Shown: piece after piece, positions 1-64,000 of the stretch
Layout: the number at the start of each line of letters is the position of its first letter
Numbering within the stretch: position 1 is the stretch's first letter
Origin: Candidatus Omnitrophota bacterium
Lineage (GTDB): Bacteria > Omnitrophota > Gorgyraeia > Gygaellales > Profunditerraquicolaceae
Assembly: GCA_028712255.1 (NCBI GenBank)
Contig: JAQTQJ010000009.1
Coordinates: 13,977-77,976 of the forward strand
Length of the DNA: 64,000 bases
Direction of reading: 5' to 3'
Notes under the pieces: model-generated
Told to the model about the DNA's origin: nothing
Database searches by the model: none
What the model saw: the letters and a program-made list of their open reading frames with translations, nothing else
Made by a program: the position numbers and the translations under genes

Positions 1-3000
1 GAACTAGACTTAGATATTGTCTGCCGTAAATTAAGGAAAGATTTAGAAAAATCCAAAGATGTTTTAAATAATCGCAAAGCCATTAAAAGTTTAAAGATTG
101 TTGAAGATTTTAAGAAAAGTGGAAATAAACCGGAATGGATGATTTTAGAAATCGTACCGGTAATTCCTCCGGATTTACGCCCCCTAGTCCCCTTAGAGGG
201 TGGAAGATTTGCCACAAGTGATCTCAATGATTTATATCGTAGGGTAATTAACCGCAATAACCGATTAAAGAAATTAATGGAATTAAGCGCCCCTGAAATT
301 ATTATCCGTAATGAAAAACGCATGCTTCAGGAGGCAGTAGATGCGCTTTTGGACAATGGCCGCCATGGTAAGGCTGTTAATGGCGCAAATAACCGCCCGT
401 TAAAATCTCTTTCCGACATGCTTAAGGGAAAGCAAGGAAGATTCCGCCAGAATCTTCTTGGTAAACGCGTTGATTATTCGGGGCGTTCAGTTATCGTCGT
501 GGGGCCTGAGTTAAAATTGCATGAATGCGGCCTTCCTAAACAAATGGCCTTAGAGTTATTCGAGCCTTTCATCATTAAAAAATTAAGAGAAAAAGGTTTT
601 GTACATACGATTAAAGGCGCACGACGCATGGTTGAGCGCGGTAAGATCGAGGTCTGGGATATTCTGGATGAAGTAATTAAAGACCATCCGATTATGCTAA
701 ATCGTGCTCCTACCTTGCACCGTTTAGGGATTCAAGCATTCCAACCATTATTAATCGAAGGAAAATCAATAAAAATTCACCCTTTAGTTTGTACTGCTTT
801 TAATGCGGACTTTGACGGAGACCAAATGGCCGTGCATGTACCGTTGTCTCTGGAATCACAGTTAGAGACCAAGGTTCTTATCATGGCCATAAATAACATA
901 TTTTCTCCTGCAGACGGGCGTCCCGTAATTTCTCCTACTCAGGATATAATTTTAGGTATGGCATATTTGAGCCGTGAAAAAGCAGGTGCCCTTGGCGAGG
1001 GTAAGATTTTTTCAAGTAGCGATGAAGTTTTGATGGCTTATGATGATAAAGCAGCGCAGCTGCATGCTAAAATCAAGATTCGGGTAATGAGTTTATATAA
1101 TTTCGATCAGAAAAAGGCTATCGATGGTAAACAGCTGGTTACTACCACTGTCGGTAGGGTATTGTTTAATCAGGTTTTACCGCCAGAGTTTGGATTTGTT
1201 AATTGTGACCTGAATAAAAGCAGGGTTAGTGATATTGTAGTTAGTTGCTATAAGAGGTTTGGGCATACTACAACTATCAAGTTACTTGATGATATTAAGA
1301 GATTGGGTTTTGAAATGGGTACCCTGGGAGGAATTTCTATCGGTATCGACGATATGACTGTTCCGGTAGATAAACCACAAGTTTTAAAGGAGTCAAAGGA
1401 AGAGGTAGCTCGTGTTGAAGATCAATACCGTAAAGGTATTATTACCGATAGTGAGCGTAAATCAAAAGTAATTGATATTTGGACGCATGCCACAGATAAA
1501 ATTTCCGATCTTTTATTCAAGGGGATGGATTCATTTAATCCTATTTTTATGATGGCAGATAGCGGTGCTCGTGGTTCGCGCCTGCAGGTTAGGCAGCTTG
1601 CCGGTATGCGTGGGCTTATGGCTAAACCAAGCGGTGAAATTATCGAAAATCCTATTACGGCAAATTTCCGTGAAGGCTTAAATGTCCTGGAGTATTTTAT
1701 TTCTACTCACGGTGCGCGAAAAGGATTGGCAGATACCGCGTTAAAAACTGCAGATGCTGGATATTTAACCCGCAGGCTTGTAGATGTTGCTCAAGAGGTA
1801 ATTGTTTGCGAAGAAGATTGCGGAACGCTTAATGGTATTACTGTTTCGGCGATTGTAGAAGGGGATGAAGAGGTTGTAGGTTTGAAGGATAGGATTATCG
1901 GAAGAGTCGCTTTGGACAACGTGGTTGATATTATTACCGATGAGGTAATTGTTGAGCAAGGCAGCGAAATAACCGAAGAAAAAACCGATAGGATAGAAAA
2001 ATTAGGAATTGAAAAAATCCGTATCCGCAGTGTTTTAACTTGTGAATCAGGCCGGGGAGTTTGTGCTAAATGTTATGGCCGTAATTTATCTACTGGTAGA
2101 TTGATTGAGTTAGGGGAAGCAGTTGGAGTTGTGGCAGCCCAGAGTATTGGTGAACCCGGTACGCAGTTGACTATGAGAACTTTTCATATCGGTGGTACGG
2201 CCTCCAGGACTATCGAGCAGTCGTTTATTAAAGCTAAGAATGAAGGTATAATCAAATACCATTCTTTAAGGGTTACACTTAAAAATAAAGAATATGTTGT
2301 TTTAAATAGAAATGGCGCTATCAGTGTCAATGATGCACAGGGAAGGGAGCTTGAACGTTACCCGCTTCCGCAAGGCGCGTTTATTCTTATTGAGGATGGA
2401 AAGGTTGTTACAAAAGGTACTTCTTTTGTGCATTGGGATCCGTATACTTTGCCGGTACTTACTGAAGTGGCAGGGTTAGTGCGTTTTGAAGACCTGCGCG
2501 AGAATGTCACTATGCGCGAAGAAATAAATCCGGTTACAAAATTAATTGAGAGGGTTGTGGTTGAGCATAAACCGGAATACCATCCACAGGTAGTTATCCT
2601 GGATGATAAAAAAGAAGTTTTAGGTATCTATCCAATTCCAATCGGTGCCCACATTATTGTCAAAGATGGTGATCAGGTGGGCGGTGGAGACCTTCTTGCA
2701 AAGATTCCACGCACCGTAGTTAAAACTCGCGATATTACCGGAGGCCTTCCGCGCGTAGCTGAGCTTTTTGAGGCAAGGCGCCCGAAAGACCCTGCGGTTA
2801 TCAGTGAAATCGACGGATTCATAGAATTTGGTGAAACCAAGAAAAATCAGCGTGTTATAGTCGTTAAATCTGCTACTGGTATGTCCAGGGAATACATTAT
2901 TCCTCATGGGAAACATCCGAATGTTTATAAAGGGGATAAGGTTACTGCAGGACAACAGCTTACTGATGGCCCGGTAGTTTTACAGGATATTTTAAGTGTT

Positions 3001-3495
3001 TGCGGTGATAAGGTTTTACAGGAATACTTGGTGAATGAGGTTCAGGAAGTTTATCGTTTACAGGGCGTGCGTATTAATGATAAGCATATTGAGGTAATCA
3101 TTCGCCAAATGCTCAAAAAAGTAAGAGTTGAAGATCCGGGTGATACCGAATTTCTTGCCACTCAACAGGTAGACAAGTGGGTGTTCCAGAAAGAAAATAC
3201 CCGTGTAATTAAGAAAGGTGCCCGGCCGGCTCAGGCAACGCCTCTTCTTTTGGGTATAACCAAAGCTTCTCTTACCACTGAGAGTTTTATTTCTGCAGCC
3301 AGTTTTCAGGAAACTACACGTGTTTTAACTGAAGCCGCCACAAGCGGTAAAAAAGACGAATTATTTGGTTTAAAGGAGAATGTTATTGTAGGGCACTTAA
3401 TTCCTGCAGGTACAGGATTTAAGGCTCACCGTGATATCGAAGTAGTAAAAATAGGCGCTGAAAATGCCCAAGAAAAAAAGGAAGAAAAGGAATAA
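1..3495 (+). CDS. rpoC: DNA-directed RNA polymerase subunit beta' (5'-truncated at window edge)
   Basis: Frame open from nt 1. [12 protein letters not shown] catalytic loop is present. Sits upstream of rpsL-rpsG-fusA-tuf. Confidence 0.95.
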
Positions 3496-3498
3496 ATT

Positions 3499-3876
3499 AT
3501 GCCCACAATTGCGCAACTGATTAGATTTGGTAGGATCTCCAAAAAGAAGAAAAGTAAATCTCCTGCTTTAAAAGCTTGCCCCCAGAGAAGAGGGGTATGT
3601 ATTCAGGTGCGTACTATGACGCCTAAGAAACCTAACTCAGCTTTAAGAAAAATTGCCAGGGTTAGGCTTACTACTGGCTTAGAGGTTACCGCTTATATTC
3701 CTGGAGAAGGGCATAATCTTCAGGAACACTCCATTGTTATGGTTAGAGGAGGAAGGGTTAAAGATTTACCGGGTGTTCGTTACCATATTGTAAGAGGTAC
3801 GTTGGATGCTTCTGGTGTTAACGCACGTAGGAGAGGCCGCTCTAAATATGGAGCAAAGAGACCGAAGGCAGCTTAA
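3499..3876 (+). CDS. rpsL: 30S ribosomal protein S12
   Basis: 125 aa. Conserved S12 sequence ([10 protein letters not shown]...). str operon position. Confidence 0.95.
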
Positions 3877-3911
3877 ACTTATATAGAATTTAACGCAATA
3901 AAGGATAATCG

Positions 3912-4382
3912 ATGAGAAGAAGAAAAGCACAGGAAAAAGTTATTCTAGCGGATCCTAAATATAACAGTAAGATAATAGCCAAATTTATGAATATGGTTAT
4001 GGTTGATGGAAAAAAAGCTATAGCTGAAAGATTGGTTTATAGCGCTTTTGATATTGTGCTCAAAAATCTAAATGAGCAAGATATCTTAAAGGTGTTTTAT
4101 AAGGCATTGGATAATGCCCGGCCACGCCTGGAAGTAAAACCGCGCAGGGTGGGTGGAGCAACCTATCAGGTGCCTATAGAAGTAAGGCAGGAACGTGGTA
4201 CTTCTATAGCATTGCGCTGGCTTCGGGATTTTGCTCAAAATAAAAAAGGTAAACCTATGCAGCAAAAATTGGCGGAAGAAATTATCGCAGCCTATAAGGG
4301 AGAAGGATCGGCAATTAAAAAGAGAGATGATACGCATAAAATGGCTGAATCTAATAAAGCCTATGCGCATTTCCGCTGGTAA
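3912..4382 (+). CDS. rpsG: 30S ribosomal protein S7
   Basis: 156 aa S7-like sequence between rpsL and fusA. Confidence 0.95.
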   Translation: MRRRKAQEKVILADPKYNSKIIAKFMNMVMVDGKKAIAERLVYSAFDIVLKNLNEQDILKVFYKALDNARPRLEVKPRRVGGATYQVPIEVRQERGTSIALRWLRDFAQNKKGKPMQQKLAEEIIAAYKGEGSAIKKRDDTHKMAESNKAYAHFRW

Positions 4383-4385
4383 ACT

Positions 4386-6482
4386 ATGAGGAAGATACCA
4401 TTAGATAAAATTAGGAACATTGGGATAATTGCCCATATTGACGCCGGAAAAACTACAACTAGTGAACATGTTTTATTTTACACGGGTAAAAATTATAAAA
4501 TCGGCGAAGTGCATGACGGGGCAGCTACTATGGATTGGATGGTTCAGGAGCAGGAAAGAGGGATTACTATTACTGCCGCTGCTACTACCTGTAAATGGAA
4601 AGATATAACTATTAACTTAATCGATACCCCAGGCCACGTAGATTTTACTATCGAAGTAGAGAGATCATTAAAAGTTTTAGACGGGGCAGTGGTTGTTTTT
4701 TGTGGAGTCGGCGGAGTTGAACCACAATCAGAAACCGTTTGGCGTCAGGCAGACCGTTATGGAGTCCCTAGAATTGCTTTTGTTAATAAAATGGATCGAA
4801 CAGGAGCCGATTTTTTTGCGGCCGTTGATCAGATGCATGAAAGATTAGGTGCAAATGTCGCGCCGATTCAGCTTCCCGTCGGCAAAGAAACAGGTTTTAA
4901 CGGCTTGATTGATCTGGTTGAAAAAAAGTTTATTCATTACGAAGATGAATTAGGAAAAGAGTTTGTGATAAAAGATCTTTCAGAGGATATGATTGCCGAT
5001 TTTGAAAAATACCGTTTGGTTTTGGTTGAAAAAGTCGCCGAAGCTGATGATTTAATTATGGAGGTTTATTTACAAGGCAAAGTTGTTACTAATGAGCAGT
5101 TGAAGGCAGCAATTCGTAGAGCAGTAATTGTAAATAAATTTGTGCCGGTGCTTTGCGGCTCAGCTTTTAAGAATAAAGGCGTGCAGATGGTTTTAGACGC
5201 GGTAAAAGATTATCTTCCTTCGCCGATTGATGTTCCCCCGGTAAAAGGTACCAATCCTGATTCTGGGGAATTTGAAGAAATTAAAGCTGATGATAGTTCT
5301 CCTTTCACTGCTTTATGTTTTAAGGTAGCAACTGATCCTTTTGTCGGAAAAATATTTTTTGTAAGGATGTATTCCGGAATACTTACTTCAGGAACTTATA
5401 TTTATAATGCTTCAAAGAGGGAAAGAGAACGTGTTACTAAAATTGTTAAATTACACGCTAATCACCAGGAGATAACTGATAGCCTTTCTACGGGTGACAT
5501 TGCTGCTTTGGTAGGTTTAAAAGATACAAAAACCGGGGATACTCTTTGTACCGAAAAGAATCCTATTCTGGTTGAGGCTATGCGTTTTCCTGATCCGGTT
5601 ATTCAGCAGGCGATTGAACCTAAATCAAAAGATGCCCAGGAAAAATTGGGCATGGCGATGCATAAACTGGAAGATGAAGATCCATCATTTAGGGTTACCT
5701 ATAATCAGGAAACTGGCCAAACCCTTATTGCTGGAATGGGACAGCTACATTTGGAAATTATCGTCGATAGAATTTTACGAGAATTTAATGTTGAGGCTAC
5801 AGTCGGCGCTCCACAGGTTGCTTATCGTGAGACGATTAGAAAGAGTGTTTCTAGTGTTGGAAAATTTATTTCACAATCGGGTGGCCGTGGCCAATACGGG
5901 CATTGCGTTATTGAAATGAGCCCGCAAGAGACCCCGGGAACCGGTATTACATTTGAAGATAAAATTAAAAGTGGCGCAATTCCGCGTGAATTTATTCCTG
6001 CGGTAAAACAGGGAGTAATGGGTGCTGTTAAAAACGGAGTATTAGCAGGATATCCGGTTACCGACGTAAAAGTTGTTTTGATTGATGGATCATTCCATGA
6101 GGTCGATTCATCAGAATTAGCATTTAAAATGGCAGGATCCATTGCTTTTCAGGACGGAATGAAAAGAGCAAATCCTGTTCTATTGGAACCGATTATGGAT
6201 ATTGAGGTCGTCGTGCCTGAAGAATTTATGGGGCAGATTATCGGCGATCTAAGCAGTAGGCGAGCAAAAATAATTGCCCTTGGCCAGAGATTAAATTTGC
6301 GTACTATCCGAGCGAATGTTCCACTGTCGGAAGTTTTTAATTACGCAACAGTAACAAGATCCTTGACACAAGGCCGTGCTTCGTATACAATGGAACCTTC
6401 CTTCTACAGCGAAGTTCCAGCACATGTAGCGGAAAAAGTTATTCAAGGTTCAACAAATACAAAAGAAAGAAAAACTTTTTAA
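4386..6482 (+). CDS. fusA: elongation factor G
   Basis: 698 aa. G-domain [10 protein letters not shown] and DTPGHVDF motifs. str operon context. Confidence 0.95.
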
Positions 6483-6487
6483 TAACA

Positions 6488-6538
6488 CACCCCGCGCTTA
6501 TAAGGAATTGCGCGGGTGTGCCCTTAGGGGCAAGGAGG
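6488..6538 (+). promoter_or_regulatory. Recurrent structured leader motif, copy 1 (upstream of tuf)
   Basis: Hairpin 1: CACCCCGCGC, loop TTATAAGGAATT, GCGCGGGTG. Hairpin 2: TGCCCTTAGGGGCA. Followed by AAGGAGG, 9 nt before the ATG. Confidence 0.6.
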
Positions 6539-6547
6539 ATAAAAGAT

Positions 6548-7750
6548 ATGGCTAAAGAAAAATTTGTAAGAAGTAAGCCGCATGTAAATATCGGAACCAT
6601 TGGACATATTGATCATGGTAAAACCACACTTACTGCTGCCATTTGTAATGTTTTATCAAAACTTGGGCAAGCTACAGCCAGAGATTATGCAGATATTGCT
6701 AAAGGTGGTACGGTTAGAGATGAGACAAAAGTTGTTACGATTTCAGTTGCGCACGTTGAGTACGAAACTGCCGCACGTCACTATGCACATATCGATTGTC
6801 CGGGGCACGCCGATTACATTAAGAATATGATTACCGGGGCTGCTCAGATGGACGGAGCAATTTTAGTTGTTTCAGCAGCAGATGGCCCGATGCCTCAGAC
6901 TCGCGAGCACATACTTTTAGCGCGGCAGGTAAATGTACCTGCAATGGTCGTGTTCATGAACAAGGTTGATTTGGTGGATGATAAAGAACTTTTGGATCTA
7001 GTTGAAATGGAAATAAGAGATCTTTTAACCAAATATGGATACCCAGGAGATAAAACTCCGATTATCCGTGGTAGTGCCAATAAAGCTTATTCCGCAACTG
7101 ATCCTAATGGAGCAGACGCTAAGTGTATTATGGATTTGATGAAAGCAGTTGATGAGTTTATTCCTCTTCCTCCTAGGGAGTTAGATAAACCTTTGCTTAT
7201 GGCAGTTGAAGATGTTTTCAGTATTGAAGGTAGAGGTACTGTTGCTACCGGAAGAATCGAACGTGGCAAAGTTAAGGTTGGAGAGGAAGTTGAGCTTATC
7301 GGTTTGAGGGATTTGCCCAAGAAGTCGGTGGTTACCGGAATTGAAATGTTCCGTAAACTTTTAGATGAAGGGCAAGCCGGAGATAATGTTGGTTTACTTT
7401 TAAGAGGTATAGAAAAGAATGATGTTGAGCGTGGAATGGTAATTGCGGCTCCTAAATCTATTCTACCTCATACAAAATTTAAAGCCAAGGTTTACATTTT
7501 AACCAAAGAGGAAGGCGGAAGACATACTCCATTTTTTAAAGGATATCGTCCACAGTTTTATTTCCGTACTACCGATGTAACCGGAACAGCTATTCTTCCT
7601 ACCGGTGTTGAAATGGTTATGCCTGGAGATAACGTGGATTTGGAAGTTGAGTTGATTATTCCGGTTGCCATTGAAAAAGAATCGCGTTTTGCTATTCGCG
7701 AAGGTGGCCACACTGTTGGAGCAGGAGTAGTTACTGAGGTTATTGCATAA
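6548..7750 (+). CDS. tuf: elongation factor Tu
   Basis: [13 protein letters not shown] and DCPGHADY motifs. ATG 6548 is preceded by AAGGAGG. The ORF-track start at 6518 lies inside the leader motif and is probably too far upstream. Confidence 0.93.
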
Positions 7751-7753
7751 ATA

Positions 7754-8059
7754 ATGAATACACAAAAGATTCGTATTAAGTTAAAAGCCTATGATCATCG
7801 CCTCTTGGATCAGGCAGTAATTGAAATTGTGGATACCGTTAAGCGTACCGGGGCCAAGATTTCCGGCCCCGTACCGCTTCCTACTAAAAGGGAAATTTAC
7901 ACGGTACTGCGTTCCCCGCACGTTGACAAAAAATCGCGGGAACAGTTTGATTTATCTACCCATAAACGCCTTATTGACATCTTTGAACCCACAGCCAAGA
8001 CCATCGATTCGTTAAGGAAATTAAACCTTCCTGCAGGGGTGGACGTAGAAATCAAGTAA
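7754..8059 (+). CDS. rpsJ: 30S ribosomal protein S10
   Basis: 101 aa S10-like sequence. First gene of the S10 cluster. Confidence 0.95.
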
Positions 8060-8081
8060 TAAATCAAAAACGGATAAATAA

Positions 8082-8717
8082 ATGATTGGATTGATTGGTA
8101 AAAAAATTGGAATGACTCAAGTGTTTACTGCAGATAATAGCCAGGTTGGCGTTACTGCTATCGAGGCTGGGCCTTGTCCGATACTTATGGTTATGGGCAA
8201 GTTTATTCAGCTGGGTTTTGATTTAGCAAGGGAAAAGAGTTTGAAAAAACCGCAGTTAGGCCTTTATAAAAAATTAAATATAACTCCTCGTAAAGTAATC
8301 AAAGATATTACAAAAGAGGCTAATGTTGAATATAAGGTTGGTAATGAACTTAGGGTTGATCTTTTTGCGGAAGGTGATTTTGTAGATGTAAGCGGAATTT
8401 CTATTGGAAAAAGTTTTCAGGGAGGTATGAAACGTTGGCATTGGAAGGGTGGGCCCAGGACGCATGGTTCTACTTCACATCGTCGAGTCGGTTCTATTGG
8501 TTCTAGCACCACTCCTGGCCGTGTATTTCGCGGGCATCATATGCCAGGGCATATGGGTGCACAAAATGTAACGGTACAGAACTTAAAAGTAATCAAAGTA
8601 GATTTAGCTAATAACCTTCTGTTGGTTGAAGGAGGGGTTCCCGGTCACAAGAACGGGTATTTAGTGGTTACTAAAGCCTTGAAGAAAAAGGCAAAGAAAG
8701 TAGCGGTAAAGAAATAA
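8082..8717 (+). CDS. rplC: 50S ribosomal protein L3
   Basis: Starts [15 protein letters not shown]. Conserved order. Confidence 0.93.
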
Positions 8718-8718
8718 T

Positions 8719-9363
8719 ATGTTTAAATTATCTGTATATAATATTCAAGGGAAAGAAGTTGAAACGATTGAGCTGGACGCGAAGATCTTTGATGGCAGCC
8801 AAAATACCGATAGTTTGCATCAAGCCATTGAGGGTTATAGGGCTAATCAAAGAAAAGGATTAGCTTCTACTAAAACCCGCGGCGAAGTTTCCGGTGGCGG
8901 TAAGAAACCCTGGAAACAAAAAGGTACAGGGCGTGCCCGCGTAGGTTCTACTCGTTCTCCGCTTTGGAGGCATGGAGGCGTAGTCTTTGGGCCACATCCG
9001 CGTGATTTTTCTTATGATGTTCCTCAGAAAATCAAGGCCCTGGCTTTAAAAACCAGTTTGAATCTTAAGTTAAAAGAAAACAACTTTATGGTGCTGGATG
9101 ATTTTAAAATCGAATTGCCCAAGACTAAAGAAGCAGTTAATGTTTTAAGTAATTTAAAATTATTCTCAGCAAAAGAAAAAAAGATAAAAAAGGTTTTATT
9201 TCTAACGCATAAGCTAGACAGCAAATTAAAGACAGCTTTGAAGAATATTAATTTTTTGACTGTAGATTTGGCTTCTGATTGCCATGCTTATGAAGTAATG
9301 AACAACCAAAAACTGCTTATTACTAAAGAGGGATTGGGGCTTCTTACAAAGAGGTTAAAATAA
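8719..9363 (+). CDS. rplD: 50S ribosomal protein L4
   Basis: 214 aa L4-like. Conserved order. Confidence 0.9.
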   Translation: MFKLSVYNIQGKEVETIELDAKIFDGSQNTDSLHQAIEGYRANQRKGLASTKTRGEVSGGGKKPWKQKGTGRARVGSTRSPLWRHGGVVFGPHPRDFSYDVPQKIKALALKTSLNLKLKENNFMVLDDFKIELPKTKEAVNVLSNLKLFSAKEKKIKKVLFLTHKLDSKLKTALKNINFLTVDLASDCHAYEVMNNQKLLITKEGLGLLTKRLK

Positions 9364-9641
9364 TGGCTCGGTTGGATTCTATAATTAAAGCGCTTTTACA
9401 AACTGAAAAATCTAGTACTTATTTGCCTGGTGGTAAATATCTTTTTCTGGTAGATAATGCTGCCAACAAGATTGAAATTAAAAAAGCAGTTGAAGTGCTT
9501 TATAAAGTCAAAGTAAAGGATGTTAATACATTTGTTTCAATTGGGAAGTTAAAAAGAGTAAGGCATCAGTTAGGGCGTACATCTGATACCAAGAAGGCTG
9601 TGGTTACTTTGGCGGCCGGACAAAAAATAGAGGTAGCATAA
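9363..9641 (+). CDS. rplW: 50S ribosomal protein L23
   Basis: 92 aa L23-like. Conserved order. Confidence 0.9.
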
Positions 9642-9642
9642 G

Positions 9643-10479
9643 ATGGGTCTTATTAAATTCAAGCCGACTACACCAAGCCGCAGGCATATGAGCGGGCCGG
9701 ATTTTGCCGAGATCACCAAGACAAAACCGGAGCGTTCATTGTTGGTCCCCTTAAAAAAAACGGGGGGAAGAAATTCTTATGGGCGTATTACTACTAGGCA
9801 TATTGGCGGCGGACATAAGCGTATGTTGCGTTTAATTGATTTTAAACGCGATAACCTCGACCAACCGGCAAAGGTTCTAGCTATTGAATATGATCCGAAT
9901 CGATCAGCCAGGATTTCTTTAGTTGAATATCCTGATAAACAAAAGAGATATATTATTGCCCCGCTTGGCCTTAATGTAGGGGATATTGTTGTTGCCAGCG
10001 ACCAGAAAGACATTGAAATTAAACCTGGTAATTGCCTTCTTTTACGCAATATTCCTTCCGGAACACTGATTCATAATATTGAATTATCTAAGGGCAAGGG
10101 TGCACAAATTGTCCGTGGTGCAGGAACTAGCGCTCAGATTATGGCAAAAGAGTCTGATATGGCCCATGTTCGATTGCCAAGCGGTGAAGTAAGGTTAGTA
10201 AGCCTAGATTGTCATGCTACTATCGGGCAAATTGGTAATATTGACCACGATGCCATTATTTTAGGAAAAGCAGGTAAAAGCCGCTGGTTAGGAATCAAAC
10301 CTTCAGTAAGAGGAGTAGTAATGAATCCATTTGATCATCCTCACGGTGGAGGAGAAGGCAAGAGTGGGCAAGGTAATCCGCATCCTGTTACTCCTTGGGG
10401 TAAGCCTACCAAAGGTTATCGCACTAGGAACCGAAATAAATATTCTAATAAATTTATCGTTAAAAGAAGGAAGCCATAA
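9643..10479 (+). CDS. rplB: 50S ribosomal protein L2
   Basis: 278 aa. Conserved L2 C-terminus (GGGEGK...). Confidence 0.95.
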
Positions 10480-10481
10480 TT

Positions 10482-10769
10482 ATGCCGCGCTCACTTAAAA
10501 AAGGTCCATACGTTGAGGAAAGTTTATTAAAAAAGATTCAAAAGCAGACTAAGGCTGGATTGCGTCAGGCAATTAAAACCTGGAGCAGAAGGTCAACAGT
10601 GTTGCCGGATTTCGTAGGTTTAACGTTTGCGGTTTATGATGGCAAGAAGCATGTTCCGGTTTTTATAACCGAGAATATGGTAGGGCATAAACTAGGAGAG
10701 TTTGCTCCGTCGAGGATATTCAGGAAACATGGCGGTATAAAAGCAAAGAAGGCTCTGGAGAAAACATAA
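10482..10769 (+). CDS. rpsS: 30S ribosomal protein S19
   Basis: 95 aa S19-like. Conserved order. Confidence 0.93.
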
Positions 10770-10770
10770 G

Positions 10771-11109
10771 ATGATTTCAAAAGCTGAAGGAAAATTTTTG
10801 AGAATTTCTCCCAGTAAGGTACGTATAGTTGCTGATCTTATTCGTGGCAAAGATGCAATTGTCGCACAAGGGATTCTTTTGCATTTAAATAAAAGGTCAA
10901 AAGAATATTTAATAAAGATATTGAAATCTGCCATTGCTAATGCTAAAATAAAAGGTTTCGTAGCTGATAAATTATATGTTTCTAAGATTGTTTGTAATCC
11001 TGGCCCGATGTGGAAGAGGTTTAAGGCAGCAGCTTTCGGCCGGGCTGCCTCAATAGTTAAGCGTACTGTTCATATAAAAATTGAATTAGATTTAAAACCG
11101 GGGGAGTAA
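10771..11109 (+). CDS. rplV: 50S ribosomal protein L22
   Basis: 112 aa L22-like. Conserved order. Confidence 0.9.
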   Translation: MISKAEGKFLRISPSKVRIVADLIRGKDAIVAQGILLHLNKRSKEYLIKILKSAIANAKIKGFVADKLYVSKIVCNPGPMWKRFKAAAFGRAASIVKRTVHIKIELDLKPGE

Positions 11110-11112
11110 TTT

Positions 11113-11820
11113 ATGGGACATAAGGTAAGTCCTTTAGTGTTAAGGATTGGTTTTATAAGACAGTGGCATTCGCGTTGGTTTGCTAAAGCCAAAGATTTCC
11201 CGCTGTTTATCCAGCAGGATCAAAAAATAAGAAAATTTATTAAAAATAAGTTTAAGCAGGCAGCGATATCTAAAATTGTTATTGAAAGGCTTGCAGAAAA
11301 AATTAAAGTTCGTATTTTTTCAGCCCGCCCTGGAATTATTATCGGCCGGCATGGTTCGGATATTGAGCGCTTACGCGCGGATCTAAATAGTTTGGTCAAG
11401 AATGAATTGTCTATTGATATACAGGAAATTAATAATCCTGCCTGGGATGCGCAATTAGTTGCGGAGAATATTGCTTTGCAACAAGAAAAGAGGATTGCAT
11501 TTCGTAGGGCAGTAAAAAGAGCTATGGAGCAGTCAATTCAATCCGGAGTAAAAGGTATTAGGGTTAGTTGTTCTGGCCGGCTCAATGGCGCAGAAATGGG
11601 CCGCCGTGAAACTTATAAAATTGGCAAGGTTCCTTTACAAACTTTACGCGCGGATATTGATTATGGTTTTGCAGAAGCCCTTACAACATACGGTTTAATC
11701 GGAGTTAAGGTTTGGATTTATAAAGGGGATATTCTGGGAAAAGAATTTGTCAAAGAAGATGTTAAAGTGGTTCAACAGGGACGGTCTCAGGAAGCATTTC
11801 GGCAGCAGTCTCAACGTTAA
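11113..11820 (+). CDS. rpsC: 30S ribosomal protein S3
   Basis: 235 aa with KH-like N-terminus. Conserved order. Confidence 0.93.
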   Translation: MGHKVSPLVLRIGFIRQWHSRWFAKAKDFPLFIQQDQKIRKFIKNKFKQAAISKIVIERLAEKIKVRIFSARPGIIIGRHGSDIERLRADLNSLVKNELSIDIQEINNPAWDAQLVAENIALQQEKRIAFRRAVKRAMEQSIQSGVKGIRVSCSGRLNGAEMGRRETYKIGKVPLQTLRADIDYGFAEALTTYGLIGVKVWIYKGDILGKEFVKEDVKVVQQGRSQEAFRQQSQR

Positions 11821-11829
11821 GAGGTAAAA

Positions 11830-12246
11830 ATGGTTTTAATGCCCAAAAGAGTTAAATATCGTAAATTACAAAAAGGCCAAAGGCGTGGGATAGCTACTTG
11901 TGGCTCGACTTTATCTTTTGGAGAGTTTGGTTTAAAATCTTTAGAAAATGGTTGGATTAAAAATACGCAAATCGAAGCAGTACGCGTGATTTTGGCGCGT
12001 CAGTTGCATAAAGGCGGTAAATTATGGATCAGGATATTTCCGGATAAATCCATAACCAAGAAACCGGCTGAAGTACGTATGGGTAAAGGTAAAGGAGATC
12101 TTGATCATTGGGTGGCTGTAGTAAAAAGAGGCCGTATACTTTTTGAATTGGGCGGAATTCCTCAGGAGTATGCTAAGTCATGTTTTCGTCTGGCAGCCTA
12201 TAAGATACCGCTACGCACAAAATTTGTAACCAGGATGCATAAATAA
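11830..12246 (+). CDS. rplP: 50S ribosomal protein L16
   Basis: 138 aa L16-like. Conserved order. Confidence 0.93.
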
Positions 12247-12247
12247 T

Positions 12248-12439
12248 ATGAAACTACTTGAATTAAAAGCTTTAACAGGAACTGAATTGTTAGAAAAAGA
12301 GAAGACGCTGTATGCTGAATTGTCTAAATTAAATTTACAGCGTTATACAGGCCGAGTAGAGAAGCCGCATAAGTTTGCACTGATAAAAAAAGATATTGCG
12401 CGCATCAGGACAATCTTAAACCAGAAGAAAGAAAGATAA
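12248..12439 (+). CDS. rpmC: 50S ribosomal protein L29
   Basis: 63 aa L29-like. Conserved order. Confidence 0.88.
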   Translation: MKLLELKALTGTELLEKEKTLYAELSKLNLQRYTGRVEKPHKFALIKKDIARIRTILNQKKER

Positions 12440-12440
12440 G

Positions 12441-12722
12441 ATGGGAAAGAAAAAAGAATTTATAGGTTTAGTAGTAAGCGATAAAATGCAAAAAACAGTC
12501 GTAGTTAAGACTATGCATTTGACCAGGCATGCGAAATATTCCAAAACAATTAAACTTCATAATAAATTCAAAGCTCATGATGAAAAAGGCACGGCTAGGC
12601 TGGGAGATACAGTAAGTATAGCAGAAACGCGTCCTTTATCCAAAGATAAGCATTTTATAGTCAAAGCAGTACTTAAAAAAGCGGCAGATACGCATCTTGT
12701 ATCTGCTGAGGAGATAGTTTAA
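12441..12722 (+). CDS. rpsQ: 30S ribosomal protein S17
   Basis: 93 aa S17-like. Conserved order. Confidence 0.9.
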   Translation: MGKKKEFIGLVVSDKMQKTVVVKTMHLTRHAKYSKTIKLHNKFKAHDEKGTARLGDTVSIAETRPLSKDKHFIVKAVLKKAADTHLVSAEEIV

Positions 12723-13090
12723 TGCTTCAATTACGTAGTATTTTCGATGTTGCAGATAATACCGGGGCCCGTAAGGCTTCTTTGATTTGTGTTTTAAAAA
12801 AAATGGGTAGTTTTAATGCAGATATCGGAGATGTCATAAAGGTTAATATTAAAGAATCTATCCCGGGAGCTGCAGTGAAAAAGGGGGAGATGGCCAGGGC
12901 GGTAATCGTGCGCACCAGGCGTGATATAAGACGGGCGGATGGTTCAATATTACGTTTTGACCGCAATGCCATAGTAATTATTGATGATAAAGATAATCCG
13001 CGAGGAACACGCGTTTTTGGGCCGGTTGCCCGCGAATTAAGGGATAAAAATTTTAATAAAATAATTTCTTTAGCGCCAGAGGTAATTTAA
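12722..13090 (+). CDS. rplN: 50S ribosomal protein L14
   Basis: 122 aa. Starts MLQLRSIFDVADNTGARK. Confidence 0.95.
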   Translation: MLQLRSIFDVADNTGARKASLICVLKKMGSFNADIGDVIKVNIKESIPGAAVKKGEMARAVIVRTRRDIRRADGSILRFDRNAIVIIDDKDNPRGTRVFGPVARELRDKNFNKIISLAPEVI

Positions 13091-13401
13091 TGCAGAAAAT
13101 TAGGAAGAATGATATTGTTCAGATAATTAAAGGTAAAGATAAAGGAAAGCAGGGCAAAGTAATTAATGTTATCGAGGAAGGCAAGCGCGCCATAGTTGAG
13201 GGTTTAAACCTTGCTAAGAAACATAAGCGTCAGAGCCGACAGGATCAAAAAGGCGGGATAATTTCGATAGAGATGCCTTTGTCTGTATCTAATCTTATGG
13301 TTTTTTGTAAGCATTGTTCAAAGCCTTCGCGTGTAGGAGCTTTGACTTTAAAAGACGGAACCAAATCCAGATTTTGTAAAGCATGTAAAGAGGCATTATA
13401 A
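13090..13401 (+). CDS. rplX: 50S ribosomal protein L24 (Cys4 zinc-ribbon variant)
   Basis: KOW N-terminus (GKDKGKQGKV). C-terminus carries CxxC-x19-CxxC (CKHC...CKAC). Confidence 0.9.
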   Translation: MQKIRKNDIVQIIKGKDKGKQGKVINVIEEGKRAIVEGLNLAKKHKRQSRQDQKGGIISIEMPLSVSNLMVFCKHCSKPSRVGALTLKDGTKSRFCKACKEAL

Positions 13402-13402
13402 G

Positions 13403-13960
13403 ATGATACCTAGACTACTAGAAAAATATCGTAATGAAATTGTTCCGAAATTAATGGAAGATTTTAAATTAAAAAATAAAATGGCAGTTCCTGCAGTTGA
13501 TAAGATTGTGGTGAATATGGGTATTGGTGAAGGTACTCAGGATGTTAAATTATTAGAGAAATCAGTCGAAGAGCTGGGAAATATAACTGGGCAGAAACCG
13601 ATTATCCGACGCGCAAAAAAAGCAATTGCAAATTTTAAGGTTAGAGAGGGCCAAGCGGTTGGCGCCAAAGTAACTTTAAGGCGTGTGATGATGTATGAGT
13701 TTATGGATCGGCTGCTTAATATCGCTCTTCCTCGTATTCGTGATTTTCAAGGGGTTTCCCGGGATTCCTTTGATAAAGGGTTTAATTATACCTTGGGTTT
13801 AAGTGAGCAGATTATATTTCCTGAGATCGAATATGATAAAATTACCCGTACCCAAGGAATGGATATTACTTTTGTAATCAAGAACGCTAAAAATATCGAA
13901 CAAGCAAGGAGCCTATTGAAATATTTCGGTATGCCTTTTAAGGCTAAGGAAGAAAAATAA
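13403..13960 (+). CDS. rplE: 50S ribosomal protein L5
   Basis: 185 aa L5-like. Conserved order. Confidence 0.93.
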   Translation: MIPRLLEKYRNEIVPKLMEDFKLKNKMAVPAVDKIVVNMGIGEGTQDVKLLEKSVEELGNITGQKPIIRRAKKAIANFKVREGQAVGAKVTLRRVMMYEFMDRLLNIALPRIRDFQGVSRDSFDKGFNYTLGLSEQIIFPEIEYDKITRTQGMDITFVIKNAKNIEQARSLLKYFGMPFKAKEEK

Positions 13961-13963
13961 AAA

Positions 13964-14149
13964 ATGGCAAAGAATTCACAGATCGCAAGATGGAAAAGAG
14001 CGCCTAAGTTTTCAACTCGTAAATACAACCGTTGTTCAATTTGTGGAAGAAGTGGTGGATACTTAAGAAGATTTCAACTTTGTCGTATATGTTTTAGGGA
14101 GCTGGTTTGGCAGGGGCTTATCCCCGGCGTAAAAAAGGCCAGCTGGTAA
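13964..14149 (+). CDS. rpsN: 30S ribosomal protein S14 type Z (zinc-binding)
   Basis: 61 aa with CxxC...CxxC (CSICGR...CRIC). Confidence 0.92.
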
Positions 14150-14153
14150 GTTA

Positions 14154-14205
14154 CACCCGGCGCTAAGCGGGATTGCGCCGGTGTTCCGCTTGTGCGGAAG
14201 GAGAG
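14154..14205 (+). promoter_or_regulatory. Recurrent structured leader motif, copy 2 (upstream of rpsH)
   Basis: Hairpin 1: CACCCGGCGC, loop TAAGCGGGATT, GCGCCGGTG. Hairpin 2: TTCCGCTTGTGCGGAA. Followed by GGAGAG SD. Stem sequences differ from copy 1 but remain complementary. Confidence 0.6.
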
Positions 14206-14209
14206 TTAA

Positions 14210-14605
14210 ATGTCAAGAACTGATTTAATTGCAGATGTTTTTACAATCATACGTAATGCTATATTGATTAAAAGGGATGTGGTTGATGTTCCGGCTTCTG
14301 GTAATATAAAATCAATTATGGCTATTCTTAAGAAGAATGAATATATTGATAATTTTAAATTGATTGAAGATAAGAAACAAGGCATGGTGAGAGTTTACCT
14401 GAAATATAATGCGGGAAAATCGGCGATCCGTAATATTAAGCGTGTTTCAAAGCCGGGTTTGCGGGTTTATGTAAGAGGCAAGAAGGTTCCCGCAGTATTG
14501 AGGGGCAGAGGGTTGGCGATTGTTTCTACCTCGAAAGGCGTTATCACTGATAAAGAAGCTAAAGAACTTGGTGTGGGCGGGGAAGTTATCGCCTATATCT
14601 GGTAA
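14210..14605 (+). CDS. rpsH: 30S ribosomal protein S8
   Basis: 131 aa S8-like. spc operon position. Confidence 0.93.
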   Translation: MSRTDLIADVFTIIRNAILIKRDVVDVPASGNIKSIMAILKKNEYIDNFKLIEDKKQGMVRVYLKYNAGKSAIRNIKRVSKPGLRVYVRGKKVPAVLRGRGLAIVSTSKGVITDKEAKELGVGGEVIAYIW

Positions 14606-14657
14606 CACTTTGCGTTTATAAGGAATTACGCGGGTATGCCCTTGTGGGCAAAGGAAA
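14606..14657 (+). promoter_or_regulatory. Recurrent structured leader motif, copy 3 (upstream of rplF)
   Basis: Hairpin 1: CACTTTGCGT, loop TTATAAGGAATT, ACGCGGGT, with the stem kept by G-U wobbles at RNA level. Hairpin 2: TGCCCTTGTGGGCA. Followed by AAGGAAA, then the ATG. Confidence 0.55.
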
Positions 14658-14661
14658 ATAA

Positions 14662-15213
14662 ATGTCTAGGATTGGGAAAAAACCGGTAACAATACCTAAA
14701 GATGTAAAAATAGAAGTCAAAGATGGAGTAGTTTTGGTCCAGGGGCCTAAGGGTAAGCTTGACCGTAAACTTTCTGATCGGATTAGTGTTGAGATTAAAG
14801 ATGATCAACTTTTGGTTAAAAGAGTAGCGGATACTAAGTTGGATAAATCTATGCATGGATTATACCGGGCTCTTATTGTGAATATGATTAAAGGTGTAAC
14901 TGAAGGTTATCTTAAGGAGCTAGAGATTATCGGCGTGGGATTTAAAGCTGCGGTGGCTGGGGATAAATTAAATATGGCCTTAGGATTTTCGCATCCGGTG
15001 AATTTTACAATTCCCGCAGGTATTAAAATCGAAACTCCTAAACCCACTCAATTAGTCATAAGAGGCATAGATAAGGAGTTAATAGGGGAAGTGGCAACTG
15101 AAATACGCGCAATTTATCCTCCTGAGCCTTATAAGGGTAAAGGGATTCGTTTTGTAGGAGAACAGGTAAAGAAGAAGGTGGGTAAGGCGCAGGCAACTGG
15201 CGGTGCTAAATAA
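14662..15213 (+). CDS. rplF: 50S ribosomal protein L6
   Basis: 183 aa L6-like. Conserved order. Confidence 0.93.
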   Translation: MSRIGKKPVTIPKDVKIEVKDGVVLVQGPKGKLDRKLSDRISVEIKDDQLLVKRVADTKLDKSMHGLYRALIVNMIKGVTEGYLKELEIIGVGFKAAVAGDKLNMALGFSHPVNFTIPAGIKIETPKPTQLVIRGIDKELIGEVATEIRAIYPPEPYKGKGIRFVGEQVKKKVGKAQATGGAK

Positions 15214-15214
15214 A

Positions 15215-15574
15215 ATGAGAAAAAAAGAAGAGTTAAGGCTAAAGAGGCATAAACGAATTAAAATGAAGATGTTGGGTACCAAAGAGATGCCACGGTTGGT
15301 TGTGCATCGTTCTCTGAAAAACATCTCCGCTCAGCTTTTGGATGATACGGCGGGTAAGGTATTATTTTCTTTCTCTACCAAAGATAAGGGGGCAAAACAG
15401 AAATTTACCAGCGCCGGAAATATTAAATCGGCGGAAATTTTTGGAGAGTTGTTTGCTAAAGAAGCAAAGGAAAAAGGATATAGCAAAGTAATTTTTGATA
15501 GGGCAGGGTATCTTTATCATGGAAGGGTTAAATCTTTTGCCGATGCATTAAGAAAAGGTGGAATGGAGTTTTAA
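15215..15574 (+). CDS. rplR: 50S ribosomal protein L18
   Basis: L18-like. ATG 15215 immediately follows the rplF stop. The ORF-track GTG at 15203 would overlap rplF. Confidence 0.88.
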   Translation: MRKKEELRLKRHKRIKMKMLGTKEMPRLVVHRSLKNISAQLLDDTAGKVLFSFSTKDKGAKQKFTSAGNIKSAEIFGELFAKEAKEKGYSKVIFDRAGYLYHGRVKSFADALRKGGMEF

Positions 15575-15577
15575 ATT

Positions 15578-16030
15578 ATGCGTGAATTAAATATTGGACA
15601 GCAAACAGACCTGATCGAGAAAGTTATTAGCATAAACCGCGTTACTAAGGTAACCAAGGGTGGAAAGAAATTGCATTTTAGTGCTTTAGTGGTTGTTGGC
15701 GATACTAAAGGGAGAGTGGGTTTTGCTTTAGATAAAGCCAATGAAGTCGCCGAAGCTATTCGGAAATCTTTGACGAAAGCTAAAAAAAGCCTGTATAAAA
15801 TCCCTCTGGAGGGGGCAACTATTCCTCATGAGGTTGTTGGTAAATTTGGAGCGGCAAGTGTCCTGCTCAAACCTGCTTCTGAAGGTACAGGTGTTATTGC
15901 AGCAGGGCCGGTACGTGCAATCTGTGAAGCGGCTGGTATTAAAGATATACTCACTAAGTGTTTAAAATCAAATAATCCGATTAATGTTATCAAGGCTACG
16001 ATGCAGGGATTAATAAGCCTAAAGGCTTAA
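15578..16030 (+). CDS. rpsE: 30S ribosomal protein S5
   Basis: 150 aa S5-like. Conserved order. Confidence 0.93.
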
Positions 16031-16039
16031 AAATTTAAA

Positions 16040-16612
16040 ATGAAAGAAAAAAAACCAGTTACAAAATCAGTAGTTAAGAAAGTGTCCGTTAAGAAAGCAG
16101 TGGCTAAAAAAGTTTCTGCTAAACCAGCTAAAGAGATTCAACAAAAAATTTCAATAAGCGGGGTTTCTTTATATAATCTGAAGAGGCCGTTTGGTTCACA
16201 CAAAAAGAGAAAATATTTAGGACGAGGTTCAAGTAGCGGGCATGGTAAGACTTCAACCCGCGGAAGTAAAGGGCAAACTTCGCGTGCAGGACGGCATTTT
16301 TATTTAGGTTTTGAGGGTGGCCAATCTCCGCTTATCCGTAAGATGCCCAAACGCGGATTTGTGAGTAATTTCAAGAAAGTTTACCAGATCGTTAAACTGA
16401 ATGACTTAAACGCAATTAAGGAAGCCACAATTACCCCGCTTATTTTAAAGAAAAATGGTTTAATTCGAAATGAATCTGCGTTAATTAAGATATTAGGCAA
16501 TGGCAGTATTAAGAATGCGGTGATTGTTCAAGCGCATGCTTTTTCAAAACGCGCCGCTAGTGAAATTGTCAACGCCGGCGGAAAAGCAGAAATCTTACTG
16601 AGTAATCAATAA
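16040..16612 (+). CDS. rplO: 50S ribosomal protein L15 (Lys-rich N-terminal extension; no rpmD/L30 gene precedes it)
   Basis: L15 core (GRGSSSGHGKTSTRG). About 45-aa K/V/A-rich N-terminal extension. Confidence 0.88.
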   Translation: MKEKKPVTKSVVKKVSVKKAVAKKVSAKPAKEIQQKISISGVSLYNLKRPFGSHKKRKYLGRGSSSGHGKTSTRGSKGQTSRAGRHFYLGFEGGQSPLIRKMPKRGFVSNFKKVYQIVKLNDLNAIKEATITPLILKKNGLIRNESALIKILGNGSIKNAVIVQAHAFSKRAASEIVNAGGKAEILLSNQ

Positions 16613-17959
16613 ATGTTTAACGCACTAATTAATGCGTTTAAGATTCCGGATTTAAAAAAACGTTTAATTATAACAGGCGCGCTTATTGCAGTTTATCGCG
16701 TAGGATGTTATATCCCTACTCCTGGTATAGACGGCGCAGCACTTGCAGATTTTTTTAACCGTATCTCTAAGACTCAAGGCGGTACGCTCTTTGGCATAAT
16801 TAATATGTTTTCCGGTGGTGCTATGGAACGCTTGACTATATTTGCCTTAGGGATAATGCCGTACATATCATCAAGCATTATCATGCAGTTACTTACTGCA
16901 GTTATTCCGGCTTTTGAGAAAATGGCAAAAGAAGGGAAATCCGGATACGAAAAAATAAATCAGTTTACGCGTTACGGAACAGTATTATTGTCGGTTATAC
17001 AATCATATTTTATAGCTCTGTGGCTTGAGAATCCGGCGCGTTTTGAAGGTTTGCAGATTGTTATGCATCCGGGCTGGGGATTTCGGATCTTAACGGTCCT
17101 GACTCTTACTACCGGGACGATCTTTATTATGTGGTTAGGAGAGCAGATTCAGGAACGGGGTATTGGCAATGGAATTTCTTTAGTTATTACTGCTGGTATT
17201 ATTTCAAGGATTCCTACGGCACTTAGCCAGCTATTTGTTCTAATTTCACCGTTTGCTCCAAGCCGCAGGCAGATTCAACCAATTACTCTTTTAATCATGG
17301 CAGTTTTATTGGTGGTGGTAGTTTTTTCGGTAATCATGATTACACAGGGAATAAGAAAGATTCCCGTGCAATACGCCCGTAGAATTGTTGGCCGTAAGAT
17401 TTACGGAGGACAGAGCACCTATATACCGCTTAAGGTAGATACTTCCGGAGTTATCGCGATTATTTTTGCACAGTCAATTATTCTATTTCCGGCGACCCTG
17501 GCTTCTTTTATTCCGAATCCGGCTTTTCAACAATTAGCCCAGAACCTTATTCGCGGGCAAATACTTTATTCAATAGTTTATGCTCTTTTGATAATTTTCT
17601 TTTGTTATTTTTATACTGCTATTGTTTTTAATCCTAATGATTTATCTGAGAACATGAAAAAATATGGAGGTTTTATCCCCGGAATTAGGCCGGGTGCACC
17701 AACCGCTGAGTTTCTTGATTATGTTATGACTAGAATTACTTTAGCAGGAGCGGCATTTATTTCAATAATTGCTATTTTTCCGGATTTCATTATGGCCTGG
17801 CTAAAAGTTCCATACTTGGTAGCTTCATTTTTTGGGGGCACAGGCGTTTTGATTATTGTCGGGGTTATGTTAGATACTTTAAAGCAAATTGAATCGCATT
17901 TATTGACGCATCATTACGAAGGTTTTATAAAAAGCGGCCAAATTAGAGGAAGAAGATAA
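16613..17959 (+). CDS. secY: preprotein translocase subunit SecY
   Basis: 448 aa multi-TM protein with SecY-like motifs. spc operon position. Confidence 0.93.
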   Translation: MFNALINAFKIPDLKKRLIITGALIAVYRVGCYIPTPGIDGAALADFFNRISKTQGGTLFGIINMFSGGAMERLTIFALGIMPYISSSIIMQLLTAVIPAFEKMAKEGKSGYEKINQFTRYGTVLLSVIQSYFIALWLENPARFEGLQIVMHPGWGFRILTVLTLTTGTIFIMWLGEQIQERGIGNGISLVITAGIISRIPTALSQLFVLISPFAPSRRQIQPITLLIMAVLLVVVVFSVIMITQGIRKIPVQYARRIVGRKIYGGQSTYIPLKVDTSGVIAIIFAQSIILFPATLASFIPNPAFQQLAQNLIRGQILYSIVYALLIIFFCYFYTAIVFNPNDLSENMKKYGGFIPGIRPGAPTAEFLDYVMTRITLAGAAFISIIAIFPDFIMAWLKVPYLVASFFGGTGVLIIVGVMLDTLKQIESHLLTHHYEGFIKSGQIRGRR

Positions 17960-18606
17960 TGTACTTAGTACTTTTAGGCCCTCCTGGGGCCGGTAAAGGC
18001 ACGCAGGCAAAAAGATTGGCGCAAAGATTGAGCCTGCCGCATATATCTACCGGAGATATCTTAAGACAGAATGTCAAAGATGGCACTGCCCTTGGTAAAC
18101 AGGCCAAAGGTATTATGGATAAGGGTTTACTTGTTTCGGATGATTTAGTGGCAAAAATGCTCGATGAACGTTTTAATAATCCGGATATAAAAAAAGGTTT
18201 TATTTTAGATGGATATCCCAGGACATTGTCTCAGGCTAAGACTTTAGATGAGATTTTAAGTAAAAAGAAACTAGCGGTAGATTTAGTAGTTTATTTGAAT
18301 ACAAGCGATGAAGTAATTATTAAGCGGCTTACCGGAAGGTTAGTTTGTTCTAAATGCGGGGCGAATTTTCATGTAATTAATATGCCTCCTAAAGAAGAGG
18401 GAGTTTGCGATAGTTGCCAGGGGTCTTTATATCAGCGTTCTGATGATAATGAGGAAACGGTGCGCAAGCGCCTTGAAGTTTATAAAAATGAAGTTGCTTC
18501 TTTGATAGAGTATTACAACCAGGTAAAAAAGCTGCACAGTTTGAATGCCGATTTAGATCCTGGGGTGGTTCTGGAGCAGATTATTAAATTAAGTACGAAA
18601 AATTAA
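17959..18606 (+). CDS. adk: adenylate kinase (zinc-lid type)
   Basis: P-loop GPPGAGKGTQ. Lid carries CSKCG...CDSC. Confidence 0.93.
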   Translation: MYLVLLGPPGAGKGTQAKRLAQRLSLPHISTGDILRQNVKDGTALGKQAKGIMDKGLLVSDDLVAKMLDERFNNPDIKKGFILDGYPRTLSQAKTLDEILSKKKLAVDLVVYLNTSDEVIIKRLTGRLVCSKCGANFHVINMPPKEEGVCDSCQGSLYQRSDDNEETVRKRLEVYKNEVASLIEYYNQVKKLHSLNADLDPGVVLEQIIKLSTKN

Positions 18607-19350
18607 ATGATCTGTTTGAGGTCTCCAAGTGAAATTGAGATGCTTAAGCGTTCAGGTAAGATCTTGGCAGCTGTTATGCGCAGGATAGAGGATATCGTAG
18701 AGCCAGGGATTACTACCTTAGATATCGATCGTTTGAGCGAAGAATTAATTCTTAAGGAAAAGGCTATTGCAGCTTTTAAGGGGTATAAAGGTTTTCCGGC
18801 AACTGCCTGTGTTTCTGTAAATGAAGAGGTTGTTCATGGTATTCCTGGTCCAAGAGTGATTTTGGAAGGGGATATCATAAGTATAGATTTAGGAGTAAAC
18901 TATCAGGGTTATTTCTCGGATATGGCAGTAACGCTGCCAGTAGGTAAGGCAGATCAGGCTAAAATAAAACTTATTGAAATAACCAAGCAATCGTTAGAAA
19001 TTGGTATTACGCAGGCGCGGGTAGGTAACTATTTAACTGATATTTCTCATAGTATTCAAAGTTTTGCAGAGGCGCAGGGATTTTCCGTAGTTAGGCAGTT
19101 TGTGGGCCATGGTATTGGGGCTGCATTACATGAAGATCCGGAGATTCCTAATTTTGGTAGGCCTCATTTGGGAGTTCTTTTAAAAAGCGGTATGGTTTTA
19201 GCAATTGAACCAATGATTAATGTTGGAAGCTGGGAATGTCTTATTCTTGAGAATGGCTGGACAGCAGTGACTAAAGATGGCACTCCATCAGCCCATTTTG
19301 AGCATACTGTGGCGATTACCGATAAAGGGCCAGTAGTACTGACAAAGTAA
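18607..19350 (+). CDS. map: methionine aminopeptidase type I
   Basis: 247 aa M24A-like. Conserved position after adk. Confidence 0.9.
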   Translation: MICLRSPSEIEMLKRSGKILAAVMRRIEDIVEPGITTLDIDRLSEELILKEKAIAAFKGYKGFPATACVSVNEEVVHGIPGPRVILEGDIISIDLGVNYQGYFSDMAVTLPVGKADQAKIKLIEITKQSLEIGITQARVGNYLTDISHSIQSFAEAQGFSVVRQFVGHGIGAALHEDPEIPNFGRPHLGVLLKSGMVLAIEPMINVGSWECLILENGWTAVTKDGTPSAHFEHTVAITDKGPVVLTK

Positions 19351-19569
19351 ATGGCAAAAGAAGAACTAATTGAAACTGAGGGTAAGATTATTGAAGCGCT
19401 GCCTAATGCTATGTTTAAGGTAGAGCTTGAAAATGGGCATGTAGTTTTAGCGCATGTTTCGGGAAAGATGCGTATGAATTTCATCAGGATTCTTCCGGGT
19501 GATAAAGTAAAATTAGAACTTTCTCCTTATGATTTGGCCCGAGGGAGAATTACTTTTAGGGTGAGATAA
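19351..19569 (+). CDS. infA: translation initiation factor IF-1
   Basis: 72 aa S1-like OB fold with IF-1 sequence. Confidence 0.93.
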
Positions 19570-19670
19570 ATGTTTTTCTTCGCCAATAGATATTTAAAGC
19601 AATGGTGTGGCTTCGAAGGAACTATTCCTGCGGAGCTCTACCATAAATTTAATGTTAGGAGCGTAGCAGA

Positions 19671-19784
19671 ATGAAGGTTAAAGCGTCGATCCGTAAGATT
19701 TGCGATAAGTGTAAAATAATAAAACGAAGAGGGGTTGTGCGTGTAATTTGCGTGACTTCTAAACATAAACAGAGGCAAGGCTAG
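19671..19784 (+). CDS. rpmJ: 50S ribosomal protein L36 (zinc type)
   Basis: 37 aa: [37 protein letters not shown]. Not in the ORF track, which lists no ORF under 60 aa. Confidence 0.9.
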
Positions 19785-19822
19785 GCTTTTTAAGGCCTTT
19801 ACTCAGTGCTCAAGGAGTTCAT

Positions 19823-20236
19823 ATGCCAAGAATTATCGGTGTTGATATACCTAAAGAAAAAAGAATTGAGATAGCGCTTACTTATTTATATGGAATAGGC
19901 AGGGCAACTTCAAATGTTGTGCTAAAAGAAGCAGGGATTAGCCCTGATAAGAGGGCCAAGGATTTAACTGAAGAGGAGGTATCGCGTATTACTAATATTC
20001 TTCAGAAAGGATCTTTGAGGATTGAAGGTGACTTACGTCGTGATATCTCACAGAATATTAAACGCTTGATGGATATTGGTTCTTGGAGGGGGATGCGCCA
20101 TAAAAAGGGCCTTCCTGTTCGTGGCCAGCGTACACGTACAAATTCGCGTACCAGAAAAGGCAAGAAGAGAGTAAATTTGGCGCCTATTAAGAAGGTTGAA
20201 AGCGCACCAAAAGCTGCAAAGCAGGCGGGAAAGTAA
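19823..20236 (+). CDS. rpsM: 30S ribosomal protein S13
   Basis: 137 aa S13-like. alpha operon. Confidence 0.93.
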
Positions 20237-20240
20237 TATA

Positions 20241-20290
20241 CACCCCGCGCTAATTGGTATTGCGCGGGTGTTGTCTAGGTAGACAAGGAG
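20241..20290 (+). promoter_or_regulatory. Recurrent structured leader motif, copy 4 (upstream of rpsK)
   Basis: Hairpin 1: CACCCCGCGC, loop TAATTGGTATT, GCGCGGGTG. Hairpin 2: TTGTCTAGGTAGACAA. Followed by GGAG SD. Confidence 0.6.
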
Positions 20291-20300
20291 ATAAAATAAA

Positions 20301-20690
20301 ATGGCGACAAAAGATAACGCAAAGAAGAAAAAAATTGCTCGCGGCATAACCAGCGGTATTGCCCATATTCAGGCAAGTTTCAATAATACGATTATTACTA
20401 TAACCGATAAACAAGGTAATGTTTTGGCTTGGAGTGCTCCAGGCTCAGTAGGTTATAGTGGTTCTAAGAAATCCACTCCTTTTGCCGCGCAACTTGCAGC
20501 AACTGATGCTGCCAGAAAAGCTAAAGAGGTAGGGGTTAAAGAGTTGGAAGTTTATGTGAAGGGGCCGGGTTTTGGCAGAGAGTCAGCAATTCGGGCGCTT
20601 CAGGCAGCAGGATTGGTCGTAACTTTGATTAAAGATGTTACTCCTATTCCTCATAATGGTTGCCGTCCCAAGAAGAAAAGGAGAGTTTAA
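20301..20690 (+). CDS. rpsK: 30S ribosomal protein S11
   Basis: 129 aa S11-like. alpha operon. Confidence 0.93.
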
Positions 20691-20693
20691 TTT

Positions 20694-21323
20694 ATGGGCC
20701 GTTATATTGGTGCAGTTTGTAGGTTATGCCGTAGGCAGGGTGAAAAATTATTTTTAAAAGGGACAAGGTGCCAGACTGAAAAATGCGCGGCTAGCAAGAG
20801 AGCATATCCGCCGGGCCAGCATGGTGAAGGCAGAAGGCAGAAGCTTTCTAACTACGGAGTACAGCTAAAAGAGAAGCAGAAGGTTAAGAGGATTTACGGG
20901 GTTTTGGAAAAACAATTCCGCATATATTTTAAGATTGCTTCAAAAACTAAAGGCGTAACCGGTAAGGTTCTTCTGCAATTGTTAGAGCGTAGGCTTGATA
21001 ATGTGATTTTTCGTATGGGGCTGGGAATTTCGCGTTCGCAGGCCCGCCAGATCGTTAGGCATAATTGGGTCGCGGTTAATTCCCGTAGAGTAAATATTCC
21101 GTCATTTTTAGTTGATAAAGATGATGTGGTTGAGATCAAAGCTAAGGATAAAGCCAAAATTAAACTTAAAGATAATCTGGAGCTTTCTAAAGACAGAACT
21201 GTTCCTAGTTGGCTTGAGTTTACCTTAGCCGATATGAAAGCCAAAGTTTTGAGGCTTCCTGAAAAAGGCGATATCCAGCAGCAGATACAGGAGCAGTTGA
21301 TCGTCGAGTTGTATTCTAAATAA
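20694..21323 (+). CDS. rpsD: 30S ribosomal protein S4
   Basis: 209 aa with N-terminal Cys cluster (CRLCRRQG...C...C) and an S4 domain. Confidence 0.93.
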   Translation: MGRYIGAVCRLCRRQGEKLFLKGTRCQTEKCAASKRAYPPGQHGEGRRQKLSNYGVQLKEKQKVKRIYGVLEKQFRIYFKIASKTKGVTGKVLLQLLERRLDNVIFRMGLGISRSQARQIVRHNWVAVNSRRVNIPSFLVDKDDVVEIKAKDKAKIKLKDNLELSKDRTVPSWLEFTLADMKAKVLRLPEKGDIQQQIQEQLIVELYSK

Positions 21324-21370
21324 TCAGGCATTAATTAAGCAGGTTTATTAAATATAATCAGGGGGGTAAT

Positions 21371-22363
21371 ATGGGGATAAAATGGAGAGATTTTCAGTTT
21401 CCTAAAAAACTTGAGTGCGATGAGTCAACATATACTGATACATATGGAAAGTTCCAAGCAGCTCCTTTTGAAAGAGGCTATGGCGTAACTTTGGGTAACT
21501 CTTTAAGAAGAGTTTTACTTTCATCTATCGAAGGAAGTGCTGTAACTGCAATTAAAATTGCTGGTGCTTCTCATGAGTTTTCTACGATTGCCGGGGTTCT
21601 TGAGGATGTCCCTGAAATCATCTTGAATATCAAAAGCCTAGTTTTAAATTCTCATTCCAAGATCCCCAAAACAATTTATTTAAAAGCGGATAAGAAGGGT
21701 GAGGTTAAGGCTAAAGATATTCAAACAGATGAGACCATTGAGATAATTAACCCAGAGCTTCATATTGCTACCCTTACCAAGGATACCAAGCTCAATATAG
21801 AAATGGAAGTATCGCGTGGCAGGGGTTATGTTGCGGCTGAGTTGAATAATAAAGAAGATAAAATTGCAGGTTTTATTGTAGTTGATTCGATATTTACTCC
21901 TATTAAGAAGATTAATTATTATGTGGAGAATACGCGTGTAGGACAGCGCACGGATTATGATAAATTGATCCTTGAGATCTGGACTAACGGCAGTATTAAC
22001 CCTAAAGATGCTTTGCTTTATGCTTCCAACATTTTACAAAGGCATTTAGATATCTTTGTCAGCTTTGGCCAGTTGCCTGAAGATATCGCAGAAGAAGAGC
22101 CGGAGATGACTAAAGAAGATGCAGCTTTATATGAAAAACTAAGGTTGCCAATCTCTGAGCTTGAACTTTCAGTGAGAAGCTCAAATTGTTTACGAGAAGC
22201 CGGAATTAAAACTATTGCTGACCTGGTTAAAAGAACCGAAGATGAGATGCTCAACTTTAAAAATTTTGGTAAGAAGTCTCTTACCGAAATTCAAGAGCTT
22301 CTTATGAGTATGGGGGTTAGTTTAGGGATGCAGGTTGATCCTAAGAAAATGAAGAAAGGTTAA
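21371..22363 (+). CDS. rpoA: DNA-directed RNA polymerase subunit alpha
   Basis: 330 aa with alpha NTD and CTD. alpha operon position. Confidence 0.93.
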   Translation: MGIKWRDFQFPKKLECDESTYTDTYGKFQAAPFERGYGVTLGNSLRRVLLSSIEGSAVTAIKIAGASHEFSTIAGVLEDVPEIILNIKSLVLNSHSKIPKTIYLKADKKGEVKAKDIQTDETIEIINPELHIATLTKDTKLNIEMEVSRGRGYVAAELNNKEDKIAGFIVVDSIFTPIKKINYYVENTRVGQRTDYDKLILEIWTNGSINPKDALLYASNILQRHLDIFVSFGQLPEDIAEEEPEMTKEDAALYEKLRLPISELELSVRSSNCLREAGIKTIADLVKRTEDEMLNFKNFGKKSLTEIQELLMSMGVSLGMQVDPKKMKKG

Positions 22364-22366
22364 AAA

Positions 22367-22927
22367 ATGCGTCACGCAAAGAAAAGGATGCAGCTTGGCC
22401 GTTTTACCAGTTGGCATGATGCAACAATAAAGAGTTTGGCCAAAAACATGATAATCTGTCAAAGCATTAAAACTACTTTGACTCGCGCCAAAGCTACTAA
22501 ACAAATGGTCGATAAGCTTATAACTTTATCTAAGAGAAATACGCTTTTTGCCCGTAGACAGGCGCAAAGGGTTTTAGGTGAACATAAGCTGGTGAATCTA
22601 CTTTTTACTGAAATTGGGCCGCGGTTTACGGGGCGCTCAAGTGGTTTTACTCGGATTATTCCATTGGGTAAACGTAGAGGAGATAATGCGGAATTGGTTA
22701 TTTTTGAGCTTACTGAGTTAAAGAGAAAAGAACCTAAGAAGGCAAAAGAGAAAAAGCCTCAAGTAGCCCAGGTAACGGAAGAAGTCAAGGATGACAAAAT
22801 CACTCAAGAGCCGAAAAAGGAAACTAAAGAGGTAGTTAAAGAGAATCCGCTTGATGCGAAGAAGCCGCAGAAGAAATTCATGGGTGGTTTAAGAACCATT
22901 TTTAGAAAGAAAAGTGATTCTTTGTAA
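22367..22927 (+). CDS. rplQ: 50S ribosomal protein L17 (with ~65-aa K/E-rich C-terminal extension)
   Basis: L17 core in the first ~120 aa, then a low-complexity lysine-rich tail. Confidence 0.88.
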   Translation: MRHAKKRMQLGRFTSWHDATIKSLAKNMIICQSIKTTLTRAKATKQMVDKLITLSKRNTLFARRQAQRVLGEHKLVNLLFTEIGPRFTGRSSGFTRIIPLGKRRGDNAELVIFELTELKRKEPKKAKEKKPQVAQVTEEVKDDKITQEPKKETKEVVKENPLDAKKPQKKFMGGLRTIFRKKSDSL

Positions 22928-23000
22928 ATTCATCTTCACAATAGCTGTATATTAAATTTCGTTAGAGTACAGATAGTGTGGGGGGTATAAGAAAAACTTT

Positions 23001-24177
23001 TATGAAAATAGATACTAGAGTTGCTGAGCGGCTGAAAAAAATAAATCCTTCCTCAACGCTGGCGATAACCTCTAAAGCTAAGAAACTTAAAAGCGAGGGT
23101 AAGGATATTGTTAGTTTTGCCGCCGGCGAACCTGATTTTGATACCCCTGACTTTGTAAAAGATGCGGCAATTGCGGCAATAAATTCAGGATTCACCAAGT
23201 ATACTCCTACCACAGGCATACCCGAATTAAAAAAACTTATTTGTCAGAAATTTAAAAAAGATAATTCTTTGGAATATGCTCCGGATCAGATCATCGTTTC
23301 CAATGGAGCAAAGCATAGCATTTTTAATGCGTTGATGGTGCTTCTAAACCGTGGTGATGAAGCACTTATTCCCCTGCCTTATTGGGTAAGTTACCCTGAG
23401 ATGGTAAATCTGTGCGAGGCAAATGTGCGTTTTATAAAAACAATCTCCGCAAATAATTTCAAAATTTCTGCAGCTGATCTTTCCAAGCATATTACTGCAA
23501 AAACCAAAATCCTTATTCTTAATAGCCCATCGAATCCGACCGGTTCTGTCTATGACCGGCAGGATTTGGAAGCTATCGCTAAAATCTGTGTGGCTAAAAA
23601 TATTTTTGTGATCAGCGATGAGATTTATGAGAAGATTACTTTTGACGGTTTAAAACATAATTCTATTGCCAGTCTAAATAAAGATATTTATAATTTAACC
23701 ATTACGGTCAATGGTTTATCTAAGAGCCATTCGATGACTGGTTGGCGTATCGGTTACCTGGGGGCTCCCAGTGATATTGCAAATGCTATTTCCAATCTGC
23801 AGGATCATACAACTTCTAATCCGAATTCTATTGCTCAGAAGGCAGCGGTGGCAGCAATGAGTGCTCCGGAAGATTTCACGCATAAATTATGCCTTGAGTT
23901 TGCCAAAAGGAGAGATTATTTGGCTGCAAGGCTTCGGGAAGTTAAGAGGCTAAGTTTTTCTATGCCGTTTGGAGCGTTCTATATGTTTTGTGATATATCT
24001 AAAACAGGCCTTGACTCTTTAACCTTTGCTAAGCGCTTGCTGGAGGAAGAATATGTAAGCGTAATTCCAGGATGCAGCTTTGGAATGGATGATCATATTA
24101 GGATAAGTTTTGCCACAAGTATTGAAGAATTACAAAAAGGAATGGATAGGATAGAGGGTTGGTTAAAGAAAATATAA
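23001..24177 (+). CDS. aminotransferase class I/II (aspartate aminotransferase-like)
   Basis: PLP fold-type I features (SKSHSMTGWRIGY, PLP-lysine context). ATG 23001 preferred over the ORF-track GTG at 22978. Confidence 0.8.
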
Positions 24178-24251
24178 ATAGGCTGTAAGTTGTAAGTCGA
24201 AAGTTTTAAGCTTAAAGCTTACGACTTATAGCTTAAAACTAAAGTTATTTT
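24178..24251. repeat. TAAGC-hexamer / AAGCTT-palindrome intergenic repeat, copy A
   Basis: GTAAGTTGTAAGTCGAAAGTTTTAAGCTTAAAGCTTACGACTTATAGCTTAAAAC. Contains inverted TAAGTCG/CGACTTA arms. Confidence 0.6.
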
Positions 24252-25508
24252 ATGGCCAAGACAATTGCAGAAAAAATTTTAAGTAAACATGCCGGTAAAG
24301 ATTTGAAGGCGGGTGACTTTGCTGTTTGTAAAGTAGATTTTACTTTTGGCCAGGATGGTACCTCCTCGATAATAATTGATCGCATTAAAGAGCTGGGTAT
24401 AAAGAAATTAAAGACTTCATTTTGTATGGTAATTGACCATAGCTCTCCAAGCCCTAGTGAAGGGGTTTCTCGTGTACATAAGAAGATGCGCGATTTTTCA
24501 CGGGATTTTAAGACAGAGATTTTTGATATTGGTTGTGGAGTATGCCATCAGGTTATTCCTGAATCCGGCAAAATCCTTCCCGGGAATCTGATTTTAGGAG
24601 CGGATTCCCATACCTGTACTTATGGAGCCCTTGGCGCATTCTCTACCGGTGTAGGGTCGACGGATTTAGCTATAGCTTTATCTACAGGGAAGAATTGGTT
24701 TAAGGTTCCTGCAACTATAAAAATTATAGTTCAGGGTAAGCTTAAAAGTGGCGTTTTTGCTAAGGATGTAATTTTACATATAATCGGTAATTTAAAAAGC
24801 GACGCAGCCACATATAAAGCAGTTGAATTTTACGGCCCTGTGATTGATAATATGGGAATGGATGGGCGTTTTACTATTGCTAATATGTTAGTTGAAATGG
24901 GGGCAAAAGCAGGCTTTATGCCGGTTGATAAAAAAACTGTTACTTGGTTAAAACCTAGAATTGCCAAAGGAGTGCGTATTGAAAGTATTGCGGCGGATAA
25001 AGGGGCTATCTATGAGAGTGTTTACGAATTTGATGTTTCTACGCTTGGCCCGATGGTTTCTATGCCGCATAGTGTAGATAATACCGCAGAGGTTACTTCT
25101 CTGAATAAGGTAAAAATTGATGAGGCTTTCTTGGGGACCTGTACTAATGGCAGAATAGATGACCTTGTGGTTGCGGCAAGAGTTTTAAATAAAAGAAAAG
25201 TTTCCCCGGCAGTCAAATTAATTATTGCTCCCAGCTCACGTGAAGTTTATCTGGAGGCTTTAAGGCTCGGGTTAGTCGAGATGTTTATTAAAGCTGGTGC
25301 TTGTATTGTAGCTCCAGGTTGTGGCCCTTGCGTAGGAACGCATAACGGAATTCCTAGCGATGGAGAAGTAGTGATTTCAACTGCTAATCGTAATTTTAAA
25401 GGCAGGATGGGCAATCCTGCGGCATTTATTTATTTAGCTTCTCCGGCTACAGTAGCAGCTTCTGCGCTGACCGGTTTTATAACTGACCCCAGAGTTTATT
25501 TTAAGTAA
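24252..25508 (+). CDS. leuC: 3-isopropylmalate dehydratase / homoaconitase large subunit (archaeal-type LeuC, ~420 aa)
   Basis: Aconitase-family motifs (GADSHTCTYGALGAF, CGPCVG, TANRNFKGRMG). leuD follows two genes downstream. Confidence 0.85.
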   Translation: MAKTIAEKILSKHAGKDLKAGDFAVCKVDFTFGQDGTSSIIIDRIKELGIKKLKTSFCMVIDHSSPSPSEGVSRVHKKMRDFSRDFKTEIFDIGCGVCHQVIPESGKILPGNLILGADSHTCTYGALGAFSTGVGSTDLAIALSTGKNWFKVPATIKIIVQGKLKSGVFAKDVILHIIGNLKSDAATYKAVEFYGPVIDNMGMDGRFTIANMLVEMGAKAGFMPVDKKTVTWLKPRIAKGVRIESIAADKGAIYESVYEFDVSTLGPMVSMPHSVDNTAEVTSLNKVKIDEAFLGTCTNGRIDDLVVAARVLNKRKVSPAVKLIIAPSSREVYLEALRLGLVEMFIKAGACIVAPGCGPCVGTHNGIPSDGEVVISTANRNFKGRMGNPAAFIYLASPATVAASALTGFITDPRVYFK

Positions 25509-25535
25509 TACCCTTTCAGGATAAGGAGGTATTTT

Positions 25536-26582
25536 ATGGAAATTCGCGATTTACTTTTGATGTGTAATGAAAACGGAGCTTCGGATTTACATATTACGGA
25601 AAATGAACCTCCGGTTTTACGAGTCGATGGTAGATTATTGCGTACACAACTGGAAAAATTAGATAAGCAGAGCCTAAAGAAAATGATTTATAGCGTTCTT
25701 TCTAATACCCAGAAAGAGATTTTCGAGCGTGAACTGGAACTCGACTTTTCTCTTGCCCTGCCTGATTTAGACCGTTTTCGAGTGAATGTCCATTTACAAA
25801 AAGGTTCAGTTGAGGCGGCATTTCGCCGTATCCCCAGAGAGATTCCTGCTGTGGAAAAATTAGGTTTACCAAAAATTATATCTGATTTAGCTCGTAGGCC
25901 AAATGGTTTGGTTTTAGTAACTGGTCCTACTGGCATGGGAAAAACCACTACTTTGGCGGCGATGATTGATCTTATTAACGGCGAGCGGGAATGCATGATC
26001 ACCTGTATTGAGGACCCGATTGAATTTATTTATGCCAATAAGAAGAGCATAGTTAAACAGCGAGAGGTTTATTCGGATACACATTCTTTTGCTGATGCCC
26101 TGCGCCATGCCCTTAGACAAGATCCCAATGTTATCGTGGTAGGAGAGATGCGTGATTTAGAAACTATTTCAACTGCGCTGACGGCAGCTGAAACTGGCCA
26201 CCTTGTTTTGGCTACTTTGCATACCCCAGATGCCCCGCAAACTATTTCTAGGATTATCGATGTTTTTCCTCCGCATCAGCAGACGCAGGTTAAATTACAA
26301 CTTTCCGATTGTTTGCAAGGAGTAATTTCACAGCTTTTGCTTCCGCATGCCTCAGGGAAGGGCAGGGTATTGGCTACGGAGGTGATGATAGCAACGGCTA
26401 GTATTCGCAACCTTATCCGTGAACAACAAATTGAACAGATTCCGACAATGATGCAGACTGGCTTACAATATGGTATGAATACCATGGATAGCTGTCTTAA
26501 GGAGTTGACTCAGAAAGGGTTGATTACTTTAGATATGGCTATGTCTAAGGTAAAGAATAGGGAAGAATTCAAACAGCTATGA
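25536..26582 (+). CDS. pilT: type IV pilus retraction ATPase PilT (twitching motility)
   Basis: 348 aa with Walker A GPTGMGKTTT. PilT/PilU-like N and C termini. 4-nt overlap with leuD. Confidence 0.85.
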   Translation: MEIRDLLLMCNENGASDLHITENEPPVLRVDGRLLRTQLEKLDKQSLKKMIYSVLSNTQKEIFERELELDFSLALPDLDRFRVNVHLQKGSVEAAFRRIPREIPAVEKLGLPKIISDLARRPNGLVLVTGPTGMGKTTTLAAMIDLINGERECMITCIEDPIEFIYANKKSIVKQREVYSDTHSFADALRHALRQDPNVIVVGEMRDLETISTALTAAETGHLVLATLHTPDAPQTISRIIDVFPPHQQTQVKLQLSDCLQGVISQLLLPHASGKGRVLATEVMIATASIRNLIREQQIEQIPTMMQTGLQYGMNTMDSCLKELTQKGLITLDMAMSKVKNREEFKQL

Positions 26583-27079
26583 GTATTGCAGGAACTAGCG
26601 TAAAATTAGGGGACAATATAAATACGGATTTTATTATTTCCGGAAGATATAAGTTTGCGATTACGGATATGAAGGAGTTGGCTAAGCATATTATGGAAGA
26701 TATTGATCCGAATTTTCCTCAAAAGATTATTCCGGGTAAAACAATTATTGTAGCAGGTAATAACTTTGGCATGGGGTCAAGCCGTGAACAGGCTCCTTTG
26801 GTAATTAAAGAGGCAGGGATTGTGGCGGTATTGTCACCACAATTTGCGCGTATATTTTTCCGTAATAGTTTTAATATCGGTTTAGCGTTAATTGAAACTG
26901 ATACCAGTAAAATTGATGAGCATGACCAGCTGGAAATTGATTTAAATTTAGGCTTGGTGAAGAATCTAACCAAAGGCATTGATTTAAAGATTAAACCTTT
27001 ACCTAAATTTATGCAGGATTTATTGGCTGAAGGCGGAATAACTAATTATTATAAGAAGCATGGAGAACTTAAAATTTAG
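26579..27079 (+). CDS. leuD: 3-isopropylmalate dehydratase small subunit (archaeal-type LeuD)
   Basis: 166 aa aconitase swivel domain (GNNFGMGSSREQAP). Confidence 0.85.
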   Translation: MSIAGTSVKLGDNINTDFIISGRYKFAITDMKELAKHIMEDIDPNFPQKIIPGKTIIVAGNNFGMGSSREQAPLVIKEAGIVAVLSPQFARIFFRNSFNIGLALIETDTSKIDEHDQLEIDLNLGLVKNLTKGIDLKIKPLPKFMQDLLAEGGITNYYKKHGELKI

Positions 27080-28177
27080 ATGGAATATAAAATAACTTTG
27101 ATTCCCGGAGATGGTATTGGCCAGGAAGTTTCTCTTGCAGCTACTCGATGTATTGACGCTACGGGAGTTAAGATTAAATGGGATACTGTGCTTGCAGGAA
27201 GTGTCGCCTTGGAGAAAATGGGAGAGCTCTTGCCACAGAGCGCATTAGATTCAATCAGGAAGAATAAAGTCGCTCTTAAGGGCCCGATTACTACCCCTAT
27301 TGGCACTGGATTTCGATCGGTAAATGTAGCTATTAGGCAGGCTTTAGATCTTTATGCATGCGTGCGTCCGGCAAAAAGTTATTTAGGAGTAAAAAGTATT
27401 TTTAAAGATATCGATTTGGTCATTATTAGGGAAAATAGCGAAGATCTTTACGCAGGTATAGAATTTGAAGAAGGTAAGCCTGAAACCAAAAATTTAATTG
27501 CTCAGATTCAAAAAGATACCAAGCGGATAATTCGTCAGGATTCCGGAATAACTATCAAGCCTATCTCTAAATTTGCCTCAGAAAGAATTGTAAAGTTTGC
27601 TTTTGAGTATGCTTTAAAGAATAAGCGTAAAAAAGTTACTTGTGTGCATAAGGCAAATATCATGAAATTTACCGACGGACTATTTTTAAAAGTTGCCCGG
27701 GAAGTCGCAGTAAATTATAAAGAAAAGATAATTTTTGAAGAAGCTATTGTAGATAATATTACCATGCAGCTAGTACAGAAGCCGCATAATTATGATGTTT
27801 TGGTGTTGCCCAATCTTTATGGAGATATAATTTCAGATCTTTGCGCAGGTTTGGTTGGTGGTTTAGGGGTTGCTCCGGGGGCCAATATCGGTTCTGATAT
27901 TGCGGTTTTCGAAGCAGTACATGGATCTGCGCCAAAATATCAGGGTCAGAATAAGGTTAACCCAACGGCTATGATTTTATCTGGGGTTTTGATGCTGCGG
28001 TATATTAATGAAGCTAAGGCGGCAGATAAATTAGAAGAGGCGGTAAAAGAGGTAATTAGTGAAGGTAAATTTGTAACATACGATTTAAAAAATGATCCGC
28101 TTGATTCAACTGCTGTAGGTACTGCGCAGATGGCTGATGCGATTATTGAGAAGGTTAAAAAATTAAATAAGGCATAA
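27080..28177 (+). CDS. beta-decarboxylating dehydrogenase (3-isopropylmalate/isocitrate/homoisocitrate dehydrogenase family)
   Basis: 365 aa IDH/IMDH family ([19 protein letters not shown]). Adjacent to leuCD. Confidence 0.8.
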
Positions 28178-28229
28178 GTTATAAGTGATAAGCCTTAAGC
28201 TTACAGCTTGTTTAGATTTTAGAAAACAC
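28178..28229. repeat. TAAGC-hexamer repeat, copy B
   Basis: ATAAGTTATAAGTGATAAGCCTTAAGCTTACAGCTTGTTTAGATTTTAG. Confidence 0.6.
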
Positions 28230-28275
28230 GGGACCGTTTCTATTTTTCTAAATTTAGAAAAATAGAAACGGTCCC
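28230..28275. repeat. 46-nt perfect palindrome (likely bidirectional terminator/hairpin), flanked by GTTT(T)AGATTT direct repeats
   Basis: GGGACCGTTTCTATTTTTCTAAATTTAGAAAAATAGAAACGGTCCC is its own reverse complement. Direct repeats sit at 28210-28220 and 28285-28296. Confidence 0.7.
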
Positions 28276-28314
28276 AAGATTCCAGTTTTAGATTTGTTAA
28301 AAGGGATATTTAGG

Positions 28315-29229
28315 ATGAAAATATCAATTATCGGTGCGGGTAATGTTGGTAGCTTAACGGCAATGCGCATCGCCCAGGATGGATTGGGCGATGTTTTGCT
28401 TATTGATGTGGTGAAGGGTTTAGCGTACGGAAAGTCATTGGATTTAGAGGATGCCCGGCCGCTTTTAAGGTATAATTACAATATTTCTGGCAGTGATGAT
28501 ATCAGCCGAATAAAGGATTCAGATATTATAGTAGTTACTGCAGGCCTGGCGCGTAAACCTGGGATGAGCCGCGAAGAATTGCTAGTTAAGAATGCGCAGA
28601 TTTTAAAAGGGGTATGTTTAAATATAAAAGAACTGGCAAAACAAGCAATTGTTATAGTGGTAACTAACCCTTTGGATATTATGACTCTTTATGCTTTAAA
28701 GATTACTGGTTTTGGCCCTAGTAAGCTTTTTGGCATGGGAATTAGTTTGGATACTGCCCGATTTGTTAACCTAATAGCCGGTGAATTAAATTTACCCGTT
28801 ACGGATATTGAGGCGCTTGTAATTGGCGCTCATGGTGAAACCATGCTTCCTTTGCCAGCTCTTACAAAAGTTAAAGGCGTTCCTTTAGATGAGTTTATTC
28901 ATGATGAAAAAATTAAAACTTTAGTCAGCCGTACTGTTGGAAGAGGTGCTGAAATTGTTGCCAGCCTTGGTACAGGTAGTGCATTTTTTGCTCCTTCAGC
29001 TGCAGTTTCGGCAATCGTTAAAACAATAGTAAAAGATGAAAAACGTATCATTGGCTTATGTAGTTATCTAAATGGCCAATATGGTATTAATGACAGTTGC
29101 CTTGGTGTTCCCTGCCGCCTGGGAAAGAATGGCATTGAGCAGATTATTGAATTGGATCTTTCAGTCGATGAAAAAGCTAAGCTGATCAAATCAGCCAAAC
29201 TTGTTACTCAGGCAGCAGCACAATTATAA
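28315..29229 (+). CDS. mdh: malate/L-lactate dehydrogenase (LDH-like MDH)
   Basis: Rossmann GAGNVGS. ATG 28315 with a plausible SD. The ORF-track start at 28294 is TTG. Confidence 0.85.
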   Translation: MKISIIGAGNVGSLTAMRIAQDGLGDVLLIDVVKGLAYGKSLDLEDARPLLRYNYNISGSDDISRIKDSDIIVVTAGLARKPGMSREELLVKNAQILKGVCLNIKELAKQAIVIVVTNPLDIMTLYALKITGFGPSKLFGMGISLDTARFVNLIAGELNLPVTDIEALVIGAHGETMLPLPALTKVKGVPLDEFIHDEKIKTLVSRTVGRGAEIVASLGTGSAFFAPSAAVSAIVKTIVKDEKRIIGLCSYLNGQYGINDSCLGVPCRLGKNGIEQIIELDLSVDEKAKLIKSAKLVTQAAAQL

Positions 29230-29237
29230 ACCATACC

Positions 29238-30527
29238 ATGTATGATCTGGCTGTTATTGGAGCAGGTTGGGCGGGTTTTAACGCTGCTCTAAGGGCAAAG
29301 GATTTTAAGTTAAAAGTTTGCCTTATTGAGTCCGATAATATCGGCGGAACCTGCTTAAACAAGGGTTGTATTCCAACCAAAACATTAATTGCCTGCGCAA
29401 AAGTATTCTCGCTTACTAAGAAATCATCAACTTTTGGAATAGAATTAGATAATCCCCGGTTTAATTTCACAAAAATCCAAGAGAGAAAAAATAAAATTAT
29501 TTATCAGCTTGCTCAAGGTATGAGAGCCAATCTTTCGGGTATTGATTTTATTCAATCAACCGCACAAATTCTTTCTCCTCATGAAATAAAAGTCGATGGC
29601 CGTTTAATTAGCGCCAAGTTTCTACTGATTTCAACCGGAAGCCATCCGCTGGAATTAGCGCAATTAAAATTCGATAAGGAAAAAATAATCTCAAGCGATG
29701 AAGCTCTGTCTTTATCAGAAATCCCGCCTTCTTTATTGATAGCCGGTGGAGGAGTAATTGGTTGTGAATTTGCCAGCCTTTTTTCTATTCTGGGTTCTAA
29801 AGTGGCTATAGCTGAGAAAATCCCTAATATATTAGCAGGACAGGATAATGATGTGGTTAGAAAGATTGAAGTTATATTTAGGAAAAAATCCATTGAAGTG
29901 ATTACTGGTGTTGATATTGCAACTTTGGCTTTACAGAATTATTCACGAGTTTTGGTTTGTGTAGGAAGGGCTCCTAATACTTCAGGCTTAGGGTTGGAAG
30001 GTTTAGGGATAAAATTGGAAAATGGTAGAATAATTGTTGATGATTACCTTAAAACTAATGTTGACAATATATATGCTGCAGGAGATTGTACTTCTAGGAT
30101 AATGCTGGCTCATTATGCTTCTTATCAGGGCAGAGCTGCGGTTGAAAATATGGTTTTGAATAATAAGCATAAAGCGGATAATTCAGTTGTGCCTTCTTGT
30201 GTATTTACTGATCCACAGATTGCTAGCGTAGGTTTGAATGAAGATAGGGCGGTGGCTACTGGTATATCGGTTAAGGCCTATAAGTTTGATTTCCGTGCTT
30301 GCGGTATGGCCTGGATTATCGATGAGGTTGAGGGATTTATCAAGGTTATTAGCAATCGGGATACTCAGGAAGTAATCGGCGCTAGCATAATTGGCCCGTT
30401 TGCTAGCGAATTAATTGCAATCTTCTCTGTAGCAATTTCTGCGCATTTGACCGTTAGTCAGATACGCGCAATAATCTTTGCTCATCCTACTCTTTCGGAA
30501 TCAATACATGAAGTTGTATGTGATTAA
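29238..30527 (+). CDS. lpdA: dihydrolipoyl dehydrogenase-like flavoprotein disulfide reductase
   Basis: FAD motif GAGWAG, redox-active CLNKGC, C-terminal dimerisation domain. 429 aa. Confidence 0.8.
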   Translation: MYDLAVIGAGWAGFNAALRAKDFKLKVCLIESDNIGGTCLNKGCIPTKTLIACAKVFSLTKKSSTFGIELDNPRFNFTKIQERKNKIIYQLAQGMRANLSGIDFIQSTAQILSPHEIKVDGRLISAKFLLISTGSHPLELAQLKFDKEKIISSDEALSLSEIPPSLLIAGGGVIGCEFASLFSILGSKVAIAEKIPNILAGQDNDVVRKIEVIFRKKSIEVITGVDIATLALQNYSRVLVCVGRAPNTSGLGLEGLGIKLENGRIIVDDYLKTNVDNIYAAGDCTSRIMLAHYASYQGRAAVENMVLNNKHKADNSVVPSCVFTDPQIASVGLNEDRAVATGISVKAYKFDFRACGMAWIIDEVEGFIKVISNRDTQEVIGASIIGPFASELIAIFSVAISAHLTVSQIRAIIFAHPTLSESIHEVVCD

Positions 30528-30530
30528 GAG

Positions 30531-30609
30531 CACCTGGCCCTTAATGGAATTGGGCCAGTGTTCGCCTGGTGGCGAAGAATTGCGCGGGTGTTTCCTTGTG
30601 GGAAGGAGG
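30531..30609 (+). promoter_or_regulatory. Recurrent structured leader motif, copy 5 (tandem 1.5 copies upstream of lipoyl-domain protein)
   Basis: Full unit: CACCTGGCCC, loop TTAATGGAATT, GGGCCAGTG, then hairpin TTCGCCTGGTGGCGAA. Partial second unit: GAATT, GCGCGGGTG, then TTCCTTGTGGGAA. Followed by GGAGG. Confidence 0.55.
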
Positions 30610-30614
30610 CTTTT

Positions 30615-30851
30615 ATGGTAAAAGTCGTTTTACCGGAATTAGGCGAAGGTATTACTAAGGCTACCGTATCATATTGGTTTTTTAAAGATGGACAGAAAGT
30701 AAGTAAGAATGATGATTTGGTTGAACTTACTACAGATAAAACTACATTTAATTTACCCAGCCCCTGTACTGGAATAATCTCTGAGATAATGTATAGTGAA
30801 GGCGATAGCGTAGAGGCAGGTCAGACACTAGCGGTAATCGATGAAGAATAA
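30615..30851 (+). CDS. free-standing biotin/lipoyl attachment domain protein
   Basis: 78 aa with E2-like lipoyl-lysine context TDKTTFNLPSPCTGII. The ORF-track start at 30558 lies inside the leader motif. Confidence 0.7.
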   Translation: MVKVVLPELGEGITKATVSYWFFKDGQKVSKNDDLVELTTDKTTFNLPSPCTGIISEIMYSEGDSVEAGQTLAVIDEE

Positions 30852-30875
30852 TCGGCAGCTGATTCCGTTAAAAAT

Positions 30876-30919
30876 AAGGGGATGGTTCTCTTAAGCAAGA
30901 GAACCATCCCCTTATTTTT
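30876..30919 (+). terminator. rho-independent terminator
   Basis: About 16-bp stem AAGGGGATGGTTCTCTT/AAGAGAACCATCCCCTT, loop AAGC, then TTATTTTT. Confidence 0.85.
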
Positions 30920-30933
30920 AACTAAGATTTTAA

Positions 30934-30962
30934 TTGCAACAGCATGCACACTTTGCTATCAT
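30934..30962 (+). promoter_or_regulatory. candidate sigma70-type promoter for HD-GYP/glycolipid operon
   Basis: TTGCAA, 17-nt spacer, TATCAT (TATAAT also 3 nt downstream). Located after the terminator, 35 nt before the ATG. Confidence 0.35.
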
Positions 30963-30997
30963 TATATAATAATTAAACTTAGGAATAGGTGAGATAA

Positions 30998-32164
30998 ATG
31001 GCAATTGATTATAAAAAAGAGCTAGAGAATGCAGCCAGAAACATGATTCTTGTTCATGATCCGGATTCTTTGATCAAGATGATTGTGCGCATGATTGTTG
31101 CCAAAACCAAAATTAATCACGCCAGTTTCTTTTTGTATGATAAGGAAAAACAGGGATATCTACTTACGGTTTCCAGGGGTTCTTTGTCCAAAAAAGTTCC
31201 TTTAGGGCTTGTTTGTATTGACAAAGATGATGTATTGATACGTTTTTTTAAAGAGCATAAAAGCAGCCTTATTTTTGGTAGAGAAGTATTGCTTTATGAC
31301 CAAGCAAGAACTGTATTAAAAAACGCAAAATTAAAGAAGGAAGTATTGCAACAGTTAGGGCAGGTTCTTTACCAGATGGAACTTTTGGAAACCCATGTTT
31401 GTATCCCAAGTTATTTTCGTGAACAGTTGCTTGGGCTTTTGTTTTTAGGTGGAAAAAGTAATGGTAGGAAATTCCTTGATGAGGAGCTGGATTTTTTTAT
31501 TGCTCTTAATTCCAATGCATCAATGGCTATCAGGAATGCCCAGCTATTTAAGGAGTTAGAAAATGAATTGGAGCACAAACATCAGCTATTTGTGCGCACT
31601 ACCATTGCTTTGGCCGCGGCCATTGAAGCCAAGGATAATTATACCCATGGCCATACTACCCGGGTAACAAATTTGAGTATTGAGATTGCTAAAAGGATAG
31701 CGCATAAATCCAGGAATAATTTTGATGGAAAGTTTTTAGAGAATTTGCATATTGCCAGTCTTTTACATGATATTGGAAAAATTGGAGTGCCGGAGCATAT
31801 TTTAAATAAAAGAAGCGATCTCACAGTGGGAGAGCGTAATCGGATTAAAGAGCATCCTATGATTGGGGTTAATATTCTAAAGCCGATTAAAGAGCTGGAT
31901 GGGCCAATGCTGGGCGTTAAATATCATCATGAACGCTTTGATGGGCAAGGTTATCCTGAAGGCTTAAAAGGCCAGCAGATCCCTTTGATTGCTTCCATAA
32001 TTTCCGTAGCAGATTCTTTTGATGCTATGAGTACTGACCGGCCATACCGCTTGGCCTTAGACAAGAAGGATGTAATTAATGAAATCAGGTCTCTAAGCGG
32101 CAAGCAGTTTTGTCCCCGTGTTACTGATACTTTTCTAGAGCTCTGCAGGGAAGGCAGAATCTAA
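30998..32164 (+). CDS. GAF-like sensor plus HD-GYP phosphohydrolase
   Basis: HD motif (HGHTTRV...LLHDIGK) and HHERFDGQGYP (HD-GYP signature). Confidence 0.85.
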   Translation: MAIDYKKELENAARNMILVHDPDSLIKMIVRMIVAKTKINHASFFLYDKEKQGYLLTVSRGSLSKKVPLGLVCIDKDDVLIRFFKEHKSSLIFGREVLLYDQARTVLKNAKLKKEVLQQLGQVLYQMELLETHVCIPSYFREQLLGLLFLGGKSNGRKFLDEELDFFIALNSNASMAIRNAQLFKELENELEHKHQLFVRTTIALAAAIEAKDNYTHGHTTRVTNLSIEIAKRIAHKSRNNFDGKFLENLHIASLLHDIGKIGVPEHILNKRSDLTVGERNRIKEHPMIGVNILKPIKELDGPMLGVKYHHERFDGQGYPEGLKGQQIPLIASIISVADSFDAMSTDRPYRLALDKKDVINEIRSLSGKQFCPRVTDTFLELCREGRI

Positions 32165-32169
32165 CTTCT

Positions 32170-33285
32170 ATGCGCCCTAAACGTATAATCTTAATGTATA
32201 TTTCTGAGGTTTCCGGCCATCGCAGCGCTACTATGGCTATAGAAAAAGCAATTAAGCAATTGCGCCCGGATACCGAAATCTTAAATATTAATGCTTTTAA
32301 TTACACTAATCCGATATCGGAAAAAGTGATTAACCGTATTTATATGGAGGTAATCAAGCGTACTCCTAAGATTTGGGATTATCTTTATGATAATCCCAGC
32401 GTAGTTAAAGGGCTTGAAAATATCAAACGGCGTGTCCATAAATCAAATTCGCCAAAACTTAAAAAACTTTTTGATAGTTTTAATCCGGATTTAGTTGTTT
32501 GTACCCAGGCATTTCCTTGCGGGATGGTTGCTGATTATAAAAAAACCTACAGTGTAAATTTACCATTAGTTGCGGTATTAACGGATTATATCCCGCATTC
32601 ATATTGGGTTTATGATACGGTAGATTACTATATAACTCCTTCCGAAGATGTATCGGCTCGCCTAGAAAAAAAAGGTGTCGCCTCCGGTAAGATTAGGTCA
32701 TATGGCATACCATTCGACCACAAGTTTAATCAGAAACTGGATATTGGGCATATTTTTGATAAGTTAGGGTTGAATAAGCAAAGACCAGTGGTATTAATTA
32801 TGGGGGGAGGCCAGGGGTTAGGTCCTATTAAAACTATCGTTGGATCCCTTGAAAAAAGTAATCATGATCTTTGCGAGCTGATTGTCGCCGGTATTAATAA
32901 GAAATTATTTAGGTCTCTCAAGCGTAAGATAAAGCATTATAAAAAAGATATTCACTTGTTTGGTTTTGTGCAGAATATCCATGAATTAATGCGGATTTCT
33001 AGTGTAATTATTTCTAAGCCTGGAGGGGTTACTACTGCTGAAGTTTTAAGTATGGGTTTGCCTATGGTTATTGTTAAACCTATTCCCGGCCAGGAAGTCA
33101 ATAACACCAGTTTTTTAACCCAGAAAGGGGCAGCAATCAAAGTGGATGAGCCTAAAGTAGTCCATAAGATTATCGACGAACTGTTAGAAAATAAAACAAA
33201 ATTAGAGCAATTGAAAAGCGCTGCTTTAAAAATTGCCAAGCCGCAGGCCAGCATGGATATTGCTAAACTTCTTTTGAGCCTATAG
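32170..33285 (+). CDS. glycosyltransferase family 28 (MGDG synthase / YpfP-like diacylglycerol glycosyltransferase)
   Basis: MGDG_synth-like N-terminus and GT-B C-terminus (GGGQGLGP). Confidence 0.7.
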   Translation: MRPKRIILMYISEVSGHRSATMAIEKAIKQLRPDTEILNINAFNYTNPISEKVINRIYMEVIKRTPKIWDYLYDNPSVVKGLENIKRRVHKSNSPKLKKLFDSFNPDLVVCTQAFPCGMVADYKKTYSVNLPLVAVLTDYIPHSYWVYDTVDYYITPSEDVSARLEKKGVASGKIRSYGIPFDHKFNQKLDIGHIFDKLGLNKQRPVVLIMGGGQGLGPIKTIVGSLEKSNHDLCELIVAGINKKLFRSLKRKIKHYKKDIHLFGFVQNIHELMRISSVIISKPGGVTTAEVLSMGLPMVIVKPIPGQEVNNTSFLTQKGAAIKVDEPKVVHKIIDELLENKTKLEQLKSAALKIAKPQASMDIAKLLLSL

Positions 33286-34142
33286 TGCTAAATTATTATC
33301 TTTACCGCTTTGGCCAATTTATCGCTTTAAACTTACCGCTAAAATTTGTTTATTGTTTTGCAATGTTTTTAGCCGACCTACATTATTTTTTTGCATTCCG
33401 TGATAGGAGATTTGTAAGAAATAACCTAAGGGTTATTTTTCCGGATAAACCGATTAGAGATTTACGAAAGATTAGTAGAAAGGTTTTTCAAAATTTTGCC
33501 AAGTACCTGGTAGATTTTTTCCGTTTTGAAAAATTGGATCTTGAGTATATAGATAAAAATATAAAGTTGGAAAATTTGCATCATTTTGATGACGCCTTGT
33601 CTAAAGGCAAGGGCGCAATAGTATTAACTGCTCATTTAGGCAATTGGGAGCTTGGAGGAGTGGTTATCGCGCAATTAAAGTATCCTTTTTGGGTGGTAGC
33701 CTTGCCCCATAAAAACAAAAAAGTTAATGGATTTTTCGACACGCAGAGGAATGGAAAAGGGGTTAAGGTTATTGCCATGGGAAAAGCTGTCAGAAGCTGT
33801 ATTTCCGAAATCAGAAATAATCATATGGTGGCTTTGGTGGGGGACCGGGATTTTACTGAAAAAGGGATTGTAATTGATTTTTTTGGTAAACCTACGCATT
33901 TTCCGAAAGGGCCGGCAGCTTTAAGCCTAATGACTGGGGCTTTGATTGTTCCCGGTTTCATGCTTAGGAATCCAGACGATAGTTTTACTTTGAGAATTGA
34001 AAAACCAATAGAATTTTCTCCTACCGGAGATAGGGAAAAAGATTTGGCAGGATTAGTTACTGTTTATAAGAAGATTATTGAAGATTATATCCGTAAATAT
34101 CCCGAACAATGGTATGTTTTCCATAAATTCTGGGTTAGCTAA
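33285..34142 (+). CDS. lysophospholipid / lipid A (LpxL/HtrB-family) acyltransferase
   Basis: 285 aa LPLAT-family architecture with N-terminal TM segment. Confidence 0.7.
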   Translation: MLNYYLYRFGQFIALNLPLKFVYCFAMFLADLHYFFAFRDRRFVRNNLRVIFPDKPIRDLRKISRKVFQNFAKYLVDFFRFEKLDLEYIDKNIKLENLHHFDDALSKGKGAIVLTAHLGNWELGGVVIAQLKYPFWVVALPHKNKKVNGFFDTQRNGKGVKVIAMGKAVRSCISEIRNNHMVALVGDRDFTEKGIVIDFFGKPTHFPKGPAALSLMTGALIVPGFMLRNPDDSFTLRIEKPIEFSPTGDREKDLAGLVTVYKKIIEDYIRKYPEQWYVFHKFWVS

Positions 34143-34144
34143 TT

Positions 34145-34822
34145 ATGCGCACCTGTGTAATTATTCCAACTTATAATGAATCTAGGGCAATTGGCAGCTT
34201 AATTAGCCAGATAACTAAATTAGGCCTTGAGGTAATTATAGTGGATGATGGCTCAAGGGATGATACAGCAAAGATTGCACTTTCAAGCGGCGCTAAGGTT
34301 TTGCGTAATGATATTAATATGGGCAAAGGCGCCTCTTTAATCAAGGGGTATAATTTTGTTATTGCTCAGGGATTTGACGCAGTGATAAGTATGGATGGGG
34401 ATGGCCAGCATTCATGCGATGATATTACGGCATTTATCCATAAGGCTAAAGATTCTCAAAACGCTTTGATTGTTGGTAACCGTATGAGCACAACTAGAGG
34501 CATGCCTGCCTTACGTGTTATAACTAATCGTTTTATGTCAGCATTAATTTCGTTAATCATTAAGCAATATATTCCTGATACTCAGTGTGGTTTCCGTTTA
34601 ATAAAAAAAGAATTACTTGAGAAAATAAACTTATCAACCTCTAAATATGAAACTGAGTCTGAAATTCTGATTAAGGCGGCGCGCCTCGGTTTTAAAATCG
34701 AATCTATCCCGATTAAAACTATTTATTCCGGGCAAAAAAGCCAGATAAATCCTTTTATCGATACTTTAAGATTCCTGCGTTTCATTATTCTGCACTCTAT
34801 AAGGAGCCCTAAGCATGTTTGA
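34145..34822 (+). CDS. glycosyltransferase family 2 (polyprenol-phosphate sugar synthase-like)
   Basis: GT-A fold with VIIPTYNE, DDGSRD and D.D motifs. Confidence 0.8.
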   Translation: MRTCVIIPTYNESRAIGSLISQITKLGLEVIIVDDGSRDDTAKIALSSGAKVLRNDINMGKGASLIKGYNFVIAQGFDAVISMDGDGQHSCDDITAFIHKAKDSQNALIVGNRMSTTRGMPALRVITNRFMSALISLIIKQYIPDTQCGFRLIKKELLEKINLSTSKYETESEILIKAARLGFKIESIPIKTIYSGQKSQINPFIDTLRFLRFIILHSIRSPKHV

Positions 34823-34837
34823 AAAGGTGTTTTCTGA

Positions 34838-35341
34838 ATGATTCAGGTTTACACAGGTAATGGTAAAGGTAAGACTACTGCGGCATTGGGCCTGGCAATA
34901 CGTGCTGCCGGAGCAGGATTTAATGTTTATATTGCGCAGTTTACAAAGGGCCGGTTTTGTAGCGAACATAAGGCATTGAAGAAAATAAAAAATATAAAAG
35001 TGGAACAGTTTGGCAGGAATTGTTTTATAAAATATAAACCTCAAGCAATCGATGTTGCGTTAGCTCATAAGGGCCTGGAAAAAGTAAAAAAAATTATTTC
35101 CCGCAGGAAATACCGCTTAATAATTTTAGATGAAATTAACGTTGCTCTGAAATTAAGGTTGGTCGAGATTAAAGACGTGCTGGATTTAATGAAATATACT
35201 CCCAGAGGCATTGAATTGGTTCTTACCGGCCGCTGCGCTCCGGAGCAGATTGTAAAATGCGCAGACTTGGTTAGCCAAATAAAGGAAATTAAGCATTATT
35301 ATAAGCGTGGTTTTAGAGCAAGAAAAGGCATTGAGTTCTAA
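34838..35341 (+). CDS. cobO: cob(I)yrinic acid a,c-diamide (corrinoid) adenosyltransferase, CobA/CobO/BtuR type
   Basis: P-loop GNGKGKTTAALG and family-typical length. Confidence 0.85.
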   Translation: MIQVYTGNGKGKTTAALGLAIRAAGAGFNVYIAQFTKGRFCSEHKALKKIKNIKVEQFGRNCFIKYKPQAIDVALAHKGLEKVKKIISRRKYRLIILDEINVALKLRLVEIKDVLDLMKYTPRGIELVLTGRCAPEQIVKCADLVSQIKEIKHYYKRGFRARKGIEF

Positions 35342-35394
35342 AAGATAAAGTTTATTGACAAATTAGAATGGAGTGTTAAAGTAATTAAGACAAT

Positions 35395-35600
35395 TTAGTG
35401 ATACAGGTTAAGGGAAATCCGTTTGGCCACAAGGCCATGGTTTGGCACAAAAAAGCCAAAGCCAGAAATCGGATGCGGTCCCGCCGCTGTAAAAGTTGAC
35501 GAAAGCTGCTAGCAGATAAAAGCCACTGTACTATGGAAATTAGTATGGGAAGGCGCAGCAAGTAGGATAAGACTTAAGCCAGAAGACCTGCCTGTATAAA
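35395..35600 (+). promoter_or_regulatory. cobalamin (AdoCbl) riboswitch
   Basis: GGGAAATCCG region and CCGCCGCTGTAAAAG. B12 box AGCCAGAAGACCTGCC at 35578-35593. A possible hairpin/U-rich expression platform lies further downstream at ~35643-35690. Precedes btuFCD-cobCUTS. Confidence 0.6.
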
Positions 35601-35689
35601 GAAAGTAATGCCTCGTGGAAGGGCCATAGTATTATCAGGGTGAAGCCCGATCCAGGTACCAGGAGTACCAGGTTCGGGTATTTTATTTT

Positions 35690-36517
35690 ATGAAGAAAAC
35701 TATTTTTCTAGCCGTATTTTTTGGTTTATTTTTTTACTCCACGGCTTTTGCGTATGCGCGCTATATCAGCCTTGCTCCTTCTACAACCGAGATACTTTTT
35801 GCTTTAGGGTTAGATGAAGAGATTGTGGGGGTAAGCTCGTATTGTAACTATCCGGCGCAGGCAAAAAACAAGAACAGGATTGGGGATTTTAGTAGTCCTA
35901 ATATTGAGAAGATAATTTCATTAAAGCCGGATTATATTTTTTGTACCGGCCTTGAGCAAGCGCCAGTAATTACACAGTTAAAACAGCTCAAACTTAATGT
36001 TTATGTCGCCGACCCGGTAAATGTCGAAGAGTTGTTAAAAACAATCAAAGAAATAGGAGAGATAACCAAGAGAACAAGTCAAGCAACTGTATTGATTCAA
36101 CAGATGAGAAACCAGATTCAGGCAGTAACTTCGAAGGTAGAACTTATTCCACAGGGAAAAAGGATTAAAGTTTTTCTTGAGATTTGGCATGAGCCATTAA
36201 TGACTGCGGCGGGTGGCTCTTTTGTTGACGAGTTAGTTACTCTAGCAGGAGGGATTAATATTGCTCATGATTTACCACGGCCATATTGCAGTTTTAGCGC
36301 TGAAAGTGTAATTAGCCTTAATCCTCAATGCATTATCCTGGCGTATATGGATAAGGAGGCTCCTTTAAAATTAATTAAACAGCGTTTTGGCTGGGAAAGA
36401 ATCGATGCCGTAAAGAATGGGCGGATATTCAACGATATTGATCCGGATATTTTACTTCGGCCCGGCCCAAGAATTACCAAAGGGCTTAGTCAAATTTATA
36501 AAAGATTGTACCAATAA
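35690..36517 (+). CDS. btuF: periplasmic corrinoid/siderophore-type ABC substrate-binding protein (BtuF-like)
   Basis: Signal peptide and class III PBP fold. Riboswitch-controlled, followed by FecCD permease and ATPase. Confidence 0.7.
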   Translation: MKKTIFLAVFFGLFFYSTAFAYARYISLAPSTTEILFALGLDEEIVGVSSYCNYPAQAKNKNRIGDFSSPNIEKIISLKPDYIFCTGLEQAPVITQLKQLKLNVYVADPVNVEELLKTIKEIGEITKRTSQATVLIQQMRNQIQAVTSKVELIPQGKRIKVFLEIWHEPLMTAAGGSFVDELVTLAGGINIAHDLPRPYCSFSAESVISLNPQCIILAYMDKEAPLKLIKQRFGWERIDAVKNGRIFNDIDPDILLRPGPRITKGLSQIYKRLYQ

Positions 36518-36529
36518 TAGAGGATAATT

Positions 36530-37483
36530 ATGCGCCTTGGAAGAAAACTTTTAATTTTATTTTTACTACTCTGTGTGGCTGTAATTCTGGGCCTGATAAA
36601 AGGTGCGGTAAACATTCCATTGCCCGATCTTTTATCCAAAGGTAACCAAACGATTATTAATTTACGTTTATTACGGATTGTTGCGGCAATTTTTGTGGGA
36701 AGTGGTCTGGCGGTGTCTGGAATAGCGCTTCAGGCAATATTAAGGAATCCACTAGCTGAACCATATTTATTGGGTACTTCAAGCGGCGCGGGCCTAGCGG
36801 CGCTTAGTGCTATGATATTGGGAGTTTCTAGGATTTATATGCCTTTGGCAGCATTTCTGGGTGCAGGTCTGAGTATTATCATTGTTTATAATCTATCCCG
36901 TGAAAGAGGTATGATTGTGGATAAAACTCTGATTCTTTCCGGTGTCATTATCTCTGTTGCTTTTTCTTCGGTAATAGTATTTCTTGTATCGTTGTTTGGG
37001 GATAAAGCAATGCATGAGATGAACTGGTGGTTGTGGGGAAGCCTGCAGGTTTTTGATTATAAGCTTTTACTTTTGGTTGCATTTCCAGTGGTATTGGGGA
37101 TATGTGTGATTTATCTGTTTGCTCAGGATCTTAACGCCATTAGCATGGGAGAAGAGGATGCAAGGCATTTGGGTATAGAGGTACAGAATATAAAGAAGGT
37201 GCTTATTTTTATTACTGCTTTGATTACTGCTAGCCTTATTTGTATCTGCGGGATAATTGGGTTTGTCGGTTTGATTGTGCCGCACATGATGCGCCTGGTT
37301 GTTGGCCCGAACCACAAAGTTTTAATCCCGGTGACGTGTCTGGCTGCTTCGGTCTTTATGGTTGCCTGTGACCTTTTAGCGCGTACACTTTTTGCGCCTG
37401 TTGAAATTCCTATTGGTGTACTTACGGCAATAATCGGGACGCCGGTATTTATCATACTTTTGAAAAAAGGGAAGAGGATTTAA
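36530..37483 (+). CDS. btuC: ABC permease FecCD family (BtuC-like)
   Basis: 317 aa multi-TM FecCD-type protein. Confidence 0.8.
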   Translation: MRLGRKLLILFLLLCVAVILGLIKGAVNIPLPDLLSKGNQTIINLRLLRIVAAIFVGSGLAVSGIALQAILRNPLAEPYLLGTSSGAGLAALSAMILGVSRIYMPLAAFLGAGLSIIIVYNLSRERGMIVDKTLILSGVIISVAFSSVIVFLVSLFGDKAMHEMNWWLWGSLQVFDYKLLLLVAFPVVLGICVIYLFAQDLNAISMGEEDARHLGIEVQNIKKVLIFITALITASLICICGIIGFVGLIVPHMMRLVVGPNHKVLIPVTCLAASVFMVACDLLARTLFAPVEIPIGVLTAIIGTPVFIILLKKGKRI

Positions 37484-38274
37484 TGCCTGCTCTGCTGAAA
37501 ATAAATAATTTAGTCGGTGGCTATTATAAAGAAGATATTATCAAGGGATTGACTCTGAATGTAAATCAAGGCGATTTTCTGGTAATTATCGGGCCCAATG
37601 GTTCAGGGAAAACTACGCTTTTACGCCTGGTAACGCGGGTGCTTAATTTAAAAGCCGGAGAGATTCTTTATAAAGATGAAAATATAGCGCGGATGGATTT
37701 AAAAGAATTTTGTCGAAGAATAGCTTTTGTATCTGGGGATATCTCAACAGATTTCTCTTTTACGGTTATGGAACTAGTTTTAATGGGCAGAATTCCTCAT
37801 TTAAAAAGGCTGCAATTTGAAACTAAAAAAGATATTGAGATTGCTATTAGTAAGCTTGCCCTCACTGATACCCTGAGCCTAAAAGACAAGCATATCGATG
37901 AATTAAGTGCTGGTGAGCGCCAGAGAGTGGTTATAGCCCGCGCCTTAGCTCAGGAACCACTTCTTCTGTTATTGGATGAACCGACTTCGCATTTGGATAT
38001 CGGGCATCAGGTGCAGATTTTGGATTTATTAAAAAAGCTTAATCGCCGTGATAACCTTACGATTGTAATGATTTTACATGATTTAAATTTAGCCAGCGCC
38101 TATGCTAATCGTATTGCTTTACTAGACAAGGGTATTGTTTTTAAGCAGGGTTCTGCGCAGGAAGTTTTAACCTATCAGAATATCGAAGCGGTGTATAAAA
38201 CAATCGTTTTAGTTAATGATAATCCCCTTACCGGTAAGCCAAATGTGGTTTTGGTTCCGGGAGATAATCAATAA
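37483..38274 (+). CDS. btuD: ABC transporter ATP-binding protein (BtuD/FepC-like)
   Basis: Walker A GPNGSGKTT, signature LSAGERQR, Walker B LLLLDEPT. Confidence 0.85.
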   Translation: MPALLKINNLVGGYYKEDIIKGLTLNVNQGDFLVIIGPNGSGKTTLLRLVTRVLNLKAGEILYKDENIARMDLKEFCRRIAFVSGDISTDFSFTVMELVLMGRIPHLKRLQFETKKDIEIAISKLALTDTLSLKDKHIDELSAGERQRVVIARALAQEPLLLLLDEPTSHLDIGHQVQILDLLKKLNRRDNLTIVMILHDLNLASAYANRIALLDKGIVFKQGSAQEVLTYQNIEAVYKTIVLVNDNPLTGKPNVVLVPGDNQ

Positions 38275-38876
38275 TGACAAGGCTTTTTTTAATCCGCCAT
38301 GGGATAACCGTTTGGAATAAGCAGGGCCGTTACTGTGGGTGTAAGGATGTGTCTTTAAGCAGCCAAGGGAAGATCCAGGTTGCTAAATTACGCATGAGTC
38401 TTGGAAGTTTAAGATTTGATAAAATTTACTGTAGCGATAGGAAACGCGCGCTCCAGAGCAGGTCAATACTCTTTGGAAGGCATAAATTTACCAAGATGAA
38501 GGGTTTAAGAGAGATTAATTTTGGCGTACTCGAAGGGTTAAAGCATGATGAAATTATGAAAAAATACTCCGAGGTTTATAAAAACTGGTTAACTAATCCT
38601 TATAAGGCTCGGATTCCTAGGGCAGAACCTATGCAGATTTTTAAAAAAAGGGTGGTGGGTACTATAAAGAAGATATTTAAAATTAATTCCGGAAAAACTA
38701 TTGCCGCGGTTTGTCACGGTGGGGTAATCGGTGCATTCGTAAGTAATATATTAAAGAAGGATCGTGAATTTTGGCGTTATGTACCCGCCTCTTCAAGTAT
38801 TACAGTTGTGGAGTATAAGGACAAGAAATTTAAGCTGAGTAAATTTTATCACAAAAAATATCTTTCTAGTAAATAA
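38274..38876 (+). CDS. cobC: histidine phosphatase family, alpha-ribazole phosphatase-like
   Basis: N-terminal RHG motif (LIRHGITVWN). Lies in the cobalamin locus. Confidence 0.7.
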   Translation: MTRLFLIRHGITVWNKQGRYCGCKDVSLSSQGKIQVAKLRMSLGSLRFDKIYCSDRKRALQSRSILFGRHKFTKMKGLREINFGVLEGLKHDEIMKKYSEVYKNWLTNPYKARIPRAEPMQIFKKRVVGTIKKIFKINSGKTIAAVCHGGVIGAFVSNILKKDREFWRYVPASSSITVVEYKDKKFKLSKFYHKKYLSSK

Positions 38877-39400
38877 TGAATAAAATAACTTTAATTTTAG
38901 GAGGAGCACGTAGTGGAAAAAGTTCCTATGCTTTGACTCTTGCTAAAAGATATAAAAAAGTTGCCTTTATTGCTACTTGCCAGGGGCAAGATAAAGAAAT
39001 GCGTCAACGTATCAAGTTGCATAAAGAAGCCAGGCCTAAGCATTGGGATACTTTTGAGGAGCCCAGAAATTTAAAAAAAGTAATAGAAGGGATAAATAAT
39101 AAATTTGAATGTATTTTAATTGATTGCCTAACTCTTTTAGTTTCTAATTTTATCTTAGCTGGAGAGAAGGAGCCAAAAATTTTTAAGGAGCTTGATGAAT
39201 TATTGTCTATTTTAGTTAAAAAAAGAGTAAAAATAATAATAGTTTCTAATGAAGTTGGTCTGGGGTTGGTTCCCGTAAATAAATTAGGAAGAGATTTTCG
39301 TGATATCGCAGGAAAAGTAAATCAATTTGTCGCAGCAAAGGCCAAGGAGGTAATTTTTATGGTCTCCGGAATACCTTTAAAGATAAAAGGAGGCAACTAA
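38876..39400 (+). CDS. cobU: adenosylcobinamide kinase / adenosylcobinamide-phosphate guanylyltransferase
   Basis: P-loop GGARSGKS. About 175 aa CobU/CobP family. Confidence 0.85.
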   Translation: MNKITLILGGARSGKSSYALTLAKRYKKVAFIATCQGQDKEMRQRIKLHKEARPKHWDTFEEPRNLKKVIEGINNKFECILIDCLTLLVSNFILAGEKEPKIFKELDELLSILVKKRVKIIIVSNEVGLGLVPVNKLGRDFRDIAGKVNQFVAAKAKEVIFMVSGIPLKIKGGN

Positions 39401-40459
39401 TTGGAAAGGATAAAAAAGATAATCGGTGAAATCTCTGAGGTCGATATCTTGATGATGAAGAAAACTCAAGAAAGATTAGATAGTTTGACCAAGCCTTTAG
39501 GAAGCCTAGGCAGATTGGAAGAATTAGCAAAACAAATCTGTGGAATTACCGGAAAAGATAATCCCTTGCTAGAAAAGAAGGTTATTTTTACCTTGGCTGC
39601 AGATCATGGTGTTACTGATGAGGGGGTAAGTGCTTATCCTCGGGAGGTAACTGCTCAGATGGTTTACAATTTTTTAAATGGTGGGGCAGGAATAAATGTT
39701 TTAGCAAGGCATGTTAATGCACGGGTAGTGGTCGCAGATTTTGGAGTTGTTGTGGATCTAAAAGCCAACCAGAAATTGAAGATTAAGAAGATAAATTACG
39801 GAACAAAAAATATGGCAAAGGGTCCGGCAATGACTAGGGATGAGGCTATAAAAGCCATTTGCGCGGGGATTGAAATACTTAAAGAAGAGCTTAAGTTTGG
39901 GGTTAATATTATTGGAACCGGGGAGATGGGCATTGGTAATACTACTGCTGCCAGCGCAATCGCTGCCTGTTTTACTAAAAGAGAAGTTGAAGAGGTAGTT
40001 GGAAGAGGGGCAGGTTTAGATAATAGAGGACTAAAAAATAAGATAGAGGTGATTAAAAAGTCTCTTTCTATTAATAAACCTAATTCGTCCGATCCTATTG
40101 ATGTTTTATCTAAAATAGGAGGATTTGAAATCGCCGGCCTTGTAGGGGTTATTCTGGCGGCTTCTGCCAATAAGATTCCTGTAGTTATTGATGGATTTAT
40201 ATCCGCAGCCAGTGCTTTGGTTGCTTTTAAAATTGAGCCTAAAGTAAAAAATTATATGATCGCCGCGCATAATTCTGTAGAAAAGGGCCATAAAATTATT
40301 TTAGAGCATATCGGTTTAAGACCCCTAATGGATTTGGATTTACGGCTTGGTGAAGGCACAGGAGGGGCATTGGGTATTGGTTTGGCTGATGCAGCAGTTA
40401 AGATCCTTACGCAAATGGCTACTTTTAAGAATGCTAATGTATCGGAGAAAAAGGAATGA
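39401..40459 (+). CDS. cobT: nicotinate-nucleotide--dimethylbenzimidazole phosphoribosyltransferase
   Basis: 352 aa with the CobT family GxGNT motif (MGIGNTTAAS). TTG start. Confidence 0.85.
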   Translation: MERIKKIIGEISEVDILMMKKTQERLDSLTKPLGSLGRLEELAKQICGITGKDNPLLEKKVIFTLAADHGVTDEGVSAYPREVTAQMVYNFLNGGAGINVLARHVNARVVVADFGVVVDLKANQKLKIKKINYGTKNMAKGPAMTRDEAIKAICAGIEILKEELKFGVNIIGTGEMGIGNTTAASAIAACFTKREVEEVVGRGAGLDNRGLKNKIEVIKKSLSINKPNSSDPIDVLSKIGGFEIAGLVGVILAASANKIPVVIDGFISAASALVAFKIEPKVKNYMIAAHNSVEKGHKIILEHIGLRPLMDLDLRLGEGTGGALGIGLADAAVKILTQMATFKNANVSEKKE

Positions 40460-41205
40460 GTAGTTTTTTATTGGCAATGCAATTTCTAACCATTCTGCCT
40501 CTAGAGATTAAAAAATTTAACCAGGTTAAAATAGCCAAGTCCCTAATCTACTTTCCGGTTGTCGGCTTATTTTTAGGATTAATACTTACTGGTATAAACA
40601 TGTTATTAACGGCTTTGGGTATTTTTCCGTTGACCGTAAACATAATCCTGGTTGTGGTTTTAATTATTCTTACCGGAGGAATGCATTTAGATGGGTTAAG
40701 TGATACAGCAGATGCGTTTTTAAGTGGTAAAGAGAAAGAAGAAATGCTTACGATTATGCGGGATTCGCATACCGGAGTAATGGGCGTTTTGAGCTTGATA
40801 AGTATTATACTTCTTAAGACCGGTTTGCTCCTGTCTGTGAGTGTTGTGCTGAAACCAGCAGCTTTAATATTGATGTGTGTTTTAGGTAGGTGGTCTGCTG
40901 TTTTTTGTATGTATTTATTTCCTTACGCGCGCCAGGAAGGCAAGGCAAAATTATTTATAGAAGGGATTAACTTAAAAATCTTTATTATTTCTTCAATAGT
41001 CGTCATTATCTGCGTATCTGTAGTTTTGAGCATAGCGGGATTGGCTATTTTATTAACTATATCCGGTTGTATTTATTTAATTGGAAAATCTATTTGTAAA
41101 AAGATCGAAGGAATAACCGGTGATACGCTGGGAGCTCTAATTGAATTGACAGAAGTTGCTACTTTATTAATTTTGTGTTTTGTTCAAGGGGTGATCAATG
41201 GATAA
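40456..41205 (+). CDS. cobS: cobalamin 5'-phosphate synthase (adenosylcobinamide-GDP ribazoletransferase)
   Basis: 249 aa polytopic membrane protein (CobS/CobV). Adjacent to cobT. Confidence 0.8.
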   Translation: MSSFLLAMQFLTILPLEIKKFNQVKIAKSLIYFPVVGLFLGLILTGINMLLTALGIFPLTVNIILVVVLIILTGGMHLDGLSDTADAFLSGKEKEEMLTIMRDSHTGVMGVLSLISIILLKTGLLLSVSVVLKPAALILMCVLGRWSAVFCMYLFPYARQEGKAKLFIEGINLKIFIISSIVVIICVSVVLSIAGLAILLTISGCIYLIGKSICKKIEGITGDTLGALIELTEVATLLILCFVQGVING

Positions 41206-41872
41206 GCAAAAGGCAATAGCATCCTGGAGCGGAGGTAAAGACAGCTGTTTGGCTTGTTATAAGGCAATACAGCAGGGGTATGATGTAAAGCTGCTTTTAA
41301 ATTTTGTCTCACGGGAATCAAAGCGCGGATGTTTTCATGGGATTGAGGGAAGGTTGCTTAAGCATCAGGCGGATTTAATCGGGATTCCTTTGGCGCAAAA
41401 AGAAGTTAGCCCGGATATGGAAAAATATGAGGAGGAATTTAAAGCTGCGGTAACCCAGCTGCGGGGCAAAGATATCGGTTCGATGGTGTTCGGGGATATA
41501 TATTTATTAGAGCATGAAAGTTGGATTGAACGGGTATGTAAAGATTTGAATATTAATGCATTAGAGCCACTTTGGAATAATCCTACAGAAAATATTATCG
41601 ATGATTTTTTAAAAGCAGGATTTAAAGCAGTTATTGTTAGCTGTAAGGCAGATGTAATGGGCAAGGAATATCTTGGCCGTTATATTGATAGAAGCCTGGT
41701 TGAAGAACTTAAGAATAAAGGAATTTGTCCCTGTGGGGAGAAAGGAGAATTTCATACTTTAGTGGTTGATGGGCCGATATTCAGCAAGCCCATTGAAATA
41801 TTAGAAGCAGAACCTGTAATTAAGGAAAGTTTTTGGAAACATTGGTTTTTAGATATTAAAAAATACGGTTAA
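41198..41872 (+). CDS. DUF71 / COG2102 PP-loop ATPase (Dph6/MJ0570-like ATP pyrophosphatase)
   Basis: N-terminal SWSGGKDS PP-loop. Sits between cobS and a second B12 riboswitch/btuB-like receptor. Confidence 0.6.
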   Translation: MDKQKAIASWSGGKDSCLACYKAIQQGYDVKLLLNFVSRESKRGCFHGIEGRLLKHQADLIGIPLAQKEVSPDMEKYEEEFKAAVTQLRGKDIGSMVFGDIYLLEHESWIERVCKDLNINALEPLWNNPTENIIDDFLKAGFKAVIVSCKADVMGKEYLGRYIDRSLVEELKNKGICPCGEKGEFHTLVVDGPIFSKPIEILEAEPVIKESFWKHWFLDIKKYG

Positions 41873-41884
41873 AATTTCTAAGGA

Positions 41885-42012
41885 TACAAAACCGGATAGG
41901 TGAAGGAAGTCTTGGTAAAATTCCAGGCGCTGTTGCGCAACGGTAAACACCTGATATTTTAAGGAGTAGCCCGGTCGATCACCTGTTGGCAGGTAAGTAC
42001 TCTCGCAGAAAG
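41885..42012 (+). promoter_or_regulatory. probable second cobalamin riboswitch
   Basis: GGTGAAGGAAG, GGTAAAATTCC, GCGCTGTTGCGCAACGGTAAA and a divergent B12-box-like AGCCCGG...ACCTG. Directly upstream of the TonB-dependent receptor. Confidence 0.5.
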
Positions 42013-42025
42013 AGAAAGGATTGTA

Positions 42026-43873
42026 ATGAAAAAAAATATAAAGAATCTAGTTGTTTCGGCAATATTGTTTTTTGTCTTATCGGGTGTTGCCAGTGCAGGC
42101 GATATTGAATTAGATAAAATCGTAGTTACCCCTTCTAGAGTAGAAGAATCTTCAGGAGATACCGGCCGCACAGTTGATGTAGTTACCTCGGCAAATATAG
42201 AAAAAAGCGGAACACAAGATTTAGCCGGGGCTCTTACCGATTTAACCTCTGTTAATATAAGTACCTATGGAGGGTCAAATGCAACAAAATCAATAAGAAT
42301 GCGCGGCTCTACCGCGGCTCAAGTTTTAGTTTTGATGGATGGCAGGCCGCTGAATAACCCCAGGGATGGTGAAGTAGATTTGTCAACTATACCTTTAGAT
42401 AATATAAGCAGAGTTGAGGTTATGCATGGGCCTGGCTCAAGCTTATATGGTAGCTCGGCAATGGGGGGAGTGGTTAATATTATTACCAAAAGTCCTCCTA
42501 AGCAAGGCCAGAAGGTTGAGGCATATTCGAGTTTTGGCACTGCGCGGACTTATGTTGAGCGCCTGTTATACGGGGCAAATATCTCAAAGTTTTCCTACCT
42601 TATTAGCGGGGGATATCAAAGTTCCCAAGGTTTTAGGGAGAATTCCGAACTAAATGCTAAAGATTGTAATCTTAAATTAGGATATGACCTTAACAACGAA
42701 AATAATTTAATTTTGAATTCTGGTTTTTATAAAAGTAAAGTAGGCGCGCCAGGGTCAATAAGTTTTTTTGATCCAGATGATAAACAGAATACGCTGAAGC
42801 GTTTTTTTGATTTTAGTTGGAATTTTAAGCCGGATGAGCAGACGGGGTTCTTGGCTAAGGCTTATCAGAATTATGACAGGTTGGAATTTATGGAAAATGG
42901 CGCCCAGCAGATATGGGAGGTCGCCAACCAGAAAGATATTCACGCTACTACTGTAAGAGGGGTTGATTTACAATTTGATAAACAATTATTAGACAAATAT
43001 AGATTGGTTTGCGGATTTAGTAATGTAAAAAATATGAATGATAGCACGACAAGCGCAAAACATGAATATAGTGTAATTTCCGGTTACCTGGAAAATCACT
43101 TGGATTTATTAGATAAGAAGTTAAATGTTGATTTGAGCGTTCGTCTGGATGATTACTCTAATCTGGATACTGAAATTAATCCTAGCTTCAGCATGCTTTA
43201 TAGCTTTAATGATAGTTTAAAATTTCACGGTTTAATTAGTCGATCTTTTCGTGCGCCTACATTTAATGATTTATATTGGCCTAATGACGGAATGAGCGTG
43301 GGCAATCCTAAATTAAAACCGGAAAAAGGGATTACTGAAGAGTTAGGGGCTGAAGCAATAATTAATAAGTATATTACCTCAGGCCTGACTTATTATCGTA
43401 GTGAATATAAACAGCTTATACAGTGGTCTATTACTGATAGTGGTTTATATCAGCCTCAAAATATCAGCTCCGCTGTAATTGATGGAATAGAACTTGCAAA
43501 TAAAATATCAATTTCGGATAATTTCGATTTAAATCTTGATTATACATATCTGATGGCCAGAGATGAGAAAACTCATAAGTATCTTGTTTATCAACCAGCG
43601 AATAAGGTTGATTCTTCTTTAAAATTCCATGATCTTAACGGGTTAACGATGGAATTAAGAGCTCAATTTACCGGGCAGAGATTTGCTGATGCTGATAATA
43701 ATAGCAAGGTTAAGGATTTTTTTGTTCTTGGGTTTAGCGTATCCAAGAAATTTAAGCCGGGACTTACTTGTTTTGCGGCGATAGATAACCTTTTAAATCG
43801 TAAATATCAGGTTATTCAGGGCTATCCTATGCCGGGTTTTTCTTTTACAGGCGGTCTAAAAGCCGAATTCTAG
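42026..43873 (+). CDS. TonB-dependent outer membrane receptor (BtuB-like)
   Basis: Signal peptide, TonB box-like DKIVVT, plug and barrel, terminal aromatic residue. Confidence 0.85.
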   Translation: MKKNIKNLVVSAILFFVLSGVASAGDIELDKIVVTPSRVEESSGDTGRTVDVVTSANIEKSGTQDLAGALTDLTSVNISTYGGSNATKSIRMRGSTAAQVLVLMDGRPLNNPRDGEVDLSTIPLDNISRVEVMHGPGSSLYGSSAMGGVVNIITKSPPKQGQKVEAYSSFGTARTYVERLLYGANISKFSYLISGGYQSSQGFRENSELNAKDCNLKLGYDLNNENNLILNSGFYKSKVGAPGSISFFDPDDKQNTLKRFFDFSWNFKPDEQTGFLAKAYQNYDRLEFMENGAQQIWEVANQKDIHATTVRGVDLQFDKQLLDKYRLVCGFSNVKNMNDSTTSAKHEYSVISGYLENHLDLLDKKLNVDLSVRLDDYSNLDTEINPSFSMLYSFNDSLKFHGLISRSFRAPTFNDLYWPNDGMSVGNPKLKPEKGITEELGAEAIINKYITSGLTYYRSEYKQLIQWSITDSGLYQPQNISSAVIDGIELANKISISDNFDLNLDYTYLMARDEKTHKYLVYQPANKVDSSLKFHDLNGLTMELRAQFTGQRFADADNNSKVKDFFVLGFSVSKKFKPGLTCFAAIDNLLNRKYQVIQGYPMPGFSFTGGLKAEF

Positions 43874-43993
43874 TAAAAAAAAGGGGAATGTGCCAGAAAA
43901 GGCGACCATTAGTAGGGGGTGTTCCCTAAGAGGATGTTTCCCTTAAGTTAGGCTTGTCTTGAAAGATTAATCTGAGTGTGTTAAAATCTTTCT

Positions 43994-44698
43994 ATGCCAT
44001 CCAATCAAATTTTACGTTTTACTTTCGCTGTGTCTATGATTGCGCACAGTGCAATTATTTTTCATAGCCCGAACCTTAATCCTTTTTCTCCTGCTCCAAA
44101 AAAGCAGGAAATAGAAGTACGTTATATTAAAGAAAAGCTGCAGGTTAAACCGTTGAATAAAGCTTTGTCAAAAACAGCCCTACAAGGGCAGTCTTTTAAG
44201 TCGGATCCTTTTCTAAGACTCGATAACCAGATTATTGCTGGAAACAGAGTTCCTCCACCATATATTGAACAGAGTAGTATTTATAAGAGGCAAGAAGCAT
44301 CTTTGAATAAAACCTTGGTAATTCCTAAGCCAACTTTTGCCAGTCCGGATCTAATAGCGATAAAAAGAAAGATTACCTTGCCGCCAATAGAGATGGCTAA
44401 AATTGATAACCCAAGCTATATAACTTATTACCAGATTGTTAGGGAGAAGATTCGCCGGAGTGCTTATCAAAATTATACTCATAATGAGACGGGAGAAGTT
44501 TATATTTCTTTTATAATTTCCAATGATGGCTTTATCAAAGACATACGTATGATTGAAGAGAAAACTACTGTTAATGACTACTTAAGAAGTGTTGCCTTAA
44601 GAAGCGTAAGAGATGCCTCGCCTTTCCCTAATTTTCCAAAAGAATTGGATTATCCCCAGCTGTCTTTTAATATCATAATTTCCTTCGAAATGGAATAG
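43994..44698 (+). CDS. TonB-like energy transducer (N-terminal TM anchor, TonB C-terminal domain)
   Basis: N-terminal hydrophobic segment, central proline-containing linker, C-terminal ~90 aa TonB_C-like. Confidence 0.5.
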   Translation: MPSNQILRFTFAVSMIAHSAIIFHSPNLNPFSPAPKKQEIEVRYIKEKLQVKPLNKALSKTALQGQSFKSDPFLRLDNQIIAGNRVPPPYIEQSSIYKRQEASLNKTLVIPKPTFASPDLIAIKRKITLPPIEMAKIDNPSYITYYQIVREKIRRSAYQNYTHNETGEVYISFIISNDGFIKDIRMIEEKTTVNDYLRSVALRSVRDASPFPNFPKELDYPQLSFNIIISFEME

Positions 44699-44717
44699 AT
44701 TTTTTAAGCTGTTATCA

Positions 44718-44746
44718 TTGACACTTTTTTAAAATAATGGTATATT
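44718..44746 (+). promoter_or_regulatory. sigma70-type promoter with extended -10 (drives rpsU)
   Basis: TTGACA (44718-23), 17-nt spacer, TGgTATATT (44738-46). 38 nt upstream of the rpsU TTG start. Confidence 0.6.
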
Positions 44747-44783
44747 ATTTACTTAAAATTACCAATGAAAGGAGATGATTATA

Positions 44784-44945
44784 TTGACTCAGGTCGAAGT
44801 AAAAAGAGATGAATCTTTTGAATCTGCTCTGCGCCGCTTTAAGAAAAAGATTGAGCAGGAGGGGATTTTGCGGGAAGTCCGCGACCGTAAACATTACGAA
44901 AAACCCAGTGAACGCAAAAGAAAGAAAGCCAAAGCTAGAAAATAA
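44784..44945 (+). CDS. rpsU: 30S ribosomal protein S21
   Basis: 53 aa: [56 protein letters not shown] start 9 nt after GGAG. Not in the ORF track, which lists no ORF under 60 aa. Confidence 0.85.
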
Positions 44946-44947
44946 GC

Positions 44948-45772
44948 ATGAGTTCTCAGAGTAATCTTCGTAAGCCTGCTGTAGCCGGGCAATTTTATCC
45001 GTCAAGCGCAGAAGGCCTTAATTCAATGATCGCTTCTTTTGCGGATACGAAAACGCAGAAAAGTGATTGTTTAGGAGTAATCCTTCCTCATGCTGGATAT
45101 ATCTATTCCGGAAAAGTCGCTACCCAGATTATCTCTGGAATAAATATAAAAGAAAATATAGTTCTTCTGGGGCCCAATCATACAGGCCGGGGGGCTGTTT
45201 TTAGCATAATGACTCAAGGATCTTGGCAGACTCCGTTGGGTAACTTAGAGATTAATTCTAAACTTGCAAATTTATTATTGAGCAAATCCAGATTCTTGAA
45301 AAATGACTCCTTAGCGCACCAGGATGAGCATTCCTTAGAAGTTGAGCTGCCTATATTACAATATTTCAGGAGAGACTTTAAGATTGTTCCAATTGCTATG
45401 ATGACTGATGATTTGTCTATGCTTAGTGAAGTGGCGGAAAGTTTAGCAGAGGTAATTAATGAGAACGATCTTAAAAATTCTACCATGTTTATTGCCAGTT
45501 CAGATATGACACATTATGAATCGCAAAAGAGCGCGCAAAGTAAAGATGCGCTGGCAATTGAAGCGATAGTTACTTTAGATGAATATAGGTTAGAATTACT
45601 TGTTAAGAAACTGAGTATTTCTATGTGTGGTTTTGCTCCGGTTGCAGTTTTAATAAAAGCAGCTAAGCTGCTCGGAGCTAAAGGGGCTAAGTTAATTAAA
45701 TATCAAACTAGCGGCGATGCCACTGGTGATACAAGCAGTGTCGTAGGCTATGCCGGAATCACAATTTATTAA
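44948..45772 (+). CDS. MEMO1-family protein (AmmeMemoRadiSam system protein B-like)
   Basis: Memo signature VAGQFYP...ILPHAGYIYSG. Confidence 0.8.
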   Translation: MSSQSNLRKPAVAGQFYPSSAEGLNSMIASFADTKTQKSDCLGVILPHAGYIYSGKVATQIISGINIKENIVLLGPNHTGRGAVFSIMTQGSWQTPLGNLEINSKLANLLLSKSRFLKNDSLAHQDEHSLEVELPILQYFRRDFKIVPIAMMTDDLSMLSEVAESLAEVINENDLKNSTMFIASSDMTHYESQKSAQSKDALAIEAIVTLDEYRLELLVKKLSISMCGFAPVAVLIKAAKLLGAKGAKLIKYQTSGDATGDTSSVVGYAGITIY

Positions 45773-45775
45773 ACT

Positions 45776-46165
45776 ATGGATGAGATAAATAAATCAGAGA
45801 ATAACGGTTTGGCTTCTGATACTCAAAATCGGAAAAAAATTGATGAAAGCTGGAAACAGGCAGTAGAAAAAGAAAAGCAGGAGCCGCAAGATAAAAAAGG
45901 TTTTGTTCCTCCTGAAGCAGATTTTAAATTTTTTATCACCACTTTGACTCTCCAGGCTTCTATTGCCCTGGGACATATGGCAAATCCATCAAGCGGTAAG
46001 GTTGAGAAAGATCCTGCTCAAGCAAAATTCCTTATTGATACATTAGCCATGTTAGAGGAGAAGACCAAAGGTAATCTTACCAAGGAAGAGATGGATCTAT
46101 TAGAGAATTTACTTTACGAGCTGAGAGTAGCCTATCTTGCCAAAGAAGAGGATAAGCCTAAATGA
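45776..46165 (+). CDS. DUF1844-like hypothetical protein
   Basis: 129 aa acidic/K-rich protein of a conserved uncharacterised family. Assignment by recall only. Confidence 0.4.
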   Translation: MDEINKSENNGLASDTQNRKKIDESWKQAVEKEKQEPQDKKGFVPPEADFKFFITTLTLQASIALGHMANPSSGKVEKDPAQAKFLIDTLAMLEEKTKGNLTKEEMDLLENLLYELRVAYLAKEEDKPK

Positions 46166-46314
46166 TCGATAAAGAGTTGCTTGATATTTTGGTTTGCCCT
46201 GCTTGTAAAGGGGATGTGGAATTAAAAGCAAGAAAAATAGTTTGTAAAAAATGCGGTAAAACTTATCCGGTGTCCGACGGAATCCCGATTATGTTAATTG
46301 ATCAGGCACAATGA
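46162..46314 (+). CDS. Trm112-like small zinc-ribbon protein
   Basis: 50 aa: [11 protein letters not shown]...[22 protein letters not shown]. Overlaps both neighbours by 4 nt (ATGA). Confidence 0.7.
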
Positions 46315-46754
46315 TAAAGATTTTGGTTATTCACGGCCCTAATCTTGATCTTCTTGGGAGGAGGGAACCGGCAATTTACGGCCACATAACTTTAGCCAAG
46401 ATCAATCAGATGCTCAAAATCGAGGCTAAGAAAAATAAAGTTACTTTGGTAATCAAGCAATCTAATCATGAAGGCGCTATCGTAGATTTAATTGGTAAGG
46501 CTAAAAAAAATAAATTCCAAGGTATTTTGATTAATCCGGCTGCTTACACCCATACAAGCGTTGCTGTCCGCGATGCTATAGCTGGTTGTGGATTGAACGC
46601 GGTGGAGGTGCATCTTTCCAATATTTATTCCCGCGAGGAGTTTAGGCATAAGTCACTGATTAGCCCTGTAGCAAGCGGTACCATTCTGGGGTTTGGCGCC
46701 AAAAGCTATTTACTGGGCTTGGCCGCTCTTCTTGACTTAATCAATAAAAAATGA
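46311..46754 (+). CDS. aroQ: 3-dehydroquinate dehydratase type II
   Basis: 147 aa. Starts [19 protein letters not shown] and contains HLSNIYSRE. Confidence 0.9.
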
Positions 46755-47812
46755 ATTATCGTTTGAGAAGTATATATCCTGTGTTAAAGCAGAGAAACCT
46801 TGATGCTTTATTAGTGACTTGCCCGGCTAATATATCATATTTGGCGCAAGCGCAAAGCCGGGATTCCTATCTTTTGGTTTCTCCAAAAGAAAATATCTAT
46901 TTTACTGATTCCCGTTATACTGAAGAAGCAAAGATTTTTTTAAAAGGCCAGGCTACTCTTAAAGAGTGTAATGGCCGCGTTTTCTGGCACATTGCTCAAT
47001 CAATTCTTGATTTGAAGTTAGAGAGGGTAGGTTTTGAGGAAAGGAATTTGCCATTTGCGGAGTTTAACAGGATTAAGGAGTATGCAGTAGGAAGTTTCAA
47101 TCTGATTCCTACGCATAGCATAGTAGAAGATAAAAGGGTTGTTAAAGACCCCCAAGAAATCATGAGGATCAAAAAAGCTACCAGTATAACTGCTTTAGCT
47201 TTGGAATATATCGGACAATTTATTGTTCCAGGAATAAAAGAGATAGAGATTGTAGCTGAATTTGAACGTTTCATAAGGTATCAGGGTGCTGGTGGCCCTG
47301 CATTTGATATAATCGTGGCCAGCGGGCCAAATTCAAGCCGTCCACATCATATATCTGGAGAAAGAAAGCTTAAAAATAATGAACCCGTGCTTATTGACCT
47401 GGGAGTTGATTATCAGGGCTATAAATCTGACTTGACAAGGGTTTTCTTTTTGGGTAAAATAAATATTCTTGTGCGGAAGGTTTACGACATTGTTCTTACT
47501 GCTCAAGAATTAGCTATAAAAAGAATTCGGCCCGGAGCAGAAATGGCTCAAATTGATAGAGTTGCGCGTTCTTACATAGCTAAAAAAGGTTATCGTAAGT
47601 ATTTTACCCATAATTTAGGGCATGGTTTTGGTATTGAGGTACATGAAGATCCGCGGATTTCAGGTAACGAAACCAGCGCACTTAAGCCGGGGATGATTTT
47701 TACGGTGGAACCGGGGATCTATTTACCTGGAAAATTCGGAATAAGAATCGAAGATATGGTTTTAATAACAAGAAAAGGATGCGAGGTGTTAAGTGGCTCT
47801 ATCAATAAATGA
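46751..47812 (+). CDS. pepP: Xaa-Pro aminopeptidase (M24B)
   Basis: 353 aa with creatinase N-domain and M24 C-domain. Confidence 0.85.
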
Positions 47813-48359
47813 AATTAAATCAGGGGTAACTATTTTAGTCGATGGTGATGTCTACGTTTGCCTTGACGCTCAGCATGTCAAGCCCGGTAAGGGGGCAGCT
47901 TTTGTGCGAGCGCGCCTGCGTAATATGAAAAATAATAATATCCAGGAGAAAACCTTCCGCGGAGATGATAAGATAGAACAGGCTTTTATTGAGGAACGAA
48001 AGTTGCAATATCAATATTCAAGCGGTGGGATGTTCCATTTTATGGATACTGAAAATTTTGAAGAGATTGCTATTTCGCAAGAGAGTGTTGGAGATAATGC
48101 CAAACTCCTGAAGGATAATCTTGAGATTCAGGGTTATTTTTATAAAGGCCAGACCTTATCCATTACTTTGCCCAATTTTATTGAATTCAATATTATCGAA
48201 ACTGAGCCGGGTATAAAAGGCGATTCATCAAAGAGTGGGACAAAACCTGCTACTGTTGATACCGGCACAACTATCCAGGTTCCTTTATTTATTAATGTAG
48301 GAGACAAGATCAAAGTAGACACGCGAACCGGTGGCACCTATGTTGAGAGGATTAATTGA
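47793..48359 (+). CDS. efp: elongation factor P
   Basis: 188 aa with KPGKG loop and three OB-like domains. Confidence 0.9.
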   Translation: MALSINEIKSGVTILVDGDVYVCLDAQHVKPGKGAAFVRARLRNMKNNNIQEKTFRGDDKIEQAFIEERKLQYQYSSGGMFHFMDTENFEEIAISQESVGDNAKLLKDNLEIQGYFYKGQTLSITLPNFIEFNIIETEPGIKGDSSKSGTKPATVDTGTTIQVPLFINVGDKIKVDTRTGGTYVERIN

Positions 48360-48480
48360 GTTTAAACTCTAAATAAGCTCTAAGCCATAAGCGATAAGCT
48401 GTAAGCTTACAGCTTAAAACTTACAACTTAAAGCTTTTGTTTTGAAGTTTTGAGTTTTAGTGTTTTAGAATTTAAGGATT
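48360..48480. repeat. TAAGC-hexamer / AAGCTT-palindrome intergenic repeat, copy C, plus GTTTTRAG octamer tandem
   Basis: AAATAAGCTCTAAGCCATAAGCGATAAGCTGTAAGCTTACAGCTTAAAACTTACAACTTAAAGCTT, including the 20-nt perfect palindrome AAGCTGTAAGCTTACAGCTT (48396-48415). Followed by GTTTTGAAGTTTTGAGTTTTAGTGTTTTAG. Confidence 0.65.
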
Positions 48481-48507
48481 ATTAACAAATAAGAAAGAAG
48501 GTGTGGG

Positions 48508-48963
48508 GTGAACATTAAAGAGATCAAAGAAATGATTAATTTAATGAATGAGAATAGCCTTGCTGAATTGGAGGTAGAGAAGGATGGTATGCGTATCCGC
48601 CTTAAAAAAACAGCCAGCGGTTTTGAGGGTTTCGAAGGCCCGGTTCTTTTACAGGGACAAGGTGTAGCTAATCAGCCTAAGGTTGGGGGAATACAGGAGC
48701 CCATAGAGAAGAATGAAATTAAAACAGTTGAGATTAAATCTCCTATGGTGGGCACATTCTACCGGGCACCAAATCCTGAAGCCCCTGCTTATGTAGAGGT
48801 TGGACAGAATATCGAACCGGGCCAGGTAATTTGTATTATTGAAGCGATGAAATTAATGAATGAGATAAAATCAGAGATTAAAGGCAAGATTCTTGAGATA
48901 CTAGTGGATAACGCTGAGCCGGTAGAATTTGGCCAGCCTTTATTTCTTATCGAGCCACTTTAG
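48508..48963 (+). CDS. accB: acetyl-CoA carboxylase biotin carboxyl carrier protein
   Basis: C-terminal biotinyl domain with EAMKLMNEI. GTG start. Confidence 0.85.
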   Translation: MNIKEIKEMINLMNENSLAELEVEKDGMRIRLKKTASGFEGFEGPVLLQGQGVANQPKVGGIQEPIEKNEIKTVEIKSPMVGTFYRAPNPEAPAYVEVGQNIEPGQVICIIEAMKLMNEIKSEIKGKILEILVDNAEPVEFGQPLFLIEPL

Positions 48964-48973
48964 TCAATAAACG

Positions 48974-50335
48974 ATGTTTTCTAAGATTCTCATTGCTAAC
49001 CGAGGCGAAATCGCCTTAAGAATAATCCGCGCCTGTCATGAGATAGGTATTCGTACTGTAGCTGTTTATTCTCAGGCGGACCGCAATAGCCTGCATGTGC
49101 GTTTTGCCGATGAGGCAATTTGCATCGGCCAGGCGTCTTCCACTAATAGTTATTTAAATATCCCCGCCATTATCAGTGCAGCTGAAATCACCGATGTCGA
49201 AGCAATACATCCTGGGTATGGGTTTTTAGCTGAAAATGCTCATTTTGCTGAAATATGTCAATCCTGTAAAATTACATTTATCGGGCCAACTCCTGAGAAT
49301 ATGCGCCTTATGGGTGATAAGATGGCTGCCCGCACCACAATGCAAAAGGCGGGGTTACCAATAGTTCCTGGAAGCCGGGAAGTTATTAAAAATAAGGAAG
49401 AGGCGCTTAAAACTGCCAAGTCAATTGGTTATCCTATAATTATCAAAGCGGCAGCCGGTGGCGGTGGCAAGGGTATGCGTATTTGCCACAATGATTTAAC
49501 TTTAGTTTCCAGTTTATTAACTGCTCAGACCGAAGCAGAAGCAAATTTTGGTAATTCCAGCGTTTACATTGAAAAATATATTGAAAGGCCGCGCCATATT
49601 GAAGTGCAGATAATTGCTGATGCTTCAGGCCATATTGTACAGTTAGGGGAAAGAGATTGTAGTATTCAGAGGAGGCATCAGAAATTACTCGAAGAATCCC
49701 CATCGCCTGCAGTAGATAGTAAGATGCGCCGTAAATTAGGTGAATTGGTTTTAAAAGGGATGAAATCAATTGGTTATGTTAGTTGTGGAACGATTGAGTT
49801 TTTGCTTGATGAAAAAACCGGCAATTTTTATTTTATGGAGATGAACACGCGGATTCAGGTAGAGCATCCGGTTACCGAAATGGTTTGTGGTATAGATTTG
49901 ATTAAAGAGCAGATCCGGGTTGCTGCCGGAGAGAAACTTAAATTCACCCAGGAAAGTATTCAGCTTAAAGGAGCGGCAATTGAATGCCGCATTAATGCTG
50001 AGGATCCAGATAATAATTTTATGCCTTGTCCCGGAAAGATTGAAACCTTAGTTCTTCCTGGAGGGCCGAATGTCCGCGTAGATACACATATTTACGCCGG
50101 ATATGAAATACCTCCTTATTATGATTCTTTGGTGGCTAAACTTATTGTTTATGGCACTAACCGTCAGGAAGCGATCAAGACTATGCGCCGGGCTCTAAGT
50201 GAATTTTATATTGCTCCTATTAAAACCACCGCGCCATTTCATCTTAAACTAATGGATAACCCTTTGTTTCGAAGGGGTGATATCTCTACACATTTTGTAC
50301 AAGATTTATTAGTAAGCGAAGGGAAGCCAGAATAG
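48974..50335 (+). CDS. accC: biotin carboxylase
   Basis: 453 aa ATP-grasp fold with typical AccC termini. Confidence 0.93.
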
Positions 50336-50695
50336 ATGAACCGTGATGAATCAAGGAATGATTTAGGAGTTGTTAAGATTCATAAAAATGTAATTTCATC
50401 CATCTCTTCTATTGCCGCTACGGAGATTGAAGGGGTCAAGCGGGTAGCCAGTAATTTAAAAAACGGTTTGCTTAAGGTTATTGGACAGAAATTCTCTTCG
50501 GCGATAAAAGTAGATATCTCTAAGAATGAAGAGGTAAAAGTTGAAATTCCTTTAATTATTAAATATGGTTATAATATTCCGGATGTTGCCTGCCGTGTGC
50601 AAGAAAATGTCCGTGCGGCACTAGAAAAGATGAGCAATCTTTCCGTAAAAGATATTAATATAAATGTGCGGGGCATAGAAAGGGGCGAGCAATGA
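50336..50695 (+). CDS. Asp23/Gls24-family (alkaline shock) protein
   Basis: 119 aa Asp23 family. Followed by an AmaP-like membrane anchor. Confidence 0.75.
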   Translation: MNRDESRNDLGVVKIHKNVISSISSIAATEIEGVKRVASNLKNGLLKVIGQKFSSAIKVDISKNEEVKVEIPLIIKYGYNIPDVACRVQENVRAALEKMSNLSVKDININVRGIERGEQ

Positions 50696-51300
50696 GATTT
50701 TTTACCGTATTAGGGATTATATTTTATGCTGCGGTGATTATTATCATCGGGGTGGCTCTGATTGTTTTTTCATTAAACCTGTTACTACCTCAAGATATCA
50801 ATAGCCTGCTTGTTTTTGCTCAAAGCAGCCAAAATTCTCGTATATTTATCGGCCTAAGCGGATTGCTTTTAATATTAATCAGTATATCATTCGCCCAGAT
50901 TATCTTGGGAAAGTTCCAGAGGGAAAAAACAATTGCTTTTGCCACAAGCAGCGGGCAGGTAACCATTTCTCTTTCGGCAGTTGAGGATTTGATCCGCAGG
51001 ATAGCCGGAATAATTCCTGAAGTAAGAGAATTAAGGCCAAATGTTGTGGCAAACAAAAAAGGTATTCTTGTGGATATGCGCGTAGTGTTACGATCTGAGG
51101 CCAATATTCCTGAGCTTACATCACGCCTGCAGGATATAACCAAATCTAAAATTCAGGAGGTCTTGGGCCTTGAAGAGCAGATTATTATTAGGATTCATGT
51201 GGCTAAAATTGTTCATGACGAAAAAGATAATCGTAAGAAAAAAGATTTTGAGAAAGAAGATTATTCAACAATGCCGTTTAGTGGTTATGGTAGAGCATAG
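50692..51300 (+). CDS. membrane protein, AmaP-like (Asp23 membrane anchor)
   Basis: N-terminal double TM. Conserved pairing with Asp23. Confidence 0.55.
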   Translation: MRFFTVLGIIFYAAVIIIIGVALIVFSLNLLLPQDINSLLVFAQSSQNSRIFIGLSGLLLILISISFAQIILGKFQREKTIAFATSSGQVTISLSAVEDLIRRIAGIIPEVRELRPNVVANKKGILVDMRVVLRSEANIPELTSRLQDITKSKIQEVLGLEEQIIIRIHVAKIVHDEKDNRKKKDFEKEDYSTMPFSGYGRA

Positions 51301-51311
51301 TTAAATGAATC

Positions 51312-51385
51312 GATCCGCCACTGAAACGTTGGCGGATTCAATTCCGGCAAACAACTTATGGATTTCTAAGGAACTCCATAAGTTG
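51312..51385 (+). promoter_or_regulatory. two stable hairpins in pfkA leader
   Basis: 8-9 bp stem ATCCGCCA/TGGCGGAT (51312-51338). 11-bp stem CAACTTATGGA/TCCATAAGTTG (51352-51385). No U-tracts. Confidence 0.4.
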
Positions 51386-51412
51386 TGCCGTCATTGAAGG
51401 AGGATATTGAAA

Positions 51413-52444
51413 ATGGTAAGGATTGGTATTTTAACAGGTGGTGGTGATTGTCCAGGTTTAAATCCGGTCATCCGGGCGGTAGTACGTAAAGCATTACTGG
51501 AGGGTTATGAAATTGTAGGCATCAAAAATGGCTGGAAGGGGTTGGTTGAGAATGATACCATGCCTTTAAATATAAATACTGTTTCAGGTATTTTACCTAA
51601 AGGCGGGACAATTTTGGGGACTAGCCGCACTAATCCATATAAAAAAGAGGGTGACCTGCAAAAAGTTAAGGATAACTTTAAGAAAATGGGATTAGATGCT
51701 TTGGTTGCTGTAGGCGGCGAAGATACTCTTGGTGTTGCCTCTAAATTAGTTAAGGATGGTTTAAGTAATATTGTGGGAGTTCCTAAAACTATAGACAATG
51801 ATTTGTCAGCTACTGATTATACATTTGGTTTTGATACTGCTTTAAATGTGGCTACTGAATGTATTGACCGCCTGCATACTACCGCAGAAAGCCACCACCG
51901 TATTATGGTTGCCGAAGTTATGGGCAGGCATGCAGGATGGATTGCGCTTGAAGCAGGAATCGCCGGAGGGGCAGATGTAATTTTAATTCCTGAAATCCCT
52001 ATTGATATGGATGAGGTTTGTAATGTAATTAAAAAGAGGCATGAAAGAGGCAAGAGCTTTAGTATTATAGTAGTTTCCGAAGGCGCTCAGTTTAAGGGCG
52101 GCGATATGGTTCTTCAGGAGAAAAAGCTTGATGCGTTTGGGCATGTTAGGCTAGGAGGTATTGGCGAGGAGTTAGCAGCTCAGATTGAGAAGAGAACCGG
52201 TTATGAAACCAGAGTGAGCGTCTTGGGGCATATACAAAGAGGGGGTTCACCTACTGCTTTTGACCGTGTCTTAGGTACACGTTTAGGGGTAAAAGCAGTG
52301 GAGTTGATTAAAAACAAGAAATTCGGAAAGATGGTAGCTTTGTCCGGGATTAAGATTATTGATGTACCCTTAGAAGATGCAGTGAAAGCTTTAAAAACGG
52401 TTGATATGGAGCTTTATGATATTGCTAGGGTATTTTTTGGGTAG
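51413..52444 (+). CDS. pfkA: 6-phosphofructokinase (ATP- or PPi-dependent)
   Basis: Contains GGDCPGLN, GGEDTL and MGRHAGW motifs. ATG 51413 preferred over the ORF-track TTG at 51407. Confidence 0.9.
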   Translation: MVRIGILTGGGDCPGLNPVIRAVVRKALLEGYEIVGIKNGWKGLVENDTMPLNINTVSGILPKGGTILGTSRTNPYKKEGDLQKVKDNFKKMGLDALVAVGGEDTLGVASKLVKDGLSNIVGVPKTIDNDLSATDYTFGFDTALNVATECIDRLHTTAESHHRIMVAEVMGRHAGWIALEAGIAGGADVILIPEIPIDMDEVCNVIKKRHERGKSFSIIVVSEGAQFKGGDMVLQEKKLDAFGHVRLGGIGEELAAQIEKRTGYETRVSVLGHIQRGGSPTAFDRVLGTRLGVKAVELIKNKKFGKMVALSGIKIIDVPLEDAVKALKTVDMELYDIARVFFG

Positions 52445-52467
52445 GAAAGCGTAAAATATAAACCTAT

Positions 52468-52517
52468 CACCCAGCGCTAAGTGGAATTGCCGCTGGTGTG
52501 CCCTTGTGGGTAAGGAG
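52468..52517 (+). promoter_or_regulatory. Recurrent structured leader motif, copy 6 (upstream of gmhA)
   Basis: Hairpin 1: CACCCAGCGC, loop TAAGTGGAATT, GCCGCTGGTG. Hairpin 2: TGCCCTTGTGGGTA. Followed by AGGAG. Confidence 0.55.
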
Positions 52518-52522
52518 AAAAA

Positions 52523-53101
52523 ATGCTGGAGAGGATAAAAGATATACTCTTGGAGAGTATTCAGGTTAAAGAAGAGATTTTACGAAATCAGATTTCTTCG
52601 ATCATGCAGATTGCGGTGTTAATGATTGATTGCCTGAAGAAAGACGGTAAAGTAATTGTGTTTGGCAATGGCGGTTCAGCTAGTGACAGCCAGCATATTG
52701 CTGCTGAACTTGTCGGCCGTTTTAAGAAGGATCGCTCAGCCTTAGCCGGCATTGCTTTGACTACTAATACCTCTATACTTACTTCTTTGGCTAATGATTA
52801 TGGGTATGATGTAGTTTTTTCCCGCCAGGTTGAAGCTTTGGGAAAGAAAAATGATGTAGTTTTAGGAATATCAACTAGCGGAAGAGCAAAAAATGTAGCT
52901 TTAGGAATTAAGCAAGCCAAGAAGATGGGAATTAAAACCGTGGCTCTAAGCGGAGGGGATGGAGGGGATATTGTAAAATTAGCAGATGTATCTTTGGTGG
53001 TTCCCTCTAAAGTAACCGCCAGGATTCAGGAAGCACACATTACCATCGCCCATATAATATGCGAAATGATCGAGCAGGAACTTTGCCAGGAACAAAAATA
53101 A
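52523..53101 (+). CDS. gmhA: SIS-domain phosphoheptose isomerase
   Basis: 192 aa SIS domain (GNGGSASDSQH). Confidence 0.85.
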   Translation: MLERIKDILLESIQVKEEILRNQISSIMQIAVLMIDCLKKDGKVIVFGNGGSASDSQHIAAELVGRFKKDRSALAGIALTTNTSILTSLANDYGYDVVFSRQVEALGKKNDVVLGISTSGRAKNVALGIKQAKKMGIKTVALSGGDGGDIVKLADVSLVVPSKVTARIQEAHITIAHIICEMIEQELCQEQK

Positions 53102-53571
53102 ATTCGCTTTCTGCCCTCAAGCGTAAAATAAGTGGTCTCAAACGTAAAGGCAAGCGTATAGTTTTTACTAACGGTTGTTTCGATATCTTACATTTTGGCC
53201 ATATCAAATACCTTCAGGATGCCAAGAATAAAGGTGACTATTTGGTTGTAGCAGTAAATAGCGATTCCTCCATTAAAAAAATAAAAGCGAAAAATCGTCC
53301 GGTAATCGGCCAAAATGATCGTTTAAAGACAATTGCGGCATTGGCAAGTGTTGATTTTGTGGTTTTATTTAACGAGGATAATCCATTGAAATTAATCAAG
53401 GCGCTTAAGCCGGATATTCTGATTAAAGGTGCGGACTGGGATAAGAGTAAAATTGTGGGTGCGGATTTTGTAGACAGTTACGGTGGAAAGGTTCTTACCG
53501 TTAATTTAGTTAAGGGACGCTCAACTAGTGCGTTAATTGAAAAAATTGTCAGGAATTTCTCAAAAAAATAA
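53059..53571 (+). CDS. D-glycero-beta-D-manno-heptose 1-phosphate adenylyltransferase (RfaE domain II / HldE C-terminal domain-like)
   Basis: Cytidylyltransferase motif FTNGCFDILHFGH. The start is uncertain because the ORF-track start overlaps gmhA by 43 nt. Confidence 0.8.
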   Translation: MRNDRAGTLPGTKINSLSALKRKISGLKRKGKRIVFTNGCFDILHFGHIKYLQDAKNKGDYLVVAVNSDSSIKKIKAKNRPVIGQNDRLKTIAALASVDFVVLFNEDNPLKLIKALKPDILIKGADWDKSKIVGADFVDSYGGKVLTVNLVKGRSTSALIEKIVRNFSKK

Positions 53572-53989
53572 TATTAATCGTATTATTGATGCAAATTTAA
53601 ACCGGGTAAAGGAAGGACTGCGCGTTTGCGAAGAGATAACCCGTTTTATTTTGGATAATCATAAATTTACCCTGCTCTTTAAGAACCTTAGGCATCGGAT
53701 TGATGGGGTAGCTGGGAAAATCTATCCTGTTTCGGCATTGCTTACTCAGCGTAATAGCAAGAAAGATGTCGGAAGATTTAATTCTTGCGGGGAACTAGCG
53801 CGCGCCAACTGCAAAGATATTTTTTGGGCTAATATCCAAAGGATTAAAGAATCATTACGCGTGCTGGAAGAGTTTAGCAAATTAGTGGATAGAAAGGCGG
53901 CTTTGGATTTTAAGCAGCTGCGGTATAAAGTTTATGAAATCGAGAAAGCATCTTTTAAAGAAATCTCAGCTTTATCTGATTCTAGATAA
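53537..53989 (+). CDS. hypothetical protein tightly coupled to thiE (possibly ThiD2-like auxiliary thiamine enzyme)
   Basis: 150 aa with no motif I recognise. Overlaps hldE-like and thiE. thiD is absent from the window. Confidence 0.35.
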   Translation: MKKLSGISQKNNINRIIDANLNRVKEGLRVCEEITRFILDNHKFTLLFKNLRHRIDGVAGKIYPVSALLTQRNSKKDVGRFNSCGELARANCKDIFWANIQRIKESLRVLEEFSKLVDRKAALDFKQLRYKVYEIEKASFKEISALSDSR

Positions 53990-54572
53990 GCCGACCCTTG
54001 GAAGGCGTTCTTTAGAAAATATATATTCTGCAGCTTGGGCAGGTAAAATTGGTTTAATCCAGCTAAGGGATAAGCAGGGCATTAAATCGGATGTATTAGA
54101 TTTAGCGATTAAGCTTTCAAGGTGTTTAAGCCGGAGTAAAACGCTCTTTATAGTTAATGATTATATTGATATAGCTGTTGCTTCTGGTGCAGACGGACTT
54201 CATCTGGGGCAGGATGATTTACCTGTAAAGGAGGCTAGAAAGATATTGGGGCAGGATAAGATTATCGGAATATCTTGTCATAATCTGGCTCAGGCCTTGA
54301 AAGCTCAAAGAGAAGGAGCAAATTACATTGGAATTGGCCCAGTATATTCAACTGCTACTAAACCTGAATATAAGCCGATAGGTTTAAGAGTTTTGCAACA
54401 GCTAAAAGATAAAATAAAAATTCCTTATTTTGCAATTGGCGATATTCATTTAGGTAATATTGGTGAGGTTATTGCTGCTGGAGCCAGGCGTATCGCGGTT
54501 TGCCGGGCAATTTTAAAAGCAAATAACCCAAAAATGGCAGCAGATGAATTTTATAAAAAATTGAATAAATGA
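53934..54572 (+). CDS. thiE: thiamine-phosphate synthase
   Basis: TMP-TENI fold (LYLILDKP, GADGLHLGQDD, GIGPVYSTATKP). The true start is probably downstream of 53934. Confidence 0.85.
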   Translation: MKSRKHLLKKSQLYLILDKPTLGRRSLENIYSAAWAGKIGLIQLRDKQGIKSDVLDLAIKLSRCLSRSKTLFIVNDYIDIAVASGADGLHLGQDDLPVKEARKILGQDKIIGISCHNLAQALKAQREGANYIGIGPVYSTATKPEYKPIGLRVLQQLKDKIKIPYFAIGDIHLGNIGEVIAAGARRIAVCRAILKANNPKMAADEFYKKLNK

Positions 54573-55858
54573 CTCAATTAGATTTTGCCAAGAAAAATAT
54601 CATTACCCCGCTTATGCGCAAAGTTGCCTCTTTTGAAGGGGTAAGTTCTGCTAAGCTTATACGCCTTATGGCTAAAGGCAAAGTAGTCATACCGCTAAAT
54701 ATAAATCATAAGATAAAAAAACCTTGTGCTGTGGGTAGCACTCTTTCTACTAAGGTTAATGCCAATATTGGTACCTCTACCGATGAATCCCGCATTTCTG
54801 AAGAAATTAAAAAATTAAAAATTGCCATAAAACATGGCGCAGATGCTGTTATGGATCTAAGCGTGGGAGGGGATCTTACGAAGGTAAGGAAAGAGGTTCT
54901 AAAGTATTCTAGTATCCCAGTTGGCACTGTTCCGGTTTACGAAATAACAGTCAGGGCCCAGGAAAAGAATAAAAATTTTCTTCAATTCGATGCCGATGAT
55001 CTTTTAGCTGTGTTGGATGAACAAGCTAAACAAGGAGTCGATTTTTTTACCATACATAGCGGAGTAACGCAAAGAAACTTAAAAATTTTGGAGAAACAGA
55101 AAAGGTTAATGGGGGTAGTTTCGCGTGGTGGTGCAATTATTGCCAGTTGGATAAAATATCACAAGAAAGAGAATCCTTTTTTCACGCATTTTGAACAGAT
55201 TTTGGATATTGCTTATAGATATGATGTGACTTTAAGTTTGGGAGATGGGTTAAGGCCAGGTTCCATTTTAGATGCTACGGATAAGGCTCAGATAGCAGAG
55301 TTAAAAATCTTAGGGGAATTGGCAAAGCGTGCTTGGAATAGAGGTGTTCAGGTAATGATTGAAGGCCCGGGACATGTGCCTCTGGACCAAATAGAAAAAA
55401 ATATTGCTTTAGAGAAAAAATACTGTAATGGAGCGCCTTTTTATGTATTAGGGCCTTTGGTTACTGATGTTGCCCCGGGATATGATCATATTACATCTGC
55501 AATCGGAGGAGCGTTGGCGGCAAGCTATGGAGCAGATTTCCTTTGTTACGTAACTCCTGCTGAGCATTTGCGCCATCCCTCAGAAAGCGATGTGCGTGAA
55601 GGTGTAGTTGCCAGCCGCATCGCTGCTCATGCCGGCGATTTGATTAAGCGAAAAAAAATTGCCATAGAATGGGATAGAAATATATCGATTGCCCGAAGAG
55701 CGCGCGACTGGAAAAAACAAATTGAGTTATCCATTAATCCTGAAAAGGCTCGTGAGTATCGATTAAGCAGCAAACCTAAGCTTTCTAAGGTGTGTACGAT
55801 GTGTGGGAAGTATTGTTCTATCAAATTAATGGATGATTGCGTATCTACCGATAGATAG
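54569..55858 (+). CDS. thiC: phosphomethylpyrimidine synthase
   Basis: 429 aa ThiC core with C-terminal CTMCGKYC cluster. Confidence 0.9.
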   Translation: MTQLDFAKKNIITPLMRKVASFEGVSSAKLIRLMAKGKVVIPLNINHKIKKPCAVGSTLSTKVNANIGTSTDESRISEEIKKLKIAIKHGADAVMDLSVGGDLTKVRKEVLKYSSIPVGTVPVYEITVRAQEKNKNFLQFDADDLLAVLDEQAKQGVDFFTIHSGVTQRNLKILEKQKRLMGVVSRGGAIIASWIKYHKKENPFFTHFEQILDIAYRYDVTLSLGDGLRPGSILDATDKAQIAELKILGELAKRAWNRGVQVMIEGPGHVPLDQIEKNIALEKKYCNGAPFYVLGPLVTDVAPGYDHITSAIGGALAASYGADFLCYVTPAEHLRHPSESDVREGVVASRIAAHAGDLIKRKKIAIEWDRNISIARRARDWKKQIELSINPEKAREYRLSSKPKLSKVCTMCGKYCSIKLMDDCVSTDR

Positions 55859-55862
55859 ATGT

Positions 55863-55933
55863 GCGGGTGTAATTCAGTGGTAGAATGGCAGCTTCCCAAG
55901 CTGCATATGGCGGTTCGATTCCGCTCACCCGCT
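55863..55933 (+). tRNA. tRNA-Gly (anticodon CCC)
   Basis: Cloverleaf: acceptor GCGGGTG/CACCCGC, anticodon stem GCAGC/GCTGC with loop TTCCCAA, T-arm GGTTCGATTCC. CCA is not encoded. Confidence 0.85.
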
Positions 55934-55960
55934 TATAGATTGGAGATTCAGTAGATTAAT

Positions 55961-56620
55961 ATGAGAAACATTATTTTTTTATTGATAATTTTATTTGTTG
56001 CCGGATGTTCAACGGTACCTCCTTATACGGGGCCGGTTATACCTGTCTCTACTCAAGCGGTTGCAGGGTTCCACCATCGTGTAGAAGCAGGCCAGACTCT
56101 TTGGAGGATATCCAGGCTTTATAATGTAGATATAGATGAAATCTTACAGGCAAATCATATCCCAGAAGAGGCAAAGATCGAGATAGGCCAATTACTTTTA
56201 ATTCCCAATCGTAATAAGCCTCAAAATTTTGCTGTGAAATCCTCCGGGGATGATTTTATCTGGCCGCTTAAGGGCAGAGTAATTTCGGGTTTTGGCCTTA
56301 ATTACCGTAATTTGATGAATAAAGGTATTAATATTCAGGCCTCAGTGGGATCTGGAGTTTTTGCTACTCGTTCCGGGAGGGTAGTTTTCTATGCTGCTAA
56401 TTTCGGTAATTTTGGTAAAACGATAATTATTGACCATGGGGATGGGCTGCGCAGTGTTTATTCTAGAGTTTCACAAGTTTATGTGCAATTAGGTGAGATG
56501 GTGCAAAGTGGCTCTATGATCGGCAGCGTTGGAACCAGCACAAGAGATAAGAACAGTTATTTACATTTTGAAATACGCAAAGGAGCTCTTCCTCAGAATC
56601 CGTTATTCTATTTACCATGA
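55961..56620 (+). CDS. LysM-domain M23 family peptidase lipoprotein
   Basis: Lipobox LLIILFVAGC, LysM (GQTLWRISRLYNVDIDEI), M23 motifs (IDHGDG...HFE). Confidence 0.85.
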   Translation: MRNIIFLLIILFVAGCSTVPPYTGPVIPVSTQAVAGFHHRVEAGQTLWRISRLYNVDIDEILQANHIPEEAKIEIGQLLLIPNRNKPQNFAVKSSGDDFIWPLKGRVISGFGLNYRNLMNKGINIQASVGSGVFATRSGRVVFYAANFGNFGKTIIIDHGDGLRSVYSRVSQVYVQLGEMVQSGSMIGSVGTSTRDKNSYLHFEIRKGALPQNPLFYLP

Positions 56621-58212
56621 TAAAGAATAGATTTTTTGACCGAAAAAATTATATTCAGATATTAGAGAAACGCGTCAGTAGCCTAAAGGAAGGGTATCGG
56701 CAGAATATTGCTATTATTGGTGAAGAGAATGTTGGCAAAACCAGCATTGTTACTAAATTCTTAGCCAACTTTTATGACCCCAGGATTATTACAGTTTTTC
56801 TTGAAGTGCGTCCTGAATCTCTGGATGGTTTTGTCAGGAGATTTATCGGTGCGCTACTTTATAATTTTCTTTTAAATAGTTCCCTGCCTTTAAAAGAAGA
56901 TTTGGATTATCTGATATTAAAATCTGCTAAGTATATACCTAATACTGTAGAAAAGATAAATTTTATACTTAAAGAATTAGCGCGAAAGAAAAAGTTAAAT
57001 ATTATTAATGAACTTTTTAGCCTTCCTGAATCAATTAATCAGGAAACGGGTAAATTTACGGTTTTGTTCCTGGATGAATTCCATAATCTTGAGAATATCG
57101 GAGTTAAAAATTTATATCGGGATTGGAGCAAGCTGCTTATTCTGCAGAAAAACACGCTTTATTGTATTACAAGTTCAATGATTTTTAAAGCCAGGGCCGT
57201 TCTTTCTAAACAACTTTCTTTGTTATTTGGGAATTTTGAAATTGTAGCTATCGAACCTTTTGATATACATACAAGTTCACGTTATCTTGATCAGTACCTG
57301 CCATTTCTGAAATTAGATCCGGGTTTAAAAAATTTTATCATTAATTTTACCGGAGGCTATCCACTGTATCTTGAGTTAATAGCGGATGCATTATCAAAGC
57401 GGGATATCCCTACTGACCTACCGGATGTTTTAGAAGATTTATTGTTTAACTCCTCTGGTATCCTTAACATGAGATTCTCTAATTATATCAAACGATTTTC
57501 GGATGGACCGGCCAGTAATGATTATATCTCTATATTTTATTTGATAGCCAGCGGTAGGAACCGCATTAAAGATATTGCCCATATTTTACATAAACAAAAA
57601 AAAGAACTTTCTGTCAGAATAAATCATCTTCTAGAATTAGATGCTATCATAAGATGCGGCGATTTTCTTAAAGTAAGTGACCGCCTATTTGCTTATTGGA
57701 TACGTTTTGTATATCAAGAGAAATTATATTCGTTATCATTTGACGCAAAAAACCAAAAAGAGAAATTCCATGATAGTATTACTGAACTTATCCTTGAGTT
57801 CTCTAAGCAGGCTGCTAATCCATTGATCAACCGCGTTTCTGAGTTATTGCAGTTATTTGAAGATGATCTTATGCAAATTGAACGTAAAAAAATCAGGCTT
57901 AACCATTTTCGTGAAATAAAGCCCCTGATATTTAATCATCGTTATTTAAAAGACGGCCTATTAGGCCGTTCAACTGAGGCTCTTTGGATTATGGCAATTA
58001 AAAATGAAGCGCTTACTGAGGCTGATATTACTGAGTTTGCTAAGGAATGTAAGAGGTATCATCATAAATCTCAGCGTAAAATTATGGTTACATTAAAAGA
58101 GGTTGATCCGAATGCCCGTTTGAGAGCGCTAGAAGAAAAAATTTGGACATGGGATTTAAATAGCTTAAATCAGATTTTGGATTTATTTTCAAAACCCCGC
58201 GTAATCGCATAA
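56617..58212 (+). CDS. Arch_ATPase/DUF234-type AAA+ ATPase (function unknown)
   Basis: N-terminal FFDR motif, Walker A GEENVGKTS, Walker B LFLDEFHN, ~530 aa. Confidence 0.7.
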   Translation: MIKNRFFDRKNYIQILEKRVSSLKEGYRQNIAIIGEENVGKTSIVTKFLANFYDPRIITVFLEVRPESLDGFVRRFIGALLYNFLLNSSLPLKEDLDYLILKSAKYIPNTVEKINFILKELARKKKLNIINELFSLPESINQETGKFTVLFLDEFHNLENIGVKNLYRDWSKLLILQKNTLYCITSSMIFKARAVLSKQLSLLFGNFEIVAIEPFDIHTSSRYLDQYLPFLKLDPGLKNFIINFTGGYPLYLELIADALSKRDIPTDLPDVLEDLLFNSSGILNMRFSNYIKRFSDGPASNDYISIFYLIASGRNRIKDIAHILHKQKKELSVRINHLLELDAIIRCGDFLKVSDRLFAYWIRFVYQEKLYSLSFDAKNQKEKFHDSITELILEFSKQAANPLINRVSELLQLFEDDLMQIERKKIRLNHFREIKPLIFNHRYLKDGLLGRSTEALWIMAIKNEALTEADITEFAKECKRYHHKSQRKIMVTLKEVDPNARLRALEEKIWTWDLNSLNQILDLFSKPRVIA

Positions 58213-58225
58213 AAAGGAGTATTGA

Positions 58226-58726
58226 TTGAGAATAGGAGTAATTTCGGATACGCATATTCCCGATAGGTCTGAACATATTCCTGAAGTGGTATTGAATGCT
58301 TTTAAGCATGTGGATTTGGTCGTTCATGCTGGAGATATAGTGAATTTAGAAGTAATTAATGAATTGAAGTTGGTATGTCCAAAAATAATTGCCGTAGCTG
58401 GAAACATGGATTCTCAGGCGATCGTGAAGAATTTTCCGGTAAAGGATGTCTTTGAAATATCGGGCCTAAAGTTTGGTATTATGCATGGTTATGGATCGCC
58501 AATGAATCTTATTGATGTGCTCAAAGATTCTTTTAAAAAGGAGAAGCCGGATGTTATAATTTTTGGGCATTCACATGAAGCTATGAATAAGTATTTGGAT
58601 GGCGTATTGTTTTTTAATCCCGGTAGCGCTACTGACTGCTTGTCAGCAGAAGCTTCCTATGGGTTAATTGAGATAGAGGATAGCCAACAAGGCCATAAGA
58701 TTAACGCTAAAATAATTAAAATTTGA
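58226..58726 (+). CDS. YfcE/MJ0936-family metallophosphoesterase
   Basis: Contains GVISDTH, GDIV and GNMD motifs. 166 aa. Confidence 0.85.
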   Translation: MRIGVISDTHIPDRSEHIPEVVLNAFKHVDLVVHAGDIVNLEVINELKLVCPKIIAVAGNMDSQAIVKNFPVKDVFEISGLKFGIMHGYGSPMNLIDVLKDSFKKEKPDVIIFGHSHEAMNKYLDGVLFFNPGSATDCLSAEASYGLIEIEDSQQGHKINAKIIKI

Positions 58727-59202
58727 TGGATAGACTTTGGGCACCATGGAGGTTAAATTACTTAAGTGGCAAAAGAAAAGAGAAAGGTTGTATTTTCTGC
58801 CATGCCAAAATTGACAGTACCAACGATTATGTTATTTTTAAGACGAAAAAATCCATATGTTTACTCAATAGGTACCCATATAATAACGGCCACGTTATGA
58901 TTTGTCCTTTGAGGCATATTAATGATATAACAAAATTGACTGAAGAAGAGATTATTGATTTATTTAAATCTCTAAACCGAACAAAGGGCCTTTTGCAGAA
59001 AGTTTTAAAGCCTCAAGGCTATAATATAGGTTTGAACCTTGGGAAAGTTGCAGGGGCTGGGATTACTGGCCATTTGCATTTACATATTGTACCCCGTTGG
59101 TTAGGGGACAAGAATTTTATGCCTTTGATTTCCGGTACAAAGGTAATTTCGGAGTCGCTGGATGAGTTAGTTAAACGCCTAAAAAATGCCATCAACAAGT
59201 AA
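58723..59202 (+). CDS. HIT-family nucleotide hydrolase/transferase
   Basis: Histidine triad HLHLHIV. Confidence 0.85.
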   Translation: MMDRLWAPWRLNYLSGKRKEKGCIFCHAKIDSTNDYVIFKTKKSICLLNRYPYNNGHVMICPLRHINDITKLTEEEIIDLFKSLNRTKGLLQKVLKPQGYNIGLNLGKVAGAGITGHLHLHIVPRWLGDKNFMPLISGTKVISESLDELVKRLKNAINK

Positions 59203-60340
59203 AATCGAAGAATACGAATCAAAATTTTTGGCTCCTTATGCCAGTAAGAGCTGTAATTCACGTGGACGCGCGCATAAAGAGGAAGAGCATTCTTATCGCT
59301 CATGTTATCAACGTGACCGGGATCGTATTATTCACTCCGCTGCTTTTAGGAGGCTTGAGTATAAAACTCAAGTTTTTGTAAACCATGAGGGTGATTATTA
59401 CCGTACTCGTCTGACACATAGTATTGAGGTTTCCCAGATTGCCCGTACCATTGCCTGCGCACTAAGTTTGAACATGGATTTGACAGAAGCTATTGCTCTG
59501 GCTCATGATTTAGGGCATACTCCATTTGGGCACTCCGGAGAAGAAGTGCTTAATGAATTAATGATTAAGTTTGGCGGGTTTAATCATAATCTTCAAGGCT
59601 TAAGAGTAGTTGATTATCTGGAAGAGCGTTACCCGGATTTTCCAGGTTTGAATTTGAGTTGGGAGGTAAGAGAGGGGATAGTTAAACATTCCTCAGTTTT
59701 TGATATCGCGGTTAAAATCAAGGAGTTTTTCCCCAAAAGGATGCCTTCGTTAGAAACTCAGTTGGTCGACGCTGCTGATGAAATAGCCTATGATAATCAT
59801 GATTTAGACGATGGTTTGACTTCAGGTTTGATAAAAGAAAGCGACCTAGAGGATTTGCAGATATGGAAAGAAATAAATCGCCAAATCAACGCCAAATATG
59901 CTAAAATTAACCCCAATTGCCATAAATACCTGATTATTCGAGGCTTGATTGATTTGCAGGTTACTGATTTAATCCGGAATACTCAATCGGAGATCTTGCG
60001 GCTGAAAATTAAGAAATATACCGATCCTTATAAGGTTGATTTTAAGATAGTAGATTTTAGCAAGAAGATTAAGGAATTAAGGAAGCCTTTGCGGCAGTTC
60101 CTGATGCAGAAGCTCTATAAGCATTATCGGGTTATGCGTATGAGTATTAAAGCAAAACGTTTCATCAGGGAATTATTTTGTGAATACCTTTTGCGTCCTG
60201 AGCAGTTGCCTTCTGATGTGCAGCTTAGGATTCCTAAGGAAGGAGTAAGACGGGTAGTTTGTGATTATATTGCCGGAATGACTGATCGGTATGCCTTAGA
60301 TGAATACAAAAAACTATTCAACCCCTACGAAAAAGTATAG
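59186..60340 (+). CDS. dgt: dGTP triphosphohydrolase-like HD-domain protein
   Basis: HD motif (HSIEVSQIAR...AHDLGHTPFGH) and dGTPase-type architecture. Confidence 0.85.
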   Translation: MPSTSKIEEYESKFLAPYASKSCNSRGRAHKEEEHSYRSCYQRDRDRIIHSAAFRRLEYKTQVFVNHEGDYYRTRLTHSIEVSQIARTIACALSLNMDLTEAIALAHDLGHTPFGHSGEEVLNELMIKFGGFNHNLQGLRVVDYLEERYPDFPGLNLSWEVREGIVKHSSVFDIAVKIKEFFPKRMPSLETQLVDAADEIAYDNHDLDDGLTSGLIKESDLEDLQIWKEINRQINAKYAKINPNCHKYLIIRGLIDLQVTDLIRNTQSEILRLKIKKYTDPYKVDFKIVDFSKKIKELRKPLRQFLMQKLYKHYRVMRMSIKAKRFIRELFCEYLLRPEQLPSDVQLRIPKEGVRRVVCDYIAGMTDRYALDEYKKLFNPYEKV

Positions 60341-61373
60341 GTTTTTAATTTCGGCGGTGCATAGTATTTACCGCCTGCTCAACTCCACTTATGGTGTTAA
60401 TGAGTTGATTTGCCGCATGGGCCGGCTGTTTTGTCAATTTTTTAATGCTCAGTATTGCCAGATCATTCTATTAGATTCTAGTAAAAAATATTCTAGTGTT
60501 GGGTGTGTAATTAGTGATAATAAGAAATGTGTAGTTTCTAATAAGAAAAAGATAAATGGCAAAATCGAAGAAAAAATTCTCAGGCATGCATCTGTAATTA
60601 GAAAAGGAAATCTTTTAGGTATTCCGCTTATCTGTGAAGACATGATGGGCCTTATTATTATAAAACGCACTAAAACCAATCAGCCGTTTGATATCTTTGA
60701 CCAGGAGATGCTTATGACTATGGCAGAGCAGGCGGTTGTTGGAATAAAAAACTTACAACTTTACGAGGAGCAGCAGCGGATAGTCTTAGGTAGCATAAAA
60801 TCTTTAGTTACGCTTTTGGATACCCGGGTTTCCAGGGAATATACGCATTCACCGCATTTTAGCAAGCTGGTCTGCGCTTTAGGCTGCGAAGTCCATCTCA
60901 ATGATAAACAACTTGAGAGCCTTAAATATGCAAGCCTTTTGCATGATGCCGGTAAAGCTGGCATACCAGCTGAAATCTTAACTAAGACCACCAAGCTTAC
61001 CGATGAAGAATATGATATTATCAAGAAACATCCAGTTAAGGGTGCGCAGATTTTAAGGCCTTTGCAGGTACTGCGTCCGGCTATTCCGATTATTATGTAT
61101 CATCATGAAAAATATAACGGAACAGGTTATCCATCTCATCTTAAAGGATGCCAGATACCTTTAGGAGCTCGTATCATGTCGGTAGCCGATGCTTTTGAAG
61201 CGATGGTTTATGGCCGGCCGTATCGCCAGAGAATGAATATTACTTCAGCTATCCGGGAAATTAAGAAAAAAAGCGGTATTCAATTTGATCCTAAGATAGT
61301 TGAGGCCTTTTTAAAAGTGATAAAGAAATTTAATAAAAGAATTTATTTGAAACAAGATAACCCTAAATTATAA
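60300..61373 (+). CDS. GAF-like sensor plus HD-GYP phosphohydrolase (paralog of 30998-32164)
   Basis: HHEKYNGTGYP and LLHDAGK. The start is uncertain because it overlaps dgt by 41 nt. Confidence 0.8.
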   Translation: MNTKNYSTPTKKYRFLISAVHSIYRLLNSTYGVNELICRMGRLFCQFFNAQYCQIILLDSSKKYSSVGCVISDNKKCVVSNKKKINGKIEEKILRHASVIRKGNLLGIPLICEDMMGLIIIKRTKTNQPFDIFDQEMLMTMAEQAVVGIKNLQLYEEQQRIVLGSIKSLVTLLDTRVSREYTHSPHFSKLVCALGCEVHLNDKQLESLKYASLLHDAGKAGIPAEILTKTTKLTDEEYDIIKKHPVKGAQILRPLQVLRPAIPIIMYHHEKYNGTGYPSHLKGCQIPLGARIMSVADAFEAMVYGRPYRQRMNITSAIREIKKKSGIQFDPKIVEAFLKVIKKFNKRIYLKQDNPKL

Positions 61374-61380
61374 AAATTTT

Positions 61381-61827
61381 ATGGCTGAAAATCAAGATTC
61401 TCAGCAATCTGAGCTTTTTACTCAGGGCTCTAATACTGGTGGACATTATAAGGGGCATCTTTGGCATAAGTTATTCTTTTTACGTATCCGGGTTTATGAA
61501 AAAATTATTCTTCTGATTATGGGCTTGAGTTTGGCCAGCATTATTTCTTTTTCCATTGGCGTAGAAAGAGGAAAGCGAATTGTTTTTACAGAAACTAATA
61601 ATGCCGGCCCATATACCTATACTATTCAGGTAGCTGCTTTTAAAAACAGGGCGCTTGCTTTGAGCCATGCTCAGTTTTTGACAAAAGAAGTAATGGCTCC
61701 AATGGTTTTTACTAAAGGAAGTTATGTTATTTTGTGCGTAGGCAAATTTTCTAATCAAGAGAGCGCGCAACCTTTGCTGACTCAGCTGCAAAAAACCTAC
61801 GCTGGTTGCCGCATAAGGAGGTTATAA
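61381..61827 (+). CDS. SPOR-domain protein
   Basis: TM segment and C-terminal SPOR-like region (YTIQVAAFKNRALA...). Confidence 0.6.
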   Translation: MAENQDSQQSELFTQGSNTGGHYKGHLWHKLFFLRIRVYEKIILLIMGLSLASIISFSIGVERGKRIVFTETNNAGPYTYTIQVAAFKNRALALSHAQFLTKEVMAPMVFTKGSYVILCVGKFSNQESAQPLLTQLQKTYAGCRIRRL

Positions 61828-61831
61828 AAAC

Positions 61832-62119
61832 ATGTCAATGCATCCGTCATTAACTATTTCGGAAAAGGACAAGAAGGTCCGCTCGGTATTGAAACGTTCT
61901 GAGCGCATAAAACTGATGCAAGAAAAAAGTAAATGGCAGCAAGGTGATTCGGTTTATGGCCTTCCGAAGCTCAAATCTTTAAGGATTAAGATTAAAAAGG
62001 AAAAAGTTGAAAAAGCTGAAAGCGCAACTGCGCAGGCTGCTACACCAGCAGCTGGTGCTACTAAAGAAGCTGCCAAAGCTGCTCCTAAAGCTGCCGCCAA
62101 GGCTCAAGAGAAGAAATAA
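61832..62119 (+). CDS. small basic protein Sbp-like (A/K-rich histone-H1-like tail)
   Basis: N-terminus MHPSLTIS...VRSVLKRSER resembles the Sbp family I recall from PVC-group bacteria. C-terminal AKAAPKAAAKA tail. Confidence 0.45.
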   Translation: MSMHPSLTISEKDKKVRSVLKRSERIKLMQEKSKWQQGDSVYGLPKLKSLRIKIKKEKVEKAESATAQAATPAAGATKEAAKAAPKAAAKAQEKK

Positions 62120-62193
62120 AATTTGATTATAAGCTTTAAGCTGTAAGTTTTAAGCTATAAGCTTAAGGGTTATCGCTTGCAGCTTACTTAAAT
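62120..62193. repeat. TAAGC-hexamer intergenic repeat, copy D
   Basis: ATAAGCTTTAAGCTGTAAGTTTTAAGCTATAAGCTTAAGGGTTATCGCTTGCAGCTTACTTA. Confidence 0.6.
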
Positions 62194-62979
62194 ATGCCGT
62201 TAAACCTTAAATATAGGGTAACTTTTATTATTTTAGTTATTTGTTTTGTATGGTCCATTGTTGCCTTTGGGGCTGATGCTGTTGTTTTCAAAGGACAGGT
62301 CAACACAGAAAATATAAATGTGCGGGTTGATGCAACGGTAAGCTCTGCTATAATTTGTGGTCTTTCTAAATGGGAGTTGGTAGAGGTTATCTCAGAGAGC
62401 TATGATTGGTACAAGATTCGCCTACCAAAAGAAGCGCCTTCATATGTAAAAGAAGACCTGCTTGAGTGTCTTAATTCTGATACGGTAACTAATCCAGGAA
62501 GATGCCTTAGTGCCAAGGTGATTAAAGACAGAATAAATATCCGGTTGGAGCCAAGTGAATCTGCTTGGATATTAGGGAAAGCTAATAAGTCAACCGTAGT
62601 TAGTATTTTGGGTAAAAAAGGAGACTGGTATAAAATTCAACCAATTTATCAAAGTTATGGATGGGTAAATAAAAAATTTATCAGTAAAGAAATAAAATTC
62701 TCTCAAAAGAAAGAACTCCCGGATTTACCTGTTAAAGATATTCAATCTCCAGATTTTTTGGTTGTTGAAGGTATGGTTAGCCCATACGGGGTAGTGTTAT
62801 GGCGCAAAGCCACGCATAAATTAGTTACTCATGAGAGCAAGATTTATTTATTAAAAGGAGACCGTAAAGCCTTAGATAGCCTCAATTATCATAAGGTTAA
62901 AGTTACCGGGAAATTAATCAGCCCGGCTCTAGCTAAGTATCCTATTATTCAGATCGATATTGTCGAGGCGTTGAGTTGA
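62194..62979 (+). CDS. secreted protein with two bacterial SH3 (SH3b) domains
   Basis: Signal peptide and two NIRxxP...DWYKI segments. Confidence 0.65.
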   Translation: MPLNLKYRVTFIILVICFVWSIVAFGADAVVFKGQVNTENINVRVDATVSSAIICGLSKWELVEVISESYDWYKIRLPKEAPSYVKEDLLECLNSDTVTNPGRCLSAKVIKDRINIRLEPSESAWILGKANKSTVVSILGKKGDWYKIQPIYQSYGWVNKKFISKEIKFSQKKELPDLPVKDIQSPDFLVVEGMVSPYGVVLWRKATHKLVTHESKIYLLKGDRKALDSLNYHKVKVTGKLISPALAKYPIIQIDIVEALS

Positions 62980-63330
62980 GCTTCTTAAGCTTAGTTATTT
63001 ATTTTACCATATCATTTTCACTTTTATTGATCGCCATGACTGTGCATGAATTTGCACATGGTTTGACTGCTTATAAGGATTCTACGGCTAGTTTAAGTGG
63101 CCGTTTAACTTTGAATCCGCTGGCGCATATCGACCCATTCTGGACATTTCTTTTACCGTTCATACTTTTTATAACTACAAGCGGGCGTTTTGTTTTTGGC
63201 GCGGCCAAGCCTGTTCCTATAAATTACTGGGCCCTGAAAAATCCTAAAAGAGATATTATTAGGTGCTCTTGACCGCATACTTTGGCCGTTGGTCAATTTT
63301 GTGATTAGTATAATGGGAGTAAATTTTTAA
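62976..63330 (+). pseudogene. M50-family (site-2 protease-like) metallopeptidase, apparently frameshifted/truncated
   Basis: HEFAHG zinc motif and NPLAHIDPF. The frame breaks near 63262 and continues in +1 (GALDRILWPLVNFVISIMGVNF*). The product is far shorter than typical M50 proteins. Confidence 0.4.
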
Positions 63331-63331
63331 T

Positions 63332-64000
63332 ATGCGTAAAGCCAAGGTTAATTTGGGTAAACGAACTTATTCAATAATAATTGGAAGTGGTATTCTTAGC
63401 CAGCTTGGGGTATTTTTAAAGAAGCTAGATATCGGCACAGGCGCCTTTATTATTACCAACAAATTTTTAAAAAACAAATATGGTTCTAAGTTAGCCAGGG
63501 TTTTGTCGAATTCGAATTTTAGCTTTCATTTTCAGGTTGTTGCCGATAGCGAGAAAAGTAAATCTATCCAAACAGCAGGCAACGTAATTAGGAATCTGTC
63601 TAAGTTTGACAAAAAGAAAAGAATTTTTATTATTGCTTTTGGCGGAGGAGTTATAGGAGATTTATCGGGTTTTGTGGCCTCAGTTTATAAGCGGGGGACT
63701 AGTTACGTGCAGATTCCGACAACTCTGCTTGCCCAGGTAGATTCTAGTATTGGCGGTAAAACCGCCCTCGATCTGGATTTGGGCAAAAACTTAGTCGGTG
63801 CAATTTATCAGCCAAGATTAGTATTTAGTGATATCGATTTTTTAATGAGTTTGGATAAAAAACAGCTCTCAAGCGGGATGGCCGAGGTTATAAAATACGC
63901 GGTGATTAAAGATAGAAGGCTTTTTAATTACCTGGAAGATAAATATAAATATATAATTGAAGGCAACCCGAATGCGCTTGAAAAAATAGTGGCTAGCTGT
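63332..64000 (+). CDS. aroB: 3-dehydroquinate synthase (3'-truncated at window edge)
   Basis: AroB motifs (FGGGVIGDLSGF, SSIGGKTALD). No stop before the window end. Confidence 0.85.
   Translation, partial: MRKAKVNLGKRTYSIIIGSGILSQLGVFLKKLDIGTGAFIITNKFLKNKYGSKLARVLSNSNFSFHFQVVADSEKSKSIQTAGNVIRNLSKFDKKKRIFIIAFGGGVIGDLSGFVASVYKRGTSYVQIPTTLLAQVDSSIGGKTALDLDLGKNLVGAIYQPRLVFSDIDFLMSLDKKQLSSGMAEVIKYAVIKDRRLFNYLEDKYKYIIEGNPNALEKIVASC

Follow-up and report, generated by a model that had tools for sequence, protein, structure and literature searches.

The locus raises the question of why one and the same pair of small hairpins stands directly before the ribosome-binding sites of genes as different as those for elongation factor Tu, ribosomal proteins and a SIS-domain protein. 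We addressed this question in a stretch of 64,000 nucleotides from a Candidatus Omnitrophota bacterium, referred to as the window, in which a first-pass annotation had described six copies of a two-hairpin leader motif. All six copies are present where it had placed them, and the architecture is the one that it had outlined, with a GC-rich stem, a loop of 11–12 nt, a second hairpin and then the Shine-Dalgarno sequence (SD). Hairpin 1 consists of a 10-bp GC-rich stem with the foot ACAC...GTGT and one bulged C on its 5′ side, and its 11–12-nt loop takes the form T(T)A..GG(A/T)ATT. Hairpin 2 follows directly, is built of 4–6 bp of variable sequence and is succeeded by the SD. The limits of the unit are defined by tandem copies in the loci L158, L137 and L117; it comprises an (R)RCACC..GTGT hairpin plus a hairpin 2 ending in A or AA, about 46–48 nt in all. 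The two ends (ACACC.. and ..GGGCA/AA) are not inverted repeats, and the unit contains neither a start codon nor an open reading frame (ORF). Altogether, six complete copies and a single half copy lie in the window, each with an SD at its end that lies 5–10 nt before the start codon:

6487–6531, plus strand: copy 1, with the fusA stop codon (6480–6482) on its 5′ side and tuf on its 3′ side; hairpin 1 at 6487–6519, hairpin 2 at 6520–6531, SD AAGGAGG at 6532–6538, ATG at 6548.
14153–14199, plus strand: copy 2, with the rpsN stop codon (14147–14149) on its 5′ side and rpsH on its 3′ side; hairpin 1 at 14153–14184 with the stem variant CCCGGCGC, hairpin 2 at 14185–14198, GGAG at 14200–14203, ATG at 14210.
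14605–14649, plus strand: copy 3, 5′ of rplF and starting within the rpsH stop codon (TAA, 14603–14605); hairpin 1 at 14605–14637, hairpin 2 at 14638–14649, SD-like AAAGGAAAA at 14650–14658, ATG at 14662.
20240–20286, plus strand: copy 4, with the rpsM stop codon (20234–20236) on its 5′ side and rpsK on its 3′ side; hairpin 1 at 20240–20271, hairpin 2 of the type TGTCTAGGTAGACA at 20272–20285, GGAG at 20287–20290, ATG at 20301.
30530–30576, plus strand: copy 5a, a whole unit directly 3′ of the stop codon (30525–30527) of a dihydrolipoyl-dehydrogenase-like gene; hairpin 1 at 30530–30561 with the TGGCCC stem variant, hairpin 2 at 30562–30575.
30577–30604, plus strand: copy 5b, an outer unit reduced to its 3′ half, the left arm being absent; loop end GAATT and right arm GCGCGGGTGT at 30577–30591, hairpin 2 at 30592–30604, then SD GGAGG at 30605–30609 and the ATG of the lipoyl gene at 30615.
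52467–52511, plus strand: copy 6, 22 nt past the phosphofructokinase stop codon and adjoining the SD of a SIS-domain (gmhA-like) gene; hairpin 1 at 52467–52499, hairpin 2 at 52500–52511, SD AAGGAG at 52512–52517, ATG at 52523.

According to Pfam, the downstream genes encode EF-Tu, S8, L6, S11, a 78-residue biotin/lipoyl domain protein and a SIS-domain protein. The copies all differ from one another. In copy 3, hairpin 1 contains one C.A mismatch and is held together by three G-U pairs, as had been noticed before, and in copy 6 the variable pair is A-T and the right arm carries one extra C. The hairpin-2 type of copy 4 recurs in the orthologous copies of L128 and L132, and copy 5a carries the hairpin-2 type typical of loop-inserted copies. 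The description of the lipoyl copy as a tandem needs correction: a complete unit is present, but its partner is only a 3′ half that lacks the left arm, an arrangement found again in the relatives L162 and L124. A covariance model built from the six window copies and scored at every window position (R1) retrieved only these six at E ≤ 1e-14, the next match having E = 0.16, and gave a weak match at 30581–30609, the partial seventh copy. No copy was found by R1 on the minus strand of the window, and copies before rpsC, rplP and rpsM, which exist in other genomes, are absent from it. Because every gene of the window lies on the plus strand, the window by itself cannot test orientation.

We searched other genomes with the same model, a step that the first-pass annotation had recommended, and recovered more than 80 further copies, almost exclusively in Candidatus Omnitrophota metagenome-assembled genomes (MAGs) and related metagenome contigs. 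One route to these loci was a 16-nt pattern taken from the loop and right arm, GGNATTGCGCSGGTGT, which matched at least 120 loci in GTDB species genomes. Among the 120 loci listed, R1 was significant in 24, of which 21 are titled Candidatus Omnitrophota or Omnitrophica and the other three belong to two MAGs titled Planctomycetales and Deltaproteobacteria; the remaining 96, in other genomes that are mostly GC-rich, were rejected by the covariance model as chance matches. The second route was a metagenome scan with the S8 protein of the window, which yielded 80 S10/spc/alpha operon loci of relatives (S8 identity 92–48%), and within these R1 found 50 copies, every one on the gene strand. Since a model made from window copies alone finds copies in other genomes at E-values of 1e-8 to 1e-16, chance is excluded as an origin of the motif. 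The genes preceded by the element encode EF-Tu, S3, L16, L14, S8, L6, S13 and S11, along with many non-ribosomal proteins. A second model, R2, was made from hairpin 1 alone (56 sequences), so that neither hairpin 2 nor the SD nor the start codon enters into its scores; it found no copy in relatives with an S8 identity of 55% or less, whereas lineages at 75% or more do carry the repeat. A whole-hairpin pattern had 13 matches in viral contigs, none of them a true copy. With Rfam 15, the whole window gave only a cobalamin riboswitch and a tRNA-Gly at the gathering threshold, and at E ≤ 10 copies 1–3 gave nothing but noise matches, so that no family was matched at either the gathering or the permissive threshold. 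Full-text literature searches likewise found nothing relevant described in Omnitrophota or Omnitrophica. The motif is thus real, and it represents an undescribed, clade-wide family of two-hairpin repeats in Omnitrophota bacteria.

The position of the copies relative to genes was assessed with R2 in 958 kb of sequence on both strands (E ≤ 1e-3). Of the 78 matches, 57 are followed by an SD and, 21–30 nt past hairpin 1 (42 nt in one case), by an ORF start, the ORF being 50 or more amino acids long; 20 others form tandem or nested arrays that terminate in an SD and a start codon, and one copy is reversed. Hence 77 of 78 matches to the hairpin-1-only model stand in the sense orientation 5′ of an SD and a start codon, the placement that had been proposed from the window. 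In loci taken from random genome positions, the copies occupy either strand of the locus, always that of the downstream gene. In long intergenic regions, such as the one before gmhA in the window and one in L126, the unit adjoins the SD, away from the upstream stop codon, and the copies in L009 and L052 are preceded by a promoter-like TATAAT box instead of a stop codon. The sole reversed copy (L024, 2750–2797) lies between tRNA-Thr and rpmG, which is encoded on the opposite strand, and its other end adjoins the rpmG SD. Where several copies occur together they are direct tandems or nested; inverted pairs were never seen. Random placement, missing covariation and an Rfam match, the three outcomes that the first-pass annotation had held to speak against its proposal, were thus all absent from our data.

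Comparison of 74 aligned copies revealed strong constraint on pairing. Helix 1 is paired to 98.5%, and 12 of 14 pairs (8 of 10 by one count) show changes on both sides; these figures come from alignments that had been fitted to the model, and the pairs counted do not represent independent events. Variation is greatest at one pair, which is C-G in 31 copies, G-C in 30 and A-U in five. None of 500 shuffles matched the observed percentage of pairing, the pairs and cells changed on both sides or the covariation score, and slid registers collapsed. With the outermost pair left out, G.T and T.G mismatches outnumber A.C and C.A mismatches by 15 to 4, which identifies the sense strand as the folding strand. 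The constraint extends over long times. Units at the tuf site are 87–91% identical, whereas the fourfold-degenerate sites of tuf are only 35–56% identical. The same nested composite precedes rpsH in L154 and L155 (fourfold identity 0.71); by our own count, all of its about 58 stem positions are identical and about 7 of about 32 loop and linker positions differ. In the sisters L139 and L147 (fourfold identity 0.72), hairpin 1 is identical and hairpin 2 differs at one pair that has changed in a compensatory way (GTCC..GGAC versus GCCC..GGGC). Similarity is also higher among same-site copies of different genomes (0.745) than among copies from different sites of a single genome (0.671), and in same-site pairs, taken as orthologous, double changes kept the pair in 46 of 46 cases in helix 1 and in 67 of 69 in helix 2. 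These data show that the stems are under strand-specific purifying selection and that the loops drift over long times. The earlier proposal that selection acts on RNA structure rather than on DNA sequence is thus supported in part: pairing of the sense strand is selected, but the sequence of hairpin 1 is highly conserved across genomes as well as its pairing. A purely structural role leaves this sequence conservation unexplained. Some well-folded copies have nevertheless lost conserved loop positions, for example TTATTTGAATT.

A different aspect of the family emerged from orthologous junctions with and without a unit. At the fusA-tuf junction, the empty form of L121 reads TTTTTAATAAAAC^AGGAGGATAAAAGAA-ATG and the filled form of the window reads TTTTTAATAAC[ACACC...GGGGCA]AGGAGGATAAAAGAT-ATG, with nearly identical flanks. 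In a rough tuf tree, filled and empty states are interleaved, and even the close pair L154 (filled) and L155 (empty) differs. The rpsN-rpsH junction is empty (10–17 nt) in many relatives, contains a unit in the window, L126 and L136, a tandem in L137 and nested copies in L146 and L153–155; other lineages carry unrelated hairpin repeat families at this same junction. Between rpsH and rplF, the states range from an empty 5 nt up to composites of two or more units, and degenerate remnants occur as well. The rplV-rpsC junction shows that a unit can also enter an ORF. The L22 ORF contains the rpsC SD in the window and in most relatives (..K P G E *), whereas in L121, L139, L143 and L147 a unit stands directly 5′ of GGAG, and L22 continues into the unit until the loop of hairpin 1 supplies its stop codon TAA (..K P S T P R *). 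The unit has thus entered the 3′-terminal part of the upstream ORF and taken the place of its SD-bearing tail. One copy, in L147, is fused to the SD. The SD variant AAAGGAAAA at rplF is found with and without a unit. As SD and spacer are identical in both states, they are resident to the gene and not part of the unit.

Nested copies were analyzed in simple and nested orthologous pairs (L136 versus L153–155, window tuf versus L143, and L137 versus L146). The inner unit sits between GG and AATT of the outer hairpin-1 loop. Neither target duplications nor terminal inverted repeats were seen when empty and filled junctions were compared, the ambiguity being at most 1–2 nt. At genes, the unit is inserted 5′ of (A)GGAG, and in loops it is inserted 3′ of GG; a single target sequence or target-site duplication cannot be defined, as the registers at SD sites and in loops disagree. 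Because the relatives compared are old, their fourfold-degenerate sites having diverged by 29–65%, presence and absence reflect gain or loss over long times and not current mobility. Nor is there any sign of a recent burst, since the window copies are all different. Presence and absence at the same site, tandem and nested copies, insertion into the end of an ORF and one reversed copy all speak for the mobile repeat, the option that the first-pass annotation had listed last and that the strongest new evidence favours. They also agree with its statement that the element is not an autoregulatory leader of ribosomal-protein genes, as many unrelated genes are preceded by it and each site is empty in many relatives.

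Taken together, we consider it probable that the family is an insertion-type palindromic element, adjacent to the SD and strand-specific, which resembles REP elements and MIRUs in its behaviour and is kept folded by selection. Its units would have arrived via site- and strand-specific DNA insertion, with no target duplication or terminal inverted repeats. The insertion most plausibly acts on single-stranded DNA hairpins, by an HUH/Y1-type reaction as for REP/RAYT and IS200/IS605. Conservation of the sequence and bulge of hairpin 1 would follow from its recognition as single-stranded DNA. A unit landing just 5′ of the SD would fold locally, so that the SD stays single-stranded and the spacing between SD and start codon remains intact; with an open SD and preserved spacing, insertion may be tolerated even in tuf and ribosomal-protein operons. 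Being located inside operons, the units are co-transcribed, and a resident unit would appear in mRNA as a leader or as an intercistronic hairpin pair. The GC-rich arms may be kept paired because unpaired arms would disturb the neighbouring ribosome-binding site. Alternatively, the hairpins may bring a benefit, either by insulating the ribosome-binding site or by protecting an mRNA end after cleavage. For the putative mobilising enzyme, a crude HUH...Y regular expression had no match among 2278 ORFs from about 0.95 Mb of fragments of many genomes, and neither a RAYT gene nor tnpA or tnpB was found. HUH/Y1 transposition appears to be the best precedent, but the geometry matches incompletely. Furthermore, the 77:1 orientation bias and the adjacency to the SD could stem from selection for an RNA function instead, and purifying selection in situ would be expected of a functional RNA.

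This brings up the main rival, which we regard as unlikely, namely that the motif is a cis-acting RNA signal. In this reading, hairpin 1 would be bound or cut by a sequence-specific RNA-binding protein or endoribonuclease that punctuates polycistronic mRNAs or co-regulates the translation of more than 100 genes, hairpin 2 would shield the newly formed 5′ end and display the SD, and the spread at the DNA level would be secondary, due to recruitment by recombination or to an old mobile origin. Such a signal would account for the strict sense orientation and the fixed distance to the start codon, for stem, bulge and loop positions of hairpin 1 that are conserved across genomes with saturated synonymous sites, and for the excess of G.U over A.C. 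In addition, a cut between the hairpins would leave a 3′ hairpin on the upstream product and a 5′ hairpin on the downstream product, as at the RNase III sites of phage T7, though the stem is shorter than a classical RNase III substrate needs. Purifying selection on the stems in situ and the drifting loops fit the RNA signal and the folded insertion element equally well, and the balance is tipped by features that suit the signal less. The same essential junctions are empty in close relatives, the occupied junctions differ by genome and no gene set is marked consistently, so that sites are dispensable and shuffled. Nested, tandem, half and degenerate copies, as well as the copy fused to the SD in L147, would be odd for a regulatory site, and the conserved loop positions are missing in some well-folded copies.

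The two readings might also be joined. A mobile DNA that homes to ribosome-binding sites may in addition have been co-opted throughout the clade as a leader and intercistronic module that punctuates operon mRNAs, a combination that we judge to be unlikely. In this case, the element would recognise the purine-rich SD context together with the loop of its own hairpin 1, whose TAAGGA is SD-like, and would insert in one orientation. A dedicated RNA-binding protein or nuclease would act on hairpin 1, and the co-option would span a phylum-level clade.

A purely selfish element of the REP or PATE kind, free of any RNA-level role or constraint and positioned by its transposition mechanism alone, is a distinctly improbable explanation. 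The similarity between genomes would in this case reflect continual turnover of young copies derived from conserved masters. Patchy presence and absence, nested or tandem stacking and the lack of both target duplication and terminal inverted repeats would be expected of such an element, as would a conserved hairpin with a bulged base, like those of HUH single-strand transposase substrates; the unrelated hairpin repeat families that other lineages carry in the same junctions point the same way. Its neutral resident copies are contradicted by the two pairs of relatives described above: the composite of L154 and L155 is clearly orthologous and has no stem substitutions at 29% neutral divergence with diverged loops, and a compensatory exchange in hairpin 2 separates L139 from L147. 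Young turnover is further argued against by the grouping of copies by site and not by genome and by the window copies being all different. Finally, a signal in double-stranded DNA, be it an operator palindrome to which a transcription factor or nucleoid protein binds, or a module acting as promoter or terminator, would suit an intergenic palindrome with conserved outer half-sites ACAC/GTGT but is hardly credible, because the inner half-sites change compensatorily so that complementarity is kept rather than sequence, the asymmetry of G.T and A.C implies one folding strand, the majority of copies lie between cistrons inside operons, and U-tracts, promoter-like and terminator-like sites are all absent at the copies.

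Several narrower readings were considered and dropped. An intrinsic terminator, already denied by the first-pass annotation, does not fit a hairpin 2 that is followed by AAGGAG instead of a U-tract; between positions 4000 and 23000, none of the copies overlaps a terminator-like site. CsrA-type GGA sites do not apply, many loops having GGT or TGA instead, and pairing of the loop with the 16S 3′ end, or a standby SD, would have AAGG or AGGA to rely on in only about half of the loops. An integron attC-like site is at odds with the order of core sites and with the location of the element within essential operons. As to a pseudoknot between the hairpin-1 loop and hairpin 2, the association of AAGG with CCTT reflects linkage within a subfamily and is absent in the TGTCT..AGACA class. 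For a promoter inside the unit, the spacing is wrong, and no promoter-like site was found there.

Within the range of known systems, the family belongs among the small interspersed palindromic elements; its strict placement is unusual. In behaviour, REP elements and MIRUs come closest, and in layout the REP2 repeats of Neisseria and the IR repeats of Borrelia. With REP, BIME and REPIN sequences, the family shares short, GC-rich, imperfect palindromes that are non-coding, occur in many copies in transcribed intergenic DNA, lack terminal inverted repeats and target duplications and keep their structure by compensatory changes. It is known that REPs lying next to a stop codon influence the gene before them. 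In contrast to the present units with their foot (R)RCAC/GTGT, REPs carry a conserved GTAG-type tetranucleotide at their 5′ foot; they form inverted pairs (BIME, REPIN), whereas the present copies are single, directly stacked or nested; and they lie mostly 3′ of genes in either orientation, whereas the present units lie 5′ of the SD in the sense orientation. Moreover, the present unit contains a second, unrelated hairpin. Classical MITEs have terminal inverted repeats and a target-site duplication, of which the present units have neither. The miniature elements of the IS200/IS605 family (PATEs) share with our units the lack of both features, seamless empty sites, hairpins near the ends and strictly oriented insertion beside a short specific sequence. 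A bulged base also occurs in the hairpin of IS608, as in the present hairpin 1. However, the left and right hairpins of IS200/IS605 elements are similar, whereas hairpins 1 and 2 are dissimilar. The target geometry does not seem to be shared either: these elements have their conserved target on the 5′ side along the folding strand, whereas the (A)GGAG flank lies 3′ on the strand with the G.T excess; and they use a fixed tetra- or pentanucleotide target, whereas the present units sit at (A)GGAG or after GG in loops.

Phage T7 has repeated RNase III hairpins between its genes. As a functional analogy only, these resemble our units as similar hairpins between cistrons just 5′ of the next ribosome-binding site; the T7 sites comprise about 20 bp with an internal bubble and their cleavage is demonstrated, whereas the present stem has 10 bp and would be only a putative processing site. 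MIRUs are regarded as mobile repeats whose insertion at start codons leaves expression unharmed (PMC12548453). Like the present family, they are small and presumed mobile, occur at gene starts within operons in one orientation with downstream expression spared (PMC12548453), and form tandem copies. They differ in that a MIRU provides a short ORF which overlaps the neighbouring stop and start codons and is translationally coupled to the gene (–4 spacing), whereas the present units are hairpins without an ORF, 5′ of an intact SD; rplV-rpsC is the one junction at which an upstream ORF extends into a unit. The Neisseria REP2 and Borrelia IR repeats combine two stem-loops with a ribosome-binding site upstream of ORFs (PMC3184786). 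REP2 spans 120–150 bp with its own promoter, ribosome-binding site and ATG, and its approximately 25 copies are tied to a co-regulated gene set; the present unit has 46–48 nt and no promoter, its SD and start codon are resident in the gene, and its copies are mostly intercistronic.

The searched literature and Rfam contained no family of palindromes at the edge of the SD. Indeed, we know of no palindrome family that lies exactly at the 5′ edge of the SD, in one orientation, within operons that are among the best conserved and most strongly expressed, those of tuf and S10/spc/alpha. The pattern suggests either an unrecognised choice of insertion site or an unrecognised leader function. It also shows that the intercistronic junctions of ribosomal-protein genes, usually deemed frozen, host several repeat families in this uncultured phylum. 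In practical terms, the family can be used as a lineage marker and is a source of annotation errors concerning start codons and ORF ends such as that of L22. In addition, it illustrates how, in nature, a compact pair of hairpins can be placed before a ribosome-binding site without loss of expression. Should homing to ribosome-binding sites and clade-wide co-option both prove true, the family would reveal a new principle of target choice for a transposable element and a new layer in the organisation of operon mRNAs.

Atypical copies of the two-hairpin element were found among the relatives. At L024, one of the loci compared with the window, positions 2750-2797 hold the sole reversed copy, which lies between tRNA-Thr and the opposite-strand rpmG, with reverse-complemented hairpin 1 adjoining the rpmG Shine-Dalgarno (SD) sequence (AAGGATAAATATG). 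At the rpsN-rpsH junction of L147, just upstream of 10001, the left arm and the start of the loop (GCGCCCCGCGCTTATAAGGAGAATAAATG) are joined directly to the SD. This fusion suggests that the stretch separating the SD-like AAGGA of the loop from the real SD has been deleted.

Several other, unrelated families of hairpin repeats occur at the rpsN-rpsH and rpsH-rplF junctions of different Omnitrophota lineages (loci L121-L185). One of these families has a common 3' end, ..TTAAAATGGGGGCTCATTAATG, comprising SD, spacer and ATG; the window lacks this family.

Besides repeats, the window carries further candidate signals and small genes. A near-consensus sigma-70-like promoter candidate (6363-6391, TTGACA-17-TACAAT), identified solely by its 11/12 consensus match, lies within the fusA 3' end and precedes the element copy at tuf by ~95 nt, and a cobalamin riboswitch (35388-35609, 86 bits) is located upstream of the gene cluster beginning at 35690. 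Three small genes, shorter than the 60-aa ORF filter, occupy places that appear as intergenic gaps:

19671-19784, rpmJ (L36)
44784-44945, rpsU (S21)
46166-46310, four-cysteine zinc-ribbon-like ORF

A second repeat family in the window forms arrays with a unit of ~7 nt, (A/G)TAAGC(T/C), which are palindromic in part (AAGCTGTAAGCTTACAGCTT). Four operons end with such an array immediately 3' of the stop codon:

24170-24234, (A/G)TAAGC(T/C) array
28159-28223, (A/G)TAAGC(T/C) array
48365-48450, (A/G)TAAGC(T/C) array
62114-62178, (A/G)TAAGC(T/C) array

The window also contains two further palindromes. The one at 30870-30919, 3' of the lipoyl-domain gene, consists of an A-run, a 16-bp stem and a T-run, an arrangement that resembles a bidirectional terminator. 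The other (28230-28275) is a perfect 19-bp palindrome, GGGACCGTTTCTATTTTTC..GAAAAATAGAAACGGTCCC. In a relative (L131), the rpsN-rpsH junction is taken up by a long palindrome related to the one at 28230-28275, which therefore probably belongs to a third interspersed family.

Follow-up and report, generated by a model that had tools for sequence, protein, structure and literature searches.

Correia elements of Neisseria are MITEs of 100-150 bp that derive from the ends of DDE transposons and carry a TA duplication, and they can affect transcription, either by acting as terminators or, when transcribed, as substrates of RNase III. REPs are units of 20-40 bp with stems of 5-13 bp (Table 1 of PMC3733652), an unpaired GTAG or CGTC tag and a high copy number, and RAYT genes have either REPs or unrelated TIRs on their flanks (Di Nocera et al. 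2013, PMC3733652). Untagged REP-like stem-loop families have also been described in Mycobacterium tuberculosis, Deinococcus radiodurans, Bordetella, Brucella and cyanobacteria, with no known transposase (PMC3733652). Omnitrophota is an uncultured, poorly characterised phylum, and no description of its repeat content was found in the literature, where the arm sequence considered below was met only in unrelated primers. Here, a stretch of 64,000 nucleotides from a Candidatus Omnitrophota contig (hereafter, the window) was analyzed around a perfect palindrome lying between two dehydrogenase genes. This palindrome probably belongs to a family of REP-like palindromic repeats that are non-coding and dispersed in Candidatus Omnitrophota genomes. 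The repeat family is previously undescribed, and the palindrome is neither an operator specific to its locus nor a transposon of the classical kind with target-site duplications.

The window has a G+C content of 39%, all of its sizeable ORFs are on the plus strand, and its proteins match Candidatus Omnitrophota best (Iso_dh with up to 91% identity, the nearest relatives being at about 85-91%). The genes are arranged as an aminotransferase, then a group with the aconitase-family large subunit, a PilT-like ATPase, the aconitase small subunit and Iso_dh, then mdh, dihydrolipoamide dehydrogenase and a lipoyl protein, and finally an HD-GYP protein. The start of mdh is an ATG at 28315 and not the listed TTG at 28294; this ATG is found 39 nt past the palindrome, which lies inside the 137 nt that separate the stop of Iso_dh (28177) from the mdh start (Table 1). 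The exact 46-nt palindrome reported by the first-pass annotation at 28230-28275 (GGGACCGTTTCTATTTTTCTAAATTTAGAAAAATAGAAACGGTCCC) was confirmed, its two 23-nt arms being 100% complementary with a spacer of 0. No comparable match was obtained in 100 dinucleotide shuffles, and our own naive arithmetic puts the number of perfect 46-nt palindromes expected by chance over 64 kb at about 1e-9. A second copy of the 23-nt arm was not found in the 64-kb window with up to 3 mismatches tolerated, and the exact family is present there as one copy. Folding gives -32.1 kcal/mol for the hairpin alone as RNA and -21.6 kcal/mol as DNA, and the 161-nt region around it has folding z-scores of -6.7 (plus strand) and -8.8 (minus strand) against shuffles. 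For the palindrome region, Rfam returned zero matches at gathering thresholds and, at E<=1, only generic long-hairpin matches (eukaryotic miRNA precursors), all far under the cut-offs.

Table 1. Features of the window around the Iso_dh-mdh junction (positions are those of the 64,000-nt window).
Feature	Coordinates	Strand	Description
Upstream gene Iso_dh (isocitrate/isopropylmalate dehydrogenase family)	27080..28177	+	PF00180, E 4e-104
TAAGC-hexamer hairpin	28181..28211	+	Directly 3' of the Iso_dh stop; separate dispersed hairpin family
Left direct 9-mer TTTAGATTT	28211..28219	+	Within GTTTAGATTTTAG; TTTAG-rich low-complexity DNA
Probable full repeat unit	28223..28285	+	Core plus asymmetric flanks AAAACAC (5') / AAGATTCCAG (3'); boundaries inferred
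Core element	28230..28275	.	19-nt family-conserved arms GGGACCGTTTCTATTTTTC / GAAAAATAGAAACGGTCCC, palindromic centre TAAATTTA
Right direct 9-mer TTTAGATTT	28287..28295	+	Within GTTTTAGATTTG
Downstream gene mdh (malate/lactate dehydrogenase)	28315..29229	+	Ldh_1_N, Ldh_1_C; conserved RBS region AAAAGGGATATTTAGRATG
Second perfect palindrome	30867..30922	.	26-nt arms, 4-nt loop, core GGGGATGGTTCTCTT

The presence of a TAAGC-repeat copy just before the palindrome, also reported earlier, held in the form of a TAAGC-type hairpin (Table 1). Moreover, a second perfect palindrome, whose stem includes an A-run and a T-run, is located where the mdh-lpd-lipoyl gene group ends and is a sister variant of the same stem type as the first. 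This sister variant (GGGGACGGTTCT...) is also found at L002:2047-2082, L151:2845-2899 and L152:40-69.

To place the palindrome in a wider context, public genomes, one per species, were scanned for the 11-nt stem base, written as GGGACCGTTTC-N4-34-GAAACGGTCCC. At least 127 matches were obtained at no fewer than 120 loci, with at least 66 non-redundant copies in Omnitrophota-type MAGs or loci. Because a hairpin supplies its own complement and only 11 bases are in effect specified, single matches in unrelated phyla are expected by chance; those in Streptomyces, Kribbella, Prevotella and others were regarded as ordinary terminators and given no weight, only multi-copy sets being counted. At least 27 copies are found in MAG JAHIKK01 and at least 9 in JAUYBI01, with 3-5 copies each in CAYHRM01, CAZKXY01, JAUSED01, JAZDEW01 and JAKLQX01 among the matches listed, and JAQTPA01 carries a variant arm, GGGACCGTTTCCCTAT. 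CAYHRM01 is labelled Planctomycetales, yet its DNA is 73-78% identical to positions 44959-50658 of the window. The identical 46-mer is located between argG and argH in two other MAGs (L017:6719-6764, L120:203-248), and further copies lie between argF and argG and between dapA and dapB. Since the coding DNA of the MAGs with the identical 46-mer is only 73-78% identical to the window, the element is far better conserved than its surroundings. Altogether, the copies are extragenic, many per genome, placed at non-homologous loci and often within biosynthetic operons; 5 of the 53 placed copies fall inside ORF calls, which are probably spurious given the crude ORF caller, and nearly all are between called ORFs. 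The search for other copies and for empty sites proposed in the first-pass annotation was therefore positive on both counts, with at least 66 copies elsewhere and, as described below, junctions without the element.

The arms occur overwhelmingly in pairs, with 69 paired copies against 14 solo arms in the 454 kb surveyed. Nearly all solo arms adjoin a hairpin (as tandem arm and flank duplications) or form half of a hairpin whose partner arm is mismatched, and none was free-standing in coding DNA within the 454 kb. Viral contigs contain no palindrome and two solo arms, apparently in coding DNA. These counts bear on the proposal that the arms are paired DNA-uptake-type words doubling as terminators, like the DUS of Neisseria, which could be suggested by the inverted pairs at gene ends and by the PilT-like ATPase gene in the neighborhood. 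However, the excess of paired over solo arms, the lack of arms standing alone in the coding DNA of the 454 kb, and a conserved unit that, with 19 nt in each arm and flanks in addition, far exceeds uptake words in length make this proposal barely credible.

The family arms are 18-19 nt long (GGGACCGTTTCTATTTTTY; consensus GGGACCGTTTCTATTTTT(C/T)) and inverted around a variable centre. Arm positions 12-19, left unconstrained by the search pattern, are paired in 425 of 448 cells, and 41 of the 64 deviations from the arm consensus are compensated on both arms; the sequence at these positions is conserved and its complementarity maintained. The length of the element is bimodal. The long form (53-55 nt) has a non-palindromic centre of 15-17 nt that falls into loose subgroups such as YYGAGYCYARTDCTA and CTTCG..., and the short form (41-48 nt), to which the window copy belongs, is often perfectly palindromic around (T)AAATTT(A). 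Overall, units range from 36 to 55 nt; the perfect stem spans 12-23 bp, in most cases 18-23 bp, and reaches up to about 26-30 bp when flank pairing is included. Between the orthologous copies L085:3149 and L120:4790, a T8/T7 indel is present symmetrically on both arms, and both copies are still perfect; in L007 and L060, the short and the long form occur at a single orthologous site. Slippage and deletion thus alter the centre without loss of the palindrome. Full complementarity of the seven flanking bases is seen in 15 of 50 copies (AATAAA/TTTATT, AATAAT/ATTATT). The subfamily of the window copy has asymmetric flanks, AAAAC(A/C)N ... RAGATTYY(CAG), which recur at unrelated loci in short-form copies (two in L017, one in L085, one in L091, two in L120 and one in L062), so the unit in the window probably extends over 28223-28285. 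This unit is oriented along transcription, and its flank pair can also be given as AAAACA / GAGATTTCAG. Lineages swap arm variants (GGGACGCTCCTATTT, GGGGACGGTTCT, GGGGTCAGATTTATTTTTC), a behavior typical of selfish repeat turnover.

Conservation of this kind could also be expected of a genome-wide binding site for a host protein, maintained because it is bound, as for IHF, gyrase and Pol I at E. coli BIMEs or for a chromosome-organising protein. The arm sequence is conserved beyond pairing despite the 73-78% identity of coding DNA, and its dyad symmetry fits a dimeric binder. However, binding leaves unexplained the arrival of identical 19-mers at new loci, for which a copying mechanism is still needed, lineages swap arm variants, and no candidate protein was found; the binding site is thus a distinctly unlikely explanation of the family. 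In its narrow form, an operator of mdh, it is refuted by the orthologous regions upstream of mdh, most of which have no intergenic DNA.

Compared with the REPs and REPINs of E. coli and Pseudomonas, the family of dispersed repeats in Omnitrophota shows many likenesses. Both are short extragenic palindromes with many copies per genome, located mostly after genes and in operons, with lineage-specific variants, loops less conserved than arms, partial copies in tandem and no target-site duplication, and a RAYT-like Y1 transposase gene, single-copy and syntenic, is present in the same phylum. However, Omnitrophota stems measure 18-26 bp and those of REPs 5-13 bp (PMC3733652), each element consists of one long hairpin rather than a dimer of small ones, and the unpaired GTAG/CGTC tag is absent from the family, although other palindromes in the same MAGs carry GTAG. 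The RAYT-like gene of Omnitrophota is also flanked by a different, GTAG-tagged repeat. Because the stem length, the tag and, in Omnitrophota, the flanking of the RAYT-like gene depart from those of REPs, the family belongs with the untagged REP-like repeats, with which it shares dispersed palindromes, no conserved terminal tag and no identified transposase. It is set apart from them by description, being a different sequence family in another phylum. Omnitrophota genomes are colonised by several lineage-specific palindromic families, namely the present one, the TAAGC hairpins, palindromes with a GTAG tag, and a leader element made of two hairpins. Such repeats account for recurrent odd intergenic structures, supply insertion-polymorphism markers, and are relevant to the assembly and binning of MAGs, since repeats break contigs.

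The history of the site was approached by comparing 59 orthologous Iso_dh-mdh junctions, 3 of them reached via Iso_dh homologues and the others via mdh in metagenomes. The intergenic spacer measures 0-8 nt in 31 of the 59 and no more than 35 nt in 45, and the short-spacer junctions include those of relatives with 81-90% Iso_dh identity (L003, L131, L133, L148). The ancestral state was thus a tight operon junction with essentially zero intergenic DNA, and the palindrome and the TAAGC hairpin are an insertion into it. The sequence of the window palindrome was found in 0 of the 59 junctions. Other junctions carry varied hairpins, among them several unrelated families. For example, a TAAGC-type hairpin is present in L138, L144 and L149, and CTAAA/TTTAG low-complexity hairpin arms fill the junction in L001 and L132. 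In L002, the junction contains the sister-variant stem GGGGACGGTTCTCTTG-AGAA-CAAGAGAACCGTTCCC followed by a T-run, and in L151 and L152 it contains GGGGACGGTTCTGTTTTTC, a 17-nt centre, GAAAAATAGAACCGTCCCC and TAGATTTTAAG, overlapping the Iso_dh stop codon. Different hairpin elements have thus entered the junction in different lineages.

Two suggestions of the first-pass annotation can be weighed against this history. An operator for a dimeric regulator, understood as a locus-specific site, is refuted: the site is absent from all 59 junctions, 31 of which have 8 nt or less, and a conserved locus-specific operator of mdh is ruled out because most orthologous junctions are without intergenic DNA. 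The second suggestion, a very strong bidirectional terminator, fits family members between convergent genes but not the window copy, whose transcribed strand is without a U-tract and which lies in an ancestrally tight operon junction. On the plus strand, the stem is followed by AAGATTCC (AAGAUUCC), where a U-run, the feature that directly follows the stem-loop of an intrinsic terminator on the transcribed strand, is absent; a T-rich tail, GTGTTTTC (GUGUUUUC after the stem), is present on the minus strand only, and the minus strand is the one called by a consensus terminator scan.

A related explanation is that an intrinsic (bidirectional) terminator or an mRNA-stabilising hairpin evolved locally to end the Iso_dh unit, independently of any repeat family. 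The position 3' of a gene, the very stable stem, the minus-strand call of the terminator scan, and the canonical hairpin-plus-T-run terminators found in the same junction in L002 and L180 are all consistent with it. With Rho-independent bidirectional terminators, the family shares a G+C-rich stem base and, in many of its members, a stem preceded by an A-run and followed by a T-run, notably between convergent genes. However, the stems of such terminators are short and idiosyncratic, whereas the family reuses one 19-nt arm at dozens of loci. These arms at dozens of unrelated loci, with the 46-mer itself found elsewhere, exclude an independent origin. Moreover, the sense strand of the window copy has no U-run after the stem, and an ancestral junction of 0-8 nt means that the genes are co-transcribed; no promoter-like site for mdh was called in the spacer. 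The turnover of hairpins at the junction also makes a locally evolved terminator unlikely, and this explanation is altogether highly improbable. A terminator-like function of some family members, acquired as an exaptation, is possible.

The first-pass annotation further proposed a MITE-like insertion, taking the near-identical direct repeats on both sides of the palindrome as its signature. The repeats are present as described (GTTTAGATTTTAG at 28210-28222, GTTTTAGATTTG at 28285-28296) and have an exact 9-mer in common, TTTAGATTT, although they do not abut the palindrome, the gaps being 10 and 11 nt. To evaluate a target-site duplication, the longest word common to the 30-nt left and right flanks was determined for 50 copies, with all mismatched flank pairings as a control. 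Words of 7 nt or more were found in 12% of copies compared with 10.7% of control pairs, and words of 8 nt or more in 10% (5/50) compared with 3.4%; words of 9 nt or more occur in 1.1% of control pairs. The few long words vary in position and kind, one being a tandem arm duplication and the others A/T-rich flank symmetry, and flanks more often extend the palindrome than repeat directly. Apart from the window copy, no duplication was found at equivalent boundaries in other members of the subfamily (L017, L085, L091, L120), and the duplication taken as a signature is not characteristic of the family. The TTTAGATTT pair itself lies in TTTAG-rich DNA of the type that forms the junction hairpin arms in L001 and L132, and the stretch of the right 9-mer corresponds, in the alignment with L001, to the right arm of the hairpin of that junction, immediately 5' of AAAAGGGATATTTAGRATG; because of this setting, the pair was not accepted as a target-site duplication. 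Judged over the 50 copies, a consistent target-site duplication is absent from the family. The proposal of a MITE-like insertion is therefore retained in part: a repeated, apparently mobile palindrome is supported by the other copies and the empty sites, and the target-site duplication, which matches the control in 50 copies, is not.

In its classical form, the MITE explanation holds that the element is a deletion derivative of an IS with a DDE transposase, its arms being the terminal inverted repeats and TTTAGATTT or TTTTAG the duplicated target. The element is multi-copy with inverted termini, a 9-nt direct repeat flanks the window copy, TTTTAG abuts both ends if the unit is 28223-28285, and common flank words of 8 nt or more are slightly more frequent than in the control. 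Like Correia-type MITEs, the family is non-coding, intergenic and present in many copies, with termini that are inverted. However, the Omnitrophota unit is about 45-70 nt long, without duplication, and no parent element was found in the 454 kb around the copies; within one MAG, 23 loci contain neither a longer element with the same termini nor a multi-copy transposase. The fixed-length target-site duplication expected at each copy of a MITE was not observed in the 50 copies, where the repeats differ in position and sequence, and the flanks are complementary rather than direct in 15 of the 50. With the equivalent boundaries of L017, L085, L091 and L120 free of duplication and the repeats of the window placed in low-complexity TTTAG-rich DNA, a classical MITE is very unlikely.

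As to the effect of the dispersed repeats on transcripts, copies are often found 1-30 nt from the flanking coding sequences. As determined with a crude ORF caller, and among the matches listed, the neighboring genes are co-directional for 27 copies, convergent for 11 and divergent for 1. A T-rich tail, defined as at least 5 T in 8 nt, is present on the sense side in 9 and on the antisense side in 9 of the 11 convergent copies. For the 25 co-directional copies, the corresponding numbers are 8 and 22. Discordant co-directional copies favor the antisense-side tail by 17 to 2 (sign test p = 7e-4), an asymmetry that rests on crude gene calls and may partly be explained by the purine-rich RBS following operon-internal copies, which lowers their T content. 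Sense-side tails also differ between convergent and co-directional copies (Fisher p = 0.01). Copies internal to operons, including that of the window, are mostly without a sense-side T-tract, and copies between convergent genes look exapted as bidirectional terminators.

In the window, the Iso_dh and mdh cistrons would be separated in a transcript by a hairpin of -32 kcal/mol whose 21-bp stem is perfect. Because of the missing sense-strand U-tract, this copy is probably an inefficient sense terminator. It is more likely to act as a barrier to 3'-exonucleases or as an RNase III-type processing site, the 21-bp perfect stem being a plausible RNase III substrate. It may also terminate or block antisense transcription, given the GUGUUUUC found after the stem on the minus strand.

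The repeats raise the question of which enzyme moves untagged long-stem palindromes, and of how hosts live with them, or make use of them, in essential biosynthetic operons. The hairpin shape and the absence of a target duplication point to an HUH/Y1 enzyme. The element would spread as a single-strand hairpin recognised in trans by a RAYT-like HUH/Y1 transposase, a tentative scheme to which we give somewhat less than an even chance. Among all ORFs of the fetched loci, two Y1_Tnp proteins were found. The Omnitrophota protein (L049:945-1631, 228 aa) matches Pfam Y1_Tnp at 5e-15 and has thousands of homologues; it scores 62 bits with NCBIfam REP_Tyr_transpos, under the 80-bit cut-off, compared with 23 bits for IS200, and its sole PDB match, E. 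coli TnpA-REP 4ER8, is weak (E = 0.2). Its gene lies in the order rpsA-tyrS-Y1_Tnp-brnT/A or PQ-loop gene, then rmlA, which is kept down to 64% identity, and with this conserved synteny it behaves like a vertically inherited RAYT.

At the tyrS locus, the Y1_Tnp gene is flanked by GTAG-tagged inverted repeats, GTAGACAGTTTACGTAAC / GTTACGTAGACTGTCTAC and variants (GTAGACAGT), and its paralogues are flanked by GTAGACGCTTTA or AAGACGCTGTTGATAA. These GTAG-tagged repeats are a more obvious substrate for the enzyme than the GGGACC hairpin. The latter was sought beside the Omnitrophota Y1_Tnp gene and was absent in five syntenic orthologues and three paralogue contexts, where other inverted repeats are found. 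A resemblance between the arm GACCGTTTCT and GACAGTTTAC of the RAYT-flanking repeat (7/10 positions) was set aside as too weak, with no co-variation across lineages. No hairpin-flanked transposase was found in the 454 kb around 69 copies, and the ORFs located between neighboring copies are not transposases but argG, genes for a Cys/Met-metabolism enzyme and a YhcG-family nuclease, and others of this sort. Likewise, no multi-copy transposase or other multi-copy protein, and no related full-length insertion sequence, was found near the 27 copies of MAG JAHIKK01 (23 loci).

A broader and rather doubtful proposal is that of a cross-phylum superfamily with the stem base GGGAC(C/G)GTT(T)C, which would be mobilised in trans by one clade of RAYT-like Y1/HUH enzymes and sorted by hosts according to context. 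The enzymes would be vertically inherited, convergent copies would serve as bidirectional terminators, and operon copies would be sense-permissive hairpins that block antisense transcription or are processed in an RNase-III-type manner. Multi-copy families with a stem base of the shared type are found in Omnitrophota, in gut Clostridia MAGs and in an Armatimonadetes MAG. A gut Clostridia MAG with its own multi-copy GGGACCGTTTC / GGGGACGGTTC hairpins encodes, at L106:8-856 on the minus strand, a Y1_Tnp that is 34% identical to that of Omnitrophota and is flanked on both sides by CGTATT-GGGGACGGTTCTTTTCGCGAAAAGAACCGTCCCC-AATACG. These sister hairpins are located at L106:792-835 and L040:7955-8000, and the chance of such flanking is about 10% by our own estimate; since hairpins are dense in this MAG (about 3 per 8 kb), the two-sided flanking of the RAYT is, as a sign that RAYT-like enzymes mobilise such hairpins, suggestive only.

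The window holds a second perfect palindrome at the 3' end of the mdh-lpd-lipoyl group and 5' of an HD-GYP gene, whose core is a sister variant of the stem of the studied palindrome at 28230-28275. An A-run and a T-run form part of its structure, and a TTGACA...TATAAT-like promoter is conserved at the HD-GYP gene in relatives. Among the scan matches listed, the 11-nt stem base of the studied palindrome was also detected in unrelated phyla, within multi-copy hairpin families of their own. In gut Clostridia MAGs the hairpin units are nested (GGACCGTTTCTTTTTCCATT-GGGACCGTTTC...), and in an Armatimonadetes MAG the hairpin core is flanked by TGACACCGTTTCTG.

TAAGC-type hexamer repeats, which build hairpins immediately 3' of stop codons, are another dispersed family beside that of the studied palindrome. 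One of these hairpins lies in the window spacer 48355-48509, for which the orthologous spacer in comparison locus L062 (CAYHRM010000067.1) is only ~18 nt long and thus represents an empty site. This MAG is labeled 'uncultured Planctomycetales', but its DNA is 73-78% identical to window 44959-50658 and it holds the studied repeat family; it is probably an Omnitrophota relative.

The same MAGs as those carrying the studied family also contain at least 15 copies of a perfect palindrome of 26-32 nt, (A)CAGTAGGGGAGGTTTAAACCTCCCCTACTG(T), in some cases arranged in tandem arrays, which has the GTAG tag in common with classical REPs. A gene for a RAYT-like Y1_Tnp, a candidate REP-type transposase, adjoins tyrS in a position conserved across Omnitrophota. 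It is bordered by inverted repeats of GTAGACAGTTTACGTAAC type, often with BrnT/A or ParE toxin-antitoxin genes 3' of the unit, and repeats of this type also occur without the gene as a ~120-nt doublet (L128:4786-4905).

Immediately 5' of start codons, the window and relatives share a two-hairpin element of conserved form, found in the window before a tuf-like gene and ribosomal-protein genes and, in L130, once within the Iso_dh-mdh junction. The first hairpin reads ACACCCSGCGC-(TNAnnGGnATT)-GCGCSGGTGT; the second is short and variable, its 3' arm merging into AAGGAG, followed after ~6-9 nt by ATG. An Rfam search returned no match for this element, possibly a dispersed module that serves as a leader or in translation control.

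Positions of the repeat elements and associated genes (L, loci from other public genomes or MAGs)
Feature	Location	Detail
Second perfect palindrome	window 30867-30922	26-nt arms, AAGC loop, core GGGGATGGTTCTCTT
Stem-base hairpin families, other phyla	L009, L013, L027, L032, L040, L106 etc. (CAKPNI01); USOM01 loci; JACRKZ01 loci	
TAAGC-type hairpins	window 24186-24240, 28181-28211, 48375-48436, ~62140-62190	
TAAGC-type hairpins	L138, L144, L149	Iso_dh-mdh junctions
(A)CAGTAGGGGAGGTTTAAACCTCCCCTACTG(T) palindrome	L049:2642-2673, L049:4436-4467, L072, L083, L086, L112, others	
RAYT-like Y1_Tnp	L049:824-1670, L124:9880-10725, L126:9363-10210, L128:9880-10725, L210, L215	at tyrS
Two-hairpin element	window 6487-6545, 14153-14209, 20240-20300, 52467-52522	n=4 in window
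Two-hairpin element	L130:199, L130:2929, L126:4935, L062, L019, L064, L214/L215/L217:1593	relatives
Aconitase-family subunit genes	window 24252-25508 (large), 26579-27079 (small)	either side of PilT-like ATPase gene

Elsewhere in the window, the two aconitase-family subunit genes are separated by a gene for a PilT-like type II/IV secretion ATPase (25536-26582), an order also kept in L001-L003. A cobalamin riboswitch (35388-35609, 86 bits) lies 5' of a gene cluster beginning at 35690.

Follow-up and report, generated by a model that had tools for sequence, protein, structure and literature searches.

The window, by which we mean the whole 64,000-nucleotide stretch of Candidatus Omnitrophota DNA that was analyzed, is 39% GC, and every long ORF in it lies on the + strand. 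The gene order at the locus is aconitase-family subunits, icd, mdh, lpd, the element described here, a 78-aa ORF and an HD-GYP-type gene. The features of the element and of the two genes that flank it are as follows:

29238..30527, + strand: lpd, dihydrolipoyl dehydrogenase, 429 aa (TIGR01350, 443 bits, cut-off 408.8; Pfam Pyr_redox_2 and Pyr_redox_dim)
30525-30527, + strand: lpd stop codon TAA, ending 3 nt 5' of the element
30531..30560, + strand: hairpin 1 of the inner unit as a whole, with bulged C33 (covariance model (CM) match, 58.1 bits, E = 1.8e-15)
30531-30540, + strand: 5' arm of this hairpin 1, CACCTGGCCC
30541-30551, + strand: its 11-nt loop, TTAATGGAATT
30552-30560, + strand: its 3' arm, GGGCCAGTG
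30561-30576, + strand: hairpin 2 of the inner unit, TTCGCCTGGTGGCGAA (arms TTCGCC and GGCGAA, loop TGGT; fold -8.5 kcal/mol)
30577-30590, + strand: half unit, loop remnant GAATT and 3' arm GCGCGGGTG, an orphan 3' half of an outer unit
30591-30604, + strand: hairpin 2 of the half unit, TTTCCTTGTGGGAA (arms TTTCC and GGGAA, loop TTGT; canonical fold -3.1 kcal/mol)
30605-30609, + strand: Shine-Dalgarno (SD) sequence GGAGG, read from the sequence
30615, + strand: ATG start codon of the lipoyl gene
30615..30851, + strand: stand-alone E2-type lipoyl-domain protein, 78 aa, with K42 in a TDK motif (PF00364)
30876..30919, + strand: 17-bp hairpin (AAGGGGATGGTTCTCTT / AAGAGAACCATCCCCTT) followed by a T-run, read from the sequence and not flagged by the terminator scan

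The full unit thus runs from 30531 to 30576 and the half unit from 30577 to 30604. This layout of a full unit, a partial unit and GGAGG had been given in a preliminary description of the locus, and every piece of it was correct to the base.

The lpd gene passes the equivalog cut-off of TIGR01350, confirming that the lipoyl gene follows a true lpd. The 78-aa protein matched PF00364 with 70.3 bits (cut-off 22.1; E = 1.3e-19), its relatives in the PDB are E2 lipoyl domains (E = 3e-28 to 1e-13), and K42 falls on the lipoylated lysine in the alignment with E2p. K42 and 32 other positions were invariant in 49 orthologues. These results agree with the proposal that the downstream ORF encodes a free lipoyl domain. 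Although the protein has the sequence and the lipoyl lysine of an E2 lipoyl domain and its gene lies beside lpd, it is no E2, because no acyltransferase catalytic or subunit-binding domain was found in the 78-aa ORF. Nor is the ORF part of a frameshifted E2 gene, since lengths among the best 120 of 1085 homologues stay within 78-86 aa and the hairpin and T-run follow the ORF. It had also been described as an H-protein-like or swinging-arm carrier, to be searched against lipoyl domains and GcvH. Of these, a swinging-arm carrier that Lpd would serve is a reasonable interpretation of the sequence, and no likeness to H-protein remained: Pfam gave only the Biotin_lipoyl and Biotin_lipoyl_2 families, so that the protein is no GcvH, and the GcvH family was absent among both the Pfam and the NCBIfam matches.

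Among GTDB species genomes, 182 contain the 78-aa gene, and 80 of these loci were fetched. In 75 of the 80, lpd lies immediately upstream of the lipoyl gene or one gene further away, and in 27 of the 80 species lipB, which passes the LipB equivalog cut-off, lies between the two. The arrangement icd-mdh-lpd-(lipB)-lipoyl is therefore a conserved Omnitrophota cluster, and the pairing of lpd with a lipoyl gene, which had been called unusual, is not. Genes for E1 or E2 were seen neither among the window ORFs (Pfam run on part of them) nor among the clustered neighbours of the 80 loci, and literature searches on stand-alone lipoyl domains yielded nothing on the 78-aa protein. The hairpin at 30876..30919 likely marks, as far as sequence can tell, the end of the icd-mdh-lpd-lipoyl transcript. 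It belongs to a second palindromic repeat family, of a GGGAYGGTTC type that is also present in five other contigs (L044, L047, L053, L057 and L079) and that flanks a Y1 transposase gene in L106.

A repeat search brought up the other copies of the element. To define the family to which it belongs, a CM was built from an alignment of 12 units taken from the window and from orthologous loci. On the window it gave exactly six matches of 54-64 bits, the next best match scoring 10.4 bits. Besides the lipoyl copy, these are:

6486..6541, + strand: copy between fusA and tuf (CM 64 bits)
14152..14206, + strand: copy between rpsN and rpsH (CM 61.1 bits; the site is empty in L208-L211)
14604..14659, + strand: copy between rpsH and rplF (CM 54.4 bits; three G-U pairs and one mismatch give it a degenerate look)
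20239..20293, + strand: copy between rpsM and rpsK (CM 57.5 bits)
52466..52521, + strand: copy between pfk and a SIS-domain (gmhA-like) gene (CM 60.5 bits; Pfam PFK and SIS_2)

In the 12 units, 96% of the cells of the 9-pair hairpin-1 stem, which has a conserved bulged C, were paired, and compensatory changes were found in 7 of the 9 pairs, a value reached by 0 of 500 shuffles; when the alignment was slid to other registers, pairing fell to 29-49%. With six CM matches, covarying stems and negative controls, the leader motif stands as a repeat family, as the preliminary description had held. Only 2 arm positions, both of them compensated, set the full-unit stem apart from the consensus, and this stem represents a subfamily that recurs near-identically at L150:11052 and L150:11187. 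It had been taken for the most divergent stem of all copies, which it is not, the divergence of the rplF copy at 14606 being no smaller. A definition of the family by the loop alone (TTAATGGAATT) was rejected: a loop-only search found 6 occurrences against 5.6 expected, and a loop at chance level does not define the family.

Further copies were sought in metagenomes by a pattern scan for the canonical arms followed by the CM, which gave about 80 more, on low-GC contigs, many of them composite; related contigs carry about 90 copies of the double-hairpin unit. The scan pattern fixes the arms, and the stem statistics and the list of downstream genes from the metagenome copies are biased accordingly. 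The bare pattern also matches high-GC DNA by chance, since none of 45 pattern matches in viral contigs passed the CM; these contigs thus gave no sign of phage carriage. For the same reason of ascertainment by pattern, a count of G-U against A-C pairs (4 vs 1 among 720 pairs), tried as a discriminator between RNA and DNA, was uninformative.

The consensus unit consists of hairpin 1 (CAC[C]CNGCGC, loop TAAnn(G)GAATT, GCGCNGGTG) and a variable hairpin 2 of 4-6 bp. Across 80 units hairpin 1 is near-invariant, with arms CACCCNGCGC/GCGCNGGTG in which the N pair covaries between C-G and G-C, and with a loop that starts with TAA or TTA and ends with ATT. Hairpin 2 abuts hairpin 1 without a gap, and the T that follows hairpin 1 pairs with the A that precedes the SD. 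It was present in 75 of the 80 units. These 75 copies comprise 62 distinct sequences and form 397 Watson-Crick pairs and 8 G-U pairs; the structure is kept and the sequence is not. Typical copies are followed by AAGGAGG and, 4-9 nt on, by ATG, and the unit normally ends where the purine run of the SD starts. A search of the whole window with Rfam 15 at gathering thresholds gave a cobalamin riboswitch and a tRNA only, and at E <=10 the region around 30400-30750 gave only noise. Literature searches on Omnitrophota RNA motifs and on palindromic or intergenic repeats turned up nothing on the double-hairpin element, and the family appears to be undescribed so far.

The folding proposed in the preliminary description was carried out as partition-function folds (-110 to +30) of each of the six window copies. 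Hairpin 1 (30531-30560) folds as predicted, with -14.0 to -14.4 kcal/mol; the last hairpin is predicted to slip onto the SD instead of taking its canonical form. Because slippage of this U-rich hairpin to GUUUCCUU/AAGGAGGC is possible, the lipoyl leader is predicted to have a closed SD, with P(unpaired) of 0.03, compared to means of 0.67-0.84 in the other five window copies. The alternative 8-bp helix (30590-30610) takes in the SD, has a predicted energy of -8.1 kcal/mol compared to -3.1 kcal/mol for the canonical hairpin, and is present in both the minimum-free-energy (MFE) and the centroid structures. The last hairpin is thus predicted to mask the SD of the lipoyl gene. The element would be co-transcribed with lpd and would fold into three hairpins, the slipped last helix pairing with the SD, and its predicted effect would be to lower rather than to tune translation of the lipoyl protein. 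The masking helix was not found in L002, L029, L043 and L077, in which hairpin 2 is canonical, and we therefore treat the masking as an accident of the window copy. Two promoter readings of the region were also rejected, sigma-70 because 9 promoter-like sites compare with a shuffle expectation of 8.6, and sigma-54 because, by inspection, the spacing is wrong.

Among the 80 loci the spacer between lpd and the lipoyl gene is short and usually holds the SD alone. The CM detected units in front of the lipoyl gene in only 4 of the 80 species representatives and none in the other 76. Two of the four have one unit (L002 and L043) and two have 2.5 units (L029 and L077). Among relatives whose lipoyl protein is close to that of the window, two are without the element (L201, 90% identity, and L204, 92%), and two have two degenerate units (L202 and L203, both 91%), in which the lpd ORF reads through the first 5' arm and stops at the TAA of the loop. 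Two independent Logan contigs from other sequencing runs (L205 and L206, 100% identity) have the sequence of the window, both breaking within the repeat and both showing the same stretch from the GAATT of the full-unit loop through the half unit into the gene. Assemblies break inside the element. Copy number at this locus among relatives is thus 0, 1, 2 or 2.5 units. The element-free L015 has the same GGAGGCTTTTATG as the window, and for this reason the SD and its spacer predate the insertion. These comparisons do not support the idea of a leader that sets expression of the lipoyl gene, the element being absent from 76 of 80 loci, nor do they tie the element to this gene, given that only 4 loci have it and that the closest relatives have no unit (L201, L204), one unit (L002) or two degenerate units (L202). 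Because the repeat comes and goes between close relatives, there is probably no dedicated switch at this locus. The preliminary description had proposed to compare orthologous loci and had named a one-off slippage without conservation as the outcome that would speak against it. The comparison gave largely that lack of conservation, unit number being variable and mostly 0; a slippage origin was not supported.

A second comparison was made at five tuf loci that were chosen by protein similarity alone (85-94% EF-Tu identity, 10-kb flanks), which makes this test of presence and absence an unbiased one. Only the closest of the five, L207 (94%), has clear copies; three of them match the window in location (tuf, rpsH and rplF), and an additional copy lies at rpsG, where the window is empty. 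L208 gave one weak degenerate match, at rpsG, and the CM found no units in the tuf-spc loci of L209, L210 and L211. In the pairs of empty and filled sites (fusA|tuf, rpsL|rpsG, rpsN|rpsH and lpd|lipoyl) the 3' junction always falls where the purines of the SD begin, filled and empty sites share the SD spacer, and no target-site duplication was visible in the four comparisons. The rpsH and rplF copies of the window and of L207 are only 72% and 68% identical, respectively, and are of different subtypes. The tuf copy of the window is identical to that of L207 at 46/47 positions and to that of L160 at 55/56, and in the same comparisons the tuf gene has synonymous changes in 42-52% of conserved codons. 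Since the rpsH and rplF copies diverge while the tuf copy exceeds the conservation of synonymous sites, some copies, judged by these alignments, turn over fast and at least one is constrained. Units also occur in antisense orientation in the variable P3 loop of FMN riboswitch aptamers, with one unit in L134, two in L184 and a further case in L196. In L150, arrays lie in front of a tRNA gene.

The arrangement of one and a half units has its counterpart in nested arrays. A first loose structure scan was swamped by background (1701 stems vs 1732 in controls) and was then tightened. The stricter scan gave 77 simple hairpins compared to 1 in the reversed-sequence control, and 32 stems spanning 40-99 nt compared to 9. 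A nested layout was found in six loci (L090, L098, L135, L077, L131 and L186), in the order outer 5' arm, TAAnn, inner hairpin 1 and hairpin 2, (G)AATT, outer 3' arm, hairpin 2 and SD. The two outer arms match one another as complements and are distinct from the inner arms, MFE folds reproduce the nests, and in L007 and L150 the nests are three layers deep. The glnA leader provides a pair of states: L176 has a plain unit with an empty loop, and L113 has a filled loop, with a second unit within it and part of the 3' arm deleted. Positions 30577-30604 of the window are exactly the portion of a nest that comprises (G)AATT, the outer 3' arm and hairpin 2. The TCGCC-NNNN-GGCGAA hairpin also occurs in L029, L150, L147 and L169, where (G)AATT and a foreign 3' arm come after it, and by its sequence the unit 30531-30576 is of the kind that typically sits inside other units. 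A partner for the 5' side of the orphan arm (CACCCCGCGC-like) was not found within 430 nt upstream, and the lpd stop codon occupies the expected spot. From its sequence, the half unit probably survives from an outer unit and is not a slipped tandem copy. In this reconstruction, which is inferred rather than observed, the inner unit 30531-30576 would have lodged in the remains of an older outer unit, of which the loop remnant, the 3' arm and hairpin 2 (30577-30604) survive and the 5' arm was lost. New units would arise inside the loops of older ones, just 5' of the (G)GAATT of the loop, producing 'Russian-doll' arrays. The arrangement at the lipoyl locus is best explained as an ordinary by-product of the dynamics of the family.

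Altogether, we consider it likely that 30531-30609 is a mosaic of a dispersed, copy-number-dynamic, GC-rich double-hairpin repeat of Omnitrophota and that it holds no dedicated sensor or regulator of the lipoyl gene. The family exists, its stems covary, its nests are complete elsewhere, and its presence varies among close relatives. Units would spread as DNA, by transposition (possibly by a Y1/RAYT-type enzyme acting on single-stranded hairpins), recombination or gene conversion. Several observations weigh against the repeat reading: no transposase has been tied to the repeat, the Y1 gene in L106 is flanked by another palindrome, and no target-site duplication is visible; the tuf copy looks selected rather than selfish, and hairpin 2 keeps its pairing; and 57 of 77 arrays precede an SD and a start codon on the same strand.

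A more specific form of mobility, which we put forward tentatively, is that the unit is an undescribed miniature mobile element, a double hairpin of about 47 nt that is placed at the 5' edge of SD-like GGA runs, including the SD-like loop of the unit itself, and that certain copies, the tuf leader for one, were domesticated into modules for initiating translation or stabilising mRNA. Self-nesting would then be explained, because the unit's own loop is an SD-like target. For an enzyme, tblastn with IS608 TnpA and E. coli RAYT (approximate query sequences) gave one real match only, in L106. This is a short contig with a double-hairpin unit at its end, and it has a 195-aa IS200-like Y1 transposase ORF (Pfam Y1_Tnp, E = 7e-14), from which we conclude that enzymes that move hairpin repeats exist in these organisms. 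The Y1 gene is flanked by inverted copies of GGGGACGGTTCCTC, which is a different palindrome family, and the double-hairpin unit lies about 130 nt downstream of the Y1 region; no transposase linked to the double-hairpin repeat was found in the contigs examined.

The family was compared with known repeat classes. REP/BIME and REPINs are mobilised by RAYT (Y1) transposases (PMC3333891, PMC3116915, PMC2817692), and REPs have a conserved GTAG tetranucleotide 5' of the foot of the palindrome (PMC3333891). The units resemble them in being imperfect palindromes, GC-rich and short (about 30 nt), whose stem has a conserved irregularity, here the bulged C; in being extragenic, with many copies (six in 64 kb here), in composite arrays that differ in copy number between strains at a given locus; in probably being transcribed within operons, with effects on mRNA possible; and in the Y1_Tnp gene on one element-bearing contig, L106. 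They differ in that GTAG is absent on both strands, the 5' flank being NN before CAC (AA, TA, GG, AG or GA), and in that units are direct or nested, whereas REPs form mainly alternating inverted pairs; inverted neighbours of units were found only in L090 and L131. Moreover, a variable second hairpin is obligatory in the unit, which is fixed at the 5' edge of the SD whereas REPs lie at the 3' ends of genes, and no RAYT gene flanked by double-hairpin units was present in the contigs examined.

Correia elements of Neisseria, BOX and RUP of Streptococcus, ERIC/IRU and NIMEs are 100-200 nt long and have terminal inverted repeats and target duplications. Like these modular MITE-like repeats (reviewed in PMC3184786), the units are dispersed and intergenic, probably co-transcribed and RNA-folding, with mosaic and truncated forms, and the class is known for changing the expression of neighbouring genes. 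In contrast, the unit described here is about 47 nt long, lacks a detectable target duplication and nests in its own loop, and its sole inverted repeat is the hairpin stem. IS1397 and ISKpn1 are IS elements that insert into the loops of REP or other palindromic units (PMC1525189). In both cases the hairpin loops of a repeat serve as insertion sites, but the insert here is the same small repeat and not a transposase-carrying IS. PATEs are minimal elements derived from IS200/IS605. They share with the units two adjacent hairpins, a strand-specific orientation and insertion beside a short specific sequence without target duplication (for the enzyme family, see PMC3333891). They differ in that here no cognate TnpA or cleavage motif was identified, and an SD-like GGA run as the target is only inferred. 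The ompA 5' hairpin and STAB-SD are examples of 5' stem-loop/SD stabilisers of mRNA and of intercistronic hairpins, which are single, locus-specific structures. The units likewise place a stable hairpin directly 5' of a strong SD in an mRNA leader, but they form a repeated family, and an effect on stability would be by analogy only. The family thus resembles REP/BIME and the small MITE-like repeats in behaviour and lacks the features that define them (GTAG, inverted pairing and target duplication).

It is also conceivable, although we regard it as unlikely, that the unit is a selected cis-acting RNA module, either an insulator or enhancer of translation initiation or a 5' stabiliser or processing signal for operon genes that need strong or independent expression, with the half unit a leader variant that sets lipoyl output. 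Units abut the SD on the strand of the gene: an SD and a start codon lie on the same strand within 40 nt of 57 of 77 arrays, and an ATG lies <=10 nt from the model end in 46 of them. In 11 more the distance to the ATG is up to 40 nt, in most cases owing to an outer half unit in between, as at the lipoyl locus. The divergent pairs in L131 and L090 each face their own gene. In addition, both hairpins covary, the SD is predicted to be open in five of the six window copies, and the tuf copy is far better conserved than synonymous sites. The downstream genes include tuf, dnaK (3 loci), rplL, rplT, rpmI, pgk, eno, pfk, ndk, glnA, glnB, mdh and many lipoprotein genes, a list that cannot show enrichment because the loci were selected for having the motif. 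A conserved cis-regulatory RNA would be expected to keep its orthologous position. However, units were found at only 4 of the 80 lipoyl loci, with 76 of them empty, and clear copies at only L207 of the five unbiased tuf/S10/spc loci, three of which had none and a fourth one weak match. The low identity (68-72%) and different subtypes of the orthologous rpsH and rplF copies, the truncated and orphan pieces, and the antisense copies within a riboswitch loop also argue against such a module, and it is at the lipoyl gene that the predicted fold closes the SD.

Much less probable is a local tandem (slippage) duplication of the 30-nt piece made up of GAATT, the 3' arm and hairpin 2, the first copy of which would then have co-evolved with the 5' arm. 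The period is indeed 30 nt (30547 and 30577), both pieces share one layout, and an exact tandem duplication is known in the family, a 69-nt repeat in L116. However, slippage is unlikely because the two pieces, which the earlier reading had taken as a tandem duplication, are identical at only 18/30 positions. The second arm is the family consensus: 30577-30591 is 15/15 identical to the 3' half of the tuf copy, GAATTGCGCGGGTGT, and a search with the half unit gave 6 matches at <=3 mismatches compared to 0.9 expected. The first unit belongs to a distinct subfamily that elsewhere stands beside a foreign 3' arm (L150, L029, L147 and L169), and where the nest is complete, the second arm has its partner 5' of the first unit.

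Finally, although the terminator scan weakly flagged helix 30590-30610 (8 pairs, then TTTTATGG, UUUUAU), the SD is predicted to be paired, and the 5' arm could pair with the orphan arm (-10.7 kcal/mol vs -14.4 for its own arm), it is scarcely credible that this helix is a dedicated attenuator or SD-sequestering switch that uncouples lipoyl-protein synthesis from lpd, since the helix is not conserved (hairpin 2 being canonical in the four other species with units, and L201 and L204 being without the element), only 4 U residues follow it, canonical units have no U-run, only the slipped helix with its TTTTAT is flagged by the scan, and there is no ligand-binding or antiterminator architecture and no Rfam match.

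The dispersed double-hairpin repeat that we favor has consequences for annotation, in that GC-rich hairpins before Omnitrophota genes should not be counted as gene-specific leaders. The repeat lands between a stop codon and the next ribosome-binding site, in packed operons and even in the loop of a riboswitch, and it offers a natural experiment on how much structure translation-initiation regions tolerate. Targeting of the SD, if true, would be a new mode of target recognition for small mobile DNA. Independently of the repeat, the lpd-(lipB)-lipoyl cluster, whose examined neighbourhoods contain neither E1 nor E2, points to a lipoyl-dependent function of this uncultured phylum, as redox component or carrier, that is uncharacterised.

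In two close relatives, L202 (2400-2500) and likewise L203, the lpd frame traverses the degenerate 5' arm of the double-hairpin repeat unit (..GAC GCC TCG CGC TAA), and the lpd stop codon is the TAA of the repeat's hairpin loop; Lpd has thus gained four codons from the repeat. The same repeat breaks up short-read assemblies: the window's strain is represented by two short Logan contigs that were assembled independently, L205 and L206, each of which has GAATTGGGCCAGTG at base 1, and this start falls within the loop of the inner unit at the lpd|lipoyl junction.

The copy of the unit that precedes tuf was compared in three genomes:

Window 6486-6541, tuf copy of the double-hairpin repeat
L207:9941-9996, tuf copy
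L160 2353-2408 (minus strand), tuf copy

Its conservation across these genomes is 98-100%, whereas the synonymous sites of tuf are heavily diverged. The hairpin-2 loop, GCCC TTAG GGGC, is private to this copy, and in L160 fusA is apparently not upstream of tuf.

Elsewhere, units were found duplicated in tandem or inserted into riboswitch aptamers:

L116:444-567, exact 69-nt tandem duplication of a double-hairpin unit plus AT-rich spacer, 5' of a phosphoglycerate-kinase-like gene
L134:3089-3302, L184:2092-2318 and L196:1-127, FMN riboswitch aptamers with a double-hairpin insert

Hairpin 2 of both L116 copies is CCTCC/GGAGG, i.e. an anti-SD/SD pair. The P3 loop of the FMN aptamer is enlarged to 47 nt by one antisense unit in L134 and to 86 nt by two antisense units in L184; the L196 riboswitch also contains a unit, and these aptamers carry an extra 24-nt hairpin insert in the P2 loop.

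Two further features of the window were recorded:

35388-35609, cobalamin riboswitch (86 bits), preceding a set of periplasmic-binding-protein/ABC transporter genes as well as genes for cobalamin salvage
25536-26582, ORF with a putative PilT-type ATPase N-terminus (by-eye resemblance only), oddly located between the genes for the large and small aconitase-family subunits

Palindromes of two other families were also observed:

Window 28229-28276 and 30876-30913, and L106:140-170 and 880-898, third family (GGGAYGGTTCTC... / ...GAGAACCRTCCC), arms of ~14-20 bp each
Window 24170-24234, 28159-28223, 48365-48450 and 62114-62178, second family, intergenic, built from short TAAGC/TGTAAGC-type units (AAGCTGTAAGCTTACAGCTT)

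Third-family palindromes in the window lie 3' of icd and 3' of the lipoyl gene, and the latter resembles a terminator. In L106, inverted palindromes of this family flank a 195-aa Y1 transposase gene (IS200-like, RAYT-type), a REPtron-like layout. Sequence of the TAAGC/TGTAAGC type fills the lpd|lipoyl spacer at the orthologous loci L014, L019, L021 and L025, and therefore this junction gathers differing repeats.

Follow-up and report, generated by a model that had tools for sequence, protein, structure and literature searches.

The 64,000-nucleotide stretch of Candidatus Omnitrophota DNA analyzed here, hereafter the window, carries arrays of short related repeats in four of the spacers between its genes. 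What are these arrays, how did they come to lie there, and do they act on the neighboring genes? The original prediction, made from the sequence alone, described them as degenerate hexamers that fold into hairpins just downstream of stop codons and probably act as terminators or mRNA-stability structures, and it compared them both with REP/BIME-type repeats and with arrays of protein-binding half-sites.

Repeat Unit and Shared Layout

Repeat arrays were indeed present at all four of the loci named in that prediction, both on reading of the sequence and in a phased-unit scan. Their period was 7 nt at every locus according to Tandem Repeats Finder (TRF), in agreement with the phased-unit scan, and the unit in register was TAAG(C/T)NN, a pentamer followed by two free bases, so that the proposed hexamer has to be replaced by a heptad. 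Each locus comprised four to five forward units followed by two to five inverted units (NNGCTTA), and the switch between the two orientations occurred in all four at a common 8-nt palindrome, TAAGCTTA (Table 1). The four copies had in common only the TAAG(C/T) pentamer at 7-nt phase and this TAAGCTTA center; spacer bases and unit numbers varied. Adjacent units were unlike at positions 6 and 7 while the pentamer was intact, and the arrays thus lack the near-identical units that characterize slippage repeats. In element C, for instance, the spacers of successive units read TC, CA, GA, TG, and TT, with the core bases kept at 25 of 25 positions and six of the ten spacer bases unlike TT. The perfect 20-nt palindrome that had been reported within this element, at 48396-48415, was correct and extends to 22 nt. 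The recurrence of TAAGCTTACAGCTT at the second locus was also found, one base away from the position first given.

Table 1. Coordinates of the repeat elements and of associated features in the window.
Feature	Position	Sequence or description	Context
Element A	24179-24235		Between aminotransferase stop (24175-24177) and leuC start (24252); Pfam: aminotransferase, aconitase-family LeuC
A, forward units	24179-24211	TAGGC TG / TAAGT TG / TAAGT CG / AAAGT TT / TAAGC	
A, center	24207-24214	TAAGCTTA	
A, inverted units	24210-24235	GCTTA AA / GCTTA CG / ACTTA TA / GCTTA	
A, TRF period-7 range	24184-24237		
Element B	28168-28210		Overlaps leuB end; leuB-mdh spacer; Pfam: isopropylmalate dehydrogenase, malate/lactate dehydrogenase
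B, forward units		TAAGG, TAAGT, TAAGT, TAAGC, TAAGC	
B, leuB stop codon	28175-28177	TAA	Provided by a unit of element B
B, center	28196-28203	TAAGCTTA	
B, recurrent core	28196-28209	TAAGCTTACAGCTT	
B, inverted arm (short)		GCTTA CA GCTTG	
B, TRF period-7 range	28174-28192		
Element C	48374-48437		Between efp stop (48357-48359) and accB GTG start (48508); Pfam: EF-P, biotin carboxyl carrier protein
C, forward units	48374-48406	Five exact TAAGCNN	
C, perfect palindrome	48395-48416	22 nt	
C, center	48402-48409	TAAGCTTA	
C, inverted units	48405-48437	Five	
C, TRF period-7 range	48373-48436		
Outer imperfect inverted repeat	48361-48476	TTAAAYTCTAAA on both sides	Around element C; outer stem present in predicted fold
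Additional array	48439-48470	7-8-nt units GTTTTGA(A)	Right half of the outer repeat
Additional array, TRF	48439-48458	Consensus GTTTTGAA	
Promoter-like match (weak)	48442-48471	TTGAAG-18-TAGAAT	
Element D	62130-62186		Between gene of a 95-aa Ala/Lys-rich protein (stop 62117-62119; no Pfam assignment) and SH3-domain gene (start 62194; Pfam: SH3-domain protein)
D, forward units		TAAGC, TAAGC, TAAGT, TAAGC, TAAGC	
D, center	62158-62165	TAAGCTTA	
D, inverted units		GCTTA, GGTTA, GCTTG, GCTTA	
D, TRF period-7 range	62130-62164		
D, predicted fold	62121-62193		Stop and start codons flank the hairpin base
Perfect hairpin	28229-28276	Stem of ~21 bp	Detected by the terminator scan
Terminator-type hairpin	30876-30919		Flanked by A and T tracts
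Three-unit array	3677		Coding DNA; judged chance

The EF-P and SH3-domain proteins of the window match proteins assigned to Candidatus Omnitrophota, one of them at 100% identity. The window has a G+C content of about 39% and all its genes lie on the + strand. The statement that every copy lies just 3' of a stop codon was therefore true but uninformative, because in such a window every spacer follows a stop and precedes a start.

The four arrays are non-random and strictly intergenic within the window. A phased scan allowing one mismatch detected six arrays with at least four units and seven with at least three units in the 64 kb, whereas 200 first-order Markov simulations of the window yielded on average 0.025 arrays with at least three units and none with at least four. 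The sole match in the coding DNA of the window was a three-unit array (Table 1). TAAGC and GCTTA together reached a density of 48.5 per kb in the four spacers compared to 2.8 per kb elsewhere (17-fold), although as single pentamers they are ordinary in the window (104 and 93 copies, respectively). Base composition, named at the outset as the finding that would undo the idea of a repeat family, does not explain these frequencies (six arrays against none in the 200 simulations). On the other hand, the TTAAGC in the loop of the terminator at 30876-30919, which had been counted with the family, is a coincidence, a single occurrence of the 104-copy pentamer.

The Same Junctions in Relatives

We compared the four junctions with those of related genomes. 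The aminotransferase-leuC gap measures 74 nt in the window. Ten of 11 relatives had gaps between -20 and +28 nt here, often with an overlapping ATGA, and the eleventh carried an unrelated 70-nt hairpin. The leuB-mdh gap measures 116 nt in the window, compared to 0-35 nt for 11 of the 14 close relatives. Among relatives whose EF-P is 89-93% identical to that of the window, the efp-accB gap was 12-13 nt in two (L001 and L127) and 0 nt in L004/L005; in others it was filled with inserts unlike element C, namely a (CCTG)2CC.GG(CAGG)2 palindrome (L128), a conserved GC-rich motif (L129), or another hairpin (L126 and L003). Scans of 80 related loci (710 kb in total; LeuB 65-84% identical) and of the surroundings of efp in relatives (about 70 kb) yielded no TAAGC array. 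The arrays thus appear, from these comparisons, to be recent, lineage-specific insertions, since they are absent from about 780 kb of relatives and their host junctions are tight in most of these.

The exact boundaries of the insert could be mapped at 62120 only, the other three junctions being too diverged. In a relative with a 79% identical SH3 protein, this junction consists of a 21-nt spacer, aattacgatta/ctcttagcat; at the slash, the window has an additional stretch of 53 nt, TAAGCTT...GCAGCTTA, with the conserved flanks gatta and ct(c)tta on either side (comparison with L589/L590). The relative is thus short of 53-57 nt. Element D is a discrete insertion relative to an empty site, and this empty site is without any TAAGC unit that might have served as the seed of an array. 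Two 1.6-kb contigs from other sequencing runs, encoding exactly the same SH3 protein, were 100% identical to the window and thus displayed no strain variation.

Several observations speak against reading the arrays as inserted elements. The four copies differ in their spacers and in unit number and thus did not arise by recent copying of a single master sequence. No transposase or other candidate for recognizing the repeats was identified among those ORFs of the window that were scanned, and no convincing target-site duplication or common flank was detected across 27 elements, a possible TTA duplication at 62120 being indistinguishable from the terminal GCTTA unit.

Heptad Arrays in Other Genomes

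A scan of 185,579 genomes for four successive TAAGCNN units retrieved at least 120 loci from many phyla, and viral contigs contained 59 loci with TAAGC heptad arrays. However, control heptads of equal composition were as frequent or more so in viral contigs (TAACG 33, GATAC 58, CGAAT at least 120, and AGTCA at least 120 loci), and we thus rejected the view of TAAGC as a pan-bacterial conserved signal: the breadth of its distribution reflects the general abundance of heptad repeats. The frequency of the controls likewise implies that heptad arrays, often facing, are a general class, far commoner than expected by chance. This agrees with the abundance of heptanucleotides in prokaryotes, where they are reported to be the most abundant long simple repeats, which has been attributed to polymerase slippage (Mrazek, 2007, as summarized in PMC4679880). 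Searches of the literature with sequence strings and keywords retrieved no paper describing TAAGC heptads.

Many of the TAAGC arrays found elsewhere were fully homogeneous, such as (TAAGCCG)n. In related Omnitrophota we recovered facing heptads of other sequence, AAYCAGW...CTGGTTA (L546), GGTTTAG...CTAAACC (L562), and ATTGATA...ATCAATC (L572), and the DNA examined contained 40 more facing heptad elements with many different cores. Several distinct heptads coexist in a single related genome (L546), which would be expected of a general process generating repeats more than of a separate protein for each motif. Elsewhere, facing TAAGC elements had convergent genes on either side in 11 cases and tandem genes in 12, with one locus between divergent genes and one inside an ORF; most of them were about 20 nt or less from the nearest stop, and some provide the stop codon. 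Tolerated extragenic elements, REPs among them, typically have this distribution.

Conserved Core, Free Spacer, and Fixed Polarity

In 25 facing TAAGC elements, taken from the window and from other genomes, 56 of 156 spacer pairings between the arms were Watson-Crick, compared to 49.8 +/- 5.5 after permutation. Spacer pairing between arms being at the chance level, a continuous selected stem was rejected; the arms are complementary because a conserved motif is inverted and not because a stem is maintained. The order of the arms was fixed: among the 120 matches listed, the GCTTA array was located downstream of the TAAGC array at 26 loci and upstream at none, a second method gave 29 elements vs. 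one, and CGAAT arrays gave 14 to 0. Of 49 heptad families, which form a biased sample, 28 had more G than C in the 5' arm and 7 had less, and this arm was purine-rich in 34 vs. 15. As TAA recurs every 7 nt, the TAAGC arrays contain stop codons in all three frames. We dropped stop-first polarity as a general rule, since about 11 of the other families were stop-first and 9 stop-last, in a count that leaves out the heptads used as search patterns.

Heptanucleotide repeats being the commonest long simple repeats in prokaryotes, the present case adds three testable constraints on their origin: a conserved core with a free spacer, spacer positions that are not complementary between the arms, and a fixed orientation. 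Neither simple slippage alone nor hairpin selection alone explains all three, given the conserved pentamer, the non-complementary spacers and the fixed polarity.

The first alternative to an inserted element is that the arrays are microsatellites formed in situ, which grew by local slippage without any sequence-specific factor and acquired their facing layout through intrastrand template switching at the self-complementary AAGCTT of TAAGCTT units, extending a quasi-palindrome. The excess of heptanucleotides attributed to slippage (Mrazek, 2007, via PMC4679880), the counts obtained with the control heptads (from 33 loci to at least 120, with TAAGC at 59), the homogeneous arrays such as (TAAGCCG)n, and the relative with several coexisting heptads all fit this explanation. 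So do the centers of the four elements, which are all TAAGCTTA with position 6 usually T, as expected from an AAGCTT+N ancestor, and the sister lineage with a (CCTG)2CC.GG(CAGG)2 palindrome at the efp junction. However, slippage does not readily account for one heptad occurring at four unlinked loci but missing from the roughly 780 kb of relatives, nor for the empty site at 62120 without a seed unit. Variable spacers beside an intact pentamer are not what a uniformly decaying slippage product would leave, and the 26-to-0 polarity is not predicted, as template switching can give either order. We thus consider growth in situ unlikely.

The same constraints could be those of binding sites. The omega protein of pSM19035 is a ribbon-helix-helix repressor that polymerises along adjoining heptads, both those in direct orientation and those that converge; the converging arrangement is favored, the arrays occur at a few plasmid promoters, and the cognate protein is known. 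HutP reads NAG triplets in RNA at 7-nt spacing. The arrays of the window resemble such targets in their contiguous 7-nt units, their conserved core and their direct or converging orientation. The early comparison with protein-binding half-sites was reasonable as an analogy. They differ from the omega arrays in being chromosomal, between housekeeping genes, and without a known binding protein. A host oligomeric protein reading one pentamer per 7 nt, either omega-like on double-stranded DNA or HutP-like on RNA, might regulate or insulate the neighboring genes. The conserved pentamer, the strict 7-nt phase, the free 2-nt spacer, and the exclusively converging orientation are all in line with this possibility, as are the non-complementary spacers, which suggest that the motif is conserved and not the stem. 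Nevertheless, close relatives with the same operons are devoid of the arrays, so that no regulatory role is conserved, and the genes flanking the four elements are functionally unrelated, judging from Pfam. Moreover, heptads differ among lineages, some genomes carry several of them, and no candidate protein was identified. Regulation through binding-site arrays is, in our opinion, quite unlikely and less probable than slippage.

Folding and the Question of Termination

As proposed originally, the arrays are predicted to fold into hairpins, and the folds of all four elements were more stable than those of shuffled sequence (z from -3 to -7). The + strand RNA of element A was predicted to form a continuous 19-bp stem, including 4 G-U pairs, at -27.2 kcal/mol (z -5.4). 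Element C folded at -33.7 kcal/mol on the + strand and at -40.3 kcal/mol (z -7.3) on the - strand, and element D at -26.3 kcal/mol on the + strand vs. -19.2 kcal/mol on the - strand. The preferred strand was thus inconsistent, + for A and D and - for C. The predicted folds of A and D cover essentially the entire insert, with the upstream stop codon 1 nt before the stem and the downstream start codon 16 nt past the stem in A and directly past it in D. All four elements are extragenic imperfect palindromes of two inverted arms, as are REPs and REPINs.

A consensus terminator scan scored none of the four arrays as terminator-like, and none of them had a U-tract. A T-rich tail was present only at element C, 3' of the mismatched outer stem. 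The two terminator-type hairpins of the window (Table 1) are built differently, which bears out the remark that the modular construction of the arrays is unlike that of ordinary terminators. Neither the window nor 18 loci from other genomes that carry elements of this kind gave an Rfam match reaching the gathering threshold, the sub-threshold matches corresponding only to generic long-hairpin (miRNA-precursor) models. Tight junctions in most relatives, where gaps go from overlap to about 30 nt with longer, unrelated inserts in a few lineages, imply that the genes 3' of the arrays (leuC, mdh, accB, and the SH3 gene) are very probably co-transcribed with the genes upstream; judged from this spacing, the arrays are not at the ends of transcription units. 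Being inside conserved operons and without U-tracts, the elements are not canonical terminators, and the terminator function first proposed for them is not supported.

A broader form of the same proposal is that the arrays are hairpins selected at 3' ends, as factor-independent or bidirectional terminators or as structures stabilizing mRNA. It can draw on the folding of all four elements beyond shuffled sequence, on the TTTTGTTTTG directly 3' of element C, on the clustering of facing TAAGC elements elsewhere within about 20 nt of stops, with 11 of 25 between convergent genes, and on the gain of different hairpins at the efp-accB junction in several lineages. Yet, besides the lack of terminator-like calls (0 of 4) and of U-tracts, the arrays break into operons that in most relatives have abutting or overlapping genes, and efficient termination there would silence leuC, leuD, leuB, accB, and accC. 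The best folding strand differs between elements, the evident terminators of the window have another construction, and selection for a hairpin predicts complementary spacer pairs, which are not observed. We regard selected hairpins as improbable, more so than binding sites. The variety of hairpins at the efp-accB junction could by itself mean that a hairpin has been repeatedly selected there and is functional and not neutral.

The weakest explanation, that a common oligomer has clustered by chance because the genome is AT-rich, is excluded for practical purposes despite the ordinary frequency of the two pentamers, because the simulations were devoid of arrays with at least four units (six observed) and because the density was 17-fold higher in the four spacers.

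Comparison With Known Repeats and Proposed Origin

The 7-bp short tandemly repeated repetitive (STRR) sequences of cyanobacteria form hairpins in operon spacers such as hupS-hupL; their function is unknown, with transcript stability or translational coupling as the proposed roles (PMC2670836). The dispersed heptads of Nostoc include TTGTCAG and ATTGCGA (PMC2408588). The elements of the window resemble STRR in being tandem 7-nt units that are intergenic, dispersed (four spacers in 64 kb), and able to form hairpins within an operon spacer. They are only STRR-like in that STRR come from heterocystous or filamentous cyanobacteria and these arrays, with another heptad, from Omnitrophota. In addition, their units are non-identical, with a fixed pentamer and two free positions, and each copy is built from two facing arrays that meet at a common 8-nt palindrome.

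Other heptads have been described in a marine Beggiatoaceae genome, with 169 sets of TAACTGA repeats (MacGregor, 2015, PMC4679880), and in Geobacter metallireducens, with the families GGGACCG and MTYCTGA (PMC2700814). As in these cases, the heptamer of the window is genome-specific, located at many intergenic sites and patchy in phylogeny, and some copies are located immediately 5' of start codons without a Shine-Dalgarno sequence, as at leuC and the SH3 gene. The difference lies in the heptad sequence and in the orientation, 169 direct sets vs. one inverted set there and inverted pairs at four of four loci here.

The likeness to REP, BIME, and REPIN sequences is that the elements are extragenic, hairpin-forming, multicopy, lineage-specific, made of two inverted arms, and sited inside operons or at gene 3' ends. 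The comparison with REP/BIME made in the original prediction is thus a reasonable analogy; membership in the REP family fails on conservation between copies, since REP copies share 20-35 nt of conserved sequence and the copies of the window only a phased pentamer. The modular 7-nt build is not a feature of REPs either. REPINs are inverted REP doublets mobilised by RAYT transposases. The discrete insertion at 62120 relative to an empty site recalls MITEs, from which the elements differ in that the copies of the window are not near-identical. Taken together, these analogies would make the elements a new, lineage-specific heptad family, the counterpart in Omnitrophota of the cyanobacterial STRR hairpins, with REPIN-like or MITE-like behavior.

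The reading that we favor, with a probability of roughly 0.55, is that each array is an STRR/REPIN-like element with heptad arms, which was inserted as a unit, is co-transcribed with its neighbors, folds, and is nearly neutral or mildly modulating. The elements would have come as units and not have grown from a local seed. They may have been copied by a putative activity recognizing the pentamer in a fixed orientation, a mode of recognition that would explain why the core is conserved, the spacer free, and the polarity fixed, and the number of units would later drift through slippage. Once inserted, the elements would be transcribed as part of a polycistronic mRNA and the RNA would fold as an imperfect hairpin made of 5-bp blocks separated by 2x2 mismatches. 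Such a hairpin could hide the insert and draw the upstream stop codon near the downstream start codon. The effect on expression would then be nearly neutral or modest, as for REPs; a modest effect would correspond to protection of the upstream mRNA segment or to partial uncoupling of neighboring cistrons. These elements add a new heptad family in a little-studied, uncultivated phylum and show that tight and even overlapping operon junctions can take self-folding inserts of 50-120 nt with the downstream genes retained.

A more general reading is that facing heptad arrays form a widespread, unrecognised class of inserted elements with a built-in polarity, which some heptad-reading activity would write or move in trans. 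The class would be characterized by a conserved pentamer every 7 nt, a free 2-nt spacer, always-converging arms, and 5' arms richer in G and purines. The activity could be a transposase-like or ribbon-helix-helix-like protein, or else a process linked to the polymerase. If true, this reading would explain the origin of the cyanobacterial STRR and the excess of heptanucleotides in prokaryotes, but for the moment we hold it to be doubtful.

Finally, the surroundings of element C are themselves repetitive. A promoter-like match within the right half of the outer inverted repeat was weak and no better than matches in shuffled sequence; the same half contains the additional array of 7-8-nt units listed in Table 1.

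A conserved GC-rich hairpin family

The window contains a second family of intergenic hairpins, GC-rich and unrelated to the heptad arrays; members of this second family were recovered in relatives as well (see the table). The stem reads ACACCCnGCGC / GCGCnGGGTG and encloses a loop with a conserved T(A/G)AnnGGnATT. In the majority of copies, this hairpin is followed by a small second hairpin (tgcccttgtgggca) and by an AGGAG ribosome-binding site located about 8 nt upstream of the start codon. At the orthologous PFK-SIS junction the GC-rich hairpin was kept in relatives, whereas the heptad arrays are not so conserved. One relative (L129) also carries it 3' of efp. An Rfam search with the family returned zero matches; the family appears to be a structured element shared across the clade, acting as a leader or in processing.

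Coordinates of the hairpins and neighboring features in the window and in fetched loci (L-numbers)
Feature	Location	Remarks
GC-rich hairpins	window 6483-6517, 14155-14209, 14606-14661, 20237-20300, 30528-30557, 52445-52522	30528-30557 is a tandem double
GC-rich hairpins, relatives	L003 14551, L004 8253, L005 8910, L129 955
efp-accB inserts	window 48360-48507; L128 822-870; L129 950-989; L126 and L003	L126 and L003: downstream of efp
GTTTTGA(A) array	window 48439-48470	units of 7-8 nt
Perfect hairpin	window 28229-28276	~21 bp, GGGACCGTTTCTATTTTTCTAAA / TTTAGAAAAATAGAAACGGTCCC, -43 kcal/mol
Similar hairpin, relative	L518 ~5480-5540
Element A to leuC start	window 24236-24251	16 nt
Element D to SH3-domain gene start	window 62187-62193	7 nt
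Coding tandem repeat	window 62056-62104	period 12/24 nt
Cobalamin riboswitch	window 35388-35609	upstream of gene at 35690; Rfam RF00174, 86 bits

Variable inserts at intergenic junctions

The insert at the efp-accB junction changes with nearly every lineage compared: it can consist of heptad arrays, of a (CCTG)n palindrome, of the GC-rich motif or of a further hairpin, or there is no insert at all (0-13 nt). Either hairpins insert preferentially at this junction, making it a hot spot, or a hairpin has been repeatedly selected there. In the window, the GTTTTGA(A) array adjoins element C, the heptad array of this junction, within the outer inverted repeat; AAGTTT-type arrays likewise adjoin TAAGC arrays at some Bacteroidota loci (L083, L100).

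A short way 3' of element B, the heptad array at the leuB-mdh junction, lies a perfect hairpin that a terminator scan scored as terminator-like on the - strand only, and a similar hairpin was found at the leuB-mdh junction of a relative.

In contigs from genomes and viruses that were retrieved through pattern matches (L006-L506), facing heptad arrays were common and had many different cores, each family showing one polarity only. In this biased sample, purine-rich 5' arms were far commoner than the reverse, and G exceeded C in the 5' arm of 28 families versus 7 with the opposite bias (p ~0.0005).

Start sites and other features of the window

The leuC and SH3-domain genes start shortly after the last heptad unit of elements A and D, respectively, with 0-16 nt between the folded stem and the start codon. 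No recognizable Shine-Dalgarno sequence was found upstream of these two genes, nor in the 21-nt spacer preceding the SH3 gene of a relative; AGGAG-type sites precede most other genes of the window. Just upstream of element D, the gene of a 95-aa Ala/Lys-rich protein, with zero matches in a Pfam search, contains a coding tandem repeat. A cobalamin riboswitch was also identified. Finally, GC skew is uniform and strong (+0.13 to +0.27) over positions 1-64000 and all genes are on the + strand, which suggests that the entire window belongs to a single leading-strand replichore.
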